Part shown: positions 1 through 64,000 of the stretch, in pieces | Position numbering within the stretch: the first letter of the stretch is position 1 | Layout of the letters: each line of letters starts with the position of its first letter | Source: Octopus vulgaris | Taxonomy: Eukaryota | DNA length: 64,000 bases | Direction: 5' to 3' | Assembly: GCA_951406725.2 (NCBI GenBank) | Contig: OX597820.1 | Span: forward strand, 23,002,001 to 23,066,000 | Notes under the pieces: generated by a model | What the model saw: only the letters and a program-made list of their open reading frames with translations | Told to the model about the DNA's origin: nothing | Database searches by the model: none | Translations under genes and position numbers: made by a program

Positions 1-1488
1 TAGATTACATTGAGCCCTTGCATAATAGCCCGTATATTGTCTAGGTTACGTAAGATACATGCTTTATATTAATCTTTTATGTTCTGAAGATCTTTTTCCA
101 CAATTTGCAAAAGAACCCAACATATTTATAGCAAAGCGCTAACATTCTCCAGTACTAAAATTTGTCACTAATGCTTCAAGAGTTGAAAGTAAGATGACAG
201 ATCTAGAGAAATTAACTTAGAAACCTTCAAGAATGCACGAACAAAAATGACTGAATTTTTAACTGCCTCACAGATAATTAACTGCTATCAGAAACATGTA
301 ACCAACATCTTAGCTATTAATCCTAATACAGTGCATGCCAAATGTACAAGGGTCTGTTATGTCATCCAAAGAATTCTTAAATAATATGGTTAATTAACTA
401 AAAAATCTCTTAGCATTTCAGCAACCACCACCAAAAGTGCTGAGTTTTTGCAACAGAGCCAGTCATTTTAATTCAAAATTTATTCTTTCTCTCACTCACT
501 GAGATTACATTTGTTTAAAAAACAGGGTGTAATCTTAAAGTGTAGGAAAAAGAGAGAAGGAGAGAAAGATTGCTTAAGTGAGTGAGACTGATTATATTAG
601 AATTTTCTTTGAAGTTTCAAGGAAAAACACAAAAGTAAGAAGTCAATTGCATGTTCCAAAATAAATACAACTTGTTTTCTTTGAATGAATTCCAATTACT
701 GTAGTATATCTATCTGTCATGAAAAACAGTGAGCAGCAAAATGGCTCATTCTCACACACACACGTTTTTACATAAACAATACACAAATTGAACAGTGTTT
801 TTAGACCATGTCATTGCAGTGAATATATTGAAGTAACATCAGTTGTAATCTCATTGGAAATATAAATTGAAACAGCAGTTTAATCTCTCAATTCTCTTCA
901 TAAAACAATAAAAAAAAATTACTTGTCAATAAAAGCCATAATTCTTAAAACATATATAAATTCACAAAGCTGTGAATAGGACCATATGCTTTATAAACAG
1001 TATTATAAAATCAACTAGTCCTGTTATGAGTATAGAAACGGATTTTCTAACAACTTACTATATGCTAATTTCATGAAGACCAGTTCCTACAGCCCACTTT
1101 TTTCTTCTTTATATTACAATATCTCAATGCATCAGGGTTAATTGTTTTCATTTTACATTCATTTTTCCCTACTCATGTGGATTAGACAAAATTTACATAT
1201 TATCGAGGCACTGTTTTACAACTGGGTACTTTCCTGTCACAAACCCCTGTTTTTCAATTAAAGTTTTCATTTCACTTGTCTTCACAAGCAGAATTACAAC
1301 ATGATTTGTTGACAAGGAAATGTTAACAAACATCACTGTCTTTAACTCAGCAACCTTCATACAAAGTGTAACCATTCACAGACACACATACACAATGGCC
1401 TGGTACAGTTTCTATCAACCAAATTCACTCCCAAAACAAATTATCACCTTATAACCAAGGAACAGAGGAAATCAAATGTGACTATCAT

Positions 1489-1516
1489 AATTCTGAGTTA
1501 TTAATAACTCAGAATT
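1489..1516. repeat. Perfect 28-bp palindrome
   Basis: AATTCTGAGTTATT|AATAACTCAGAATT. Confidence 0.9.
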
Positions 1517-2955
1517 TAACACAAGAGTCGATAATATAATTTCTGAGTGTATTTTCAGAAAAACTTACTATTTACCTAAAACAATATCAACTTATTTGAG
1601 CTTATGTATAAAGCTTTGTTTCAGGTTGTATTTGCTTGGCATATGACTTGATCTGAGACGAGTGTTATAATTGAAACAATTACATCATGTCAAGGGTCAA
1701 GATAGCCATATAAAATGCACTGAACCATAGCTTTCATTTTTGTTTTATTTCTTGGTAGTCTTGCATACTATCAATAACTGCCAAAAGGTTTTGTTGTAAA
1801 TGCACTAGAATTGTGTCAGTCATCAGGTTGTAGATCGACACCAAAACATTTTTAGCACTTTATAACATACAGCACTAGCAAGAGTCCAAAAGTGAAGGTA
1901 ACAGCATATGCGCATGTATTTCAAATAGCCATCTTCGGCTCTTCCCCAGTGTAATTGGCAAAGCTTTATGTTTCTAATCACATCCAACACAATGCCAATA
2001 TTTACTGATAGCATTTATATTGTGGATACTGCAATTTATGTCTTTCAAAAATTAAATCTTCGATGCCAGATGATCCTAATATCATTGTATTTTAAAACAT
2101 TTGCAATCATTTTACTGCTTTAAGCCAGTATACACTTAAAATGAAAAGATTAAGACACAATGGAGTCCATTGTCTATTGTACTTAATATTCTAAAATATT
2201 TCTTAGCATATGAAATGGGATCATTCTCAAGACACACATTTAAGATAATGTATACAACAATAAAGGGTTAATATTTAAAAACCTGCTGAAATTTTCAGTG
2301 GCATCAATTAAACCTCACAATCTTTCAATGGAATAATTTCTGGAATTTTGTTTTATTCATTTTGTTAAAGATAAATAATTAACAATTACAATAATTTAAT
2401 TTTTCAGATCTTATTAAATTGTTGTTTTTTTTTTGTTTTGTTTTGTTTTCCAAAATGCATTTAAAAAATTACTTCAAATGTGTGCAAAAAAATTCCATTT
2501 ATAAAATCCAAGTTAATATCAAGGTCAAATCTGGGGATGAAATGTTCCCAGATTAAATTTTGATCAGCATGTCAATCAAGTGCAGTAAAAGAGTGATTCT
2601 TATGTCATTCAGCAAACAAAGTAAGATCTGTACTTCACTGAGAAACTCTAATAAGACTTAAACACATCTAGGGTTGTCTCCCATATTTTTCAAAATACTC
2701 AAGATAATGTTTGTCAATGGCTTAATATTTTTTTTCCATAGCTTTTTGGGATTTTTTTCTAAATGGCATTTTTTGTATGTTCTCTCATTAATTATGTTAA
2801 CATGACTTCTCATAGATGTGGATTCTCATCCATCACTTACTCAATAAAATTAAAATACCATAAATCAAAGTATCTGATAAGACAATGTATCATCCTTCCA
2901 CTTATGAAACTTAAATGCACTCTTGCACTGGAAGAGAAATATTTAACATAGAACC

Positions 2956-4073
2956 CATGAGGTCTGTCCAAAAAGACACTGAACTTTTAAAACTGCTGTG
3001 TATGGGTGATTTTAAACTTCAGTTCAATTAATAATAGTCACATTACGCCATGTCAGTTAGTCGCTAATCTACATGTGCTACATTAAATGTATGTTTAGTG
3101 TACTTGGTAATTTTTCGCAAAGGTGAATAATGAAGGGTCCCAAAGAGCAAAATGCTTGTGCAAAAATACTTGTTTCAAACTGGGAAAGACTTTTATAGAT
3201 ATGTTTCTAACATTGCAACAGACCTATGGGGAAGATTATTTGAGCTGTAAGCAATGCTACAAATGGTACAAGTATTTCAAATTGGCAAGAACATCCACCA
3301 AAGATGATTGAAAATCTAGACAACAAGAAAATTGTTGCATGAACTGTCTGTGAAGCTTCAAAGATAGGCATCTGTAAAAGTAAATACCAAATGATTTTAA
3401 AAGATAAATTGACAATGCAACAGGTTATGCTGAATATGTACTGCATCTAATAACAGACGATGTGAAAGAGAATCAGATCGCATTTAGTCGAGAGTGTTTG
3501 ATAGTTTGAATGTTGATGGAAACTTTTTGTACTGTGTCATAGCAAGTGAGGAAGCATAGATGTGTGATTATGATGTTGAAACAAAGAAGCAGTCATCCCT
3601 ATGGATTTGGATCATCATGGCTATAACTGAAGAAGTACATCAGTCAAATATAATTAATTAGAATGGTGTCATTCGTAACAAGTCTGTTCCCTTCCTGACA
3701 CATTTGAGAGGGGTAGCATAAAGAGGACAAAGGCTAGAACAAATGAAACTTGGATGCTACACCAGTTAAAACACACCTACTCTGTGTTATTCTTTATCCA
3801 TGATTTTTTTTTTTACCCCATCGCCCAGAATTGGTCACTGTGGACTTGTTTTTGTTCCCAGAGTTCAAATCCAACCACAAAAATCACCAATTTCAAATTC
3901 ACTATAAGAAGTGCACACTACTTCTGAAAACACTTCCCAGGATACACTCCCAAACTAAAAAAACACATTGGGGAATTGTGTATCAACAATGGAGGGAATT
4001 ATTCAGGAGATAAGTCTGATTAAATTGTAAATAAAGCAATAAAATTTGTCTTCCAGTTTCTTTCTGAACAGAC
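2956..4073 (+). mobile_element. Heavily degraded mariner (Tc1/mariner) DNA transposon
   Basis: ORF 3123-3311 resembles the mariner HTH (CFKLGKTF...LQQTYGEDYLS...CYKWY...ARTSTKDD). 3545-3603 reads as decayed GDETW..YDVETKKQSS.W and ~3820-3875 as SPELVTVDLFLFP (SPDLAP.DFFLFP). TIR remnants GAGGTCTGTCCAAAAAG / CTTTCTGAACAGAC. Confidence 0.85.
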
Positions 4074-5249
4074 AAGTAAGTAAAAACTGTTATTTTCAAA
4101 AGAAGTAGGTATTATATTTCTAATTTAAAACACTACAGCTGACAGTCTCAGCTGGACTACAATAGCCATTTCAATATTTTGTCTTTATATGACATAGAAT
4201 ACTAGAAACCATTCACCCAAAAATAATCTTAAGTGATTAAAATAAAATAAAAAATGCTAAACAATGTTAAAGTGTTAATTAATGACCTCAATTTTTATAT
4301 TAATAATCTGACAAAGAAGTGATACAAAAGATACTATGAAGCTCAGGTTAAAAAGAAAAAAATAGCTAATATTTTTGCTTTTCAATAACAAAATGAATTC
4401 CTTTGACCGATCTTAATACTGAAGAAATATCAATGACTATCAGCTACAAAAATTTATCATGGATAATTCTGACTAGCTGTAGCTAAATTTTACCTTACTT
4501 TTCTCCAGTACCAATCAAGTAAATACCAGCAATTCACTGAGGTCCTTTTAATCAGCCCCACTGTCTACCCTAAAAATATGTGATTTTGTAAGAAATCCAA
4601 ATTTTATGGGAGGAGAGTTCAAATTTGAGGAAATTAAAAAAAAAAAGAGCTTTTTCACTTGCTCTTATACCTGTTTTAATGCAAATTTACACCTTGCATA
4701 TTACCTTTATCCTCCTTTATAAACTTCATCATTTTACATACTCAAAGCTGCCAACCAGTTTGGAAACTCACCCCAGGGTGCATTTGTTATTTTGAATTTA
4801 CATTGAACTGAAAATACAAGATAGTCTATGAAAACCTCTTTGGATTTTATTCCTTCACCATCCACAATCCTATCTCAAACAGTACCAGAGACATATTATA
4901 CATCCTGCTTTCCAAAATCCAATAAAAATGAAATCTTTACCACTCATTCAAGTCTTCTCTCTACATTTAAGCTATAAACTGTTATTTCTTTCTTTACCAA
5001 AACTGACAACCAGACTTGGTTTTGGAATGCTGTCCTCTGTAGATATATTAACAGTATTTGGTTTATCTGAAAAGTCCAACACTTCTTTTGCACGTTAATT
5101 GCAAAAGAGCTGATATAATCCTAATATAACAATGTATCACCACAACCCATCATTATAATCAGTTTATTATTCATTTTTCAACACTAGGTAGATATAGCAG
5201 GTTTGATTAACTTACTTCCATCTGACCCTTCTTGTGTTACTTCAACAAG

Positions 5250-5700
5250 GAGACTAAGTCCTAATTTAAGTAGATTATGCTAAATCTTATTACTGCACTT
5301 GTTACCATCTCAACTACAAGCACATACAACACTACTTCACTAAACATGTATTATTCATATGCATTACAAGTTCGTAATAACTATAATTGTGTCTTCTGTA
5401 TTCACAGATAACTTTCTCAGCACTCTAATATTCTGTCTGTATCTCAAGTATATCCAACAAATCAGTCTCACTTCATTCTCTGCCTCTCTTACAGAAGGCA
5501 TCCTTTCTGCACTAACTATGTTTCACTAGCTTGCAATATCACATTTCAAACAAACGCATCATATTGATTACCTTCCATGTGGACAGAGAATCCAAGTGTC
5601 ACCAAAAATGCTAGTTAATTCTCCATAGTTCTTCCATTTAGTCTACAGACTCAACGCTATACTAATTAGGCTTCTTAATACAACTACTACTTTCAGGAAT
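5250..5700 (-). mobile_element. Very old RTE fragment
   Basis: Minus strand ~5605-5520 reads LVTLGFSVHMEGNQYDAFV*NVILQASET, resembling the RTE 'KG.LY...VR..ML.GSE.W' motif. Confidence 0.4.
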
Positions 5701-6779
5701 ACACTAGAGCAAACCAAAGCCTTTTAGTAGAAGCAAATGATAATAATCCTTCTTTAGTTAAGATATTACATAAAAAGTCTCGAGTTTCCTTACTGATGTA
5801 TAATATATAAATTATATGAGACCTAAAGTTTTGCTAAGATTGATTTCATAATTGTCCTTTTTGTATGAATTATTGCCTTGTCTTTCTTAATCAAGAAACA
5901 AGAGAATTTTGTCCTACTGAAAATACTAGCTGATGATCATTTAAAGAAAATTAAATGATGCTGATTCAAGATTTTAATTACTAAGTGATTTATATTTTTA
6001 ACTACATTTCCAATAACCCTTATACAAATGTTGCTGAATAAATAGATTGGCTTATGACAGAAATAGATTTAAATTAGTATATCTCTCAGAGGTAAAAGTA
6101 TGTAACCTATTGAACAACATATTACAAATGGATGGATTATATTACTTTGAGTAAATACCAAAAGTAGTAGAACTTGTTATGTGATGATTGTTCATTATTT
6201 GGTTTGTAAAACTGAATTTTCCATGTTTTTTCATAAGACACAATTTTTAAACAAACAAAATCTCAACAACAACAGAAATTCTGATTCGAATTATATTCAA
6301 CAGATCCACAATTCCATTAATATAAATTAGATTTTCAAATGATTTCAAAAGACAGTTGTAATATTGTAGCCGAAAGCTAAATTTTACATAGTGACTTTCT
6401 TTCAGGTGTGGGAAATAATACAAATTGATTTCTTTTGGCTTTTGATTCAGCAAAGGAAATAAAATATATAACAAATGATATTATAATAGTGTGGCAATTT
6501 GTTTGAGAAATTTGTACTACAAACCTCTAAGTGTATGAGGGGACAAGAACAAAGGATAATTGTTTTCAGAAGAGAAAATACTAATCTTCAAGAGAAGAAT
6601 TCTCTAAAAACTGTGACCTTAAGGCTCATAAATTCTAGGGATATCAACCACAAATTCATTCTCTGTAACTTGAGATTTTTAGGTTCTTGTGAATTAAAAG
6701 AATTCATAACCAAAATATTTTGAAAGCAAACTTTAGTTATCATTTTATCATGAATTATAAATTAAGAGCACTGAAAAAG

Positions 6780-7497
6780 ACTACAGTGTCTTAATTCCTT
6801 TCCCTTCCATCTCTTTGCACTGGGATTTAAATAATCACTTCCATTATCTTCATTGCATTGGTGTCATATTTTTGTTTTGTATTGGCACAGATTGGAGGGA
6901 ATTTTTCGCAGCAGTGTTTTATGGCTAGATGCCCTTACTGGCTCCAGTAGGACATGCAGGGATACAGCTTACCTATTCTAAAATCTGGGACACACAGGAT
7001 AATGGTTCACATTTAGAAATGGTTAATCTTTAGCCTTTGAACCAGCCAGATCTGACTCTGACCTCTCAGGACTACCCTCCAATGCCATTCTAAAAATAAA
7101 CAATCATATCATCAAAATTGCAAAGCTATGAGATAATGTATGGTTAATTCAAAACAACTAAATAAACATTACAATTGACAGAATAATCTGAATGCTAAAG
7201 GGTTAAAGTAAAATCCATTTCGGCAATTATGTTTAAGTTAATGTATTATATTTAGTTTACAGACCATTTCTAAATGTGAACCATTATCCTCTGTATCCCA
7301 GATTTTAGAATAGGTAAGCTGTATCCTTGCATGTCCTACTGGAGTCAGTAAGGGCATCTAGTAATAAAAAACTGTCTTGAAAAATTCCATCCAATCCATG
7401 CCAGTACAGAAAAAATTAATGCAATGAAGATAATGGAAGTGTTTATTTAAATCCCAGTGAGAAGAGATGGAAAGAAAAGGAATTAAGACGATGTAGT
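6780..7497. repeat. Large local inverted duplication (arms 6780-7023 and 7263-7497)
   Basis: For example CAGCTTACCTATTCTAAAATCTGGGA...GGATAATGGTTCACATTTAGAAATGGT versus ACCATTTCTAAATGTGAACCATTATCC...TCCCAGATTTTAGAATAGGTAAGCTG. Complementarity continues with scattered mismatches over ~240 bp. Confidence 0.95.
7023..7206. mobile_element. piggyBac-type MITE family A (shortened copy)
   Basis: TTAA...AATGCTAAAGGG-TTAA; internal sequence shared with 46266-46484 and 48516-48740. Confidence 0.75.
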
Positions 7498-9424
7498 TTA
7501 GAAATGAAGATTGAAAAGTCAAGCTTCAAAGACAAAATGGTTCGTTATAAGGAAATATAGTGATATGCTGTTACTCAAACTCATACAATCCATTCTGGGT
7601 GTAGAACAACACAAATTAAATTCATGATATTCCAGAGAAGATATAAGATCATACATCAGGACTAAAACTACTTCAAGTGGTAGAGTCATATTTACTGTTT
7701 GATTCACTTTAAATTGTAATAATATATTAGATATCAAAGACTTTTGTTGCATCAGTTAACAGTTCACAGATATATGGAATGCAGATAAGTGTGCCCTACA
7801 CTTATATTACATACTAGTAATAAGCATTGTTAATCCCCAATTATCGACAAGGTGTCTTAAATGCTTTGCCAATTGCAGAATGCAGACTATGCTTTTATCA
7901 TCTAATTTCACCATTTCTGTCAGCACACACAGAACAGGCAAAGTAATGCACTAGAAACAACATAACCACACAGGTTGCACTACCTAGCAAGAGTGATGGA
8001 CAAACTAATTTGCAGTATTTCTCTTACAGCTCTTTATGTTCAAATTTCACCTGGAGTTGACCTCATCATTTTTGATAAAACACATACCAGTAATGTACAA
8101 ATTCACTTAATTTGCTATGTATGTATATGTGGCCTTATGTAAAAGCAGCAGCAGTAAGAGTTGCAGTAAGGGTGGAGAGAGGGTGAGTTGGCAGAAATAG
8201 TCAAATGCCAGGTAAACTGTTTAACAGTATTTGAGTTAATCTCAATGCTTTGAGTTCGAATCCAATCAAACCTATCTTCATTTTTTATCCCTTTAGGGTC
8301 AATAGAATAAGTAGAGAGCAGACTACCTTTGTGAGTTCATATTTGTGGCAGACAAATATTGTTATGTCTCTAGGCATGATGCTTAATTCCACCAGCTTCA
8401 ACTCATCTAATTACTGGTACTGAGTATTCCTTCCAAAATGATATCCAGATAGAATAGCAGGGAGTCAGTTATCAGTCATTACTTAACTGAAACCACAGTG
8501 AAACAATGGCCCTTGTGAATCCCCAAGACTCATGAAAGAATTAACCTCCCAATGATTTTTTTTGTTAAGTGCCAAGGATGAAGAGGATAATTTACTTACA
8601 TAGCATAGATGAGTAAACCAGTAATGTGAATGATGCGTATAGTAAACAATGTTCATAGTAAGAACTTCTCAACAATACACAAAGTAACCAACTGCCATGA
8701 TCACAAATTCGAATAATGAATCACTATATCCTTATTTGTACCTTTTTCAAAATAACTGAAACAAAATTTAGCATCTATTTAAAAATTACAATGACTGCTT
8801 CATTAGCTAGAATTGTGTCTACAAATAAATAAGAATGAATGTTTATAAACTTTCTACAACACGATTGACTCAAGAAAAACACAGCCATTAGTCACATGAA
8901 GGGATCAACATATTTACAAAAATAGGAGATGCACTTTCTAATTTCTTGTTTCTTTCATGAAACCAAATCAATTCAAATAACGATCACATCATATTTTTAT
9001 GAAAGATTTTGGTTAAGAAGCCTAATATTAAAACGAAATGAATCAATGCCCTAAAATGATTTCTTTCTAAGAGATATTCCACTCAGCACTGGAGATGAAT
9101 GAATCAGGCACTAGGGTTGATTCACCTGCAGCCCAATGTCCACGTATGTATGAAGTCAGCAGTGAAGATGAAAGCCTTATGATTTCTTGATCTTTGTCCT
9201 TATAGAACAGTCTGCCCATTTTAGTAAAGTGAATTATTAAGCAGTCATACATCAAGGATGACACTAATGAAACCTAAAAGTTATTTTTTATAGACATCTA
9301 AGACAGCACCAAGAAAACCTGAAAGCTTTTTTATTTTTTTTTTTACATAATTAAAAAGTGAAAATTAAGATGTTAGACAACTGGCCAAATGGTAAATGAT
9401 TCTGACTTGAAACATAAACTCTGA

Positions 9425-9635
9425 TTAACCCTTTTTTGATACCAACCTGTCCAAGTCCATCCCTGGTTCTATGACACAAACTTCTTGTTTTAAAGTGATT
9501 TGAATTAAAATCCTGCAAATTTTCATGTTTAATTATGTTCCAAAGAATAGCTTAATTATTTTATTAAATTCTTCATTATTTTCAAAATTAATTGAAACAC
9601 AAGCAATGTGTTTCAACAGAAATAGGTTTACTAAA
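9425..9635 (-). mobile_element. Diverged piggyBac-type MITE family B relative
   Basis: Starts TTAACCCTTTTTGATACCAACC; internal sequence is reverse-complement similar to the 56102 copy. Confidence 0.55.
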
Positions 9636-10587
9636 CTGTGTAAAGTTTTCACTCAGACAAGGGATTTTAGTTTTTATACATACATACATATCATCATCAA
9701 ACATCTGTCTTCTATATATATAATATTTGAAGTGAAGAGTTAGCTAATTTCACCCTTCTATCCACTACACCTACCAATTTTAACTTGTTACCAGAAAGAT
9801 GTGATCACAAAAACTTCATACAAACATTGTAACTGGAAACATCACAGTGTTAACATGCAATATAACTCCTCGCAGAGGTAGTTCTGGGGAAAAGTAGGCA
9901 AAGGAATTAAAAGAACATTGCACAAGAACCGTGGGAAGAGGTGAAGAAGCAACCAAAATGTGCAGAAGTTTGCTGTATTACAAACACAATCATATCCACA
10001 TGAAAACTGATGTAAAACTGAAGATGACAATGTTGAAAGCTTCAAACACTACTTAACAATCCCTCATTCTAAAGACTTGCTACCTAAATGAACACCTTTC
10101 CCTTTTCTTAGATTGCACAATACATTAAGTAACAATGCTCCAAACCCTTTATTCACTGCATCTATTTCAGTTGACTTCTAAATTCTCAAAGGTCCAGACA
10201 AAATGATAAATAGACATTTACAATCCTATATGGCAAAATACTGAGTAATTTAAGATATACGGAACAATATTAATAAATCCAAACTTAATAGTACGTAGCT
10301 TTTTAAGCACAAGTTTACCTAACATGCAGTACTATAGTAATATTTACTTTATAAGCTACATTCTGAGTTCAAATTCCGCCGAGGTCGACTTTGCCTTTCA
10401 TCCTTTCGGAGTCAATAAATTAAGTACCAATTGCATTCTGAGGTCAATCTAATCAACTGGCCCCCTCCCCCAAAATTTCGGACCTTGTGCCTAGAGTAGA
10501 AAAAAATATTTAGTTTATAAGCTATTGAATAAAATTTAATTTAAAATTTCATATTCTTAATTAGAAGAAAAAATTTACAGGCTTGCT

Positions 10588-10611
10588 TACCAAACCAGAT
10601 CTGGTTTGGTA
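10588..10611. repeat. Perfect 24-bp palindrome
   Basis: TACCAAACCAGA|TCTGGTTTGGTA. Confidence 0.9.
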
Positions 10612-10992
10612 TTTCAGTTTTGAGTTTAAATCCTGTTATCAATGGTTACAAAATAAAGTTGATACTGTCAAATTACTGCCTTAGCTTTGCTCTACATTTC
10701 AAAAAAATGTTTCTGAAATTCTCGGAAATGATCAGGAAGTTTAATACAGACATATACCGCCTAAATTAGCCATCTAGAATTTGGATACAAATAAAAGGAA
10801 GACAGATTCATCTGACAAAGAATAAGGAATTAAGAGGTTAGAACTGAAATTTTGTAGGGGACTTGACTTTAAATTAATAGGAAGCATTTTCATAACTAAA
10901 AATTCTAATGTATATACATTTAAGTAAAAATGTGTTTTGATAAATCACCTAAACTCATATGTTTGTTACAAGTAACTTGGTATAGTTTTTTT

Positions 10993-11373
10993 ACTCTTTT
11001 ACTTGTTTCAGTCATTTGACTGTGGCCATGCTAGAGCAGCGCCTTTAGTCAAGTAAATCAACCCCAGGACTTATTCTTTGTAAGCCTAGTACTTATTCTA
11101 TCGGTCTCTTTTACCAAACCATTAAGTTACGGGGACATGAACACACCACCATCGGTTGTCAAGCGATGTTGGGGGGACAAACACAAACACATAAACACAC
11201 ATATGCTTACGACGGGCTTCTTTCAGTTTCCGTCTACCAAATCCACTCACAAGGCTTTGGTCGGCCCGATGCTATAGTAGAAGACACTTGCCCATAGTGC
11301 CACGCAGTGGGACTGAGTCCGGAACCATGTGGTTGGTAAGCAAGCTACTTACCACACAGCCACTCCTGTGCCT
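10993..11373 (-). mobile_element. tRNA-derived SINE, family 1 (full length)
   Basis: Minus-strand head AGGCACAGGAGTGGCTGTGTGGTAAG with box A/B-like motifs; tail AACAAGTAAAAGAGT. Related copies at 17871-18316, 38058-38430, 57092-57420, ~13545-13830 and ~51420-52015. Confidence 0.85.
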
Positions 11374-13029
11374 ACTATCTCATCATTTGCCACAAGTGTT
11401 GTTGAAAGTAAAATGGAAGAAGAAAACAATGAAAACATATTTCTAAAATATTTCAGATGAGAACACTTAGTATAAGAAACAAAACTTAAATTAATACTGC
11501 AGCATAAATTTAATGCAAGGGGCAAACTGTCTTCTATCAGCATAAAAATACAAAGATAACATCTAGATAGAGATCTTGAACTTACAACAACAAACGTGAT
11601 TATACATATGCAGCAGAGTATGTACAACACAAGCAAAAAATATCAACATGTTATCCTGCATGCATTAAATGGGTGTGTATGTATACACTTGTGTGTGTGT
11701 ATGAGGAGTGGTTGTGTGGTTAAAAAGCTTGCTTCCCAAACATGTGGTGCCTTGGCCAAACGTCTTCTAACTTGGTTTTAGGCCTATGAGTATGTGTGAT
11801 AGAAGCCTAGAAGAAGACCACCCCACCATGTGTGTGTGTGTGTGTGCGTGCCTCTTTGTCTAGCCATCACATGATAGTTGTAAATGAGCATCATCATCAT
11901 ACAAATGAGGTGGTTTGTTTCCAGTCTTCTGTGGAAAAACATGTCTAGTAATGAGAAATTGCTTGGACACATGTGTGGGCTGTCAACAAGAAGGGCATCC
12001 AGCTACAGAAAATCTGCATGCATGCATGCATGAAAAAGTAGACAAATGATATGTATGTGTGTGCCCCTTTGTCTAGCCATCACATGGCTTTCAATTCCCA
12101 GGCTCAAAATCATGAGGTAGTGGGTTCGATTCACAGACTAGGCTATATGTTGTGATCTTGAGCAAGATACTGTATTTCACATTGCTCCAGTTTACTCAGC
12201 TGTAGAAATGAATTGTGACATCACTGGTACCAAACTATGTTGGCCTTTGCCTTTCCCTTGGATAACATGGGTGGTGTGGATAGGGGAGGCCAGTATGCAC
12301 TAGCGACTGCTGGTCTTTCATAAACAACCTTGCCTAGGCTTGTGCCTTGAAGGGTAACTTTTTAGGTGCAACCCCATGGTCATTCATGACCAAAGGGGTT
12401 CTTTACCCAAATATATATAGTGAAGACACATGGCCTAGTGGTTAGGATGTTGTACTCATGAACGCAAAATGTTTCGTTTTACATTACTCCAGCTCCCTCA
12501 GCTATGTGTAACAGACTGATGCATTGTTCACATGAATGCTGGCCTGCTTGCCTAGGTAGTAAGATGGCATCATTCAAAAGCTACAACTATGTGAGGTAAC
12601 ATACAGTGACCAGCAGTGTGTAACATCCGATAGTTTATCCTTGAATACAAGCATTTCCCCTATATTCTTCTTTAGCTAAGTAACCCTAACCTTGTGGGCT
12701 CATGGGTGCTGATGCCAGTGCTTCGTGACAATACACTTTGTAAAGTGGTTAGCATTAGGATGGGCATCCAGTCAAAGAAACCATGCCAAAACAGACATGA
12801 ACCCTAAGCAGCTCTTCAGCTGACCAGCTTCTATCAAACCATCCAACCCATGCCAGCATGGAAAATGGACATATGATGATAATGAGATACACAAACGCAC
12901 ACACTTTTATATTTTCATGCTGAGAAGCCTGGCAATACCCGGAGCCTGTGCAGGCCCTCTGAGATTTGTGAAACTGATGGCATCTTGAACCTTTGCAAAT
13001 CAATAATACCTGCAAGAAAGATATGAACA

Positions 13030-13500
13030 GAGAAGAAATTCTAGTGGGATAACATTCTGGAAAGAGAGGACTGGGTACAACAATTAGTGCCAGTCTTGGG
13101 TGTTGAACATGAAGGTGATGAGAGGAGAACAAAAGTAACATGAGCTCAGCTTGTACCAAGAAGTACAGACCATTATAGTATCAATAGAAAAGGCAAAGAA
13201 CAGAGACAGTACACAAAAAGACCAGAGTCTGTGCCTGTCTAAAAGTGAGTTTATGACAATAATATAGCCCTGAACTGAATGTGGCCTACAATGTCTGTGA
13301 GGGCAATTGTCCATTTTGGGCCTCACATGGGCTTTATAGAGTGTCAATAGTTGTTAAGTATTAGGCTATCTTGTTTCCCCTGCTCTCCAAAAATGAGTTG
13401 GTTTCTGGGATGCAGGCCTATCTAAATTTACGATGCACTTTTGCAAAGAGAGATCCTCAGTGATAGTGAGGCCCAACAGTTGGAGTAAACATCAGGGCTC
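13030..13500 (-). mobile_element. Degraded CR1/Jockey-group LINE RT C-terminal fragment
   Basis: LGLTITEDLS... and LLTLYKAHVRPKMDNC.H (LYKAQVRP.MEYC.H motif), followed by decayed 'SLCLFYRYYNG' sequence. Confidence 0.75.
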
Positions 13501-15577
13501 AAGCTGCATGCTTATCATGGTTAAAGGTGTTGTGTCTTTAATCGTTTATTTCAGTCACTGGACTGTGGTCATTTTGGCGCACCACTTTGAAGAGTTTGGT
13601 CAAACAAATCAACTCCAGTACCTGTTTTGAAATCTGGCACTTATTCTAATGATCTTTTTTGTGAGGACATAAACAAACCAACAACAGTTGTCAAGTGTTG
13701 GGGGCTACAAATACACACACATATATACATGATAAGCTTCTATACAGCTTCCATCTCCCGAATTCAGTCACAAGGTGCCATGCAGTGGGACTGAACTTGA
13801 AATCACATGGTTGCAAAGCGAACGTCTTTACCAATCATAAGGTTTTGCTGTTGAAACAGACAAGATTGATTTATCTCCATTATAAGAGGCTTTTAGGGTC
13901 TGTATTCATGGAATCCATACAGGACTGATGTGTGGTGGCAAGGCAAGTGAATAATTCATGGCTGGGGAAGATTACAGAAGACTGAAGAATAGAGTCATCC
14001 ACATAAGAGTGGCACTGATGGATTTGATGATAATTAAGTTATTGATGAACAGAAGGAAGAAAGCCAAATGTCTTGCAAACAACTTGTACATGCAAGTGCT
14101 ACCAGTCAAAAACTCCACATACCAGAAGCCAGCAAGTGTATGGGGTCAACAGGAGGGAATGCGCGCTGTTTCGGGGCCTACCTCTCGAAGCAAAACCCTA
14201 GAGCATGCCAAAGTTGACAGAATGAGGGACAAAAAGAGCTCCCTTAACACATGCTGTGAGAGTAAGCTCTAATACAAAACTATCCAAACCAAAGACAAAT
14301 AATGACTGAAGTCCACTGGAAAGTAAGTTTCAGTAAGAGATCCTTTTTTTCATAATAAATTTGTTTATTCAAAGTAAATGTTAAATTTGAAAGAGTCACA
14401 CGATGTGCTAGACAGTTAAAAGCTTCACTGATATAACAACACTTCATCATAGCAACAGTTAATTGCCAGGTGACATAAAAGTGCAAGTCCTGTGTGGATC
14501 TGGTATAGCAGAAAGTATACTAGTGGTCACTAAGGGGAGAGAAGTATTCGAGATGTCACAGGTTGTATCTGTTAATGGTTGGCAAGACCAGAGATACCAA
14601 CATACATGCATGTATACCATTATCATTATTGTTTGATGCCCATCTTTCCGTGCTTGCATGGGTTGGATGGAATTTGCTGAGGTGGATTTTCTACAGCCTG
14701 ATGCCCTTCCTGTAACCAACACACATTTGTTTCCAAGTACGGTAATGTTTCTCCATGACTAGACATGTTTCCTTGCAAGACTGAAAATGAAGGTCATTGC
14801 TTGCATGATGGTGACACTCATTTACAACTATCACAACAAGTCGAGGAAAGTAGGCAGTAACACACATACATATGAGTGTGTACGTGTGTACATGAGAGAG
14901 TTCTTTCAATTTCTGTCAATCAAATCCACTCACCAATGCTTTGGTTGGCCCAGTGGGATTGTGCCACACAGTGGGACTGAACCAAAAGACTACATGGTTG
15001 GGAAGCAAGCTTCTTACCAGAGCCACAATCATCATCATCATCATCATTTAATGTCTGTTTTCCAAACTGACATGGCTAGGAATGGTTTGTCAGGAGCTGG
15101 AAAGTCAGAAGGCTGCACTAAGATCTGTCAGTTTTGGCAGGGTTTCTACAGCTGGATGCCCTTCTTAATGCCAACCACTTTACAAAGTGGCACCTGCATC
15201 AGTGATGTCACCAAGTAACTTACAGGACAAAACCTCTCAACTGGAAGTGGGGGGTAGTATTGAGGAAGAGAAAAGGTGACTTGCATTAGAAAAGAAAAAT
15301 GGCAGATGTTGTGATGGGGAGAGAGGGAGACACTCAAGTTACAGAGTGGTGTACACAGTGAAGTGGACCAGGGATTGGAGTGAGTGAGTGGGTTCACTAC
15401 ATTTGAAAAGGAGAGTGGGAGCTAGAAGTGGGGGTGTTGTAATGAGTGGGCATTGGGAGAGGGAGGATATATTAGGAAAATATTTTGTGGGGAAGGGATT
15501 TAACAGGGCATATTGTATGCACATAGGTACACGAGAGGGTGGGAATACACACACACACATCCATTTGAATACAGGCA

Positions 15578-15620
<43 letters not shown>

Positions 15621-16362
15621 ATGAAGGTGAAATTAATTAATTTGGAATAATTATCAATTACACCAAAGTAGTCTTCGGCATGTAAAAGCCTCATTCGAGG
15701 AAAATTTAAGTATATATATATATATAAAAAACCCAAGCTAGCATGAAAAGTAAATGTAACTTTCTGCTGATTAAAAAGAGAAAAGAAAAAAAAACTATGA
15801 GTGCATGTGTGTTTGTGTACAAAAACTTTGTAGAATAGAATATAAGTGAACTCACAAAGAAAGATTTCCTGTCACAAACAGAGTGGTATTTCTGAAAAGG
15901 TTTTCAGCACTATACTTTCTCAATATCTCAAAAAATATCTAGTATATTATCAATGGTCTTATTTTTCATTTAGATTGCCTGTACATTAAAAACATTAGCC
16001 AGTACCACCGATAAAATTAAATTGAAAACTAATGCTTTGCAAACTAATTTCATAATAGTTATTATTGTATACCTTAAGCCTCCTGACTAGCCTAATCTTT
16101 TATGCAATGGTGATGATTAAAGTTAAATGGTCATGTAGTGTCATGATACAATATTTAGGCCTAAAAAGTAAAGGATTAGATTGTGCTTTTGTAAGACGAT
16201 TAGCTTAAATCCTTTTTTTATTTTTTTGTTATTACTTTCGTACAGAAATTGTTGGATGGATACAATTTTTATTTAAACATATTGGCATAAATAGTATACA
16301 ATGTTTTTGCATGTACCTCTCTGTCTCTCTCTCTCTATCTCTCTCTCTCTATATATATACCT

Positions 16363-16970
16363 TCATCATTATTGTTTAACGTCCGTTTTCCATGCTGGCA
16401 TGGGTTGGACGGTTTGACTGGGGACTGGCAAGGTTTCTACAGCTGGGTGCCCTTCCTAACACCAACCATTCCAAGAGTGTAGTGGGTGCTTTTTATGTGC
16501 CACCAGCACAGGAGCTGGCCAGGGTGGGGACTGGCATCGACCATGATTGGATGGTGCTTTTTACATGCCATCAGTACAGGAGCCAACTGGGGAGGTGGGG
16601 GACTGGATGGCATTGACCACATTCAGATGGCGCTTTTTACATGCCAGCGGCACAGGGGGCCAGTCAGGCAGCAATGGCATCAACCCACGCTTCAATGGTG
16701 CATATTACGTGCCACCAGCACAGGTGTCAGTCAGGCGGCAGTGGCATCGGCCACAACTACAACTTACATATTCATTTCGATCTTAATTTGTTTTTGATTT
16801 CTGATTTTATTTGACTCAATAGGCCGCCCGATTATTCAAAAGTACTTTTAAATGGGCTGGTTATGCGACACTGGAATAGGCTACAGCTGTGATCCTACTT
16901 TACTTGCCAGGTCTTCTCAATCACAGCATATCTCCAAAGGACTCGGTCTCTTCTCATTGCCTCTTCGATT
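16363..16970 (-). mobile_element. 5'-truncated RTE 3'UTR copy
   Basis: Same 3'UTR and (ATG)n tail as 31430-32294. Other copies at ~12700-12880, 15025-15220, 42127-42368, 43364-43740, 45708-46060, 47500-47742, 51560-51855, 54080-54610, 59148-59560 and 59820-60020. Confidence 0.8.
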
Positions 16971-17133
16971 GCCTATACATAATCAACTGAAATTGTGAGG
17001 ATAATCTGGTGCTTGACTGAGAAAAGAAAACTTCGAATGACCCATTATTGTTTTCTTTGTATCGTCTATCTGGACGTTTTGTTATCCCATTTTTGTATCA
17101 CCTAGCTGTCCAGATGCTTTGCACTCTAGTCCC

Positions 17134-17207
<74 letters not shown>

Positions 17208-17317
17208 TGTATGTATGTATGTATACATATATACATATCAGGGTGCAGGTGTTAATATATAGAAATATGACAAAAATCCATAGCTGTGAAAGATTTCAAA
17301 ACATTTATAAAGACAGG

Positions 17318-17365
17318 GCCTTACAGCTGTTCCCAGGATATTTTATAAATCCCTTCATCGGAGAC
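17318..17365 (-). ncRNA. Minimal type I hammerhead-ribozyme-like motif (degenerate, A13G), inverted partner of 17509-17556
   Basis: Reverse complement GTCT-CCGATGA-AGGGATTTATAAAATATCCTG-GGAA-CAGCTG-TA-AGGC. Confidence 0.55.
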
Positions 17366-17508
17366 AGTGTAAGAAAATGGTTATGCTTAAATAATGGAAC
17401 TGCAGATACAATATACCTACATATTTCACGTCTGTTTTCATTCCTTCACTTCATTCTCTATTTCACATCTTCTCTAGAATAACTATTGCTTAACCATTCT
17501 CTCGCACC

Positions 17509-17556
17509 GTCTCCAATGAAGGTATATATAAAATATCCCTGAAACAGCTGTAAGAC
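17509..17556 (+). ncRNA. Minimal type I hammerhead-ribozyme-like motif (degenerate, G5A)
   Basis: GTCT-CCAATGA-AGGTATAT/ATAAA/ATATCCCT-GAAA-CAGCTG-TA-AGAC: stem I GTCT/AGAC, stem II, palindromic stem III, GUA cleavage triplet. Confidence 0.6.
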
Positions 17557-17870
17557 CTCATTATAAATGTTCTGAAATATTTCACAGCCTTGGATTTTTA
17601 TCTCATTCTATGAACTTTATATATATATATATATATACACATCTATATATGCTTAAATATATATACATAAACATATCTACATACATATACACAGAGATAT
17701 ATCGACATACATATACATAAATATAGATACATATAAACACAAAAATATATACATACATATATACAAATATATATATACATATACATGTTTATATATATAT
17801 GTACATACACTTATACATACAAATAAACATACATATATATATGCATATACATACAAACATATACGCGTTT

Positions 17871-18316
17871 ACTCTTTTACTTGTTTCAGTCATTTGACTG
17901 TGGCCATACTGGAGCACTGCATTTAGTCAAGCAAATCATTGCCAGGACGTATTCTTTGTAAGCCAAGTACATATTATATCCGTCCTTTTGCTGAACTGCT
18001 AAGTAACAGGGAGGTAAACACACCAGCATCGGTTTTCATGCGATGTTGGGGGGATGGCATACAGCTGTAGAAACTCTGCCAAATCAAGACTGGAGCCTGG
18101 TACAGCCATCTGGTTCGCCAGCCCTCAGTCAAAATCATCCAAGCCATGCTAGCATGGAAAGCGGACGTTAAACGATGATGATGATGATACAGACTTGTAT
18201 ACAACGGGTTTCTTTCAGTTATCATCTGTTAAATCCACTCACAAGGCTTTGGTCGACCCGAAACTATAGTAGAAGACACATGCCCAAGGTACCACACAGT
18301 GGGACTGAACCCACAG
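17871..18316 (-). mobile_element. Family 1 SINE with an RTE 3'-end inserted in opposite orientation (~18055-18188)
   Basis: SINE sequence is interrupted by GGCATACAGCTGTAGAAAC...CGGACGTTAAAC(GAT)n. Confidence 0.75.
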
Positions 18317-18341
18317 CATATATATGTACACATATGCATAC

Positions 18342-18390
<49 letters not shown>

Positions 18391-18894
18391 TAATTAAAAG
18401 TTTACATATACATACACATATGTATATGTGCATCTATATATATATATATACAGATGCATATCTACATACATACATGCATATATATATATTCATATATACC
18501 AAGATGCATATATATATATATATATATCTACATAGATGCATATATATATACACATACATATCTACATAGATGCGTATATATATTGATAAATATATACACA
18601 TATATATATACATGTGCATATATATAGATATGCATGTATATATGTATTTACATGCATATATAGATAAACATACATATATATATATACATACATACACATA
18701 TGTATATATACATACATATATAGATAAACATACATATACATATGTATATATACATACATATATAGATAAACATACATATATATATATACATACATACACA
18801 TATGTATATATACATACATATATATTTACATACAAATATAGATAAACATACATATATATATACATACATATATGTATATATACATACATATATA

Positions 18895-19300
18895 TTTACA
18901 TCTATATATACATATATATATATACATCTATATATACATATATATATACATCTATATATACATCTATATATACATCTATATATACATCTATATATACATC
19001 TATATATACATCTATATATACATCTATATATACATGTATATATACATCTATATATACATATATATATACATCTATATATACATCTATATATACATCTATA
19101 TATACATATATATATACATCTATATATACATCTATATATACATATATATATACATATATATATACATCTATATATACATATATATATACATATATATATA
19201 CATCTATATATACATATATATATACATCTATATATACATATATATATACATCTATATATACATCTATATATACATATATATATACATCTATATATATATA
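18895..19300. repeat. 12-bp tandem repeat with two alternating variants
   Basis: CATCTATATATA and CATATATATATA units in strict 12-bp register. Confidence 0.9.
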
Positions 19301-19666
19301 TATATACATCTATACATATATATATATATATAACATATATACATATATATATACATCTATATATGTACATATCTGTATACATACGTCTACATATATATAT
19401 ATACGTGCATATATATATATATACATACACACACACATATCCATATACATAGAACCATATATATGTATATACATTCATATATATATAAATCCACATATAT
19501 ACAAGCATATATATATTCACACCCATACATACATGTATTATATCTATACATATACACATGTATATATATACGTCCATATATATACATCTATATATATATG
19601 CATACATATACACACATCTATATATATATAAATTCATGTGTATATATACACATATATAAATTCATA

Positions 19667-19713
<47 letters not shown>

Positions 19714-19897
19714 ATATATATATGCATATATATATGCATATATACATACATATGTACATATACACATCCATATATATATACATGCATACATATACAAGCA
19801 CATATACACACACACATATACGCATATAGACGTGTACATGTATATGTATACACATGGATATATATATACATGGTTATACATATACATGGATATAAAT

Positions 19898-19929
<32 letters not shown>

Positions 19930-21161
19930 GTGTATATATGCATGTATATACATGTGTATATCTATATATATACATATACATGCATATGTATATACATATA
20001 TATGTATACACACATGCATATACACACATGTATATATATATGCACATGTATATATACATTTACACATAAGTATACATACATATATATATATACACACACA
20101 TATATTCATAAATGCATATATATACATGCATATACATACATATATATATACATGCATATATATATACATATATATACATGCATATACATATATATACATA
20201 TACATGCATATACATATATATACATGCATATACATACATATATATACATGCATATACATACATATATATATATACATGCATATATATATATATATACATG
20301 CATATATATATACATATATATATACATGCATATATATACACATATATTCATGCATATATATACACATATATTCATGCATATATATACACATATATTCATG
20401 CATATATATATATACACATATATTCATGCATATATATACACATACACATATATTCATGCATATATATATACATATATACTTATTCATATACATGCAAATA
20501 TATACTTATATATTTACATGCATATATATATACATACATACATGCATATAATATATATACACACATGTATATATATATATACACACAAGTATATATATAT
20601 ATACATATGCATATAATATATATACATATGCATATAATATATATACATATGCATATAATATATATACATATGCATACAATATATATATACACATGCATAT
20701 AATATATACATATACACATGCATATAATATATACATATACACATGCATATAATATATACATATACACATGCATATATACACACATATATATACATGCATA
20801 TACATATATCTATGTGCATACATATACTTATATATATATATATATGCATATATACACTTATATATATACATGCATATATATACTTATCTATATAAATGCA
20901 TAAAATATATATATACACATGCATATATATTATGTATATATATGTATTTATATATACATATATGTATATATATATATTTATATATACATATATGTATATA
21001 TATATATATAGGTATACACACACACACATATATACATACAAGGCACACACACCGATAGTGAAGCAACTCAAGGTAGTTTCTTCTACAATAGCTCCAGGCC
21101 AGCAAAGATGTGTGAATCGTGAGATAAGAAACTAAATGAAGCCTATTATGTGTATGTGTAT

Positions 21162-21193
<32 letters not shown>

Positions 21194-22290
21194 GTTAATA
21201 AAATAGAACATATGCATATATATAAACATATATGTACGTACCTACCTCTACATGTACATATACACGCATATATGTGTACAGGACACCAAAAAGACGTCGA
21301 ACACATAGAGAGACGAAAAACATAGACACAAACCAAGGAACAGGACAAGCAAAAAAGAAAAAAGAGATACAGGACAAAAAGCACAACGAAAAATCCCCTT
21401 CTTCAGTCGCTAAGGTTTCATCTACTCTACGTTTCGAAGGATAAAAGCGAGACGTATACTTCGAAGAAACTTCCTTCCTGCGAAAAGCAAATCAATTAAA
21501 ATTCTGTGTATATATATATACACATACACACGAGTATATATATATATACATACCTACATACATACACACTTATGTATACATATACATACACACACTTATG
21601 CACATACACTTGAGTATATATATACAATGTCCAACCCATACAAATATGGTACAAGGACATTAAAATATAATGAAATACACGTACAAATACACATATACAT
21701 GCACACCAAAAGAAATGTATACATATAAACATGTATACACACACATAATCACATATATAAATAATTACTCGTATACATTCATATGCATATACATAAATAC
21801 ACACATTTGTAATATATATATGTAAATATATATATTAAACATACATTTATCCAAACTCATACACACACGGCCACACAGGTAAATACTTAAAAAATATTCG
21901 CATACATACCTATATACATACATGTTTATATATGTTTTATAAACATATATTTTCTATACATATACAAAGAATATATATATACACGCATTTAACATATGCA
22001 TACTCACACAGACCCACATACAAACATGCATTCATGGAAACCTATATACATATATGCATTAAACAAGCATATATATATGTATATATATATATATATATAT
22101 GTATGTATATATATATATATATACACACACATAAAATCGTGTTTGTGTGTGTGTATAAAACAAATGTTCACACACACGTATACACATATATGCATCAATA
22201 TATACTTACACAAATACATATATAAATATAGATACACGCACACACATTTCTGTGTGTATACATACATATATATTTGTGTGCATAATAAAT

Positions 22291-22357
<67 letters not shown>

Positions 22358-23069
22358 TATAGTAATACACACACACACATACATGCACATATATGTACGT
22401 ATACATACACATAAGTATAAACACACACAAATATATATGTATGTATTTTTGTGTTATATACTGATATACTTCATCAAATCTATTACAGACAAAATATTCT
22501 TAATACAACCATTGCGATATTCAAATTCCCAACGAAACATCAGAAACGAATTAGTAGGAAAAACGTCATTTTTACATGTAGGTGCATATATAAGCAACAA
22601 TCACAAGACAACAGACATAAGACTTTACTCTCGCCACTGTTCTATGTTACTAATTGAAATAATCAATTTGAATAGGCCAGAGAAATAATACCACATTCAA
22701 AGACAATTATTAAAAGCATTATTTATTCAGAAAACAGATTGTGTGTTTTTTTTTCTCTTCTTGTTCAATATTCGTTTTCTTCAATTTGATTATAGTATTT
22801 ATTATATGACATTGTAATATATCCGAGTCCATTTTTCCTGACTGAGAGAGAGAGAGATGAAACGAACAGCATTCGTGTATCAACATTAATAATCTTAATT
22901 TTAGCCATCGTGAATTCATTATACTCTGTATACACACACACATAGAGAATTTTATAAATATAATTTAATATATTGAATCAGGACTTCTATGCCACATCTT
23001 TATATAAATATATACCGTTATATAATACATTATATGCACATATATGTATAATATTTATATGCATATATA

Positions 23070-23620
23070 TATATACGTTTATATATATATATGCATATAT
23101 ATATATACATACGTTTATATATATATATGCATATATATACATACGTTTATATATATATATGCATATATATACATACGTTTATATATATATATGCATATAT
23201 ATACATACGTTTATATATATATATGCATATATATACATACGTTTATATATATATATGCATATATATACATACGTTTATATATATATATGCATATATATAC
23301 ATACGTTTATATATATATATGCATATATATACATACGTTTATATACATATATGCATATATATACATACGTTTATATACATATATGCATATATATACATAC
23401 GTTTATATACATATATGCATATATATACATACGTTTATATATATATATGCATATATATACATACGTTTATATATATATATGCATATATATACATACGTTT
23501 ATATATATATATGCATATATATACATACGTTTATATATATATATGCATATATATACATACGTTTATATATATATACGTTTATATATACATACGTTTATAT
23601 ATATATACGTTTATATATAT
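23070..23620. repeat. 32-bp minisatellite, ~16 copies
   Basis: Unit ATACGTTTATATATATATATGCATATATATAC; ACGTTT recurs at 23111, 23143, 23175, 23207 and onward. Confidence 0.92.
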
Positions 23621-24049
23621 ATGCATATATATACACACACATAAATAAAATTATATAATACATATAATATACATGCACGTAAATTTATAATATATACATA
23701 TACATTTATATATATATATATATATATATATAGCTAAAAAGATACATATACATAGATACATGTATTTGCTTATACCCATACATCCAAATGCGTATATATG
23801 TATGTATAAATATATATTTTCATGCATGCATATACAAACATAAGAGTGTATAGGTATATAAACGTTTACCAATGTAAGTAGTATATAATTATGTATATAA
23901 AATATTTTTATACGTGCAACCACACACATGCATATATATATATATATAATTATATAATTTAAAATATATTTACACACACATATGAATGTATATGCACACA
24001 CTCATTATATATACATACATATATATGTATATGCACACACTCATTATAT

Positions 24050-24080
<31 letters not shown>

Positions 24081-24399
24081 ATCTCCATCCTTCCCCAGAA
24101 TTCCCTCAGACAAGCAACAAGTAGATCTCTTAGATCTCTTGAATTTCTGCAGCTTCTTTAGAGAGAAATTGGATCCAAATGTTGTCCAAGGTTTTATAGA
24201 ATCAAACGTCATTTCGACAAATCGATGACAGAATATGAAGATGACTAAGGCAACAACCGCACAAGAAATTTCAACACGGAACATATTTACACCAAAAAGA
24301 AGAACAATCCCACTACGAATTTAATATATTCTGAATAACTTTGCTTGCTCTCTATACTGATATCGGTATATATGTATTTATTGGTCAAGTAGATTTATA

Positions 24400-24452
<53 letters not shown>

Positions 24453-24835
24453 TGATCTCAGTGATGTAAATGAGATTTTTGCCTTTCTTATCTTTTCTTT
24501 TCCCGTTTTTTTTTTCTTTCTTTCATTTTTTTTTTTTTTGCGGAAGAATGCTTAGGCACCGGCAATAGAGATACATATATATATATATATATATTTTAAA
24601 AGTACAATTACACATCATCGATGACCTCAAGAGATATCCTATTTAACGAAAGGAAAAAAATATATATACTTAGACTACTGCGATCTTGCAGCTTTTTTGA
24701 TGTGAGCAAGGAGGGGAGAGTATACTATGTTGTAGCTAATTCTATAATGCATGCTGGCTTCAGTAGTGCTACCAATGAGATCACTGACCCAGTGCAATGA
24801 TACTGCATACTGATTGATTACTAAGGGATCACAGC

Positions 24836-24874
<39 letters not shown>

Positions 24875-24964
24875 GCATATATATAATTACACACACAATT
24901 TATATCTACCCATCGACATATAGCTAGGTGTGCGTATTATATATATATATATATACCTACCTAT

Positions 24965-25002
<38 letters not shown>

Positions 25003-25338
25003 CCTACATATATATATAATTATATATATATATATAATTATATATATACATATATATATAATTATATATATATATATAATATATATACACATATATATAA
25101 TTATATATATACATATATATATATAATATATACATACACATAATTATATATATATATATAATATATACATACACATAATTATATATGATTTTAATTTTTG
25201 ATTTTTCCAGTTTCAGCTAATGAGCTGTGGCCATGCTGGGGCACCGCATATATATACATACACATATAATTATATATATATATATATAATATATACATAC
25301 ACATATAATTATATATATATAATATATACATACACATA

Positions 25339-25375
<37 letters not shown>

Positions 25376-26502
25376 CATAGTTATATATACAATATATACA
25401 TATATATGTACACATATATTACATATATATAATATACATATATATGTATGCATATATATATAGAGAGAGAGATTGAGAGAGAGAGAGAGAGAGAGAAAGA
25501 AAGAGAGGGATGGATGGAGGTAAAGATATTAACAAAAATTCAAGCATCTCATCAGGTGCGAAGATTTCACGAACATTAGAAATTGTGAAAATTAATTATA
25601 TCACATACACAACTTCATTTCATGTGTGTGTATGCACAATTGGCATAGACATATAGATATTGTATATCTGAACATATCTACGTTATATATACACACATAT
25701 ATCTATATAACCGAAGTAAATGCTCTCGCTCGAAATCCAGGAACATTAACTTTGAAAATATGATCAAGGTATTATAATTTTATGAGAGAATGTTGACGGA
25801 AACGTTGAGAATAGCAGTTACCCAAGAGGAATACACACACGCGCACATACACACGTATATATATATATATTCCTACTACATATATATATCAACTGACCTT
25901 AACAAGTGTAAACAAAAAGAAAAAGAATATAAATGAAAGAAGAAAACGAAAACGCATACTTAATAGGAGTTATAAAAAGGGGGATCTTTCTATTTATATT
26001 TCTTTCTTCGTAATTTTTCCGGAAGAAATACTTGAATGGTATAAACAACAGCGAGGGTGGATGATATAGCAAGACAACGTTTGAATGTACAGCAGCACCG
26101 ATCGAAGCACTCCATATCTCTTACAAGAATCATTAACATTTAACACACACACACACACACACACACACATCAGTACAGTGAGAGACAGGTATCCTCTAAA
26201 ATCGACCCCTGATATTGTAATCACCGTATCTCTGTACTTTCTACTGACTCATTTGCTAACCATACATGTGCTTCTCTGGGTGTTCTTTAAGTCTTTTTCT
26301 AACTGGGGGGTTACCCTTAGCATCTTTCATATAAAACTTAACAGAACTTCCGGCGTTAATCAATTCTTCTTCTTAATTCTCCATCATTACAACACATCGT
26401 TAAAATCCTTCAACACCCAAGAATGCATATAGTTTTTTTTTTTTAGGTGTTTTTTTTTTACATTTTTAAAGCTATTCTAACTGTCATTTCGTTAATTTAT
26501 AC

Positions 26503-26511
26503 AAAATGGCG
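26503..26511 (+). promoter_or_regulatory. YY1-like motif AAAATGGCG just inside the liprin-alpha intron
   Basis: Exact AAAATGGCG in a CpG-containing, TE-free segment ~115 bp past the donor. Confidence 0.35.
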
Positions 26512-26624
26512 ACGGTATTCCGTGCCCAGTGTCAACTCGAATTCTTAGGTTGGTCCGCATTTACAAGACAAAAAAAGCGGCAGCATCGCCAACTAGAAAC
26601 GTATTAAATGACATATCATCTTAC

Positions 26625-26864
26625 CTGAGGGGTGGTGGCTTGCAACTGTTTTTGAAATGCGTCCCTTTCTCTTTCAACTTCACCTAGTTTTGCTTGGCCT
26701 AGACTGTAAGCTTCTTGGGTCTCACGTAAGGTTTCCATCAACTTGTCGCGCTCGTCCAACATGTTAACCATAAGCTGTTCGAAATTAGCATCATCTTGAG
26801 CACCCTGAGCTTCCCGGTCATTCGACCCATCTTCCGAAATCGTTGGCATCACGTCACACATCAT
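26625..26864 (-). CDS. Liprin-alpha: Liprin-alpha (PPFIA/syd-2 family), first coding exon (80 codons, phase-0 donor)
   Basis: Translation MMCDVMPTISEDGS...ANFEQLMVNMLDERDKLMETLRETQE...LGEVERERDAFQKQLQATTPQ matches the conserved liprin-alpha N-terminus (MMCEVMPTISE...FEQLMVSMLEERDRLL.TLRETQE). Start context TTCAAAATG. The exon ends at CAG|GTAAG (GT at 26624-26623), so the ORF-track 'VR*' is intronic read-through. Confidence 0.96.
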
Positions 26865-27259
26865 TTTGAATGCTTTATATTATGAAGAACTCTACACACG
26901 ATAAATTTAAGGGGAAAATATCCGAATGAAATGGCTCTTTTGGTTTTCTAATCCTTTTTTAAATATCTTCTCTCTTTTAAAAAGTAAAAATTCCTACTAA
27001 CCACCACCACAGGGAAAGATCATACACAAACTGTTGTTATAATTCTAGGTAAAACACACACTCCACAGAGATCCGCCTACGTTTATCCATATTTTCTGCA
27101 ACATAAAATCCTAATCTTTCCGTTTAGATATGTCATGAAAATGTACATCTCTCTCATCTCAAGTTTATGTGACAAGAATCGTTGAGAATCATACTGAGGG
27201 GCTCCGGTGTCCTTCCCAGAGAGGGCAGTAACAGTTATCCCTCACACAGAAACCCTTTC

Positions 27260-27375
27260 GGAAGCCATTTTCCTCCCTCATAAACTGTGTCATTCCCACA
27301 ATGCATCAAAATAGCCTCTAGTTCGATTTTTTGCCACTTGATGGCGTTATTCATAATGTTGCATTATGAATATGC
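27260..27375. promoter_or_regulatory. Putative bidirectional promoter core: YY1-like, ZNF143/Staf-like and CTCF-like motifs plus an 11-bp inverted repeat
   Basis: GCCATTTT at 27264-27271; TTCCCACAATGCAT at 27293-27306; GCCACTTGATGGCG at 27333-27346; TATTCATAATG-ttg-CATTATGAATA at 27348-27372. The region is TE-free, retains CpG, and lies between two divergent first exons. Confidence 0.55.
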
Positions 27376-27827
27376 TGTTCACCCGGCGCCTAGTATTATC
27401 TCACGACCACAGAGAATAGAATGCTATACAACCGATGCATAAAATTTTTGCCTTTTCTTCATATATATACAAACGATTTTATAAATGATTTTTTTTTTCG
27501 TTATTCAGTAATATTTTTTAATTTATTTTGTTTTAAATTAGAAGATAATTTTTAATAATTATTTTTGAAATTATTAATATTTTTCATTCTGACTAACCAG
27601 TTATACTGCGCTGTGTAATGTAATCCGTTCGAATCAATTTCCTTGAAGATTACATGTACACAGGAAGCCTGTTGGATAGCAGTGTAAAAGTGCCGTCTTA
27701 TTAGCAATTGAGGCGTAACTAGCCGTGTTTCATCACATTATGGAAGTTGTCTGTCTATCGAATGACTTACAATAAATTCGAACAGCATTAATTGCCGTGA
27801 GGTCATGTTTTGCACCAACATGTGGAA

Positions 27828-27888
27828 ATGTCAAAAGAGTTCAAGAAAGAGCTAAAAAATAAAAAACGAAGGGATGTCCTTTTAACAG
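27828..27888 (+). CDS. Candidate first coding exon of an unidentified divergent gene (MSKEFKKELKNKKRRDVLLT, phase 1); could instead be a 5'UTR exon with uORFs
   Basis: Consensus donor CAG|GTAAGT at 27886-27894. ATG at 27828 (GAAATG) with an in-frame upstream TGA at 27798, open to the donor. No homology recognised. Confidence 0.45.
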
Positions 27889-28714
27889 GTAAGTAACACT
27901 TGGAAAACACACCGTACGTACCCGTGAACCCAGTAAAGCTTATGTTTATTATTACCAAACCATCATTCGGTGTTTACAATTTTTATCGTCGTTCAACTTC
28001 GTTTTAAACATTTGTTTTATAATTTACAAATAATATACTCCCATCATCTTGCTTTATTACACTACCGCTTTGTTATCGGGTCTGTTTTGGTCAAGAACTT
28101 CATTTATTTTCATTAAAGGTAGACGTGTCCGTTTCGGGTGCTCGGCCAATGTGACAAATTGGTCCTCGGTTGTTTTATGTGTTTATATTTAATCTTGTTA
28201 ATTATAAATTTACGAAAATTAACCCTTCTATCCCCGTGGAACTGGTATTTGTTGAATATCCGCTGCAACTGTTGATGGCTTGCATAGGATAACGTATCGA
28301 AAAATTTCCCGCTTAATAAGTAATTGATTTTTATGCTTAATAATTAGGTTCCGTTACATATATATACATGTAGGTGTGTTTATATGTAAAGTTTCAGGAA
28401 TCTATTTTTTGTTTCTTGAACTAAAAAAATAACTGTTTATTCTCTTTCACTGTTGTTTCTTGGGACGATACGACACACCTTAAGGAAATTAAATTGTTGA
28501 CGTGGTATGGAATACATCTATTTGTATCTTTTCGCAACAGACGGTCAACTTTGAAATAAAGTGAATTTATTCTTTTTGGTTCAACTTTTGTTTTCTTTTT
28601 AATGAACTCGAATTCTTCCGATCCTCGTTTTTAATTTAACTCTTAAAACTCACGATCAAATCTTATAAACTATTATTACGTATCCAAATACCTCTTTTTC
28701 TCCTCGCCCCACTA

Positions 28715-28748
<34 letters not shown>

Positions 28749-31057
28749 GTTTGTGTATATAATTTTGGTGCTGCTCCTTTTTACTTGAGCTGAGACTTAA
28801 GTGTTAGAATTCAAAGAATTCCATCGTGTTGCATTGTGACAGTCGTTCCAAACACATACGTATCCTGCCTAACTTTTGTATTTTATGATTTTATTGCATA
28901 CGGTAATGTGTCAAAAAATGTCTTCATACATGCATAACCTGATCACAGACAATTCCTTTGCATCTGGAGCAAGTTTCAAAACAACGGATCTGTCATATTT
29001 TCGAACTGTAGACGGTGTATTCTTTGATTAACGCTGATATTTAAAAAGAAGCATTGCTTGCATATGTTTGTAATCAAACAATTGTTAAATACAGTTCAAA
29101 GGTATCGCTTGATTCTGAAATTTCTTATCGGGCTGTCTAAATAAGTTTAAAATTATATTTCTTGTTCGCCCCATGTAGAACTGGAAAAGGTTCCATTTCA
29201 GTATGTCTATGCAAATTTAAAATCTATTCTATAATTCTTTGTACTATAGGCAAAGGCCTAAAATTTTAGGGGAAGGGGCTATTCGATTACATGGACCCTA
29301 GTGTTCAGTTGATACTCATTTTATCAACCCGAATGGATGATAGGCAAACTTCACCTAGAGGAACTTAATTAAGGCATTGGTTTGCTTGAAATGCTGTCGT
29401 TTCAGGAGGTTTTTTTTTATAAGGATAAATATATATATTTAAATTATTATATACTTCAAGATGCAAACGAAATAATTCCGATGCATTTATATATATATTT
29501 ATTGTCCCTGGTGGTTGTTTGAATTAAAAACATGTTCTTTATCAAATGGTGAGAAATCCCGAAAGAATGTTTCTGTAGAATTTCTAATGATGATACTCCA
29601 ATTTTTGTTTTAAAGATAAAAACAGCACCAAACATGCAAAAGTACATGTTGTATACATATATATTATATGGAATCTTCCTATTCATCATTTCAATCGGAA
29701 CCGTTAGAAAGTGAAAGTGCATGCAATGCTAAAACTTTGGTCATTCACATGAGTTTCATTATTGAATGTACATTATTTTTTACTCGTAATTCCACAACAG
29801 AAAACCTAGAAAATATTTTCATTTCGTAGCGAAAAAAAACCCGTCCTGTTATTCGTAACTGATTTTCTTTTCTTTTTTACTAACATGTTAACTTGCATCT
29901 ACATTGCACGCACCTATGCTCTGTAGTGTGAGATTCCAGTTTTTATAAATACCATTTTTTTTTTCACCAGTTGCTATTTCAAGAGCTAGCAACTGGTTAA
30001 CATCGACGAGTCATAACTTAACATATACCAACTACATATGTTCATTTTATAGATTGTTCAGTCACCAATATTGTGATCGTTACAATCACATGGAACATAC
30101 ATTATCAGTCATTATTAACATTTCGGTATCGTATTTTCTTTCGTTGGTGAGAGAATCGACCACCTGGTGTTTTTATTTTATTTTAATCAATTTTCTAACT
30201 ATATTCTTTGAGTTCGAAACTCACTTTTTAAGTGAAATGAGTTTATATGCCTCAATCAAATTGAGGGATTTTATATAATGCCCACTAAGTGTTACATATT
30301 ACTGTGGAGCTGGGGATGGGGGGGGTCTTAATTTGCTTAATGTCATGTGATGAGTTCCTACAGAATATACGGAAAATACAATAGCAATGGGTATTGCATG
30401 TATTTACAAAGTATAAAAACTCCAATAGTACGTGTGGTTGTTTATTTTGGGTTTTTTTCCTGTTTTGTCCGAAACTCTTTTGTAGTTTTAATGAACATGA
30501 TTGTATTATTGGTTATTGATTAACATCGGAGAAATAAAAGACTAGGTCAAATGTTACGGGGCTTCAACTATAGTCAGTGATATTCATTATGGTTCCTACC
30601 ATGAATCTCAGGGGTTCATAAACGCTACTGCTTATTATCAAATTCAGTTTCACCCTGGACAAGGCACCAGTCTATCTACTGCAAGAACTTATAAATTTTG
30701 AAGCCTGCTACTCATAGTTAGATAATCTGAGGTATGAAAAATAATATAACATTGTCAGAATCATAAAATAAGTACAAGAGATGTGAACTTGCAACCTTCT
30801 CCTTTTGATCATTTCATTTCTGTGACAGTGGTGCACCAACCTGAATATGATGCTCCTGCATGGCCACTGACTAGTGACTAAAACAAAAGATAAAAGATAT
30901 ATCACAGCTGTAGTTTTTGAGTTGTCACTCAAATACTGTTATTATCTATCATGCTTGCCATGTCATGCTTTTCACTCAACAATATATTCAGTCGATGACT
31001 TCCATTTCCCAGGGAAAATGTGTTGTACCCATCTATCTTTTCTTTTCTTTTCTTTTT

Positions 31058-31352
31058 CCGCCCTTTTCAAGCCTAGCCAGATCATGGGCCCGGTTTCTGT
31101 TGCGTATGGGTTCCCTCCAAGCTGGACGGGACACCAGTCCATTGCAGCGTTACTCAAGAAACAGGAAGTAAGAGTGAGAGAAGGTTGTGGCGACAGAGTA
31201 CAACAGGGGTCGCCACTACCCCCTGCCGGAGCCTTGTGGAGCTTTACGTGTTTTCGCTCAATAAACACACACAATGCCTGGTCTGGGAATCGAAACCACA
31301 ATCCTCTGACCGCAAGTCCGCTGCTCTAACCACTGGGCCATTGCGCCTCCAC
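31058..31352 (-). mobile_element. tRNA-derived SINE, family 2
   Basis: Head GTGGAGGCGCAATGGCCCAGTGGTTAGAGC...GGTTTCGATTCCC. A deleted copy lies at ~40395-40547 and related sequence at 48905-49107. Confidence 0.8.
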
Positions 31353-31429
31353 ATACCCATCTATATGATGCAGATATTCATTGAACTTTGTATTCTCACC
31401 ACAGCCACAAACAAAATCAAATGCGGTGA

Positions 31430-32294
31430 TCATCATCATTGTTTAATGTCTGCTTTCCATGCTCGCATGGGTAGGGCAGTTTGATTAAAAGCTGGTAAGC
31501 CAGGGGGTTACACCATGTTCCAATCTGACTTGGCAAGGTTTCTACAGCTGGATGCGCTTCCTGGTACCAATCACTCCAAGAATGTAGTGAGTGCTTTTTA
31601 CATGCCACAACACGGTTGCCATTAACCTTATACCAGTATCAGTCACAACTACAGTCTCACTTGGCTTGATAGATCAACACAGGCACGGTATATTGCCAAG
31701 GGTCTTGGGTACCTGTCCCCGCTTCCATGAGGCTCAATACTCAAACAGTGCTTTTTACATGCCACCATCATGAGTGCCAGTCAGACAGCACAGGCATTGG
31801 CCACAACTACGATTTCCCTCAGTTTGACAGGTCTTTAGAAGCACAGAATATCACCCAACAATTAAAGGATGCTTTTAACAGGCCAGTTATGCGACATGCA
31901 TCGACCACAACTGTAATCTCACATGGTTTGATGGGTCTTCTCAAGCATGGCATATCTTCAAAGGTCACAGTCACTTACCATTGCCTCTGTGAGGCCCAAT
32001 ATTCAAAGATCGTGCTTCACTAGCTCATCTCATGTCTTCTTGGGTTTACCTCTTCCACAGGTTCCCTCCACTGTGACACTTCTTCACACAGCTGTTCTCA
32101 TCCACATACATCGCATAACCATACCAACTCAGTCGTCTCTCTTGCACACTGCATCTGATGCTTCTTATGCCCAACTTTTCTCTCAGGACGCTTACACTCT
32201 GTCATGCATGCACACTGACATTACACAGCCAGCGGAATATACTAGCTTCATTTCTTACAAACCTATGCATGTCCTCAGCAGTCACAGCCCATGA
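31430..32294 (-). mobile_element. RTE-clade LINE 3' end (ORF C-terminus, 3'UTR and (ATG)n tail)
   Basis: Minus strand reads WAVTAEDMHRF.RNEAS..RW.CNVS...LREKLGIRSIRC.VQERRL.WYG...CGRGKPKKT, the typical RTE C-terminus. Continues into the abundant (CAT)n-GTTTAA.GTC.GCTTTCCATGC repeat. Confidence 0.85.
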
Positions 32295-32519
32295 TTATAA
32301 TTTTGCAGAAAAGTAATTATACCTTGTATATTTGCTCTTTATCAGTTTAACTCCTTTATATTAACATTTGACACACTTGGTTAGTTAATAATCATGTTTT
32401 TTTTATTTCTTAAGTTAGATTACAGATGAACCATGAAATATTTGGTGGATCCAGCTTAATGAAAATGAAAACATTACACTGAACATTTAATAATATCTAA
32501 CCTGCACTCTCTTAGCCTT

Positions 32520-32850
32520 AGTTGCTCCTATACAGCTGACCTGCCATTAAGATACCTCCAATCATCCCTGTTTCCAACATAGTCACCTGCATCTTACCAG
32601 GTGATGCTAAGTTGTTTCAGATCTTCTTTGAAAATGACATGCCATATCTTCTTGAGTCTCCCTCCCTTCATCCTTCACGTAGTACCCATTGTATAGCTGT
32701 TTTGGGGATTCGTTCTTCCGGTAGTCGGAAAACATGACCTGCCAGTCTTGCTCCTCTTTCTGCCACAATCTCCTGCAAGCTATGCAGATTGGCTCGTCCC
32801 TAGACTTCAGAGTTTGCAGTTCTGCCCCTGTAGGAGATTTTGAACATTCT
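32520..32850 (-). mobile_element. Second RTE-type LINE family, C-terminal fragment
   Basis: Minus strand reads RMFKISYR...NSEV..RANLHSLQEIVAER..RLAGHVFRLPEERIPKTAIQWV, matching the RTE 'RLR..GHV.R...R.PK' motif, with stops. Confidence 0.75.
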
Positions 32851-35800
32851 GCTGTCCACTATTTTTCATTTCTTAATTGTTTGATTTTGTAAGAAAACTT
32901 TTCTGGTTGGAAAACACCTACTTTTAGCAAGGTGAATACTTTTACTCTCTTGGAGGCCTAGTAGTGCCTGGTACATCCCTTATACAGCTAACATCCACAA
33001 CTGCCAAATCCCATGTGGTTGACACCTACAACATCTGGAGGAAATCACCATTACAAAATCTCCACTTGGTAAAGTTCTCAACTAAGTTTGCAAAATCCTA
33101 TTTGCTAGTCTTTAATCAAAATGAGTTTGTTAGCAGCGCACCTGTAGCTAGAGCCACTATATTCACTGATCACTTGCATATAAATTCCTGCTACGCACCT
33201 TGATCAATGTACCTCCCAAACTTCTCTTCCTGGTAGCTTCCTCCTCATCTGTATACAGTGAACAAGTTATATCTAGTAATGTGTATTGAGTGTCTTCCCT
33301 TAAGCTGCTTCTACTCTCACCAAACACATCCTTTCTGATCTGGATAGCTACCACTTTATTTTCCTCATTTCCTTTATCTCAAAGGTGATATAAATTATTG
33401 TAAATGGCCTTTGCCCTTATCACCTACACATTAGAAAAAAGGCAGTTAGAATCTTCATAAACTTTAATTATGCTAAGTGTCACAATCTTTGATGGCCTTT
33501 CATTATGATAACATACCATTAACAGACAGAATTGCATCTAAAAGACCAGACCAGGGATTACCTCAAGTCTGAGCAGTTATGGACCCTCTACAAAAGTACA
33601 AGTTCAACCACAGAGTATTGTTCACACATCTAGCTTGGGTGGTTTTAAGTTCCTATTTAAAATAGGTCATATGACAGATTTTAGAAAAATAAATTTTAAT
33701 GGCTTAGTCACAGGAAGCAGTTCAGAAACTTTTGGAGACCTCCAAAACCAGTAAGACCTTTTCCATAGACTTGCAACAGTGGAATCTGCTAATCAAACTG
33801 AAGGACCTGATGGTAGGGTCAGATGTTAACTTCTTAGCATACCACTACCACATACTCATTGACATGCTGCATCATCCTCTCTCTCTCTCTCTCTCTTTTT
33901 TTCTTAGACCATCTCTGCAACAGCTTCTTGTTTCTTTACTACCCACAAGAGGCTACACACAGAGGGGACAAACAAAGACAGACAAACAGATTAAGTCGAT
34001 TATATCAACCCCAGTGCATAACTGATACTTATTTAATCGACCCCAAAAGGATGAAAGGCAAGGTTGACCTCAGTGGAATTTGAACTCAGAACGTAGCGTG
34101 AGACAAAATACTGCTAAACTTTTCACCCAGCGTGCTAACGATTCTGCCAGCTCGCCGACTTGCAACAGTTCCTGCTCTTCAAAAGTAGGAAGCTGTGTCA
34201 CACCTGTGTTCACTAAATGCATCCACCTCTCCTCCTTTCATTGTCCTTTATGTTTCACACTCTCTGGAACTTACAGAGGTTCAGCTTAAATTACATTAAA
34301 CTCACCAGTCTGAAAAGCCCCCACCCCCCTTTGATAAGTTCTGGACACTGCTCTGTCTTCCTTTAACCAAGTAATAAATGAATTAAAAAAAGAACAAACA
34401 AGCTAGTTAATTGACATGATTAAACCAACACACTTTCCTACATGCACTGTTTCAGGGTATCTCATTCTAATAAAATTTGTTCTTTCATTATTGGATAGAT
34501 ACTTGAGATTTACATTTTCATTGCACACAAAAGTATTTTATTTTCCTTCGTAACACATTCTGACCCTTATGGAAATGCATTGTTTTATGAAGCATTTTCC
34601 TACCTAACAAAGATTCTGGTTTTATTTCATAAGATTATTTGTCACTGTATCACACAAAACAGCCACTTGAGGTGAATAATTACTGTTGGAACTCTTGAAC
34701 TCTGGCATAATTCCACTTAGATTGAAATTCTATTTTTAAAAAAAAAATACCCAATTGTCTTATCTCTTCCAATTGTTATATGTTGCATGGCCTTGATACT
34801 GGTACTTAGTGACTTGCTGGGTGTTGGAGTTAGAATAGAATATGCAATTTTTTTTTATTGTTGCAATAATTGATCTGCATTACAAATAGAGCAACATTTT
34901 GCAGTTGTTTAGTTCCATGTCTGCTCTGATGAAGCAGATTCGTGATCAGACCCTTTTTTTATCCCCCAGATATTGTACCAAAAACTACAATATTCATTAT
35001 GTCTTACCTTTTATTTAAGATGATAAGGTATGATTTGAGGAAGCTTTGGCTGCTATTTCTAACAGGTTGGAGGTTTCTTTATGTAACATGTAGAGGCTTC
35101 TTTATATTCATCCCTACCCCTCTTCTAATAATTTAAGACAAGCTAAAAACAGTCCATTCATTTTTTTTTTTTTTTCCTGTAGTATTACTTTGTGAAATTT
35201 CATTACAAAGCTAGCATTCCACTAAAACTATCACAGAGAGCCAATATGTTAAACATTATATACAACCCTGCCAGAGATTTTCACTCAGTACCTAAGGAAC
35301 ACATAATAATTCAACCAAACACATTGTAAACACATACCATATGCAATTACTATCATCACCATTTTTACTACTTATCATGCTGGCACGACTTAGCGAGTCT
35401 ATTTCATAATAGTGTCTCTCCACTTGTGGTCCTTCATCATCTCTTTGTGAGGCTTAGCATCTTGAGATCATCCCCTACCGCTTCTACTTGCATTTTCTTC
35501 TCACCTCTATTGTACAGCACTTTTTCACCCTGTCATTCTTTATACGTATTGCATTGTCCATACCATCTCAGCCTTCTATTTCGTACTCTACATCTGATGC
35601 CTAATTTTTCTCTCAGCACACTTGTCACTTGTAGTCTGTTTAGTTATTCTTATACACTGATATTACACATACAGCAGAGGAGCTTAGTGAAGAGAGGAAT
35701 AAAAGTTGGCAGTTGTTTGTTCCAGTAAGTACACAATACCTGTGCAAAATCTTCTTGTCCAATCATAAATATCTAAACACATTCACACATCATTTTAAAA

Positions 35801-37899
35801 ACATTACCTCTCCTATCTGATCCAAGCAAACATTTGCTCATTTGTATAGCTGTAAATAGCAATAGCCATAGTAAGCTCAGTGCCAATCACTACCAGTAAA
35901 TCCCAAGATATTGAAACTATGCATTAATTGTTGAATAGTTTCCAGATGGGTTGCTGTTGATTTTGATCCCATGTCAGCCCTGATTGAACAGGTCTTTAAT
36001 CAAATGTGCTCCAGATGTGATCATCCTGCGTTTTGGGTATCTAGTTCTTCACTGTGTTGTCACTAAGTGGTTAAGAAGTTCACTTTGCAATCACGAGATC
36101 CCAGGTTTGATACCTCTGTGTAGCATCTTAAGTCCTTCACTTCCTATGAAACACAAACCATCAATAACTTTTCTAAACTCTAGGCTGTCTTTTCTGCTTC
36201 CTCTCCCTGATCTTGTTGGTATCTCATTGATATTTCTGTGTCTTTGCTTTATTTTCTTGGTAGGGATGTTGGCTTTATGCAAACTTATTTTTACTTCTGG
36301 GAAGAAGTGGTCCATATTAGTCTAGCCTCCAGCCTTTGGACTGCTCAGCATGAGAGGTCCTTCCAGGAGCTTGCCTTCCACAAGGACTGGACATGTCCAG
36401 TCCTTGTGGAAGGCAAGCTCCTGGGTGACATCTTGGGTAATGTTGTATTCTATAGCCTTGGGTTCATCCATACCTTATGAATAGAATTGGGTAGATGGAA
36501 ACTGTTAGAAGCCTGCTGGTTGTATTATACTTGTAATTTAAAGAGGTCCTACCTTGTCACACTGATTCTGCCTGAGATTTACATTAAGGGTACACATGTC
36601 TGTGAAACACTCAACCACCTACAGAATTACGTAATAACCAGGTAACTCTGTTCATTGAACAACTGAATCCTCAATGTCTAACAACAGAGATCCACCACCA
36701 CATTGCCCAGTGTATCCTTCCTTTTCTGAGATGGTAGACTGGGTTTGAAAACCATTTGATTTGTAATTCTTACTGGTTGAGTGACAGATTAAAGGTTCCC
36801 TCATTTACTTTTAACACCAGCTGACTTCAGACTACCAGTAATTAAATGTTCGTATTCAAATTCTAATCAAAATATCATGGCATACATGATAGCATGAAAT
36901 TTCAGATGGTCACCACTGACATAATAACAAACAATATTTAAAGTTACAGATATCTTACTAAAGCCTTCCCATTTATTATTGATCATACTGAAAATTAATT
37001 GAAATGCATAAGTTGTTTCCTCATGAGAAATTCAGTCATGATAGGGTTAAGGATGTGCAACTAAATGGTTACTAAGGTGTTGTAAATATCTTTGGCCAAA
37101 TAGTTCTACATATGGTACTTACTATAAATGTCAATTGCCAACTGAAGTATTTACAGTCAGCATTTATGGCTAAATGATTGCCAATCAATTTGTTCATTAT
37201 AGCATTGAATTCTATTTCAGTGTTGCAGTGTCTTTATATAGACCATATAGCTCTAATTTTCCCAGTCTAGAAACTGTCCAGCTTGACAGTAAAAGTGATT
37301 GTATGTTTCCACGGATGAGTGAATAAGATGATAGCCTCATATATATATTTATATAAGCACACCTATGTCCTGTCTCTGGATACTGTAACAAGATTGGTCA
37401 AATCTCTGGACAGTGATACAGTGGCTGGCAGAACAAGTAGGAACAGAGAAAAACTTTGAATGAGCTGCAAAATTAACTGGAAAATAGCATATAGTTTGTT
37501 GATGTCAGTGCTTAGCCCTATGTTTATCCAACAGTCTTATGACCCAAAAGCAATCCGGTTGTGACCATCCCACATTTTTGTATATCTGGGACTACTTTGG
37601 TCACTATTTATCCTAAATGCTCAGACTTGTAGTTAGCCCTTGTTTTATATATTCCAAGTAGTACAAAACTTTTCTTTTATAAATCCCAAGTTACCCTGTG
37701 GGCTAAAAAAAAAATTGTGATTATGTAACATATATGATGCATGAATGCCCAGGAATTACCTCCTGTAAATCACATTTGATACACAGAACTGGTAAGGAGT
37801 CAGAACTCTAGGAGGAAATTTGGCTGTTTCCCTTGCATGTTAAACAACCACATAATAGCTTCCTGATTGACTCATGGCATCTAGTTTGTTAATTTACAT

Positions 37900-38533
37900 C
37901 AGTGGTTCTCAATCGGGGTCCACATAATCCTTTGGTGGTCCATAGAAGATTTTGTTGTTAAAAATTAGGTGCAATAAATTGGTTTTACTTCTAAAACACA
38001 CAAAGCATTTTAACACTTTTTTAATACAATTCCTAATATTTTAATTATAAAAATATAACTCTTTTACTTGTTTCAGTCGTGACTGTGGCCATGCTGGAGC
38101 ACCGCCTTTATTCGAGAAAATTGACCCCAGGACTTATTCTTTGTAAGCCTAGTACTTATTCTATCAGTCTCTTTTGCCAAACCGCTAAGTTACGGGGACG
38201 TAAACACACCAGCATCGCTTGTCAAGCGATGTTGGGGGACAAACACACACACATAATACATATATATGACAGGCTTCTTTCAGTTTCCGTCTACCAAATC
38301 CACTCACAGGGCTTTGGTCGGCCTGAGACTATAGTAGAAGACACTTGCCCAAGGTGCCACGCATTGGAACTGAACCTGGAACCATGTGGTTTATAAGCAA
38401 GCTACTTACCACAGAGCCACTCTTACGCCTATAATAGGATTTTTTAAACATAAAATAGCTATTAGGGTCCACTTGAGTAAAATAGGAATCAGGAGGAACC
38501 CAGAGGTAACAAAATAATGGTTGAGAACCATTG
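37900..38533. mobile_element. hAT (Charlie/MER5-like) MITE interrupted by a SINE
   Basis: TIRs CAGTGGTTCTCAA / TTGAGAACCATTG; 8-bp TSD ATTTACAT / AGTTACAT. Confidence 0.8.
38058..38430 (-). mobile_element. tRNA-derived SINE, family 1, nested in a hAT MITE
   Basis: Colinear with 10993-11373. Confidence 0.85.
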
Positions 38534-38929
38534 AGTTACATTATTCTTAGAGGTTCTGTAAAGGATCACAGGTACTGCTCTTCTCCTCTACAAAAAAAAT
38601 GAAGAATAGATATTTGCAGTTATTGAATTAAGAGTAACAAAGATCAATGAGATTGAGAAGTTGATTATAAATAACTTCTTTCTTTTTCAGGAATAAAGTA
38701 AGATGTGATACTGCGATACTGCAAGTGTCAGAGGAATTTCTACATAAAAATTGTTTATTAATTCTTTTCTTTCTCTTTCACAAAGTTAAATTTAATCAAA
38801 GATTTGAATGTTCTGTGAGGGCTAAATCCATTAGGCACCACAATGAAGGTATAAGAAATTTTGTCTTAACCAATATTTTTGCACCAAATTCCCTTAAAAT
38901 CTCTACTAAAATCATTTCTCTGTTTAGGG

Positions 38930-39231
38930 CAATGGTTCTTAAGCATTTTTACATATACACCCCTTTGATTACTGTTTTACCTGGGTGGAGACCCCACCCC
39001 CCTATAACCATTTGATGTTTAAAAACCAGTTTTATAGATATTTCTGTTAAAATTCCCATTTTGTTATTCACTCATTCCTATAGGCTGAGCTATGTAAAAT
39101 GCTAGAGAAAGAAACCTAGCTACTTTCTTACAATACATATTTCAATCAAAACTTTACATGGACCCTTAAAATACTACGATGGATCTCCAATTTACTATTT
39201 TGCTATTGTGGACCCCTGTTGAGAACCATTA
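38930..39231. mobile_element. hAT (Charlie-like) MITE
   Basis: TIRs CAATGGTTCTTAA / TTGAGAACCATTA; 8-bp TSD GTTTAGGG / CTCTAGGG. Confidence 0.7.
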
Positions 39232-39298
39232 CTCTAGGGTCTCCTTACTCCCTAAATTCGTCAATATTTCAAATATTCCAAGTGTCATCATCATTGTT

Positions 39299-39526
39299 GT
39301 AACCCTTTCGTTACTGTATTTATTTTGAGATGCTTTGTGTTTCTTTCAATTACTTTAAATATAACAAAGAATTTAATAAAATAACTTCGTTATCATTAAG
39401 GTAGTGTTAGGAATATAAATTGTGACTAAGGTTTGGTGGAAGATTTTAATTCGAAACTTACGAAAACAAGTCATTTGTACCCAAAACCGAAGCCAGTTTC
39501 AGCCGGGTTGGTAACGAAAAGATTAA
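39299..39526 (+). mobile_element. piggyBac-type MITE family B, inserted into the TTAA of an older repeat
   Basis: (G)TAA-CCCTTTCGTTAC ... GTAACGAAAAGA-TTAA; near-identical to 55850-56078. Confidence 0.8.
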
Positions 39527-41271
39527 TGTTCACTTTTCAGTACTTGCATGGGTCAGACAGAATTTTCTCAAGGCAGATTTTTACAGGTCCTTCCTGTCAC
39601 CAGCTCTCCTTTCCAAGCATAGTAATATTGCTCCATAACCAGACATGTTTTCATGGAAGGTTGGAAATGAATGATAGTAGTACTTGTATGATTGTGATGC
39701 TCATTTACCATTTTCATGTGATATTGAGACATGGAGGTACATACACGGCTAGCTTATTTCAGTTTTTGTTTACCAAATCCATTCACAAGATTTTAGTCAG
39801 CCTGGAACTATAATAGGAGACACTTGCTCAAGATAGCATGCCGTGGGACTGAATCCAAAACCATGTGGTCGGAGAGAAAATTTCTCAATCATACAGTTGA
39901 ATAATAAAATTATGACTATAGAATTTAGCACAAAAGTTATTCAAAATTGTATTTGCAAGAAATCATTTGCAAGACTATGAGACTTCCACCACCACGATAA
40001 GTTTTAACGAGCATTATCATTTTGTCCCTGTTTGTGACAGACAGCTATCATGCAGAAAATGCACCACTTCCCATTCCTGTTTTCTGATTGGACTAAAATT
40101 GATCAAACTTTGAACCTATGTAACATTTTTCTAAATTTTGGTGGGAATAAATGAATCCTGAATTTAGATTCAGCATGAAAAATTATATCAGTATCCTCAA
40201 TTTGAAAATTTTTACTTAATTTTAAACTTTCCAAATCTTTGACAGTAACCAAAAAGATCTGGAAACATAGTCACAAAGTCTGCACTGGAGTGTTTCTTTA
40301 CAGTGTTTTCACTTGGTGGGCTTGAAGCTTACCATCTGAAAGGTGCTCATGTACATTAACAATATAAGTAAAATGGATTTTTTTTTTATTTATGCGCCCT
40401 TTTCAAGCCTAGCCATTCTCATGGGCTCTGTTTCTGTAGCGTATGTGTTCCCGCTCAATAAACACACAACACCCGGTCTGGAAATTGAAACCACGATCCT
40501 CTGACCACAAGTCCGCTGCCCTAACCACTGAGCCATTGCGGCTCCACAAAAATGGATTTGCTTCATTCAAAAAGGCAAAGCAAGATTGTGAATTTTGCTG
40601 TTTGGAACTCAGTAAACACTTTTGGATTAAAAAGTACATTCATTGTTTATACAAAACAGGGACAACTGAGGCCATTGAGAGGGACTTCGACATGTTACTT
40701 AGTCTGCTAGAAATAGTAAATTTTGCTCAAATCACACTTGCAGATCAATGCTGCGTCGTTAAGAAATTTGCTTTGCAACCACATAGTTCAGTCCCACTGC
40801 ATGCCAACTTGGACATGCATTTTCTACAATAGCTCCAATTCAAACAATATCTTGTGAATGAATAAATGAATTTGGCAGATGGGGAAACTGTTTAAAAGCC
40901 TGTCATATGTATATATGTGTGCATTTTTGTGTTTGTCTTTCACCACTTGACAACTGGTGTTTGTTTGTATTCCAGAAACTGAACAGTTTGATAAAAAGAG
41001 ACTGGCAGACTTTAAAAAAATTACTATGGGCATTGATTTAATGGGCTAAACCCCCTCTAAAGCAATGCTTCAATATGGCCACTGTCTGACGACAAACAAG
41101 TAAAAAGAGAAAAAAGGTAGTCAGAGCTGGAATGAATACCTTTTATTATAGATCTTCCCAATCAGGGCTGACCTGGTCTTAGCAGCAAATAAAAATACTT
41201 TCTACTTATTATGTGAATGGATCCGGCATGAGGTCAGTGTCATGTAACAGTACAATGTAAAAGCTACTGTT

Positions 41272-41321
41272 TGGATGGTCTTCTTACAACACTCTGCCCA
41301 GTGTTGTAAGAAGACCATCCA
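41272..41321. repeat. Perfect 22-bp inverted repeat with a 6-nt loop
   Basis: TGGATGGTCTTCTTACAACACT-ctgccc-AGTGTTGTAAGAAGACCATCCA. Confidence 0.95.
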
Positions 41322-42481
41322 TTCTAATGACAGCAAAAGTTTGTAGAGAAGGACTGAGAGGAGGAACTAGTTGAAGAACAGAGTGCTTGAGTATCAGCAG
41401 TGACTGCTGCTGAGTTATCATTAAAACCATTGACTGTGTGTGTTTGTAGAGCTGATGGGTGGGAGATCTGTCTGATCATAAGAACTTGAACATAAGTGTG
41501 TATATGTGTGTGTGTGGAGGTGGAGAACTATGGCAGGAAACTTGTTTAGATACACAAGATTAGTTTTTGTAATGAGTGCAGCAGAGATATATCAGAAATA
41601 AGTAGAAGAATTCACTACTCAAGTTAGTGGCTGAATACACCTTTTGGTGTAAGAACCAACCACTACTTATTTGTGGTTTAATAAGATTGTATTTAATTGG
41701 ATTACTTCAGTTTTTTTTTTTCTTTTTACTGGTTTTTGTCATTGGATTGCAGTCATTCAAAAACTTCAGTCAAACATATTGGCGCCTGTACGTCATTTGG
41801 TACTTATATTACCAACCTTGTAAGTGAAGACAGGCTAAGTCAGCCTCAGTGTAAAGCAGTGGTTCCAACCCTGAAGTGCTTCCACCCACTGGTGGATGCA
41901 AGATTACAAGATACCATTTCAAGAGTTGTAATGAAGAGACAAAGTATATAGTTTATTAAAATCACTTTTTAGAATAAAATTATTAACTCTCAAAAATATC
42001 TCTGTTCTATTAAGCACACCAAGAATTTAAAACTTCCTCAATACTATAAGAAGTTCATCATCATTGTTTTAATGCTCATGTGTCTATCCTTGCATGGGTC
42101 AGGCAGAACTCATTGCAACAGATTTTATCATCATCATTTAGCGTCCGCTTTCCATGCTAGCATGGGTTGGACGGTTCAACTGGGGTCTGTAAAGCCAGAA
42201 GGCTGCATCAGGCCCAGTCTGATCTGGCAGTGTTTCTACGGCTGGATGCCCTTCCTAACGCCAACCACTCCGTGAGTGTAGTGGGTGCTTTTTACGTGCC
42301 AGACGGAGCTGGCAAACGGTCACGAACGGATGGTGCTTTTACGTGCCACCGGCACGGGGGCCAGGCGACATTCGAATACTCATGCTGTCACTTGTTCCAA
42401 AGCAAGATGATAACTCTGATAGGTTTCAGCCAGTATAGGCCCAGGCCATGTCTAACTCAATAGCACCACCTGGTGAGGATT

Positions 42482-42610
42482 AAAAGACCTTTACAACACA
42501 ACACCTACGCTTCCCAAGCAGTCACCCATCTAAGTACTAGCTAGGATTGATGTTGCTTAACTTTGATGATTGGATGAGAACTGGTGTTTTCAATGTGATA
42601 TGGCTGTGGT
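42482..42610 (-). pseudogene. 5S rRNA pseudogene (dispersed, CpG-decayed)
   Basis: The reverse complement ACCACAGCCATATCACATTGAAAACACCAGTTCTCATCCAATCATCAAAGTTAAGCAACATCAATCCTAGCTAGTACTTAGATGGGTGACTGCTTGGGAA...GGTGTTGT aligns by eye over full length with invertebrate 5S (box A AGTTAAGC, box C GATGGGTGAC). Followed by a TTTT terminator. Confidence 0.9.
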
Positions 42611-43363
42611 AGTTCTCTATTGGCCAGACATGTTTTCCATGGAAGATCAGAAATGAACACCGTCACTTGTAGGAGAGTGCTGTTCATTTACAGCCATCAG
42701 GTAATATAAATACAAGGGGACACCCACCCATATATATACCTTCATGTGTATTTATATGAGATGGTCTTTTTTCAGTTTCTGTTTAGGAAATCCACTCAAG
42801 AAGACTTTGGTTGACCCAGGGCTAAAGTACAGTGCTCTTGGCCAAGGCATCATGTGGTAAAACTGAACTGAAATCCACAAGGTTGGGATGCAAGCTTTTT
42901 AACCACACAGCCATGCCTGCACCTGTTCAATTTTAAAACAATAAATTGTTTATTAGAAAATCTGACTTTTTCATTTGCAAATGATACTTCTTTTGTAGAG
43001 GGTGTTAAACCATCACCGACACCATTCAAAGTAGGCTATAGTGGAATTTGAACTCGTAATGTGAAGAGAAAGAGTTTGAACTACCACAAAGCCTTCAATC
43101 TCATGGTCTTGCTGTGTGTACACACGCACACACTTATATCAAAATTTGGGGAATAGAAACTGGAAGGAGTCTGTCATGTATTTGTTTGTGCTTCCTTTAT
43201 AACAACTTATGCACACTAACTATAAATACATATCACAGTTGAGCAAGCAATGTTTGTTCGCAATCTTCTACAGATCTCTGTCTGGCCATTAAGCTGGTTG
43301 TTGTTCAAAAGACATGGGGAAAATTACCTTAATTGGAAACAAGTGAGGTCAGCAGCAGGAAGA

Positions 43364-43740
43364 GCATCATCATCATCGTTTAACATCTGCTTTCCATGCT
43401 AGCATGGGTTGGACGGTCGACCTGGGTCTGGGGAGCCAGGAGGCTGCACCAGGCTCCAGTCTGATCTGGCAGTGTTTCTACAGCTGGATCCCCTTCCTAA
43501 TACCAACCACTCCGTGAGTGTAGTGGGTGCTTTTTACGTGCCACTAGCACAGGTGCCAGGGGAGGCTGGCAGCGACCACGATTGGTTGATGCTTTTTACG
43601 TGCCACCGGCACAGAAGCCAGTCAAGGTGGCGCTGGCATCAGCCACGTTCAGATAGTGCCTTTTACGTGTCACCGGCACAGGTATCACAGCTACAATTTC
43701 CATTTGAATTTTTATTTTGATGTTGATGTACTTGACTCAT
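43364..43740 (-). mobile_element. 5'-truncated RTE 3'UTR copy
   Basis: (CAT)n-CGTTTAACATCTGCTTTCCATGCTAGCATGGGTTGGACGG with three internal GTGCTTTTTACGTGCCAC-type units. Confidence 0.8.
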
Positions 43741-46265
43741 GTCGGCATGGAAAAGGGAATGTTAAATGATGATGTTGATAGATATCTGTGTACAGATGAA
43801 CATATAATCTCTTCTTAAAGTGTTTCTGATTTATTAAAGTATGTCAAGAAAGACGTAAATGGATCATATGATCAGAGCATACATTTTTGGTATTGGTTAA
43901 TAAGTGAGGTACATGGAAATTCAATTAGAAAAGAAGCAGCTATATCTTCATGAATATGAAAAAGTATATTTTTTTAAAACTAAAATCAGAAAAAGAACAC
44001 AGTTGTAAGGTGTTTCAAGCTGACAGATAGTTAATGAACCTGAGAAAAATCAAGTTATCAGGAGCTGGCAGGTTTATATTATGTCATAAGGCTGCACTTG
44101 CAGTGACACTGAAGAAGACAAAAACGTATGGATGATTATGTATGGTAGTATGTAGATTAAGTTATATGAATATAACAAACAGTTATTAACTATCTTAGTC
44201 ACATGGATGTCATCAAAGGAGCATCAGCGTGATTGTTTGACATACTAGAAACAACAGTCAAGTCTCCTTCAAATCACATCATCATCATCATCATTCCTGG
44301 AGATTACATCAGGGTAGGAGAGTGTGTGCCCTCTGGTATTGCGAGTAGATGGCTTCCAGAGGAGAAGAGTAGAAATTGCCTCGTTTCAAATCACACCCTA
44401 CTCTCTTAATGGATAAGGTACTTTGGTTGTAGACTGTGCTAAGAAAAAAAATAGATAGATTGTAACTGGAATGCTTTAATTGTAAATTTGTCCAGTCAGG
44501 CTTGTCTTGGGGCTAAACAACATGAACACCACCGGATTTAATAGAAATTAGTAAAAACAAAATTTTCAAAATGGTTTATTAACATCTGCAGGAAGGAACT
44601 TGAGGAATGAGTAACGTGATTGCTAGTTATTACATTCAATTAATCACTTCATGCATTGAAATGGTTGTTTCTTTTAAAGATCTGTTAGTGGTTTGGTATT
44701 TCGTGCTCTTTATTTTTTAACTAATACAAAAGCTGATGTAATATACAAAAACTAAAAGAAAAAAATATATAGAATTGAAAATATTGAGAAAAGTGAAAAT
44801 TTTAGAAAAATAAAAATAAGAAATAAGTGGAAATTTTACCGGTGAGTGTGTGTTACATTATAAGGTACAAAAAGAAAATGACTCCCCAGACACAACAGAA
44901 TATGCTTCAACACAAACTCATATAAAGAATCTTGCAAACCGAATCCAAAAACGAAATATATTGAATATAGTAAGGATCATAGTAAAGTTTTTTGAGAAGG
45001 AAAGTGTTAAAGTTGTTAGCATTCAACCTAAAGCTTCAAAACTAGAGGGATTGTATTGTTTGTCAGAACTAGAGATGCTGTATCGTTTGTGGAGGAGACA
45101 TGAGTAATCTGTCACTGAAATTTGTGTTTGCTTCTATTATAATTCAGTTGAGGTGCATGGCTTAATGGTTAGGGTGTTGGTCTTGCAATCGTAACATTGT
45201 GGTTTCAATTCCTGGACTGGGTGGTGTGTTGTGTTCTTGAGCAAAACACTTCATTTCATGTTGCTCTGGTTCACTCAATTGATAAAAATGAGTAATCCTG
45301 TGATGGACTGGTGTCCCATCCAGGGAGGAACATATACATGCCAGAGAAACTAGGAAACCAGCCCTATGCTCCTTATGGAATTATGTGGACTAATCATCTA
45401 TTATAATTCTGTGCACATTAAGAATACGTATTGTAAGATTATAAATTACCTCCAGTGCTTGACTGGTATTTTATCTTATCAATGCTGGAAGAATGTCATC
45501 AGAGTTGACCTTGGTAGGATTTGAACTCAAAATGTTAAAGGGTCACAACTAAATACTGCAAGATATTTTATCCAATGCTTTTTAATGATTCCTCTGACCC
45601 ATTATCTGATTTGATGGTATTTACAAGCATTTGATGACAGGACCTTAATATAGCAGCGATGGTTTAGTGTTCTGTAGATTGACATGATTGGAGTTGTGAG
45701 GTATAAATCATCATCATCATTTAACGTTTGTGGTCTATGCTGGTATGAGTTGGACGGTTTGACTGGGCTGGCACACTGGAAGGCTGCACGAGGATCCATG
45801 GTTTTCTACAGCTGAATGCCCTTCCTAATGCCAACCACTCCAAGAGTGTAATGGGTGCTTTTACATGCCACCAGTACAGGTGCCATTTGCATGACACTGG
45901 TATCCGCCACAGCTTCGATTTTGCTCAGCTTGATGGGTCTTCTCAAGCACGACATAATGCCAGAGGTCTTGGTCATTGCCTCTCTGAGGCCCAATGCTTG
46001 AAAGGAACTCGGTCACCTCACCTCCGTGAGGTCCAACACTCGAAAGGAGCTCAGCCACCTTCACAAAAAATAGTTTCAAACATGACATTCCCAAAACATA
46101 GATTGCTTTATAAAGTGGCATTCCATACTTAAGGGTAATGAAATTTTGAGTGGATATATCTAATTTGTACAACAATAGGATTAAAATGTGTCTCCACCCT
46201 CAAAATTTCGAGCCTCATACCTATAATAGAAAGGTTATATTCTAGAAATAGTTTAGTATAAAAAT

Positions 46266-46484
46266 TTAACCCTTTAGCATTTAAACCAGCCAAACATGGC
46301 AAAAATATTCTACCTATGTTCAAACCAACCAGATCTGACCTCTCAGAGCCACCCTGCAACATCATTCTAAAAATAAACAATCATATCATCAAAATCTCAA
46401 AGCTATAAGATAATATATGATTAATTCCAAAGTGAATGTATATGTATTATATATGATAGAGTAATCTTAGTGTTAAAAGGTTAA
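46266..46484 (+). mobile_element. piggyBac-type MITE family A
   Basis: TTAA-CCCTTTAGCATT ... TGTTAAAAGG-TTAA. TTAA TSD and CCC/GGG-type termini are typical of piggyBac. Confidence 0.8.
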
Positions 46485-48515
46485 TATGAAAAGTTATTTA
46501 CTAACATCTTGGTTTTGTTAGTTTCAATCTTAGAAACCTGTAAAACAGCCACAAGAATGAATAGTTTTTTTTTTTGATTTTTTAATTTTATTGAATCAGT
46601 GTGAAGGTGTATAGCCTAGTGGTTAGAGTGTTGCTTTCACAATTTATAAGACTGGTTTCAATTCTTGAGCAAAACACTTCATTTCACATTATTCCAGTCC
46701 ACTCAGCTGTAAATTGGGTTCCAGTATTAACTGGCAGTTAACCCTGTTGGCAGACTGACATCCCCGTCAAGGGATGTTGTAATCTCAGTCACCTATATGT
46801 CAGATTAAGAGCTGGCCCTATGAGTCCTAAAGCTCATGACAGACTTAAGCCTTAGTCAATTGAATCAGTAAACCTGAGAAAGCATATTTTTCATTTTTAA
46901 CTTGTTTCAGTCATTTTACTGCAACCATGCTGGGTCACTGCCTTGAAGAATTTTTGGCCAAATTAATTGACCCCGGTGACTTTTGTTTTTATCCCATCTT
47001 AAATTCAAAGCAGTCAAAGGGAATTATTAGGAGTAGCTTTTCATAACAACATCAAAACGAATTCATTCTCTTTGCCAAATGGTAGATTGTATAATGCATG
47101 TATTTGAATGAAGTGTGATACTGCATGTCACTGAACACAGAAGACCTGTAATTTGTGAAGAAGGGATCATGGTGGAATATATTTTGGATGCTCAAGATAA
47201 AGTATCACTATTGAACCAAATGCCATTGAGCTGGTGATAAAATATGCAAACAGTTGAAACTTGGATCAGTTCTCACAAAAATTGGTTTAGTTAGTAATAG
47301 ATTGGATCATGTATTCTATTAGATGTTAAATCTTGATTATTAAGATGAACTGAAAAAGTCTTCAAATTTTATTCAATTTCATGATGCTAGGTCTCACAAA
47401 AAAAGTAAAAGGAATATGCATGTATATGTTTATATATTATGTTCATATATGTATGTCTACAAATATTTGTGTTTGCGTGTATATGTATATATATATATAG
47501 CCTTACTGGAACTTGTGCTGGTGGCACGTGAAAAAACATTCGAGCAAGGTCATTGCCAATTCAGGTGGCAAGTAAGAGCACCCACTACACTCTCGGAGTG
47601 ATTGGTGTTAGGAAGAGCATGCAGCTGTAGAAACTCTACCAGATCAGATTGGAGTCTGGTGCAGCTATCTGGTTCGCCAGACCTCAGTCAAATTGTCCAA
47701 ACCATGCTAGCATGGAAAGCAGACGTTAAACGATGATGATGATATATATATATATGTGTGTGTGGGTGTATGTTTACACATGTTTGTATATATATATATA
47801 TTTATGTATGTTTATATATGTTTGTATATGTAAATATATTTATGTATTTGTGCATGTATTGCCAGAAGGGAAACCATTACTCATATACATGAAGAGAATA
47901 GAAATAGAGAAAAAAAATAGATATTAAACAATCAACAACAGCAGATGGTCTACTAATACTGTAAGAGTGTCTCTCAATTGTTTTGAACTATTTTTCCATC
48001 ATCACAATTTCTTTTAACTTTAACTTTGTTTCGTAACACACTACCACAATATCAACATGTTCTGTAAATATTTAAACCCTGAATGTTTCCACTACATTTT
48101 TCGTGTGTGATGAAAATAGTTGATATAAATTCTTATTTATAACAAATTAAAGTGATAACCTACAAATTCTCTCTGTCTTCTAACATTTCTTTTTCTTTCG
48201 CATTTTCAGCATATGTTTTTTGCATTTCTTTCTAGAAAACACACCCACACATACACACTTCTATATATACTATGAACATTCACAACCAAATTAAACTATT
48301 ACTGTGTAGTAAACCAATTGTATAATAGGAATAAGCAACTGAAAAAGCTATTTGTATTTTCTGTTTTAATTACTGATATGTACCTTTAATATCATTACTT
48401 ATTCACTTAATATAGAGCATCTGGTTTTGACCTTAACTGAGCCATTTCAATTACATTCTTCGTTTCTTAGATGGCTATTTCAATTCTAAATCTCCAGAAA
48501 ACAATCACACATTTC

Positions 48516-48740
48516 TTAACCCTTAAGCATTCAGATTACTCTGTCAAATGTAATTTTTATTCATGTTGGTTTGAATTAATCATAGCTTATTTCAGAGCTT
48601 CAGTATTTCAGTGACATGGTTGTTAATTTTTAAAATGACATTGTAGGGTAGGTGTGAGAAGCCAGTTCTGGCTGGTTTGAACATAAAGACAAATATAATA
48701 TTTTGGCTGGATATGGCCAGATTAAATGTTAAAGGGTTAA
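48516..48740 (-). mobile_element. piggyBac-type MITE family A (opposite orientation to the 46266 copy)
   Basis: TTAA-CCCTTAAGCATT ... AATGTTAAAGGG-TTAA. Confidence 0.8.
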
Positions 48741-48865
48741 TAATAATTTTTTTTTCTTAATTTTTAAATCTAGTTCAATACAGAATTGTCTGATTGCTGC
48801 ATTAATTAATTTATGCTACCATTTTTTTATATTAATTAAATAAAATTCTTTTATACCTTATACAT

Positions 48866-48911
<46 letters not shown>

Positions 48912-51900
48912 ACCGACCAGGCTATCAGATGTTGCTACACATCGCTGGTCACAATGCGCTTTGCATTATTTTAGCCATCAAGTGTCGCCACCCCGCTGGC
49001 TAAGCGAGCAGGTCAACAGAAGAAAGAGTGAGAGAAAGTTGTGGCGAAAGAATACAACAGGGATTGCCAACACCCCCTGTTAGAGCATCGTGGAGCTTTA
49101 GGTGTTTAATTAAATAAAAATTAACGTTTATTAATACCTTATACATTCTTATATATAAGCACAGTCATGTCTGCAGGGCTGGAGAATTTACTTTACACTC
49201 AAATAGTTTTGGTTTTCAGTCCTACTGTGCAGCACTTTGGATATCTGTCTTCTATTATAGCCTCTCTCCAACACAAGCATTCTGAGTGGATTCCGTAGGT
49301 GCAAACTGAAAGAATCCTCTCATGTGTGTGTGTTTGTGTCTCCTCGTCTGGACAACATACACTTGTTGTAAACAAACCTCACCATCATACAGTGTTATTC
49401 ATTTGAAGGACTAGAGAAAATATTACCTTGCTTAGAGGCAGGAAGAGCACACAGCTGTTGAAAACCTGACTCGATAAATCTCATCTAATTCATGCAAGCA
49501 TGGAAAAATGGTTATTAAAATTATGAATAATGAGGACACTATATTTCTACTACATTTTGGTTACTTGTTCTTGTTTAACCCTGGGTCTGCCTTCATTGAG
49601 TAGACTTACAATTAAAGGAATTCCAGCTGGGACCATCATGTTTCCACCCCAACAAAAGATTTTAGAATATGAATTGAGGAAATTTTGTGTGCTATTTCTA
49701 GTGACTTGAGTGGCCACGTAGCGGTTCCATTGCAGTTTGTATCTTCATATGGTGCCAATTTCATAATTAGATACAGCCTTTGAGAGGTACATATCTTCTC
49801 CCAGTGACACACCAGTACTGGTGATGGGGCCGGGGGGGGGGGGGCTGACTGACTTATAAACATCTGCATTTCTCCTTATATGTACAGAGTATTTCTTTAA
49901 AGAAGGAGCCTTGTCTTTTTTTTTTTTTTTTTCTTTTTTTTTTGGCCCCGTTTCATGATATTCATGTTTGTCTTTTTACCTGTGTCTGCTATAAACATTT
50001 ATCAGGATCTGCAAAATGAAGTAAAACCTGCCAAATGTTGATTAAGCTAAAAGTCCATGTTCCTTAACATGAATTATAAAAATTAATTGTTTGGTAAATA
50101 TTATCAACATGTGTAGGTATGCGTGGGTGTTTTCGCATTTCAAATGTGAAGATATCAGCATAAAAATAGCTTTTGAAGATTTCATTTCGTGTCGTTCATT
50201 GTGTGGAGTTGATTTTTTTTGTTTTTTGGGGTTTTTTTTGGTTTATTTATGCATGTATTTCAGTACGTTCCTTTTCTAATCTCTTACGTTGTATTTTTCT
50301 TTGGCTTCATGCGCTCTGCTTTCTGAAGTGTTGTTCTTCCACTCCAGCAAGGGAAGGGAAGAGGTAAACACAGCTTGTTTGCTCAACCTCAAACTTTTCT
50401 ATCAATTTCGAGTTTTGTCAGTATTTTACTGTGAAAGCTTCTCAGCTGAGATGAGTGCTGTTCAAGGATAAACATACTGAAGTACTTAAAGCCGAGGGAT
50501 CGGGTTTTGAAAGGTTAAGTAAATGTAGAAAATACAACGAGAGAGAGAGAGAGAGTACATGTGTGTGTGTTTGTAAGAGAAGAGGAAAATATTAATAATA
50601 TATAGTGAATATTTTAGTCACTAGTTTAAAAGAATATAATTCAATGAATTTTAAATCATTGTAATATATATTCACACGGTTAGCTTGTTTTACCAAATGA
50701 ACACACAAGACTCTTTGGTAGTTAAACAGCAATTTACACCAAAGAAAATTTAAAGCTATATGAACTGAAAATGCCTTTTTAAAATAATATTTTCTTTAAT
50801 TAAATCTGATGAATGTATACTTAAGAATTGATTTTATCTCATGCAGACATATATCTGTACCAAGTTGTCATTATAAATACATATGTTTGCAATAAATTGA
50901 GTTGAAGAAGAGTCTGTTTTGAGATTGATGTAAAGCGATAAGGAAAACCGAGGTATTTTAAATAGATTAGCAAATATCTCAAATGGATGATGACAAGCGA
51001 ATTGTCACTTGATAAAAGATACTAAGTTGTCTCTATTAATTACTTTTGCAATTTTCGTTTTTCTTTCTAATTCCCGTTTTAAGCCTAGTTTTCATGTAGA
51101 ATGGTTGTTGAGCACTTCTATATTGTTAAAGCAGTTGATCTGATGGCTTGATGCTCTCCCTACTGTTAATAAGAGTGGAACCTATTTGTCAGTCAAGCAA
51201 ACAATGTTTGTGCTTTGACTAGGAATTATTTCTCCTCTGCATAACTGCTGATCCTCTGCAAGGTACTTCACACCACACACATACAAGTGTACTGAACACA
51301 TATGTGGAATAGAGTTGCTGCTATACACACAAACATTCTGGGCTGCATCTTAAAAATAAAAAAAAAATGGCTTTCTCCAACTGGTTAGTAAATGTTACCT
51401 CATTAACAAACTACAACCACCTGCATTTTTAGTCGAATGAATCAACCCCTGTACTTATTGCTGAGCCGCTAAGTTACAAGGACATAAACACACCAACACC
51501 AGTTGTCATGTGGTGATGGAGGGACAAACACAGACACACACACATAGATACATATTTCAACATCAAAATAAATATCAAATGGAAATTGTAGTTGTGATAC
51601 CTGTGCCAGGGGCATGTAAAAAGCACCATATGAATGTGGCCGATGCCAGTGCCGCCTTGACTGGCTTCTGTGCCGGTGGCACGTAAAAAGCACCCACTAC
51701 ACTTACAGAGTGGTTGGCATTAGAAAGGGCATCCAGCTGTAGAAACACTGCCAGATCTGACTGGAGCCTGGTGCAGCCTCCTGGCTTCCCAGACCTCGGT
51801 CAAACCGTCCAACCTGTGCTAGCACGGAAAATGGACGTTAAACGATGATGATGATACATGATGAGCTTCTTTCAGTTTTCATCTACTAAATCCACTCTTA

Positions 51901-52374
51901 AGACTTTCATCAGCCTGAGTCTTGACACTTGCCCAATTTGATGCGCAGAGGGGCTGAACTCAGAATCATGTGGCTGGGAAGCAAGTTTCTTACCACACAG
52001 TCACTCCTGTGCCTCCTTTGCAAACAAAATATTCATTCATAGAGTGCAGTTTGTTTCCAGTTCTCAGCATAAACCTGTCAAGTTGTTTGTTGTCAGATTG
52101 ACTGAAAGAGTCGTGCTTCACTTGGAAATAAGTGGAAGTTAGCACCAGGATGGGCATCTGGCTAGAGAAAAAAATCTGACTCATGCAAGCATGGAAAAAT
52201 AGGCAATAAAGTGATGGTGATTGAGTTCAGATGCTTATTACAGCTTAGATGACTGCGTGGGAGAGGGTTTCACATCAAATGGAATTTTTCTTCTATTTGT
52301 TTTATACTTTTACTATCTATTTCACAAAAAAAAATTCATGTCCATTAAAATGTAACATTACATGCAATTATTCA

Positions 52375-52710
52375 ATGGCTCAGTGGTTAGAGCATCAAGC
52401 TTACAATCATGAGGTAGTGAGTTTGATTCCCAGACCGAGTTATGTGTTGTGTTCTTGAGCAAGACACTTCATTTCATGTTGCTCCAGTTCACTCAACTGT
52501 AGAAATGAGTTGCAACATCACTGGTACCAAGCTATATCAGCCTTTGCCTTTCCCTTGGATAGCATCAGTGGTGTGGAGAGGGAAAGCTTGTATGCATAGG
52601 TGACTGCTAGTCTTCCATAAATAACCTTGCCCAGACTTGTGCCTTAGAGGGGTAACTTTCTAAGTGCAATACTATGGTTAGTCATGACCGAAGGGAATGT
52701 TTACCCTTTA
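52375..52710 (+). mobile_element. tRNA-derived SINE with a CORE-like central domain, family 3
   Basis: TGGCTCAGTGGTTAGAGC head, then TGTGTTCTTGAGCAAGACACTT (CORE-like). Relatives at ~12100-12410, ~45150-45370, ~46600-46850 and ~58910-59140. Confidence 0.7.
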
Positions 52711-54079
52711 CATTGCATTATATTAATTAAAAGAAATTCAAAGAATACTCTGAAATAAAAAAAAAAAATCATTACTGGGAGTAAGTTGATGCTTGTTAAC
52801 TGTAAGAAATATGATAAACGGAAGCTTGACCTAAAAATAAATGGGAGTAGAGAAGTCCCCAAAGATCACTTTTTTTACACAACTTTTGAAACATTTTGAT
52901 GGCAAAAACCGTTTGGCTCTTTTCATTCTTAACTAAGCTTAAGGACCACATACATGAGCCCACCAAAATGGAGAATAAAGTGTTGAAAATTCATCAAATT
53001 GAGTGACTATAACTGCAACATGGCAATGCTTAAGTGAAGACTTAATCTAGGAAACAAGAGCCACTCTACCAAAATGACTGAAGCATCAAAATATTCCAAG
53101 CATTAGAAAGCTGATAAGTTTTGTTGTAAACCATCTCACTAACACACATCAGATGCTGAGAGATCAAGGTTTGGAGACTTGAAAATATTAGCATATGCAT
53201 GTGAAGCCTAGAGTACAGCCAGCAGTCACTCATGAGTGAGTATGGCTCACTTGCTTTTACTATGCTTTTTTTTTTTTAACTGTTTTAGATACATATGTAG
53301 TCTCAAGCAGACATACACCTTCCTGTCTTTGACCCAGTCGAATATCCAACACATAGCAGCTGGAGAATGAGTAGTCTGCACCAACACATGCCTAGTACAC
53401 ATTACAACAGAGTAGACTGGAGCAATGTAAAACAAAGGGTACACAATACACCACCCAATCCAAGAATTGAACTCGTGATCTAATGCTCATCAGCCAAACA
53501 CCCTAACCACTAGACTATCGACCTTCGCTGTAAAAACTATACATATTTCATTTCCCATTACCTCCCAAACTTTGTAATATACTACTTCAGTGATACAAAG
53601 TCGGGTTAGCAACAGGGAGGGCACCCAGCTTTAAAAACAATGCTTCAGTACATATTGGTCGTGCCTATGCTAAAATGGGAAGAAAAAATTGGACATAAAA
53701 CAATGGACAAATCTCAACATTAATTATTCAGGTTGCTTCAATATTATAAGTTTGTTCCATTAATATTTATATTTCCTGTTCAGGAAGTTGACACATTGCA
53801 AGCCATTCCTAATGCAAGTAATTAGTAACCTATTGAAGAAGCTCTGACCCAACCCAGCATTGAAGGATTTATGAAGTTATTCAGTTTGCTAGATTTGGGA
53901 GCCAATTCTTTCTCATTCCCTACCATCTTAGGTAAAGGATACATTTGACAATTTAGTCTTGAATATACAAAATTGACAGGAGAGTCTCAGTTAGAATATC
54001 TTTGAGCATGGCTTATTCAATCAGAGATGAGTTGAGACTTAACTACAACATTATTATCATGGTCAAGTATGACCTTCGA

Positions 54080-54610
54080 ATGTTGGGCCTCACAGAGGCA
54101 ATGATAAAAGACCGAGACCTCTGTAGATATGCTGTGACTGTGAAGACCCGACAAATGAAGTGAATTCATGGCTCACAGGACGGCCTGCTGTGCTTACTGT
54201 GGATCGTAGGGCAACCTGCTGTGCTTGAGAAGACCTGTTGAGTCAAGTACATCAACTTCAAAATAAAAATCAAATGGAAATTGCAGTTATGATACCCGTG
54301 CTGGTGGCACATAAAAAACACCATCCTAACCTGGTCAATGCCAGCACCGCCTTGACTGGTGTCTGTGCTGGTGACATGTAAAAAGCACCAACTGATCGTG
54401 GACATTGCCAGCCTCCTCTGGCCCCTGTGCTGGTGGCACGTAAAAAGCACCCACTACACTCACGGAGTGATTGGCATTAGGAAGGGCATCCAGCTGTAGA
54501 AACACTGCCAGATCTGACTGGAGCCTGGTGCAGCCTCCTTGCTTCCTAGTCCCCGGTTGAACTCTCCAACCCATGCTAGCATGGAAAACGGACATTAAAC
54601 GATGATGATA
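54080..54610 (+). mobile_element. 5'-truncated RTE 3' end
   Basis: TTGGGCCTCACAGAGGCAATG (ORF end) through the 3'UTR to CGGACATTAAAC(GAT)n. Confidence 0.8.
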
Positions 54611-54637
54611 ATCATCATCATCATTATTATTATTATT

Positions 54638-55005
54638 AAGGTGGCGAGCTGGCAGAATCATTAGCACGCCAGGCAAATTACTTAGCAGTATTTTGTCTGC
54701 CACTACGTTCTAAGTTCAAATAAGTACCAGTCAAATACTGGGGTCGATGTAATCAACTATCCCCCTCCCCACATATTCCAGGCCTTGTACCTATAATAAA
54801 AAGGATTATTATTAAGGTGGCGAGCTGGCAGAATCATTAGCCTGCCAGGTAAAATGCTTACATTCTAAGTTCAAATTCTGCCTAGGTCAATTTCTTCTTT
54901 CATCCTTTCAGGGTCATTGAAATAAGTCCTAGTTACGCACTGGGGTCGATGTAATCGACTTACCCCCTCCTCAAAATTTCAGATTTTGTGCCTATAGTAG
55001 AAAGG
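54638..55005 (+). mobile_element. Two tandem copies of SINE family 4 with a Deu/Nin-like core and (ATT)n tails
   Basis: Heads AAGGTGGCGAGCTGGCAGAATCATTAGC at 54638 and 54813; core TTTCATCCTTTCAGGGTC..AAATAAGT. Relatives at 10360-10502 (+) and ~33960-34158 (-). Confidence 0.7.
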
Positions 55006-55849
55006 ATTATTATTATTATTATCATTATTATTATTATTAATTAGACAGTAACAAAAATAGCTGTACTGGACTAAATCATTTTACAATATCTAGTTTTCTT
55101 ATTTTTAATTCGAATCCCACTAAAGTCAACCTTATCTTTTATTCTACTGAATCAGTAAAATAGTAGCAGTCAAACCCAAGGGTCAATGCAACCAACTGTT
55201 CCCCACAAAAAATACAGGTGCCCATGAGCCTGAGTTTGAAACCCTCATTATTTTTATCAATAATTATGTCACTGAGTACTGAGGTCAGCAGGCTTCTTAG
55301 TGTAATAATATTGGCAATTTCCATCCAGAGATTAATTCTCACAAGCAAAAGCCTATTTTTTGCCTGGAATATGAAACTGAGTTGGACTTTGGTCCACCCT
55401 CTGTGTTGTGTGCAAAAGGAGACAATTAGCCACTGCTGTTTTGGGTGCTGTGGCATGGCCAACTGGACATTCAACTTGTTTTGGTAAAAGTTCATTTTGG
55501 CACTGGAGGTAAAATTGCATTTATGCACACAAATATACCCCTACAGATAGAGAGAAGGAGAGAAAGACATTACACATGCAAACATAATTAGATCTTCACA
55601 CACATAGAGACAGACAGACAGACAGACATTAGACATAAACATGAACATAATTAGATGTTCACACATAAACTGAGTAGGGGAGAGAATGAGAGAAACATTA
55701 AAACATCTGATGTCAAATAAGTCAGCAGCACCCAAAATAGCTTTGCCAAAATGTCTCATACCTACTGTGAGACACATGGTAGCCATCATCCCCTAGTGTG
55801 TCCAATCTGCCACAGTTTTACTACTGTTATCCAACTGATCCTTATACAT

Positions 55850-56329
55850 TTAACCCTTTCATTACTGTATTTATTTTGAGTTGCTCTGTATTTCTTTCAA
55901 TTACTTTAAATATAACAAAGAATTTAGTAAAATAACTTCGTTATCATTAAGATAGTGTTAGGAACATAAATTGTGATTAAGGTTTGGTGGAAGATTTTAA
56001 TTCAAAATTTATGAAAACAAGACATTTGTACTCAGAGCCAGAGGTGATTTCAGCCAGGTTTTGTTACAAAAGGGTTAAGAATTGTTTCTCTTTTATATAT
56101 TTTAACCCTTTTGTTACTGCATTTCTGTTGAGATGCTCTGTGTATATTCAACTAATCTGAAATATAACAAAGAATTTAGTAAAATAACTTAGTTTTCATT
56201 AAGCTGGTGTTAGGAACATAAACTGTGACTAAGGTTTGGTGGGAGACTTTAATTCAAAACTTATGAAAACAAGACATTTGTACTCAGAGCCAGAGCCAGC
56301 TTCAGCCAGGTTGGTGATGAAAGGGTTAA
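55850..56329 (+). mobile_element. Two adjacent piggyBac-type MITE family B copies (55850-56078 and 56102-56329)
   Basis: Each is bounded by TTAA-CCCTTT ... AAAGGG-TTAA, ~225 bp, same orientation. Confidence 0.85.
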
Positions 56330-56419
56330 GGTCTTCCAGGATTGTTCCTTTTTGTTTTCTTTGTAATAGTCTCTCTGTCATTTGCAGTTTTTGTAAGCTG
56401 ATACAAAATATTACCTGCC

Positions 56420-56910
56420 AGGTGAAGTGGATGGAGGAGACTGGAGAAGTACAATGGACAGAAATGGAAAGGCTTTGGGATTTGGCCTTTTTCAATGACA
56501 TTGCACTCCTGACAAAAACAAGAGCTGGTCTACAAGAACTATCAAGCTCAAAGAATAACCAGGAAAAAAAATTAAGCTTGGAATTAACTGTGAAAAGACC
56601 AAGACGATACTGATTACTACAGCAACCTAACCTTCCATCTTTGTCAGACAGCAAGTTGTGTGGAAGATGTGAACAATTTCTCCTTTCTCCTATCTTGGCA
56701 ACGTTATCTGCAGTGATGGAAGTATAGATAGTGATGCAAACAGTAGAATTGGCAAAGCAGAAGCTGTATACTCCAGCATGTTTGACCTAAACTGAGCAAC
56801 AACATGCATCAGTACCAACGTGATTTGGCTATATAGTGCAGTATGAATGTGAGAAGCATTAACAATATCTCCAAAACACATGATAGCTGAGTCAAATTTG
56901 TAGGAAATTT
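56420..56910 (+). mobile_element. Degraded RTE-type reverse-transcriptase fragment
   Basis: VQWTEMERLWDLAFFNDIALL (DLDFADDIALL-like) and, after frameshifts, VEDVNNFSYLGNVICSDGSIDSDANSRIGKA. Confidence 0.85.
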
Positions 56911-57091
56911 CAACAAGCTCAGTCACTGTGGGAAGCAAAGGATCTAATTTTTTTTTTGAGCCCTTGCCTTTTACCTAAGAATAAGAAGATAAATGGTGTT
57001 GATTGATGCTTTGCTTATTAGCTAGTAAAATTTAGTGTATGGTGGTGTTCATTATTCTTTTATTTAAAATTATAATTATTATGCCCTAAAC

Positions 57092-57420
57092 AGGCGCAGG
57101 AGTGGCTGTGTGGTAAGTAGCTTGCTTACCAACCACATGGTTCCAGGTTCAATCCCACTGTGTGGCACCTTGGGCAACTGAAAAGAAGCCCGTCGTATAT
57201 ATGTATATGTGTTTGTATGTCTGTGTTTGTTCTCCCCAACATAGCTTGACAACTGATGCTCGTGTGTTTATGTCCCCATAACTTAGCGGTTCGGCAAAAG
57301 AGACCGATAGAATAAGAACTAGGCTTACAAAGAATAAGTCGTGGGGTTGATTTTCTCAACTAAAGGTGGTGCTCCAGCATGGCCACAGTCAAATGACTGA
57401 AACAAGTAACAGTAAAAGAG
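57092..57420 (+). mobile_element. tRNA-derived SINE, family 1 (internal deletion)
   Basis: Head AGGCGCAGGAGTGGCTGTGTGGTAAG...GGTTCAATCCC; tail ACAAGTAACAGTAAAAGAG. Confidence 0.85.
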
Positions 57421-60253
57421 AACCACTGAGTTAGAGTTAGAATTTTGTGTTGAAGCTATATTACTTCTTTTGATTCCTAATTGCCTTCAAACAGATCAAA
57501 AACATCAGAGCTTAGAATTAAAATTCATTTCTTACATGCCAACTATTCCACCTCAATAGATTCATGGGTGAACATTGCTTTTCACCCTTTCGAGGTCAAT
57601 GAAATGAAGTATCTATCAAGTACTGGGTATTCAACTTTATCAATTAATACCTTCTCCAGAAATCTGTGGTCATGTGTTAATGATAAGGAATAATATTATT
57701 CATAGGTTCTAAACTATTTTATCCAGCAAGTTAATTCTTCACACGCATTAACTGTTAGTAGGATTAATATCTTAACTTTTTTATCAGTAAATAGAAATTT
57801 CAAAATTCCAGTTTTTTAAACTTTGCTTTTTAACTCCTGTCAAAATCGTAATACATTTCAACTTTTATATTTTTTTTTTATTTCTTTTGTTAATTTATTA
57901 AAGAAAATATTTTTTTCTTATAGAAATAAAAATCTAGTTTTCATATCTAAAGCTAAATTGCTGACTAAGTGAAATGTGAAGAAATACAATCTTATATAAA
58001 TACTCTCTCTACATGAACTTCCAATATTTTAAATATTTGTACTAAGATTTTTAATTTTCTATATATTAAACTCAAGTTTTTTTTATACATATATGACTGA
58101 TTTCAGCTGATAAATGTTAAAAAAAAAGAAATTTACAAAAAAGTTACTCTTGTTTCTCAGTTTCAAAAATTACAGTTATTTGTATATAAAATATATTTAT
58201 CAACAAGATTTCTTACACTATTTGTAGTTTTAGATTTTTTTTTTTTGTCATTCTGAGATACCCTTTTCAATTATAAAAACAAAAAAAAACTGTTTATTAT
58301 TTTTCTGATATTTCATATGGCCACATCTCCCTCTCACTCATACTCCCTCTCTCTCCTTCACCCTTTTATTTTTTCCCTTCCTACTGTTCCTCTCTCTTGC
58401 TATATATTCTTTCCTTCTGCTTTCTTTACTTATTTTTTTCCCTCTTCTCCTCCCTTCCCATAATGACAATCAAGAAGGGTATTAAGAAGTTATATTCACA
58501 AATATTCCACTTAACCATGTAATATACAAATGCCTCTCATTCTCTTAGTTCATTCTGAAATAAAGACTGCAATCACTATAAGTATTATATATGTCTGTTC
58601 AAGACATTTGCATTTCACTGCAACTGCACCTCATATTAATTTTAAATTCCTCGTCTTTAAAAGTAGGCCCTTTTTTTTTTTTTGGTGTGGAGGGGAATAA
58701 TTGTATTGACTTTTGTCTTTTATAGATTTTATTTCTTTGCTTTTAAATGCTTCTCATGTTAAATATATTAACACTTAGCTATTGTTTTTTATGCAGAAGG
58801 CATCTCTGAGTTATTTAGTCTCTAAACATTTTTTTTTTTGTTCATGCCAGCCAGTGTACAATCTTATACATCTACTTAGTGGTTATTCCATTATTACTTC
58901 AGCAAATGTGAAGGTATGTGACCAAATGATTAGGGTGTTGGATTCATGATCATCAGGTTGTTGGTTCAAATCCAGGACAGGGCAGTGCATTATATCCTTG
59001 CACAAGGTACATCATTTTGTATTGCTCTGCTCTACTGTGCTGAAATGGCTACCACCTGAGAGCTGGTGCACTTCTCTCTCTCCCCCTCTGGTTGTCATAT
59101 CCCACATATTCTATCGGCTCAAAAGTGGGTTGCCAGAGAGCATGTCCATCATCATTGTTTCCATGCTGGCATGGGTGGACAGTTTGACAAGGAGCTGGCT
59201 AGCAGGGAGCTGTCCACATTCCAACTGTCTGTTGTGGCATGGTTTCTACAACAGGTGCCCTTCCTAACATCAACCACTTTAGTGTGCTGGCTGCTTTTTG
59301 TGTGCCACCAGTTCAGGTGCATTTACGTAGCACCAACGTAGGTGCTTTTTAAGTGGCACCAACATCTGAAAGGACAAGCCTGTATGTGTGGAAGACAGCG
59401 GTTTTACTTGGCTTGACCTGTCTTATCAAGTACAGCAAATCACCACATTTTCCATTCCCTTGTCATTTCCTCAATAACAACCAGCATCTGAAGATCCTTT
59501 CTCACTACTTCATGCCACGTCTTCCTGGGTCTACCCTTTCCACAGGTACCCTCCACAATTAGAGCTCAGCACTCCATGTCTGTTGATAACACATAGGCAA
59601 CTGTAAAAGCTAGAAACAAGGTACCATGCTACCGAGTTATTCACCTTTGTATAACTTAAGGGTACACCCTGTCACATCTTACTACCATCTCTCTTTTTCC
59701 AACTAGAGTAACCACGTATCTTCCCTTCAGCAAAATACCTGTTCCTGTACTTCTGTCATACTTAAACTTCATCTCCCTCATTGTTACACCTCCCTTCAGT
59801 TTTGGGGTTTTGACTTGCAAATTACTTAGCAACCTCACTGATGCCGGTGCTACATAGAAAGCACTCAGTGCTCTCTGTAAAGTGGTTGGTTTTAGGAAGG
59901 ACATCCAGCCATAGAAACCATTTCAAAGCAAGCAAAGGAGCTTGGTGCAGTTCTCTGGCTCACCAGCTCCAACCCATGTCAGCATGGAAGACATGTTAAA
60001 TGATGATAATGATGATAACGATAAGTGATGGCAGTGATTCTATCACTTCAGTAAACACAGTGAAGTTTACACTCTGCTAAGGATGTCATAATTTAATTGA
60101 AACATGTTAACAGTTGTCTCCCATATCTCCCAAAATAAAATAATATTAGTCATTGATTGAAGTTTGTTTGTTTGTTTTTTCCTACTGCATCGTTATTTCT
60201 AGTTTTTTTAACACCCTCTGTATTAAATATATTAACTTAGCTATTATGTACAT

Positions 60254-60381
60254 CAGTGGTCTGTAAAGATAGTTCTGGGGGTCTGTGCACATATTAAACT
60301 GACAAACCTTTCAATATCCTTAGGTCTGTGAGAAAACTCATTTAAATGAAAGATTGGTAGTGAAAAATTTGGGAACCACTG
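60254..60381. mobile_element. Short hAT MITE (128 bp)
   Basis: CAGTGGT ... ACCACTG termini with a perfect 8-bp TSD ATGTACAT on both sides. Confidence 0.8.
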
Positions 60382-61630
60382 ATGTACATGTATGCTAAGT
60401 ATACCACAAATATATATTTTTGCATATTCTGCATATAATTCTTTTTTTTTTTTTTTTACCAAATCTTAAATCCAATTTTTGATTCTTCAGCTGTATTTGA
60501 AATAGAATTTTTAACTCAATCTAAAAAAGTGAAAAATATGTCACAGGCAGTTTAGAGTTTAATTCTCAGACCAGAGGAAATCAGATATGCCCTAAGCCAT
60601 CAGATTAGTCTGGCTAATGTGTGTGTGTGTATGTGTGTTTTCTTTTCTAATAATGTTTGTATACTGGTCCTCAATCTTTTCTATTTCACTGCCCTCTTTG
60701 ACTGGATGGCATTTTAAACTTCTTCCTTCTACTTTGCCAGAAAAAAAAACCTAAAAACTACTGCAGACTATTTTAATCAAATAGAAACTGATTTCATACT
60801 GTGATTTATGGTCCGTATTTTCTTATATAATCTCCCTGTAGTATATATGTGTCTCATTTTACATATTTGTGTTGATTTATGGCATTAAATTTTCCTCATT
60901 ATCATCCACTTTTCCATGCTTACATGGGTCAGGTGGTTTATTGAGGTAAATTTTTCCACAGCTGGATGCCCTCCTTATTGCCAACCCTCACCTATTTCCA
61001 AGCAAGGCAATATTTTCCTATGGCCAGGTATGTTTTTCGCATAAGACTGGAAATGAACGACACTGCTTGTATGACAGTGATATTTATTTACAGCAATCAC
61101 ATAATATCAAAACAAGGACACACACACACAAATCCATCCAGCCACACATGCATGCATGCACATATTGATCAGCCTTCTTTCAGTTTCTGCCTACCAATCC
61201 CAGGATTTTTTTTTTATCTTGGACTTATTCCATCGGTGTTTTTTGCCAAACCATTTAGTTACATGGAAGTAAACAAACCAATACTGGTTATCAAGTGGTG
61301 GTGGGAGACAAACACACACACACACATACATATATATATATGTATGTGATAGGCCGTTTTCAGTTTCTGCCTACAAAATCCACTAACAAGGCTTTGGTTG
61401 GTCTGGGGTTATAGTAGAAGATACTTGTCCAAGGTGCCTTACAGTGAGATTGTACCCAAAACCATGTGCTTGGGAGAGATGCTTCTTAACCATGCAGAAA
61501 ATATATTTTTTCAATTTTCTTCAAAAAAATTAATCATCTGTGAAAATCTTTTACAAAACCAGATTAACATAGACTTGATGGAAGACATGAAGAAAGCTAA
61601 GGTTTTTTATCAAATCTGTGGTCATATTTT

Positions 61631-62185
61631 TATTGGGTTGTCTGGAAAGTTCATGCCAATTTTTAAAGGAAAGAAAAAGGTCAATAAAGACTTGCCATTA
61701 CATTTTTAATCAACCAAATATGAACCATTTTGTAGCACAATGCATCTCCATCTTTCCTTTAACTTGAAAATACCCTCTTCCCTGAATTGAGGTGGTTTCA
61801 TGGCAAATAATTCATCAAGGTATCTTTTTACATCATCCAAGGAATTGAAATTTTTACCATTAAGACTATTCTGCAGAGACCTGAATAAGTGGAAATCTGG
61901 TGAATATGGAGGGTGGGGTAACACATCCCAGCCAAGCTGCAGCAATTTTTGTCTGGTTCCCAAAGCATCAAGTGCCAAAAATGAGCTTTCTTATCTTCCA
62001 TTTTAAAGGGTTACAGAATTAACACAGGTTATAGGAACATAAATCTTCTTCCACGAAAAGATAGCTTTAACTGTGCTCTAAATGGAGGTGTAGTCAAATC
62101 CTATTTTATGGACTCAACCATGTTCTAAAATAAGTCGAAAGGTAAGCTACTATAAATCGGCACGAACTTTCCGGACAACCCAATA
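61631..62185 (-). mobile_element. Internally deleted mariner element with both TIRs and TA target duplication
   Basis: TA-TTGGGTTGTCTGGAAAGTTCATGCCAATTT ... AAATCGGCACGAACTTTCCGGACAACCCAA-TA. The N-terminus MEDKKAHFWHLMLW (ATG at 62001) is fused to the C-terminus TRQKLLQLGWDVLPHPPYSPD-FHLFRSLQNSL...WR..V.QNG.Y. Confidence 0.93.
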
Positions 62186-63928
62186 TTTTAAGATAGTTTT
62201 TTTGAAGAATGTATTTTTTTTCTAAAATTCTACATGTACGTACATGCTTACATGCATGTGTGTACACACAATGACTGGCATTTATAGCAACAAATACTAA
62301 CAGATGTGATAATAAATGACAACCACAGAATATTTGAATTGAGCCAATAAATATTATATTAAATCTAAAAGTACATGGTATTTATAGTTTACAGTTGCAC
62401 TCAGACAACAGTGGAGTGTATGTGTGTATAAGAATGTGTGTGTGTGTGTATGTATATATATATATATATACATACACAAACACACACACACATTCACTAT
62501 ATATAGTTGCCTAGATATTTGACCATATACATACATACATTAACCATGGTCATATCTACAAATACACACACACAATCACACGGAATTATTTTTCGGTTGA
62601 CAAAGGGTATTACTGTTGAGATTTATTTATTTATTCAGTTTTACATCCCTCCTGTGTAATATATACCGTTGATGGTGTAGTTCTTGTAAACATCTTAAAC
62701 CTTAGGAATCTTTTTTTTTTCAATTCACCTCTGCCGATTTCTTCCTCGTTCTCTCCACCACCCCACACACCCCCACACACACCTATTGTTTCCTTCTATA
62801 GAATTGTGTATTTTAGTTATTTTTCACTACTAGTGTTTCTAAAAATAGCAAAACCAATTTCACAAGATTCCCAATGTGAATGTCACTTCATCCTTACAGG
62901 AACCGACTGGCTGGGTGGTGATAGGTGTTTATCGGGTATTGAAATAAAAATAATAATAATAATAATAAAGGGTAGTTTGCATACGATGATGTAATAATGA
63001 ATTTTTTTTTTAATCCCTGAAAAAAAATTAATTATACACACACACACACTCATATGTATACGTACATGCACACATCCATACATACATATATATATATGCC
63101 TGTATACTCTATCTTTTATTTATTTATGTATATTACTGTTTCTTTACTATATATATATATATTTCTATTTTTATTTTATATTTATGTGTATAATTATATA
63201 TATGCATGTATATGTGTGTCTATATAGCTAATACAGCTTTACACTTCATAAAATCTAGACCTTGTCTATTCTTTCTTTTTCCTCTTCTCTCTCTCTCTTC
63301 TCTCCTCTCCAAGAGATGGGATTTCTCTTTCTTATTTTCTTTTTTTTTTGTAATGAATTTCTTCATTTCTCCATTTGCTTGTTAGTTTGTTTATGCATTT
63401 CTTGCATTGACAATCATATGACAATTGAGCATATGTTGTGTTGATAGAAAACAATGTTTGACTGGGGGAAAGAGATAGCTGTTGTCAAGTTTGAAATGAT
63501 GTCAACCAAAAGGAACCACCAGCACCAGCACCGCCACAGCCACAGCCCTCTCCACCCCACCCCACCCCTATTCTCTACAACAGGTTCTCCTGTTCCTGAT
63601 GACACCACTGCCATCAGCCAGTAGTTAAACATGTATGTCGAAACATCTAATTACATACATGCTCACCACATGCTCCCCTCCCTGTATCAATACTTGTTGC
63701 CTCATCGCTAACCTTCCTCATTTCTTTGATTCCCTGAGTACGTATGTATGTGCTTGTCTGGGTATACATGTCTGTGTATGTATGCCTATGCAATGCCTAC
63801 ACCCCTATTACGCTCACACACATATACACGCTCACATGCATTCATATAAACTTTCTCAAAATAATTGACACACCCCTCTCTTTTTTTTCTTTTATGTCTA
63901 CCTGTTTTTCCTTTTAGTTTTATATATG

Positions 63929-63965
<37 letters not shown>

Positions 63966-64000
63966 TTTACTTTCACTTTCTTGAACAGCCAGCTTTTAGA

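What the first reader, a model, noticed from the sequence alone, without database searches (positions are those of the whole stretch)
17239..17616. Microsatellite-embedded inverted element carrying two minimal hammerhead ribozyme motifs
Seen: two ~115-bp inverted arms flanked by (TA)/(TG) tracts. Their consensus is GTCT-CCGATGA-AGGGATAT(ATAAA)ATATCCCT-GAAA-CAGCTG-TA-AGAC, i.e. stem I (GTCT/AGAC), core CYGANGA, an 8-bp stem II, GAAA, a palindromic stem III (ACAGCTGT) and a GUA cleavage site. Each copy has a different core lesion (plus copy G5A by CpG decay, minus copy A13G), so the consensus is intact apart from U4C. Established: Penelope-like elements carry minimal type I hammerheads with palindromic helix III that can act as dimers, often have inverted terminal arrangements, and some target microsatellites. 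Inference: a non-autonomous, ribozyme-bearing (retrozyme/PLE-MITE-like) cephalopod family. The 17318-17365 copy is in the sense orientation of the liprin-alpha pre-mRNA.
Basis: partly seen in the sequence, partly recalled or inferred. Interest (0 to 1): 0.75.

Follow-up and report, generated by a model that had tools for sequence, protein, structure and literature searches.

The report
Hydra-clade Penelope stub with decayed hammerheads
The two mirror-image hammerhead motifs are decayed end pieces of a dead, abundant Penelope-like jumping gene, likely of the known Hydra group, that inserted back-to-back into a TA repeat inside an intron; this layout and ribozyme are already described, and only a common one-letter change in the ribozyme core looks unreported.

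Summary
In detail: two head-to-head arms, each with a damaged type I hammerhead, in TA-rich repeats in a liprin-alpha intron. The reading 'non-autonomous retrozyme/MITE family' fails. Walking upstream in longer copies reaches a GIY-YIG endonuclease and a reverse transcriptase with the motifs that define the Hydra clade of Penelope-like elements (DKT, CxCX5C, CxxC/CxH, no CCHH), a clade already reported from octopus with hammerheads and (TA)n targets. Junctions differ at every locus; 58 of 67 pairs join a long-tailed arm to a short arm, and only 30 of 67 keep two whole ribozymes: stubs made anew at each insertion. The motif is genuine across families (18 of 20 sister loci, 1 of 1000 shuffles, stems covary), but copies of this family decay neutrally (core 3.7% vs flank 5.0%, p=0.30). 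Both local copies carry core lesions, lie on opposite strands and are predicted to pair with each other. Minor novelty: C at core position 4 is the commonest allele here and in a second lineage with open reading frames. The scan noted this kind before on other DNA.

The parts
17136..17238 (.). (TA)n/(TG)n/(TATG)n microsatellite, left side of the target
17239..17262 (-). Poorly alignable end of the minus arm; possibly a decayed start of the optional tail (unresolved)
17263..17386 (-). Inverted 5'-truncated copy of the element's 3' end, -64 to +59 relative to the predicted cut site, 88% identical to the mapping reference
17318..17365 (-). Minimal type I hammerhead, sense to liprin-alpha pre-mRNA; C4, A13G, C>T at the base of stem II, A>T in stem II, A>G in stem I
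17381..17386 (.). Head-to-head junction; the two arms overlap by about 6 nt
17381..17617 (+). 5'-truncated copy of the element's 3' end from -171, ending at the short (tail-less) 3' end, 90% identical to the mapping reference
17509..17556 (+). Minimal type I hammerhead; C4, G5A (17515), G>T in stem II (17523), G>T at 17540; predicted cut after 17552
17618..17864 (.). (TA)n-rich degenerate microsatellite, right side of the target; no target-site duplication can be read
26625..26864 (-). Host context: liprin-alpha exon for residues 1-80; the insertion lies in the following intron of about 129 kb

Best explanation
The feature is two 5'-truncated 3' ends of an abundant, now broken Penelope-like retrotransposon, likely of the Hydra clade, that were likely reverse-transcribed separately and joined head-to-head in a (TA)n tract during one insertion; the hammerhead is the element's normal end-repeat ribozyme carried along as a passenger and is predicted to be inactive at this locus. 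Shown: the arm is collinear with 3' UTR, GIY-YIG and RT in longer copies; two preferred 3' ends about 155 nt apart; one of each in most pairs; variable junctions; neutral decay. Inferred: the endonuclease nicks both strands of the TA target, the RT starts at two internal RNA sites (as shown in vitro for an anole element), both cDNAs stop early and are joined, often through a few shared bases. In the active ancestor the ribozyme likely worked weakly, as a dimer through its palindromic helix III or with help from the element's protein.
For: Longer copies run from RT (GLYRDD in 9 distinct hits) through the linker and GIY-YIG to the hammerhead arm; nearest full-length database proteins share the layout. 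Hydra motifs DKT, CxCX5C, CxxC, CxH present and no cysteine pair inside GIY-YIG (against PMC8557442 section 11). That paper's File S2 lists 26 Hydra hammerhead rows, several with helix III reading ACAG..CTGT and an extra base on both sides at the foot of helix II, and File S1 lists an octopus family with (TA)n preference. 58 of 67 pairs are long+short; whole ribozymes in both arms 30, one arm 23, neither 14. A TA-type repeat follows the 3' end in 77 of 93 copies. Sister families end at about 20-60 or 155-220 nt after their cut site (10 of 10 loci looked at). A 3-nt indel differs between the arms in 12 of 28 pairs, the window's included, so one arm is not a faithful copy of the other. Core 18/484 vs flank 137/2758 changes, p=0.30. 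Sense ribozyme 91% paired with the antisense arm in the folded pre-mRNA strand. No open frame above 357 aa in 30 RT-bearing copies.
Against: The window's pair was scored short+short, a minority class (2 of 67), so its tail is lost or never present. Clade assignment rests on motifs; no tree with reference Hydra, Neptune or Nematis proteins was built. The RWK motif was seen only in two damaged forms. Pfam support is weak (GIY-YIG E=0.015, below cut-off; no RT hit). The indel discordance could come from slippage at a CT repeat rather than from two syntheses. A crude core-vs-flank test was significant (3.8% vs 7.1%, p=0.0002) before subfamily columns and alignment edges were removed. The tail here (about 155 nt) is longer than the 30-40 bp in print.
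Confidence: 0.9

Rival explanations
1. A non-autonomous retrozyme- or MITE-like family: the fold-back unit is itself transcribed, processed by its ribozymes and re-inserted by a partner element.
For: Most copies are short and ORF-less; 42 of 93 anchored arms have an inverted partner. Animal retrozymes are argued to derive from pLTRs (10.64898/2026.07.22.740005, first fifth of the text read).
Against: Junction coordinates of the 67 pairs are spread from -329 to +168 with hardly any repeat; 37 of 67 lack one or both ribozymes; no head-to-tail arrays of the arm were seen in the loci examined; the same end is attached to RT-EN; opposite strands forbid excision of a circle.
Confidence: 0.05
2. The inverted arm arises by fold-back (self-priming) copying of the first strand or of an antisense template, as proposed for rotifer Penelope elements, rather than by two separate priming events at the target.
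For: Palindromes at inverted junctions in PMC3846280 (passages); several pairs here have nearly symmetric junctions (for example -83/-86, -61/-64, 23/23); the C/A marker and the position-4 state agree between arms.
Against: Most junctions are asymmetric, the long arm holds sequence the short arm lacks, and a 3-nt indel differs between arms in 12 of 28 pairs.
Confidence: 0.15
3. The minus copy has been co-opted to cleave or regulate liprin-alpha pre-mRNA.
For: It is in sense orientation inside an intron of the gene.
Against: A13G core lesion plus stem damage; folds no better than shuffles (z=0.64); predicted to be locked in a long duplex with the other arm; 12% diverged like any dead copy.
Confidence: 0.02

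Closest known systems
Hydra clade of C-terminal EN+ Penelope-like elements, incl. Hydra-1_Obim of Octopus bimaculoides (PMC8557442; section 11, introduction, passages, Files S1/S2 read)
   Same: RT then GIY-YIG; DKT, CxCX5C, CxxC and CxH motifs; no CCHH; hammerhead near the 3' end with extra bases at the foot of helix II and ACAG..CTGT-type helix III; (TA)n targets; inverted 5'-truncated copy and one-sided tail.
   Different: A different family: its ribozyme shares no stem sequence with the Hydra-1_oBim row; longer (about 3.7 kb shared between the two longest copies, against <3 kb); C4 is the commonest core state, whereas all 26 Hydra rows in File S2 have U4; tail about 155 nt.
Minimal PLE hammerheads (PMC4209133; parts 1-2 of 4 of the text and part of the supplement read)
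   Same: Type I, short helix I (4 bp), long helix II (7 bp), extra base after A9, G-C first pair, palindromic helix III, mostly single motifs or opposite-strand pairs 100-700 bp apart from truncated elements.
   Different: C4 core, and an extra G before GAAA opposite the extra A; no CCGA core turned up in the supplement's text search or in the alignment rows seen (one supplementary file could not be searched).
Poseidon element of Anolis carolinensis (PMC11167929; parts 1-2 of 4 read)
   Same: Two internal RT start sites explain the optional tail; both target strands cut and extended; AT-rich targets.
   Different: Other clade; there the ribozyme overlaps the ORF start, cleaves only with protein and is not needed for insertion in vitro; none of this was tested here.
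Metazoan non-LTR retrozymes (PMC7229834; passages read)
   Same: ORF-less repeats with type I hammerheads.
   Different: Those are head-to-tail arrays of 150-450 bp with canonical ribozymes giving circular RNA; this is head-to-head, variable, and attached to an RT-EN element.

Membership tests
Hydra-clade PLE | Single ORF with RT and C-terminal GIY-YIG | tested here: met
   Collinear but broken in L096/L097; aligned to P0004 over 676 and 506 of 803 positions
Hydra-clade PLE | DKT in place of DKG | tested here: met
   3 DKT, 1 DKA among 4 readable copies; DKT in 8 of 8 sister proteins
Hydra-clade PLE | CxCX5C linker; CxxC and CxH around the conserved E and N; no CCHH | tested here: met
   CNCRPGTxC, CKLC, CNH; one cysteine at most between VIY and YIG. 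The CxCX5C pattern was found in only 1 of 8 sister proteins with my strict pattern
Hydra-clade PLE | N-terminal RWK motif | tested here: inconclusive
   Two damaged readings only (stop or R at the W); sister proteins read RWA/RWL
Hydra-clade PLE | Hammerhead near the 3' end; (TA)n insertion | tested here: met
   (77 of 93 copies end in a TA-type repeat)
Hydra-clade PLE | Phylogenetic grouping with reference Hydra elements | not tested
   Tree held only sister families and four unnamed proteins
Neptune/Nematis PLE | CX2-5CxxC linker and CCHH motif | tested here: not met
   my working label 'Neptune' (notes) was dropped
EN+ PLE insertion structure | Inverted 5'-truncated copy, optional tail at one end | tested here: met
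   58 of 67 pairs long+short; described in PMC8557442 and PMC3846280
Minimal type I hammerhead | Core CUGANGA, GAAA, UH | tested here: inconclusive
   Family majority has C4 (a U4 class exists); the two local copies also carry G5A or A13G; 27 of 69 copies match the majority core
Minimal type I hammerhead | Helices I-III with covariation, palindromic helix III | tested here: met
   Helix I and II sequences differ wholly between families yet pair; helix III middles differ and stay palindromic (0-1 mismatch); 18 of 20 loci vs 1 of 1000 shuffles. The descriptor was tuned after seeing hits, and the loci stand for about five lineages
Minimal type I hammerhead | Self-cleavage | not testable with these tools
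   needs an in vitro assay
Non-LTR retrozyme | Head-to-tail arrays of short ORF-less units | tested here: not met
Non-LTR retrozyme | Circular RNA | not testable with these tools
   only contig-level runs offered
MITE | Uniform length, fixed terminal inverted repeats, target-site duplication | tested here: not met
   variable junctions and two alternative ends; no duplication readable in TA repeats

The most novel reading that the evidence does not exclude
Two separate octopus Hydra lineages, one still with open reading frames and 652 exact hits, spread mostly from masters whose hammerhead has the weakened C4 core while keeping a perfect palindromic helix III. The conserved job of the motif would then be not cutting but pairing two element RNAs through helix III, so that a dimeric protein primes both target strands, each on its own template and start site, which would explain the one-long-one-short rule and arms that differ in an indel.
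Probability: 0.12. Interest if true: 0.6.

Novelty: new member of a known kind. Interest (0 to 1): 0.24.

Why it matters
As a locus it matters little: a dead transposon stub in an intron. As a family it adds a molluscan member to a small clade, and gives numbers that bear on two open points about Penelope-like elements: how the inverted insertions are made (58 of 67 long+short) and whether the ribozyme must cleave (C4 masters were successful twice). The sister families with intact frames in this genome are better material for such tests than this family.

Tried and rejected
Rfam scan: only microsatellite-driven miRNA hits, no hammerhead. Pile-up of 5' ends at the cut site, which would have been a fossil of cleavage in vivo: 6 of 24 ends in the first sample (p=0.004, noticed after the fact) but 0 of 48 in independent arms, expected 2.4: rejected. 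'U4C is fixed' (my note): rejected. 'U4 copies are only CpG decay': partly rejected; T exceeds A at that CpG (39 vs 12, p=0.0002) though not in my fetched arms (41 vs 29, p=0.19), and U4 agrees between the arms of a pair ([[34,2],[2,5]], p=0.0004) while five CpG control positions do not. 'Neptune clade': rejected after reading PMC8557442 section 11. Link between the 3-nt indel and long or short ends: none (p=0.17). First hammerhead descriptor missed sister ribozymes because helix II loops were capped too short. PDB and Pfam did not name the liprin exon. Expression: no RNA holder on record; laid contigs were mostly other family copies, so no evidence either way. Single-strand folding of 48-mers is not better than shuffles (z 0.30, 0.64, -1.32), as expected for minimal motifs. 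The careful tree did not finish; the quick tree was used. Sequence look-up in earlier findings returned nothing. No structure or complex prediction was run.

Full report
Observation. Each holds a type I hammerhead outline: 17509-17556 (+), predicted cut after 17552, with G5A; and 17318-17365 (-), with A13G. Rfam does not recognise either. The liprin-alpha exon for residues 1-80 is at 26625-26864 on the minus strand and the next exon about 129 kb on, so the minus copy is sense in an intron.

The arm is a common repeat. The first search gave 2350 candidates, 40 scored; two flank words have 313 and 421 exact hits, reversed controls 0. With about 5% divergence per site this suggests somewhat over a thousand arms (my estimate). 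Contigs of a second organism label also carry the family. In 93 copies picked by a flank word outside the ribozyme, 69 span the motif; the foot of helix II is A.G in 54 and A-T in 3, so helix II is 7 bp plus a mismatch, not 8 bp.

It is the 3' end of a coding element. Three steps upstream lead through about 1 kb of 3' UTR to a GIY-YIG endonuclease, a cysteine linker, an asparagine-rich stretch, the RT thumb and the RT core. The two longest copies share about 3.7 kb and end in the hammerhead arm. All are broken: the longest open frame in 30 RT-bearing copies is 357 aa. Pfam is weak (GIY-YIG E=0.015), but four full-length database proteins share the layout. I first called it Neptune; section 11 of PMC8557442 defines the Hydra clade by DKT, CxCX5C, CxxC/CxH, RWK, loss of CCHH, hammerheads and (TA)n targets, and the copies show all of these except a readable RWK. 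The paper's supplement lists an octopus Hydra family with a hammerhead and 26 Hydra ribozyme rows, several with the same helix III and the same extra bases at the foot of helix II. The present family has different stems, so it is another member. No tree against reference clades was built.

The inverted unit is made anew at each insertion. Copies end at one of two places, about +65 or +220 from the cut site, followed by a TA-type repeat in 77 of 93. Of 67 head-to-head pairs, 58 join a long and a short arm, 5 mid+short, 2 short+short, 1 long+mid, 1 long+long; junctions range from -329 to +168; two whole ribozymes are present in 30, one in 23, none in 14. An inverted truncated copy and a one-sided tail are described in PMC8557442 and PMC3846280, opposite-strand minimal hammerheads 100-700 bp apart in PMC4209133, and two internal RT start sites with cutting of both strands in PMC11167929. 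A 3-nt indel differs between the arms in 12 of 28 pairs, including the window's, while another marker mostly agrees (34 of 39): the arms come from the same subfamily but are not faithful copies of one another, unless slippage is common there.

The ribozyme is real in the clade but a passenger here. A search with P0004 found many intact sister elements; 18 of 20 fetched loci have a sense hammerhead behind the ORF against 1 of 1000 shuffles, with wholly different but pairing helices I and II and different palindromes in helix III (descriptor tuned on these hits, about five lineages). Within this family the core decays like its flank once subfamily columns are removed (18/484 vs 137/2758 in 49 copies, p=0.30; the uncorrected test gave p=0.0002). 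Both local copies have core lesions, fold no better than shuffles, and in the pre-mRNA strand the sense motif is 91% paired with the antisense arm. A cluster of 5' ends at the cut site in the first sample (6 of 24) was not seen in independent arms (0 of 48).

The C4 core. Among the first 100 listed of 316 hits, 47 read CCG, 39 CTG, 12 CCA, 2 CTA (hand count); in my fetched arms 127 CCG, 39 CTG, 27 CCA of 217. U4 agrees between the two arms of a pair (p=0.0004) while CpG controls do not, so U4 and C4 masters both spread. A sister lineage with open frames of 778-786 aa has 85 CCG, 13 CTG, 2 CCA among 100 listed of 652. In a quick tree the two C4 lineages are separated by U4 lineages, which suggests two origins; the family's rows are partial. 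U4C is known from a viroid, where it lowers activity in vitro but allows infection (PMC3088659, passage). I did not find it reported for Penelope-like elements: searches; all Hydra rows in File S2 have U4; one supplementary file of PMC4209133 could not be searched, and figures are not held. PMC13282606 (passages) reports recently active Penelope families in Octopus vulgaris and does not mention ribozymes in its main text.

Verdict. A dead insertion stub of a new family in a known clade, with a known ribozyme type and known layout; the scan has described the same kind on other DNA several times. Interest 0.24. The boldest reading left open, that helix III pairing of two RNAs rather than cleavage is the conserved job, is untested (probability 0.12).

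Noticed in passing
L166-L185 (G000 C1, C2, C4, C5, C7, C14, C25, C31 and others): At least five lineages of Hydra-type elements with uninterrupted frames of 780-910 aa, near-identical copies and hammerheads with very long helix II extensions (40-60 nt); likely recently active and suitable for biochemistry.
   Followed up: partly
L171, L172, L177: Second lineage with C at core position 4 (85 of 100 listed hits of 652) and open frames.
   Followed up: partly
L167:399 (minus strand relative to its ORF): Another hammerhead family with a 10-nt near-palindromic helix III next to a sister element; parent not identified.
   Followed up: no
L193, L231, L239, L023 flanks: Ends of different Hydra families sit directly beside one another in the same TA tracts, suggesting shared or nested targets.
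   Followed up: no
L102:5247-6248: Fragment of a second Penelope-like element with a cysteine pair inside GIY-YIG (canonical type) on the opposite strand, next to a family copy.
   Followed up: no
L061, L096, L102 (between RT thumb and endonuclease): Asparagine/threonine-rich insert of about 100 aa, reminiscent of N-rich inserts reported for rotifer Penelope elements (PMC3846280).
   Followed up: no
family-wide, core position 4: C4 creates a CpG, so deamination in dead copies can turn the core into the canonical U4 form by mutation alone.
   Followed up: partly
window 26622-26879 and C7 22687391-23028864: Liprin-alpha spans about 340 kb; the intron after the exon for residues 1-80 is about 129 kb.
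   Followed up: partly
window 61709-61990 (-) and 3111-4010: Frames resembling mariner transposase fragments (recalled likeness, not searched).
   Followed up: no
window 16844-17130 and 17868-18200: Flanks are themselves very high-copy repeats (depth); the insertion sits between other mobile elements.
   Followed up: no
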